Assembly: GCA_039683415.1 (NCBI GenBank)
Contig: JBDKRL010000010.1
Location: 1 to 61,717 of the forward strand
Source: Clostridiaceae bacterium
GTDB lineage: Bacteria > Bacillota > Clostridia > Christensenellales > CAG-138
DNA length: 61,717 nt
Direction: 5' to 3'
The first letter of the stretch is position 1. Each line of letters begins with the position of its first letter. Below, in pieces: positions 1 through 61,717 of this stretch. The position numbers were made by a program, and so were the translations under genes. A model generated the notes under the pieces. It worked only from the letters and a program-made list of their open reading frames with translations, had not been told where the DNA came from and ran no database searches.

Positions 1-39520: not shown

Positions 39521-40407
39521 TGGATTGGGACTGCGCGGACGATTATTCCGCCGGTACGGCTTCGGATATGCCCGCCGAACGGCTGGCGGACACGGCGGAC
39601 GGCTGGGCGGAAACAGACCTGCCCGGCGCGGAGGAAGCGGATCTGCCGCCGGAAGGGGATTCGGCCTGGGACTGCGCGAACAGTTCCGCCGGTGCGGCGT
39701 CGGATATGCCCACCGAACGGCTGGCGGACACGGCGGACGGTTGGGCGGAAACAGATCTGCCCGGCGCGGCGGAAGCGGATCTGCCGCCGGAAGGGGATTC
39801 GGTCTGGGACTGCGCGGACAGCACCGCGAAAGCCGCAGGAGATGCCGCGGATGATACGGGGGATGCTCTTTGGGATACGCCGCGGACGGAAGCCGAGAAG
39901 GCCGCCGATTATATCCGCTCCTTCAGTGGATTTGAAAAAGCCGCCGACTATGTCGAGCGGCACTACGCGGGAGATGAGTTCGTTCCCGGAGACGTGATTT
40001 CCATTACGACTCGAAATCAGGAACTGGAGGGAGGCACGAGCAATCAGGGCGTCCCCTTTTCTCGCCGAGAAGTCAAGCTGGATGACGGTCTGGTGTTGGA
40101 GGGCGTTTTTCCGGAGTTCAATTCGCTCCATCATGTGGAACTGGGCGACGCGGCGAAGGACATGAACCGTTATCAGCAGTTTTCCGCCTGCAAAGCCGAC
40201 TTTCAGGATCACCTGAGCGACAATCGAAACGCTCTTGAGAAACTCACGCTGGGGGACATGGAGCGTCTGAGCGAATCGAACCAAGCCACTCCAAGAGGAT
40301 ACACCTGGGACCATAATCCGGAAACGGGAGCCTTCGACCTTGTTCCATCCGGTGTGCACAGGACAACTGGGCATACGGGCGGCAACGCTCTTTATGGAAA
40401 AAGCTGA
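39517..40407 (+). CDS. Acidic tandem-repeat protein with C-terminal HNH/EndoVII-fold nuclease-like domain (WHH/AHH/SHH toxin-class signature)
   Basis: ATGA start/stop overlap with the HerA-like gene. C-terminal ...YTWDHNPETGAFDLVPSGVHRTTGHTGGN fits the [W/A/S]HH...LV..H...HTGG pattern of HNH-type toxin nuclease domains. The N-terminus has 2.3 copies of a 47-aa acidic repeat. Confidence 0.5.
   Translation: MMDWDCADDYSAGTASDMPAERLADTADGWAETDLPGAEEADLPPEGDSAWDCANSSAGAASDMPTERLADTADGWAETDLPGAAEADLPPEGDSVWDCADSTAKAAGDAADDTGDALWDTPRTEAEKAADYIRSFSGFEKAADYVERHYAGDEFVPGDVISITTRNQELEGGTSNQGVPFSRREVKLDDGLVLEGVFPEFNSLHHVELGDAAKDMNRYQQFSACKADFQDHLSDNRNALEKLTLGDMERLSESNQATPRGYTWDHNPETGAFDLVPSGVHRTTGHTGGNALYGKS
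39527..39811 (+). repeat. 141-bp tandem direct repeat x2 (plus partial third copy) inside a CDS
   Basis: GACTGCGCGGAC...GGGGATTCGG(C/T)CTGG repeated at ~92% identity. It leaves both strands open; the antisense ORF 39484-40374 is an artefact of this. Confidence 0.8.
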
Positions 40408-40553
40408 GCGTACAGCGGCTGGGAATTGCTGAAAGTCACCGAAACCGAATACGGAGATTCGCGCATTCTGCGCGTTGATATATCCGTAAGAAAAGCGCGT
40501 GTGCGCTACGCATAGGCGCGGCCGGCCAAACCGGTGGAAATGGAGGAGTTTCG

Positions 40554-41150
40554 ATGAGCGAGTTGCTGTTTCCCAGCATTGTGACGAATATAGACGGACA
40601 CGATCAAACTACAAATCTTATAAGCTACGATCTGACCAAGAACCGTACGGTTTACATCATCGGCGAAATTGATGATTTCATGGCGACATCCGTACTTTCG
40701 CAGTTTCGCTATCTGGCGGCAAAGTCGGGCGACGATATCACCGTCGTCATCAACAGCCCCGGCGGCTCTGTCACGGCGGGTATGGCGATACTGGACGGCA
40801 TGAAGACTGGGTTCCGCTGCGAAATGGCAACGTTTGCAACGGGCGTCGCTGCCAGCATGGGCGCGCTGCTCCTTGCCGCGGGCACGAAGGGCAAGCGGCA
40901 TGCATCCGCATCAACGGAGATTATGATTCACCAGCCGCTCGGCGGGGTGCAAGGGCAGGCGACGGACATTTCGCTCGTTGCGGAGCATATTCAAACGGTC
41001 AAGCGCAGACTGGCGGACAGACTGGCCGACTATTGCAAAAAGGAGCGGGACGAACTGCTGCGCGATATGGAGCGGGACTACTGGCTCACGGCCGAAGAAG
41101 CGAAGGCGTATGGGCTGATCGACCTCGTCGGTTACCCGGAGCAGTTTTAA
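40554..41150 (+). CDS. clpP: ATP-dependent Clp protease proteolytic subunit (ClpP paralog)
   Basis: INSPGGSVTAGMAI, GVAASMGALLLAAG (catalytic Ser), IMIHQPLGGVQGQATDI (His), MERDYWLTAEEAKAYGLID (Asp). The near-canonical ClpP sequence runs end to end. Confidence 0.85.
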   Translation: MSELLFPSIVTNIDGHDQTTNLISYDLTKNRTVYIIGEIDDFMATSVLSQFRYLAAKSGDDITVVINSPGGSVTAGMAILDGMKTGFRCEMATFATGVAASMGALLLAAGTKGKRHASASTEIMIHQPLGGVQGQATDISLVAEHIQTVKRRLADRLADYCKKERDELLRDMERDYWLTAEEAKAYGLIDLVGYPEQF

Positions 41151-41166
41151 GCGGAAGGAATGCGAT

Positions 41167-41946
41167 ATGATATCTGGTCAAAACAATAAACTGATTGGAC
41201 TTACGCCGCTGAACGAAGCATTGGAAAGCATATGCGATAACGGAGCTGTGTATTCGCTCAGCTATGCCGCTCCGCCGCATTTTCTGCTCAATCTGGGGCC
41301 TGGCGATGGACAGAGCACCGTGGCAAGACATATTGCGCGCGTCTATCAACAGGCGAAGATACGCCGCTTCGGCGGTCTGGACGCATATTTGGAATTTTCG
41401 CTGGACGGTACCATGGTGCAGATGAAGCGGGTGTTTGGGGATATCAAATCCTGCGCGGTCTTTACAAACGAGTATGAAGGAATCGTCGCGCTGGATATTT
41501 CCGCGCTGGCCGCGCACATCAACGAGGCGCAGACGGAGTATTTCCTGCGCGAGATCAGGAAGACTTCGTCCTTTGCGACATGCGTATTTTTTGCCGTGTC
41601 CGGTACGCAGCGGAGCGTGGCTCGACTGACGGCAAAGCTATGCGAGGTTGTGGAAAACGTGCAGACGATAACGGTTATGCCATATACAAGGCGTGAACTC
41701 GCGGCGATCATCGAAGAGAAAATCAATGCGCGCGGTATAGAAATTGAGGAGCCTTCAGCTTTTCGGGAACGTTTGGCCGCGCAGCTTGCCGAAGGGGAGA
41801 TCCATACAGCCAAGCAGGCGGTCAGCCTCGCAGAGAAAATAATGCAGCACGTGCGGCTGGAAGGAGCGACTGCGGCTATAGGACGAAAAGAGATGGAAAC
41901 CGCTTTCTCCTGCGACGTTGAATGGGAAGGGTGTGTGAACCGATGA
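41167..41946 (+). CDS. Degenerate AAA+-like (pseudo-ATPase) protein
   Basis: Walker-A-like FLLNLGPGDGQSTVARHIA lacks the Lys. Walker-B-like VALDISAL lacks the acidic pair. Sensor-1-like FFAVSGT. Lies 16 nt after clpP, and its stop overlaps the next start (ATGA). Confidence 0.45.
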   Translation: MISGQNNKLIGLTPLNEALESICDNGAVYSLSYAAPPHFLLNLGPGDGQSTVARHIARVYQQAKIRRFGGLDAYLEFSLDGTMVQMKRVFGDIKSCAVFTNEYEGIVALDISALAAHINEAQTEYFLREIRKTSSFATCVFFAVSGTQRSVARLTAKLCEVVENVQTITVMPYTRRELAAIIEEKINARGIEIEEPSAFRERLAAQLAEGEIHTAKQAVSLAEKIMQHVRLEGATAAIGRKEMETAFSCDVEWEGCVNR

Positions 41947-43805
41947 GAAGCGACCGCTGGGCATATCCATTAGAGATTAAGGAAGTGCTGACGCTGGAAG
42001 AGGCGTGCGGCAACGCCGGCGGACAGGTTCTCTATAGGGAGAACAACCAAAACTGGGTTTACGGCGGCGAAGGGCACACGATTATTCTCGGCGTGAGCGG
42101 AAGCGGAAAAAGCAGGCGCGGAACGCTGCCCATGGTACGCTCGCTTATATGGGCGGAGGAGTCGTTTTCCGTTCTCGATCCAAAAGGCGAAATCTATGAC
42201 GAGACGGTTGAATATGCGCGGAGGCAGGGATTTGAAGTGCATGTGGTCAACCTTCGGCACATCCGAGAAAGCGAACGCTGGAATCCGCTGACGCTTCCGT
42301 ATGAACTGGGCAGGTCCGATTCACCGGAAAACAAACAGATATCTGCGGAGATGATTGACGAGCTGGCGCATTCGATCTATAAAAAGAACGACAGTTCCGA
42401 TCCGTTTTGGACGGATTCCGCGCGTTCGCTGTTTATAGGCGCCGTATATGCGCTCATGGAATACGCAAAACCGGAGCAGGTTACGATGGCCGGCGTATAT
42501 CAGCTGATTGTTAACGGGGAAAAGCGCTGCGGACCCGTTTCGCTCCTCAAAGCGTTCGTGGACGAGATGCCGGAAAATTCAGTCACATCCATGCTACTGC
42601 AAAGCTACCTGAATACTGCTTCGGATACACGCGGCGGCATTCGATCGACTTTTTTAGAGGGCATCTCTACCTTCACCCGCAGCGAAGGAGTCTTGGAATT
42701 TTTGGTCGCGGACGATTTGAAGATCGGAGCGCTGGACGGCGCGCGAAAGACGGGCGTCTATATCATTCTTCCCGATGAGAACCCGATTTTCGACCGTCTG
42801 GCGGGCGTGCTGATGAGCCAACTGATGTCGCATTATATTCGCCTTGCACAGAACACGCTTGGCGGAAGGCTTCCCATCCGCATGAACGTCTGCCTTGAGG
42901 AACTCGGGAATGTCGGCGGAGCGCTCGCTAACCTGCCGCACCTGATGTCTGCGGGGCGCTCCCGAAACATTCGCTGCCAACTCGTACTGCAGTCTCTTTC
43001 CCAACTGACCGATATCTACGGCGCGAGCAGCGCGACGACCATCCTCAGCAATGCGGACGTGATCGTGGCTTACCGTACGAATCATTGGGATACGCTCACG
43101 GAGCTTTCCCGCAAGTGCGGCGAGCGTGAAGTGGATTACGGCGCGCATACCTCCCGCGAGGCGCTTATCACGCAAAGCCAGATAGGATCCATGCAGACGG
43201 GTCAAGCGCTCGTTATGGTTTCCGGCCGTTTAAAATTCATCACTTGTCTGCCAGATTACAGCGATATGTATCCGCGCGTGGAGTATCGGGAGCCTGTACG
43301 CAATAATCGCCAATACACGCCGCCGCCGGAAGCGATCTGTGTGGCGGCAATGATTCAGGAACTGAAAGCGAAAAAAGAGAGCCTTGAGGACGCAAAAGAC
43401 GAGGAGAAATCAGAAGACGAGCCCGGTGAACGAGTTTCCTTTTTTGATCTGATGCTCGCGGAACTTAACTGCAACAACGACGACCCCAAAGCGCCAAAAT
43501 CTGCGATTCAAGAGCGAATTGACGCAAGGATGGCGGAATTGCGCGAAGAAAGACTTGAAAAAAGCGGAAAGAAAGCGAACAAAAGGAAAGGGGGGTATGA
43601 TGTGATGATTCTGCACGATGGGGGGAACAGGAGCGCGGTGATCAATGCACTGATCGCTACCAGGTCTGCGACTCGCGCACAAGCGTTGATCCATGCATCT
43701 GATTTGCCTATAGAGATACATCTCAAATCGAAAAGAACAGCGGATAAGCTGAAAAAATCGATTTCCCTGGCTGGAGGAACGGCTATCGTATATCCTGCTG
43801 AGTAA
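41943..43805 (+). CDS. TraG/TraD/VirD4-family coupling-protein-like ATPase, second paralog (intact Walker A, no TM helices)
   Basis: ILGVSGSGKSRRGTLP Walker A, Walker B CLEELGNVG, and a TraG-D_C-like RSRNIRCQLVLQSLSQL. Same architecture as the 25702-27354 protein. Confidence 0.7.
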   Translation: MRSDRWAYPLEIKEVLTLEEACGNAGGQVLYRENNQNWVYGGEGHTIILGVSGSGKSRRGTLPMVRSLIWAEESFSVLDPKGEIYDETVEYARRQGFEVHVVNLRHIRESERWNPLTLPYELGRSDSPENKQISAEMIDELAHSIYKKNDSSDPFWTDSARSLFIGAVYALMEYAKPEQVTMAGVYQLIVNGEKRCGPVSLLKAFVDEMPENSVTSMLLQSYLNTASDTRGGIRSTFLEGISTFTRSEGVLEFLVADDLKIGALDGARKTGVYIILPDENPIFDRLAGVLMSQLMSHYIRLAQNTLGGRLPIRMNVCLEELGNVGGALANLPHLMSAGRSRNIRCQLVLQSLSQLTDIYGASSATTILSNADVIVAYRTNHWDTLTELSRKCGEREVDYGAHTSREALITQSQIGSMQTGQALVMVSGRLKFITCLPDYSDMYPRVEYREPVRNNRQYTPPPEAICVAAMIQELKAKKESLEDAKDEEKSEDEPGERVSFFDLMLAELNCNNDDPKAPKSAIQERIDARMAELREERLEKSGKKANKRKGGYDVMILHDGGNRSAVINALIATRSATRAQALIHASDLPIEIHLKSKRTADKLKKSISLAGGTAIVYPAE

Positions 43806-43840
43806 AGCGAGAGTGAAGGGAAAGCATCCCATAAAAGAGG

Positions 43841-44317
43841 ATGCAAAAACGCGCCACAATACTGGAGCAAAACGGCGGATACCTGATTATATTCAGCGAG
43901 GTGTATGGCTTGGACGGGCGGCAGAAACGGAAACGCATGTCAAGGCGGCCGGAGCCGTGTAAGATAATACGTCAGACCAAGCAAGAACTTACGCGGCAAG
44001 AGACTCCTTCGAGCGCATCCTCCCGGTGAACGGATATATTCGTTTGGATAAGCGGCAGCCGCACCAGAATTCGGAGATGATGCGGCTGTTCCTTCTTAAT
44101 GGGGGTACGGCGTGGAGAACTTTGCGGGCTGGGCTGGAAGGATATCGACTTAGGCAACCATATGATCACAATCCGCTTAACATCGCAGTATTTACCTGAC
44201 AAGGATATTTTCACGAAAGGCATGAAAGCGGATTCTTCTGTTCGAACGAACAGGCTGCCGGAACAGGCGTTCGAAAGCTCAATGAGTTACGCATATGGCA
44301 GCGAAAGCGCGTTGTGA
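43841..44317 (+). pseudogene. Tyrosine recombinase (phage/ICE integrase) remnant with internal deletion and frameshift
   Basis: The 43841-44029 frame encodes an integrase N-terminal-type segment (GGYLIIFSEVYGLDGRQKRKRMS...TKQELTR). The 44099-44317 frame encodes GVRRGELCGLGWKDIDLGNHMITI, the start of the catalytic domain. Total span ~0.48 kb versus ~1.2 kb for an intact gene. Confidence 0.6.
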
Positions 44318-44538
44318 TTGCAAATCGCTGGGCAGACTGCGGTCGGCTGTTTGCAAAGGAACGAACAGATAATTCCCTCATTGACTATTACTGCAAAAAG
44401 GTTTTGAATGGATTATATTGGAGAAGTTGTATCTCGGTTTCGTTTTCTGGCAGCGTAATAAAACCACTTAACTTATCTTTTTGAAGTTGTTTTTTAAAAC
44501 TCAGTCGGACCAGAACCAACCAATGCGGGAGGCAGAAC

Positions 44539-45327
44539 ATGAAAAATGTTGTGATTACGGGCAGTACGCGCGGCATCGGATTCGCCATGGCGAAGGAATT
44601 TCTGAAAGCAGGCTGTCGGGTTATCCTTTCCGGCAGAGGCGAAATCCTGGCTACGAGCGTTCTGGAGGAACTGCAGTCATATCGGGGTCAGTTTCAATAT
44701 GTTTGCTGCGACGTGCAGAAAAAGCCCGATCTGGAAGCGCTTTGGAATGCGGCTTCATCGAGTTTCGGCCAAATCGATATCTGGATCAACAATGCCGGAC
44801 AAAACACACCGCATGCTCTCCTGCAGGATACGGAGGAGCGGTATATCCGTTCGGTCGTGGAGACCAATGTGCTCGGCATGATTTTTGGCGCTCAGGTAGC
44901 GGCGAAAGGAATGCTGGCGCAGGGGCATGGAGCGATCTACAGCATGGAAGGCCTCGGATCCAACAACATGATTCAGGTAAAAACGATTCTGTACGGCACC
45001 ACTAAGCATGCGCTGACGTATTTTATGAAGGGGCTTGCCAAGGAATTCAGCGGAACAGGCGTTATAGCCGGGAGGCTTTCTCCGGGGATGATGCTGACCG
45101 ATTTTATCACAACGACTCCGGACGGAGCGGTTGCCGCAATTGAAAGCGATCCGAGTTTCCGCAGGATTTTCAACATCCTTGCCGATAAGCCGGAGACCGT
45201 GGCAGCCTACTTCGTTCCTGCGATCCTGAAGAACACCAGAAACGACAGGCAGATCGCGTGGCTTACCGGCGGCAAAGCCGCATGGCGCTTCATGACGGCT
45301 CCGTTTCATAAAAGGGAGCTGCTCTAG
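44539..45327 (+). CDS. Short-chain dehydrogenase/reductase (SDR)
   Basis: VVITGSTRGIGFAMAKEF and YGTTKHAL (YxxxK). Confidence 0.85.
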   Translation: MKNVVITGSTRGIGFAMAKEFLKAGCRVILSGRGEILATSVLEELQSYRGQFQYVCCDVQKKPDLEALWNAASSSFGQIDIWINNAGQNTPHALLQDTEERYIRSVVETNVLGMIFGAQVAAKGMLAQGHGAIYSMEGLGSNNMIQVKTILYGTTKHALTYFMKGLAKEFSGTGVIAGRLSPGMMLTDFITTTPDGAVAAIESDPSFRRIFNILADKPETVAAYFVPAILKNTRNDRQIAWLTGGKAAWRFMTAPFHKRELL

Positions 45328-45382
45328 ATACCAGATACAAGCGGCATACGCTAAAATAAAGCAAACATGGGAGCATAACGCG

Positions 45383-46357
45383 ATGATTCAAAACCAGTGG
45401 TACGCGGTACTGCCGTCGAAAGCGGTAAGGAAAAGCCGCATTGTCGCCGCAAAACGGCTGAACCTGGAACTGGCGTTTTTCCGCACCGAATCGGGTGAAC
45501 TCGGCTGCGTTTCGGATCAGTGCCCGCATCGTGGCGCTGCACTGAGCGGCGGCACAATCAAGGGGGACTGCATCCGTTGCCCGTTCCACGGACTGGAGTT
45601 CGACAAAACAGGCATTTGCCGGTTTATTCCCGCCAACGGAAAGGCTTCGACGCAGGATATCAGTCGTTACAATGTGAAGCGTTATCCTGTTAAGGAAGCG
45701 CATGGCATCGTCTATGTTTGGTATGGCGAGGAGGAGAAAGCAACCGCGGAACTGCCTTTTTTTACGGATGAAATTGACGATTCCTACGCGTTCAGCGAAC
45801 TGGTTGATCACTGGAACTCGCATTATTCCCGCTGCATCGAAAACCAGCTCGATGTGGTTCACGTACCGATCGTCCATTACAACACGATCGGACGCGGAAA
45901 TAGAACACTGATCAACGGGCCGAAGGTGGAGTTCACTGACGGCGCAATCCTGACCAGCGCGAATAACGATCTGGACGTCGGCCAAAAGCCGAAACCGCCC
46001 AAAGAGTGCGTCATCAAGCCGACGTATTTGAAATTCATGTATCCCAATATCTGGCTGAACCATATCGCGGACAAAATCAAGGTGATGATTTACTTCGCCC
46101 CGGTGGACGACGAAAACACGGTTTTATACATCCGTTTCTATCACAAACTGACCAAAGTGCGCCTGTTGAATCAAGTGATCTGCTTCTTTGGCAAGTATAT
46201 GAATCAGATCATCGAGCAGCAGGATAAGCGGGTTGTTGTCACGCAAAAACCGAAGGCGTCTTCTTTCCGCTCGGGAGAGAAGCTGCTCACCGGAGACGGG
46301 TCGATTCTGCTGTATCGAAAGATTCGGGATGAATGGAAAAACAAAGCCGGTGAATGA
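45383..46357 (+). CDS. Rieske [2Fe-2S] non-heme iron oxygenase (alpha-subunit-like, small form)
   Basis: Rieske motif CPHRGAALSGG...CIRCPFHG and mononuclear-iron motif DVVHVPIVH (DxxHxxxxH). Confidence 0.8.
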   Translation: MIQNQWYAVLPSKAVRKSRIVAAKRLNLELAFFRTESGELGCVSDQCPHRGAALSGGTIKGDCIRCPFHGLEFDKTGICRFIPANGKASTQDISRYNVKRYPVKEAHGIVYVWYGEEEKATAELPFFTDEIDDSYAFSELVDHWNSHYSRCIENQLDVVHVPIVHYNTIGRGNRTLINGPKVEFTDGAILTSANNDLDVGQKPKPPKECVIKPTYLKFMYPNIWLNHIADKIKVMIYFAPVDDENTVLYIRFYHKLTKVRLLNQVICFFGKYMNQIIEQQDKRVVVTQKPKASSFRSGEKLLTGDGSILLYRKIRDEWKNKAGE

Positions 46358-46387
46358 CGATGATTGGATGCTGCGGCAAACAGAATA

Positions 46388-46420
46388 ACAAAAGGAGGGG
46401 CGCAGAGCCCCTCCTTTTGC
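46388..46420. terminator. Bidirectional terminator hairpin between convergent genes (AAAGGAGGGGC gcaga GCCCCTCCTTT)
   Basis: 11-bp perfect stem seen directly; A/T runs on both sides. Confidence 0.55.
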
Positions 46421-46465
46421 GTCGTTCAATGATTGTGCCACGGCGATACGGAAGCGCAGGCGCGC

Positions 46466-47608
46466 TTAGCGATCGATTATTCTGCGCAGGAACGGCACCT
46501 TGATCTGTATGGCGCTTTCCGGGCAAATTTCCTGACAGCAATAGCAGCGGATGCACCGGTCGTACTGATAGGACGGGGGATTGTCCCTGTTGCCGTCGTG
46601 CCAATCCACGGCTTTTGGCGTTACCGGGCACATATTCACGCAGATGCCGCAGCGGACGCAACGTTCGGCAAGGATATACGGCCTGGGGGTGATCGCGTTT
46701 TTGATAAAGCTGGGGCGCTCTTTCTGCGGCTTTGACTGTTCCGGCTCTCTGTTAACCTGAAAGTCGCATGCAATCAGCGGCTCAATCGGGTCTCCGAGCA
46801 GTTGAATCTCATCCTGCAGATAGGTGCCCGCGCCCATTTCCAATCCCGCTCGGTTCGTCAAAACCAGCGCGGGATCCAGATTCATCAAACGGCACATTGT
46901 TGCGTCCAGTGCGATGGGATCCGTTGAAAACAAGATTACTTTCATTTGTTTTGGCGTGCCGCCGCGAGGGCCGTTTCCTTCCATGGCGATGACGCCGTCC
47001 ATGATATAAAGCCGGGGATGGACGCAAGCGTTCAAATCGATCAGCATTTTTGCGAACTCATACGCGTCGGGTACTTTTACGTGGAACTCGCTCTTCAGGG
47101 CGCCAGGGACGCATCCAAATTGATTTTTTACCGCGCCGGTGACGCGCTGGAACCCATGCGTTTTCATTTTTGGCAGGCTGATCACGCCGTCGCTGTCCAA
47201 CACGGCGTTCGCGATCGTGAATTTCTTGTTCTGACGGCCTTCGGCAAAATGCACTTCCCGGCCGGATCGAAAGTCCGCGAGGGGAATCCCCAGCATTTCC
47301 GCAATTTCGGCGGCGCCGGTTCGTTTTGCCGCGGCATCCGGCGCCTGGAATCCCGGCGAGTCCCCGTAGGATACCGAAGCCCCCGCCTGCTGCAGGAGTT
47401 CGGCTGCCGCTCGAAAAATGGAGGGGTGCGTTGTGACGCACTTTTCCGGCGGATCGGCGGAAAGCCAGTTTAGTTTCAAGAGAATTTTTTCATTCGGGCG
47501 GGCGAACTTGGCTGCGCCGCCGAGCAAGGTAAAACCCCGTTCCACCGCTTCCCGCACCGTGAGGTATGCATAACTGCCGCAAGACACGATAGCTACTTCT
47601 GACATCAT
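46466..47608 (-). CDS. DUF362 domain protein with two 4Fe-4S ferredoxin-type clusters
   Basis: CVRCGICVNMCPV and CIRCYCCQEICPESA motifs. AGGGAGTAAT RBS before ATGATG at 47608. The ORF-track extension to 47680 is unlikely. Confidence 0.65.
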   Translation of the reverse strand: MMSEVAIVSCGSYAYLTVREAVERGFTLLGGAAKFARPNEKILLKLNWLSADPPEKCVTTHPSIFRAAAELLQQAGASVSYGDSPGFQAPDAAAKRTGAAEIAEMLGIPLADFRSGREVHFAEGRQNKKFTIANAVLDSDGVISLPKMKTHGFQRVTGAVKNQFGCVPGALKSEFHVKVPDAYEFAKMLIDLNACVHPRLYIMDGVIAMEGNGPRGGTPKQMKVILFSTDPIALDATMCRLMNLDPALVLTNRAGLEMGAGTYLQDEIQLLGDPIEPLIACDFQVNREPEQSKPQKERPSFIKNAITPRPYILAERCVRCGICVNMCPVTPKAVDWHDGNRDNPPSYQYDRCIRCYCCQEICPESAIQIKVPFLRRIIDR

Positions 47609-57717: not shown

Positions 57718-58788
57718 GTGGATAAGCGAACGACCATAACGGATATTGCCAGACTTGCCGGTGTTTCCATCGGCACGGTGCACTGCGCGCTCAGCGGCAA
57801 AACCGGTGTGAGCGAGGAAACGCGCCGCAAGATTGCCGAACTGGCAAAACAGATGGACTATCGCCCCAATGCCGTTGCGGCGTCGCTCAAACGAAGAACC
57901 ATCCGCATCGCGGCGGCGTTCCCCGGACCTACGGAGGAAAGCCGCTATTACTATACGTTCATCTGGCAGGGACTGCGGGACAGCATCCGCTCCCGCAGCG
58001 ACTATAATGTCAGCCTCGTGGAAGTCCCGTTTTATATGGGGCCGAACAGCCAGGGCAACGAGCTTGCCACTTTACTGGAAACGGAACAGATCGACGGACT
58101 GATCACCACCGGCTATACGGATTTGCGCGGAATGACCGCGATACAGGGTTTCCAGCAAAAGGGCGTGCCGGTTGTGCTGGTTGGGGACGATATTCCAAAG
58201 AGCGGGCGGCTCTTCTGCGTGCAGCCGGACTATCAGATCATCGGGCGGACGATTGCCGAGCTGATTACCCGGCAAATCCCGGCAAACGGCGGCATACTCG
58301 TTGCGGCAGGGGACGTGATGGTGCCGTCCCATTACCTCACGCTGCAGGGGTTCGACGCTTATTTACTGGAAAAGGGATACCACAACCCCGTTTACAAGGT
58401 GCACGAAAGCGGCGAGCAGAAAATGACGTACGAACATTTGCTGCGTGAGCTTTGCGGGCACGGCGAACTCTGCGCCTGCTGGTCGGTGAACGCTCGCAAC
58501 AGTGTCCTTCTGGGGCGCGCGTTGGCGGAGTCCGGGCGTGCAGGCAAGCTCACGGCGATTGGCAGCGATCTGTTTATGGAAAACGTGCAGTATCTCAAGG
58601 ACGGCGTTTTTACGAACCTTCTCTACAAAAACCCTTATGCGCAAGCCTATACCGCGGCCAAACACCTCTCGGAGTACCTCATCAAGGACGAGCGTCCGCC
58701 ACAGGACGTGATTTATATGGGAAGCGAAATCATATTTCAAAGCAGTTTGCCGATGTACGACAACGGCTTGTTTCGGCAGCTGCGCTGA
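57718..58788 (+). CDS. LacI-family transcriptional regulator
   Basis: N-terminal TITDIARLAGVSIGTVHCALSG HTH and a periplasmic-binding-fold C-terminus. GTG start at 57718; no in-frame ATG nearby. Confidence 0.8.
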   Translation: MDKRTTITDIARLAGVSIGTVHCALSGKTGVSEETRRKIAELAKQMDYRPNAVAASLKRRTIRIAAAFPGPTEESRYYYTFIWQGLRDSIRSRSDYNVSLVEVPFYMGPNSQGNELATLLETEQIDGLITTGYTDLRGMTAIQGFQQKGVPVVLVGDDIPKSGRLFCVQPDYQIIGRTIAELITRQIPANGGILVAAGDVMVPSHYLTLQGFDAYLLEKGYHNPVYKVHESGEQKMTYEHLLRELCGHGELCACWSVNARNSVLLGRALAESGRAGKLTAIGSDLFMENVQYLKDGVFTNLLYKNPYAQAYTAAKHLSEYLIKDERPPQDVIYMGSEIIFQSSLPMYDNGLFRQLR

Positions 58789-58851
58789 GCGCAGGCGGCG
58801 CAAGGCGAGGAGCCCGTATACGAATAAACAACGGATCAGAGGAGAAAATTC

Positions 58852-60252
58852 ATGAAATGCGCGTTCAGCGAAGACCTGTTCTTCACCAACAAAACCGGCA
58901 GGCACCTGTATGAAACCTACGCCAAAGACATGCCCATTATCGACTTCCACTGCCATCTGCTGCCGCAGGAAATCTACGAAAACAAGCAGTTTACCGACCT
59001 TGGCGAGATGTGGCTGGCGCACGATCACTATAAATGGCGCGCCATGCGCACGTTCGGCATCGACGAAAGGCTGATCACCGGCGACGCGAGCTTCTACGAT
59101 AAATTCATGGCGTTTGCGCGGATCATGCCGGAACTGATCGGCAACCCTCTCTATATCTGGTGCGCGCTCGAACTCAAGCGGTTTTTCGATATTGGCGAGC
59201 CACTGAGCGGGGAAAACGCCGCAGCGATTTATCAAAAGACGAAAGCGCTCATCGCCGAGAGAAACATGTGCCCCCGCTGGTGTATGGAACACTCGAAAGT
59301 GGAAGTGGTTTGCACGACCGAGGACCCAACCGACGATCTGCGTTATCACCACCTGCTGAAAGAGGATCGCTCCTTTGGCGTAAAGGTGATTTCCGCATTC
59401 CGGCCGGACAAGGCGATGAACTGCGAAAAGGCGCCGTTTGCGGGATACATTGGCAATTTGGAAGACGCCGCCGGTGAAAAAATCGGTTCGTTTGAAGAGC
59501 TGATCGCGACGCTGGAGAAGCGCTTGCAGGTATTCAAAAGTCTTGGCTCGATGATCAGCGACGCGGGGCTGGATAACTTTATCTGGCGCGAAGCGACGCC
59601 GGGTGAGCTGAACGCGATTCTGAAAAAAGCGCGCCGGGGCGATGAACTGACCCGGACGCAGGTCGACCAGTTCCGAAGCGCATTTTTGCTGCACATGGGC
59701 AGGGTTTATGCGCGAAACGGGTTTGTTATGCAGATCCATATCGGCGCGTACCGCAACGCAAACGGGGACATGGCCGCAAAGCTCGGCCCGGATACGGGGT
59801 ACGACTGCGCGGACAGCGCAAGCGATGTGCGCAGCATGGCCGCCTTGCTGGACACGCTGAACCGGGAAGGGAATCTGCCGAAGGTGATCCTGTATCCGCT
59901 GAACGCTTCGGATGTGGAGCCTTACGCGATTCTGGCGGCGGCGTTCTGCAAAGGACCCATCCGCGGCGCCGTTCAGCTTGGCGCGCCCTGGTGGTTCAAC
60001 GACCAGGCGCACGGCATTCAGCGCCAGTTTGAGGCGGTGGCCAACCTCTACCCCGTGGCGTTGTCCGTCGGGATGCTGACCGACAGCCGCAGCTTTTTGA
60101 GCTATCCGCGGCACGAGCTGTACCGCCGTGTGTTCTGTAATTATCTGGGCGGACTGATTGAACGCGGCGAGTATTTTTCCGAAGAGAAGCACTTAAAAAC
60201 CATCATTGAAAACGTGTGCTATGGCAACGCAAAGGAATATTTCGGCTTGTAA
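58852..60252 (+). CDS. uxaC: Glucuronate (uronate) isomerase
   Basis: MKCAFSEDLFFTNKTGRHLYETYAKDMPIIDFHCHLLPQEI... is a classic UxaC N-terminus, conserved throughout. Confidence 0.9.
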   Translation: MKCAFSEDLFFTNKTGRHLYETYAKDMPIIDFHCHLLPQEIYENKQFTDLGEMWLAHDHYKWRAMRTFGIDERLITGDASFYDKFMAFARIMPELIGNPLYIWCALELKRFFDIGEPLSGENAAAIYQKTKALIAERNMCPRWCMEHSKVEVVCTTEDPTDDLRYHHLLKEDRSFGVKVISAFRPDKAMNCEKAPFAGYIGNLEDAAGEKIGSFEELIATLEKRLQVFKSLGSMISDAGLDNFIWREATPGELNAILKKARRGDELTRTQVDQFRSAFLLHMGRVYARNGFVMQIHIGAYRNANGDMAAKLGPDTGYDCADSASDVRSMAALLDTLNREGNLPKVILYPLNASDVEPYAILAAAFCKGPIRGAVQLGAPWWFNDQAHGIQRQFEAVANLYPVALSVGMLTDSRSFLSYPRHELYRRVFCNYLGGLIERGEYFSEEKHLKTIIENVCYGNAKEYFGL

Positions 60253-60325
60253 CACCGATTGGTTTCGAAACACAGCGGGCTGGCAAACCGCCGACCCGCA
60301 AAAAAGGACTTAAAGGAGATCAAAC

Positions 60326-61717
60326 ATGCAAACATACCCCAAATCGACGCATACCTGCGGATCGAGCGCCGTTTCCATGGTTCGCGGAGAAGACGCGGAC
60401 TTTCTGAGCGTTTCCGGTTCGAACCCCGGATTTTTAGGCGAAACAAAGAACGGCGCGTTTCTTGCTCCGCTGACGCATGAAAACGCCGTCCTCCTGCGCA
60501 AACTGTTTCCGTTCACCGCGCCAAAACCGGTGCTGAGTCAACAGCGTACCTTTGGTGTAGGCGACCGCCTCGGCATCGCAACGCCCGGACATCTCCGTGT
60601 TTTTGAGCAGTACGACGCGCTTCCCATCCTTGCCCAGCAGTCCATACGCGAGCTGAATCTGACAAAACGCACGTTTGCCGATGTGCTGGACAGCGTGACG
60701 TTCGCCGTTTTTCGCGAGGATTTCCAGCGTGGTTTCGGCGCGGACGGGGATCATTTAAAGACGGATACGGAAGTGGAATACGCGCTTTCGAACGGATACA
60801 CCATGATTACGCTGGACTGCAGCGAGCATATCCGCAACGATATCGAAGCGATGACAAACGAGCAGGTCGACGCCGCGTACCGCGCGAACGCTGAGTGGGA
60901 GAAGATCTACTGCAGCAAAACGTTTGCCGTTGAAGATCAGCAGGTGACATTCGGTGAGCAGGAATTCCGCCGCGCGTGCCTGATTTACGCCGCCGCGCTG
61001 GATCACGCCGTGCATATCTACGAAACCTACATCAAAGGCAATGCCGTCGATTTCGAAATCTCCATCGACGAAACGATGACGCCGACCACGCCCGCGCAGC
61101 ACTATTTTGTTGCGAGCGAACTGCTCCGCCGTGGGGTAAAATTCGCCACGATTGCGCCTCGCTTCTGCGGCGAGTTCCAAAAGGGCATCGACTATATCGG
61201 CAATCTTGCGCAGTTTGAAGCGGAAATGCGCGTCCATGCGGCAATCGCGCGTAAGTTTGGCTACAAGCTCTCGATTCACTCCGGATCGGACAAGTTCTCC
61301 GTATTTTCCATCATCGGTAGACTGACCAATGGCAACTTCCATGTCAAGACCGCCGGGACGAACTGGCTGGAAGCCATGCGCGTGGTCGCCATGACGGAGC
61401 CTGCCCTGTACCGTGAAGTCCATGCGTTTGCGCTCAGCGTGTTTCACGAAGCGACGAAATACTATCACGTAACAACGGATCTCGGCAAAATCCCCGCGCT
61501 TGACTCGCTTTCGGACGCGCAGCTGCCTTCGCTGTTTAACCAGAACGACGCACGCCAGCTGATCCATATTACCTATGGCCTGATTCTGAACGCGCAGGAC
61601 GGCAACGGCGAATACCGCTTTAAAACACGCCTGTACCACTGCTGGCGCGAGAACGACACGCTCTATTATGACCGTTTAGAAGCGCATATCGGCAGGCATC
61701 TGGCACTGCTGTATGGC
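60326..61717 (+). CDS. uxaE: Tagaturonate/fructuronate epimerase-like protein (UxaE family), 3' end beyond the window
   Basis: Open frame from ATG 60326 (TAAAGGAGAT RBS) to the window end with no stop; it is absent from the ORF track because it is unterminated. Genomic context with uxaC. Confidence 0.55.
   Translation, partial: MQTYPKSTHTCGSSAVSMVRGEDADFLSVSGSNPGFLGETKNGAFLAPLTHENAVLLRKLFPFTAPKPVLSQQRTFGVGDRLGIATPGHLRVFEQYDALPILAQQSIRELNLTKRTFADVLDSVTFAVFREDFQRGFGADGDHLKTDTEVEYALSNGYTMITLDCSEHIRNDIEAMTNEQVDAAYRANAEWEKIYCSKTFAVEDQQVTFGEQEFRRACLIYAAALDHAVHIYETYIKGNAVDFEISIDETMTPTTPAQHYFVASELLRRGVKFATIAPRFCGEFQKGIDYIGNLAQFEAEMRVHAAIARKFGYKLSIHSGSDKFSVFSIIGRLTNGNFHVKTAGTNWLEAMRVVAMTEPALYREVHAFALSVFHEATKYYHVTTDLGKIPALDSLSDAQLPSLFNQNDARQLIHITYGLILNAQDGNGEYRFKTRLYHCWRENDTLYYDRLEAHIGRHLALLYG

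Follow-up and report, generated by a model that had tools for sequence, protein, structure and literature searches.

The window, by which we mean the whole stretch of 61,717 nucleotides analysed here, carries on its forward strand the genes collected in table 1, among which a ClpP gene is followed by a gene for a degenerate AAA+ protein (mid) and a gene for a VirD4/TraG-like ATPase (VirD4b). The E1, E2-like and JAB genes and the beta-grasp-like ORF all lie upstream of ClpP on the same strand. The ubiquitin-like (Ubl) candidate, whose fold was recognized by eye, would need processing because of the residues in which it terminates, and the JAB ORF as listed overlaps the E2-like gene, so that its true start is probably further downstream. 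No immunity ORF is present between the WHH nuclease and ClpP. The mid gene starts 16 nt past the ClpP stop codon, the spacing given by the initial annotation, and has its own ribosome-binding site (GGAAGGA). No tRNA or Rfam match was obtained in the window, and scans for promoters and terminators around the three genes performed no better than on shuffled sequences.

Table 1. Genes and features of the island, in order of position in the window
Feature	Position	Strand	Remarks
"VirD4a", second soluble VirD4-like ATPase	25606..27354	+	atypical Walker A GSTGSLKT
TPR/RNPP-like protein, VirD4a partner	27399..28442	+	present in 42/103 loci
Ubiquitin-like candidate, beta-grasp, 105 aa, ends ...EDGPVAAC	29643..29960	+	fold by eye; kept beside E1 in L021, L103, L105
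Small protein: transmembrane segment, Pro-rich stretch, zinc ribbon	30000..30434	+	conserved within Ubl module
E1-like ThiF-family adenylyltransferase	30409..31716	+	ThiF 97.8 bits; PADLOC E1-E2 models match
E2-like protein (...YPQVKP...NVFPNGHQC...)	31766..32359	+	by eye; without Pfam match
JAB-like protein	32215..33405	+	weak Pfam match, 17.9 bits vs cut-off 25
Transglutaminase-fold protein	33419..34369	+	commonest accessory gene near cassettes
SPFH/Band_7_1 protein, C-terminal zinc ribbon	34412..35551	+	
Two membrane proteins	35568..36897	+	Pro-rich 35568-36218; zinc-ribbon + transmembrane 36250-36897
HerA/DUF87/TraG-like ATPase, 867 aa	36917..39520	+	operon's third FtsK-HerA-superfamily ATPase
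WHH/colicin-DNase-type nuclease	39517..40407	+	duplicated acidic N-terminal segment
ClpP, cassette-linked distinct clade	40554..41150	+	198 aa; triad intact; axial loop, H-pocket positions, C-terminus remodelled
Degenerate AAA+ protein "mid", CbbX/SpoVK-like affinity	41167..41946	+	fold model, motifs, IGL at residues 10-12
Soluble VirD4/TraG-like ATPase "VirD4b"	41922..43805	+	overlaps mid gene by 25 nt; GVSGSGKS, DE, RSR motifs; without transmembrane segment
VirD4b C-terminal domain, residues 557-627	43590..43805	+	resembles C-terminal domain of ribosomal protein bL12
Tyrosine recombinase remnant, 72 aa	44099..44317	+	just 3' of cassette; weak match, E = 0.001

ClpP, the dead AAA+ protein and the soluble VirD4/TraG-like ATPase form a conserved, co-inherited three-gene cassette. 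The mid family comprises 322 representatives at E <= 1e-3 among 1.84 billion, and a locus scan with a 20-sequence subset of the family (the full 114-sequence alignment being too diverse) returned 103 loci, which by definition are those holding the mid gene. These loci collapse into 34 clusters at 85% identity, and a single lineage contributes 34 of the 103. The mid gene is directly preceded by a ClpP gene in 101/103 loci and directly followed by a VirD4-like gene in 99/103, with intergenic gaps within the cassette that are mostly between -4 and +17 nt. The loci that lack a partner (two for ClpP, four for the VirD4-like gene) are contig ends, ORF-calling artefacts or one chimeric contig; at L017 the ClpP-mid-VirD4b order is intact on the gene map despite an apparent miss, and at L016, a seeming exception, ClpP is encoded after all. 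Pairwise identities of ClpP, mid and VirD4b correlate across 23 cassettes (r = 0.81-0.86). The ClpP-AAA pair originally proposed for this locus has therefore to be enlarged, as the real unit consists of three genes. Nothing describing the cassette or its gene set was found in the literature and database families searched, and none of its three proteins matches any PADLOC-DB 2.0 model, the PADLOC matches in the operon being confined to the HerA-like ATPase, the E1 and a weak mad8. The cassette may represent a Clp protease with an unusual set of partners.

The ClpP of the window matches the Pfam family CLP_protease (family S14) with 195.8 bits over residues 20-192 (gathering score 20.2), aligns end to end with solved ClpPs (E about 1e-45) and is ~50% identical to canonical ClpPs, with the Ser of GxAASMG, the His of IHQP and the Asp of ERD in place. 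The catalytic residues are invariant in 29/29 cassette ClpPs, and among the 120 closest database relatives of the window protein Ser and His are present in 120/120 and Asp in 119/120. On the housekeeping equivalog model TIGR00493 the protein reaches 188.0 bits against a cut-off of 308.6, and on the subfamily model NF001368 197.6 bits against 249; eight further ClpPs of the clade also stay below both cut-offs (202-217 and 216-226 bits, respectively), whereas the ClpP of S. aureus, used as a control, passes TIGR00493 with 341.6 bits. The protein had initially been called an essentially canonical ClpP. As far as the Ser/His/Asp triad is concerned this description can be retained, but it does not extend to the rest of the protein, which scores under the housekeeping cut-offs and belongs to a clade in which the termini and pocket are substituted throughout.

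That a housekeeping clpP is located here by chance, or that the protein is a prophage head-maturation protease, is scarcely credible, even though the Pfam match is strong and the PHROGs matches are to head proteases. The window protein stays under the housekeeping cut-offs, which a canonical ClpP exceeds; the 61.7-kb contig encodes exactly one ClpP, whose neighbours are the nuclease, the dead AAA+ protein and the VirD4-like gene, and no clpX, tig or lon was found on it; the clade was met solely with the cassette, in every context examined; and the island occupies a different genomic place in a relative of ~80% nucleotide identity. On NF045542, the model of ClpP-related phage head-maturation proteases, the protein scores 92 bits, below the cut-off of 120, and there are no capsid, portal or terminase genes among the neighbours. 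Nor were relatives of the mid partner found in the plasmid (72,556 plasmids), phage and viral-contig collections, and the earlier view that this is not a diverged prohead protease is upheld by the NF045542 score together with the lack of relatives in phages and viral contigs.

The changes that characterize the clade are R12G (119/120), R22D/E, L48R, F49Y, M92T, L114T and L189G, and the C-terminus reads x[VI]G[FY]P in 107/120. By comparison with the pocket residues of E. coli ClpP, the changed positions presumably belong to the axial loop and to the docking pocket for ClpX and ClpC, and the clade-wide substitutions are therefore predicted to fall at the contact sites of these ATPases. The N- and C-termini of ClpP are known to take part in partner binding (PMC9823225). 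Considering that both axial loops and docking pockets have diverged, we propose that the cassette ClpP uses partners of its own.

The first candidate for such a partner is mid. Its model, built from the 114-sequence alignment, consists of an AAA+ base and a helical lid (pLDDT 93.6, pTM 0.90; a version built from 6 sequences gave pLDDT 62), and its fold matches are RuvB, CbbX, RFC, FtsH and HslU. Curated models match it only weakly (holA 20.5 bits, SpoVK 13.7 bits), and no match was obtained in Pfam, PADLOC, PHROGs or, by sequence, the PDB; within these collections the possibility raised at the outset, that the ORF would prove to belong to a known unrelated family, did not materialize. The P-loop is GPGDGQST, and the position of the Walker A Lys is taken by Gln in 51 and Arg in 50 of the 114 members, Lys not being among the tallied residues. 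In Walker B, the strand 106-110 ends in Asp110, which is kept in 97/114 members, and the catalytic Glu is absent, the tail reading D-[I/V]-[S/T] with Ile or Val as the next residue. Pore loop 1, as inferred from the secondary structure of the predicted model, is vestigial and consists of four residues, LDGT (consensus LDG[T/S]), which lack an aromatic and lie between strand 74-78 and helix 83-95. Owing to the family-wide loss of the Walker A Lys and the catalytic Glu, and to a pore loop 1 without an aromatic residue, mid gives the impression of an adaptor without catalytic activity and not of an unfoldase.

This putative adaptor role gains support from a conserved N-terminal tripeptide. In ClpX and ClpA the tripeptide that docks on ClpP is carried by a long protruding loop, whereas in mid it sits in an N-terminal segment beside a well-ordered helix and not in an internal or long protruding loop. 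The motif by which Clp ATPases dock on ClpP is (L/I/V)-G-(F/L) (PMC8745299). Its strict form occurs at aligned residues 10-12 in 71/114 mid proteins, or in 86/114 if Met is allowed, whereas in the remainder of these proteins 21 of 1004 windows carry it. Only three columns of the alignment, Gly11 among them, reach a conservation of 90% or more. Two aspects have to be kept in mind. First, a motif of three residues is weak evidence for docking when taken alone; second, the H-pocket positions of the clade ClpPs are less hydrophobic, so that canonical tripeptide docking may not apply. The initial annotation, which had suggested a pseudo-ATPase adaptor with a Walker A lacking Lys, agrees with the motifs and the model: Gln or Arg stands at that position in 101/114 members, and the missing Lys and Glu, the LDGT loop and the N-terminal tripeptide are consistent with an adaptor. 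Its statement that Walker B had lost its acidic residues needs correction, since only the catalytic Glu is missing and Asp110 is kept.

The pocket and the tripeptide also bear on a reading, in our opinion distinctly unlikely, in which the cassette ClpP is a ClpP2-type paralog within the host Clp system, either mixed with the housekeeping ClpP in tetradecamers or run by the host ClpX or ClpC, with mid as a pocket plug or regulator and the VirD4-like protein doing a separate, DNA-related job. The cassette ClpP is still ~50% identical to canonical ones and retains some features of the pocket (aromatic residue 112; Tyr60 in 11/29 members), and an inactive AAA+ protein bearing the tripeptide could compete with the loops of ClpX. 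ClpP1/ClpP2 heterocomplexes and paralog C-termini that occlude the pocket are documented, and Chlamydia, Pseudomonas, Listeria and Mycobacterium have an additional ClpP in which modified N- and C-termini alter the binding of unfoldases (PMC9823225), which is probably also the situation here. However, the known paralogs rely on ClpX or ClpC and lack the link to a dead AAA+ protein and a VirD4-like gene that marks the cassette ClpP, which is encoded on a variable island. A ClpP2-type paralog does not account for the fact that the three genes are strictly linked and translationally coupled and that ClpP has diverged in step with the VirD4-like gene, and the N-terminal loop residues needed for recognition by ClpX are replaced throughout the clade.

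With its motifs intact, VirD4b is the obvious candidate for the energy source of the cassette. The protein has the nucleotide-binding and all-alpha domains of its family (T4SS-DNA_transf 133 bits, TraG-D_C 76, TrwB_AAD_bind 54), and the representatives agree in their Walker A, DE and RSR motifs. Walker A begins at residue 57 in the window and at residues 45-71 in the 21 representatives that match the pattern. A simple hydropathy test predicts a soluble protein in 24/24 representatives; the window protein has a maximum 19-residue hydropathy of 1.07, and the value is <=1.5 in 23/24, with L016 at 1.89. The C-terminal domain matches bL12 in the PDB with E = 6.6e-11 and is present in 64 VirD4b ORFs. 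A conserved (L/I/V)-G-(F/L)-like motif was looked for in VirD4b and not found.

In secretion systems, VirD4-type coupling proteins are known to receive or translocate DNA and protein substrates, and the cassette could accordingly be regarded as an accessory of a conjugative element, in which the VirD4-like proteins are true T4SS coupling proteins and ClpP processes transfer proteins. VirD4b shares with VirD4, TraG, TrwB and the CD1115 family the two domains and the Walker A, Walker B and Arg motifs, its best NCBIfam match is in fact the CD1115 conjugal-transfer family, and an integrase remnant lies near the cassette. Nevertheless, we consider this very improbable, because VirD4b stays below the CD1115 cut-off (213 against 250), the membrane anchor of coupling proteins is missing from all 24 representatives, no relaxase, VirB4 or other T4SS gene is found in the window or in seven Pfam-annotated neighbourhoods, and the plasmid collection holds no relative of mid. 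Coupling proteins differ further in that VirD4b has a bL12-like C-terminus and a gene that is coupled to ClpP and the dead AAA+ protein. Three identities were thus tried and rejected on scores, neighbours and the missing membrane anchor, namely a housekeeping ClpP, a prophage head protease and a coupling protein for conjugation.

Whereas the three cassette genes are constant, the genes upstream of them vary: they are Ubl/E1/E2/JAB genes in the window, and vWA/PP2C/kinase, PARG/tubulin or unknown genes elsewhere. In several lineages VirD4a and the TPR gene are located directly 5' of the cassette, L086 being an example of such a five-gene core. This variation bears on the suggestion, made when the sequence was first annotated, that a ClpP module beside a Ubl module delivers tagged substrates to proteolysis. 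On this model ClpP and the pseudo-ATPase adaptor would be the two-part degradation arm of Ubl conjugation, with Ubl/E1/E2-tagged proteins passed to ClpP as to a proteasome. The Ubl-E1-E2-JAB-TGase-SPFH-HerA-WHH-cassette operon is indeed kept in at least four lineages (window, L001, L021 and L024), whose ClpPs are 62-89% identical; a JAB-E1 fusion adjoins the cassette at L020 in a different arrangement; and E1 relatives at 49% identity are still cassette-linked (P0372 lies on the L021 contig). However, Ubl/E1 genes are missing from most cassette lineages, and the module also occurs without an adjacent cassette. At L103 a close relative of the E1/E2/JAB module is accompanied by an M48 peptidase, a VirD4-like protein and a nuclease, and at L105 and L106 unrelated genes follow the module. 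Moreover, a dedicated Ubl arm leaves the invariant VirD4-like ATPase out of account, and neither ClpP nor mid has a recognizable Ubl-binding element. We therefore regard the two-part arm as unlikely, and the suggestion cannot be kept as it was stated. The link to Ubl tagging is optional in both directions, which makes it possible but not obligatory, and the delivery of tagged substrates to ClpP can reasonably be hypothesized only for operons of the Ubl type, namely those of the window, L001, L021 and L024, with the differently arranged L020.

Other Ubl operons (Bil, Bub, CBASS Cap2/Cap3) resemble the window, where an E1 gene shares an operon with E2-like, JAB-like and candidate Ubl genes, and ClpP is not mentioned in the Bub preprints or in the eLife 2020 paper on conflict systems. 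The Pup system, which uses Mpa and the 20S proteasome, has in common with the window the concept of linking a tag to proteolysis in a compartmental protease. The tag-protease link of window-type loci differs from both in being optional.

The genomic setting is that of an accessory element. Besides the change of genomic place between relatives, an integrase (tyrosine recombinase) remnant adjoins the window cassette, and the neighbours of other cassette copies include IS elements, a reverse transcriptase and type I R-M, HEPN and Kiwa genes. The cassette islands look like conflict or defence islands, and this neighbourhood suggests a role in defence.

Taken together, the data lead us to regard the cassette as an accessory module dedicated to ATP-dependent proteolysis and carried by variable islands of gut Clostridia. 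This reading, to which we give about even credence, starts from observed sequence and fold features, gene order, co-divergence, variable neighbourhoods and absence from the phage and plasmid collections; that the three proteins form a physical complex, how they share the work and what they degrade is what we infer. In such a module ClpP would be the active peptidase, served by partners of its own, since its axial loops and pockets are divergent relative to those with which ClpX and ClpC work. The dead AAA+ protein, presumably unable to hydrolyse ATP or to grip a polypeptide, could dock on ClpP through its N-terminal tripeptide and act as gate-opener and coupling adaptor. Energy and substrate selection would come from the VirD4-like ATPase, whose flexible bL12-like domain may be a recruiting arm. 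The variable upstream genes would set the timing and the target of the module; in the window these are VirD4a with the TPR protein, the Ubl/E1/E2/JAB genes, the transglutaminase-fold, SPFH and membrane proteins, the HerA-like ATPase and the WHH nuclease.

A more specific form of this proposal is offered tentatively, and we consider it doubtful as a whole. ClpP would be driven by a ring ATPase of the FtsK-HerA type, the VirD4-like protein, with the dead AAA+ protein, which would retain nothing but its docking tripeptide, as coupler, and the cassette would act as a portable "shredder" serving different sensing or tagging modules (Ubl conjugation, kinase/phosphatase switches and others) against mobile elements. 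The Ubl-type operons would then constitute a tag-to-protease pathway in Firmicutes, and translation GTPases might be among the substrates brought in by the bL12-like arm.

To our knowledge every known ClpP works with AAA+ unfoldases (ClpX, ClpA, ClpC and ClpE), and we know of no FtsK-HerA-family ATPase that feeds ClpP. On the one hand, the cassette resembles ClpXP, ClpAP and ClpCP, as a ClpP with the Ser/His/Asp triad is encoded beside an AAA+-fold protein carrying (L/I/V)-G-(F/L). On the other hand, this AAA+ protein is dead and has no pore loop, zinc-binding or N-domain or long IGF loop, the contact surfaces of ClpP have diverged, and the invariant third component is an ATPase not of the AAA+ but of the FtsK-HerA superfamily. 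Inactive AAA+ proteins are known as structural subunits (the delta and delta-prime subunits of clamp loaders, chloroplast FtsHi), which sit in rings with active AAA+ paralogs. Unlike these, mid has no sequence-level membership in such a family, and the active ATPase of the cassette comes from another superfamily.

If a ClpP clade is indeed firmly coupled to a catalytically dead AAA+ partner and to an ATPase of VirD4 type, this would extend the range of mechanisms known to power compartmental proteases, and the cassette would provide, besides the Pup-proteasome, a second example of a possible bacterial tag-and-degrade pathway. The neighbourhoods suggest that it has a role in conflict with mobile elements. 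It belongs to the unannotated dark matter that recurs in human-gut Clostridia, and as it consists of three small soluble proteins the prediction is directly testable. The parts list of the island also recalls type VII (ESX) systems, which comprise the FtsK-like EccC, the CbbX-like AAA+ protein EccA, the serine protease MycP, the ubiquitin-fold EsaB/YukD and nuclease toxins. The components are not orthologous, as ClpP is not a subtilisin, the VirD4-like protein is not EccC and there is neither a WXG100 protein nor a membrane core, and the resemblance is one of analogy only.

ClpP and the AAA-like protein encoded beside it had been read in the initial annotation as a pair, but they belong to a triad, whose third member is a gene for a VirD4-like ATPase, VirD4b. 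The nearest ClpP relatives (55-94% identical) were examined on seven independent contigs, each of which has the arrangement of ClpP, a ~255-aa protein without a Pfam hit and a VirD4-like gene. In a census of 103 loci collected around the AAA-like gene, its immediate neighbours were ClpP upstream in 101 and the VirD4-like gene downstream in 99, and the misses were contig ends, ORF-calling artefacts or a chimeric contig; at one comparison locus, L017, the cassette is intact on the locus map despite such an artefact, and L016, a seeming exception, does encode ClpP. The loci form 34 clusters at 85% identity, and the junctions between the cassette genes are mostly -4 to +17 nt, the 16-nt gap described earlier between ClpP and the AAA-like gene being confirmed. 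On average, pairs of cassettes share 60% identity in ClpP, 57% in the VirD4-like core and 38% in the AAA-like protein. Over 23 complete cassettes, pairwise identity in any one of the three proteins correlates with that in the others (r = 0.81-0.86), which fits inheritance of the cassette as one unit.

Coordinates of the cassette genes, one domain and a neighbouring fragment in the window
Feature	Position	Strand	Remarks
ClpP	40554-41150	+	198 aa; Pfam CLP_protease 195.8 bits
AAA-like ORF	41167-41946	+	starts 16 nt past the ClpP stop; own ribosome-binding site
VirD4b, VirD4/TraG-like ATPase	41922-43805	+	overlaps the AAA-like ORF by 25 nt
bL12-like C-terminal domain of VirD4b	43590-43805	+	residues 557-627
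Tyrosine recombinase fragment	44099-44317	+	72 aa; Pfam Phage_integrase E = 0.001; just past the cassette

The best-supported reading, in which we place about as much confidence as doubt, takes the three proteins as the parts of one dedicated proteolytic module. ClpP would be an active peptidase with its own partner-contact surfaces, the AAA-like protein a catalytically dead AAA+ adaptor for docking and coupling, and the VirD4-like ATPase the source of energy and of substrate selection, while the variable upstream genes would provide sensing, tagging or effector functions. The parts come from known superfamilies, and the cassette would be a Clp-type protease whose set of partners is without precedent; no model for it is present in Pfam, NCBIfam, PADLOC or PHROGs, and a full-text literature search found no description of it.

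Solved ClpPs align with the window ClpP over its full length (E about 1e-45), and the intact Ser/His/Asp triad reported initially stands, since its residues are in place in the window copy and are kept in 119-120 of the 120 clade members. The description of this ClpP as essentially canonical, however, goes too far. The window copy and eight clade members score below the NCBI curated cut-offs, with 188-217 bits against 308.6 for TIGR00493 (S. aureus ClpP, at 341.6 bits, lies above it) and 198-226 bits against 249 for NF001368. The clade also shares substitutions, which in E. coli mature numbering are R12G (119/120), F49Y (113/120), E8T, R15H/Q, Y20I/V, R22D/E, L48R, M92T, L114T/S and L189G; the docking-pocket positions among them follow the ClpP literature. 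Judged by sequence, the cassette ClpP is a distinct clade and probably no housekeeping copy, and a housekeeping reading of the locus is unlikely. ClpX was not found in the window, which spans an entire 61.7-kb contig from the metagenome assembly of a 'Clostridiaceae bacterium', and the ClpP count there is one. The main alternative to a dedicated module, namely a ClpP2-like role inside the host Clp system, seems quite improbable to us. In most of the clade (107/120) the C-terminus is x[VI]G[FY]P, which canonical ClpPs lack (LVGYPEQF in the window, 41121-41150); the C-terminal tripeptide resembles an IGF-type motif and sits where the C-terminus borders the docking pocket. In some ClpP paralogs that pocket is occluded by their own C-termini, and the N-terminal loop of ClpP touches the unfoldase's pore-2 loops (PMC9823225).

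The AAA-like protein has no match in Pfam, PADLOC, PHROGs or, by sequence, the PDB, and matches only holA and SpoVK's P-loop region, both weakly. A word-indexed search returned only six relatives; scanning all 1.84 billion representatives with HMMER returned 322 at E <= 1e-3, nearly all of 240-266 aa. An AlphaFold2 model built on an alignment of 114 relatives is confident (pLDDT 93.6, pTM 0.90) and matches RuvB, CbbX, clamp-loader subunits and FtsH in Foldseek at probability 1.0, so that the fold is a genuine AAA+ one, with base and lid. Throughout the 114 members, however, the nucleotide motifs have degenerated. The loss of the Walker A Lys, first seen in the window copy, proved to be family-wide: the P-loop is L-D-x-G-N-G-[Q/R]-[T/S]-T, with Gln (51/114) or Arg (50/114) in the Lys position and Lys absent from the residues tallied. 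The companion claim that Walker B has no acidic residues is right for the catalytic Glu, which is missing, but not for Asp110, which is kept in 97/114 members and closes the Walker-B strand (106-110) before Ile/Val and Ser/Thr. Classical AAA+ unfoldases have an aromatic pore loop after strand 2; the loop in this place is only LDG[T/S]. The family profile also picks up a protein of 976 aa (L017 9354-12284), encoded two genes past the L017 cassette and composed of multiple AAA and AAA_lid_6 modules. AAA_lid_6 is the lid type of CbbX/SpoVK-like AAA+ proteins, and this match points to the origin of the dead AAA+ family.

In the 114-sequence alignment, conservation reaches 90% in no more than three columns: Met1, Gly11 and Gly48 of the P-loop. 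A tripeptide centred on Gly11 (residues 10-12; IGL in the window, nt 41194-41202) reads strictly (L/I/V)-G-(F/L) in 71/114 members and fits in 86/114 if Met is allowed, and the pattern turns up in just 21 of 1004 other 25-residue windows taken from these proteins. It is by this pattern that Clp ATPases dock into the ClpP H-pockets, IGL in ClpA and IGF/VGF in ClpX (PMC8745299). The parallel is only suggestive and unproven, because the tripeptide of the dead AAA+ sits in the N-terminal segment, whereas that of the Clp ATPases is on an internal loop.

VirD4b conserves Walker A (GxSGSGKS), DE and RSR motifs. Membership in a VirD4/TraG-like family might suggest conjugation, a reading that is unlikely: VirD4b scores 213 against the CD1115 conjugation family, under the cut-off of 250, no hydrophobic segment was found in 24 representatives (Walker A begins at residue 45-71 in the 21 where the pattern matched), and the annotated cassette contexts hold no relaxase or T4SS genes. 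Most copies continue into a conserved helix (...RIDxKIAELEAEE), a charged linker and a terminal domain of ~70 residues. One copy of the domain clears the Pfam Ribosomal_L12 threshold with 44 bits, a 13-sequence profile including the window copy matches PDB bL12 C-terminal domains (E = 6.6e-11), and the domain is present in 64 VirD4b ORFs. On the ribosome stalk, it is the bL12 C-terminal domain that brings in translation GTPases. This homology, together with the preceding helix and linker, hints at an arm for recruitment, perhaps of EF-Tu or EF-G.

The genes upstream of the cassette differ between lineages. VirD4a, the second VirD4-like ATPase of the window, and its TPR partner directly precede the cassette in L086 (34 loci) and L041, are separated from it by a few genes in L044 and L095 and by 13 in the window, and lie in divergent orientation in L020. 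In the window (25606-27354) VirD4a has an atypical Walker A, GSTGSLKT, and retains the DE and RSR motifs; the Gly preceding the Walker-A Lys is Leu in 5/6 lineages and Lys in L086. A conserved ~470-aa protein without a Pfam hit, which may be a further core component, lies directly upstream of VirD4a in L086 (5035-6456), L044, L095 and L041; L096 has an ORF of similar size, but VirD4a was not detected there. Elsewhere the upstream set consists of vWA, PP2C, kinase, two small proteins, a TraG/DUF87 ATPase and a transglutaminase-fold protein (L008, L016, L019, L035), of vWA, DUF1810, Tubulin_2 and PARG (L006), or, in several lineages, of unknown proteins only.

In the window, L001, L021 and L024 this set comprises Ubl, E1, E2, JAB, transglutaminase-fold, SPFH, two membrane proteins, a HerA-like ATPase and a WHH nuclease. 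The Ubl-type genes of the window are a beta-grasp-like 105-aa protein, an E1, an E2-like protein judged by eye and a weak JAB. This long operon, with the cassette at its end, is found again alongside ClpPs of only 62-89% identity, so the association is conserved within that sub-lineage. Close E1 relatives (48-50% identical) occur in operons without an adjoining cassette in L103, L105 and L106, and the link is not obligatory. The initial proposal that tagged substrates are delivered to proteolysis is possible, if rather unlikely, as a special case of the module. The cassette-less Ubl/E1/E2/JAB module of L103 (4537-15023) is accompanied by a nuclease (Endonuclease_NS_2), a VirD4-like protein of 437 aa and an M48 metallopeptidase, the last being another protease in the place occupied by ClpP in the window. 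In L105 and L106 the operon ends after SPFH and a zinc-ribbon protein; 6 kb downstream of this truncated operon, past unrelated genes, L105 encodes a divergent, third kind of ClpP paralog (20768-21271; IQSVGG, HQPMGEVSGRASD).

Searched through the AAA-like protein, the cassette has no relatives on 72,556 plasmids, 50,697 phages or 2.9 million viral contigs, and a prophage reading is unlikely; the recombinase fragment past the window cassette is probably a decayed integrase, and ordinary metabolic genes flank the island. Other genes near cassettes include IS elements, reverse transcriptase, type I restriction-modification, HEPN and Kiwa. In a comparison of window 33458-43801 and 6873-14456 with L001, a relative at about 80% nucleotide identity, the island is 76-80% identical. 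In L001 a sugar-transport (ABC) cluster adjoins it; in the window this cluster lies ~10 kb from the other end of the island. The island or its surroundings have thus relocated between relatives.

Directly downstream of the L044 cassette (13157-16336) a 1059-aa FtsK/SpoIIIE-family protein is encoded, one more FtsK-HerA-superfamily ATPase among those accumulating in cassette islands. The 146 nt between the WHH nuclease and ClpP of the window contain no immunity-sized ORF, and L024 and L022 have a small ORF in this interval. The start of the WHH/colicin-DNase nuclease (39546-39821) carries a tandem duplication of 138 nt (2.0 copies at 94% identity) encoding an acidic segment, and the membrane protein at 35568-36218 has tandem repeats of 42 nt and 9 nt (36050-36160) in its Pro-rich tail (TRETAPLPR...).
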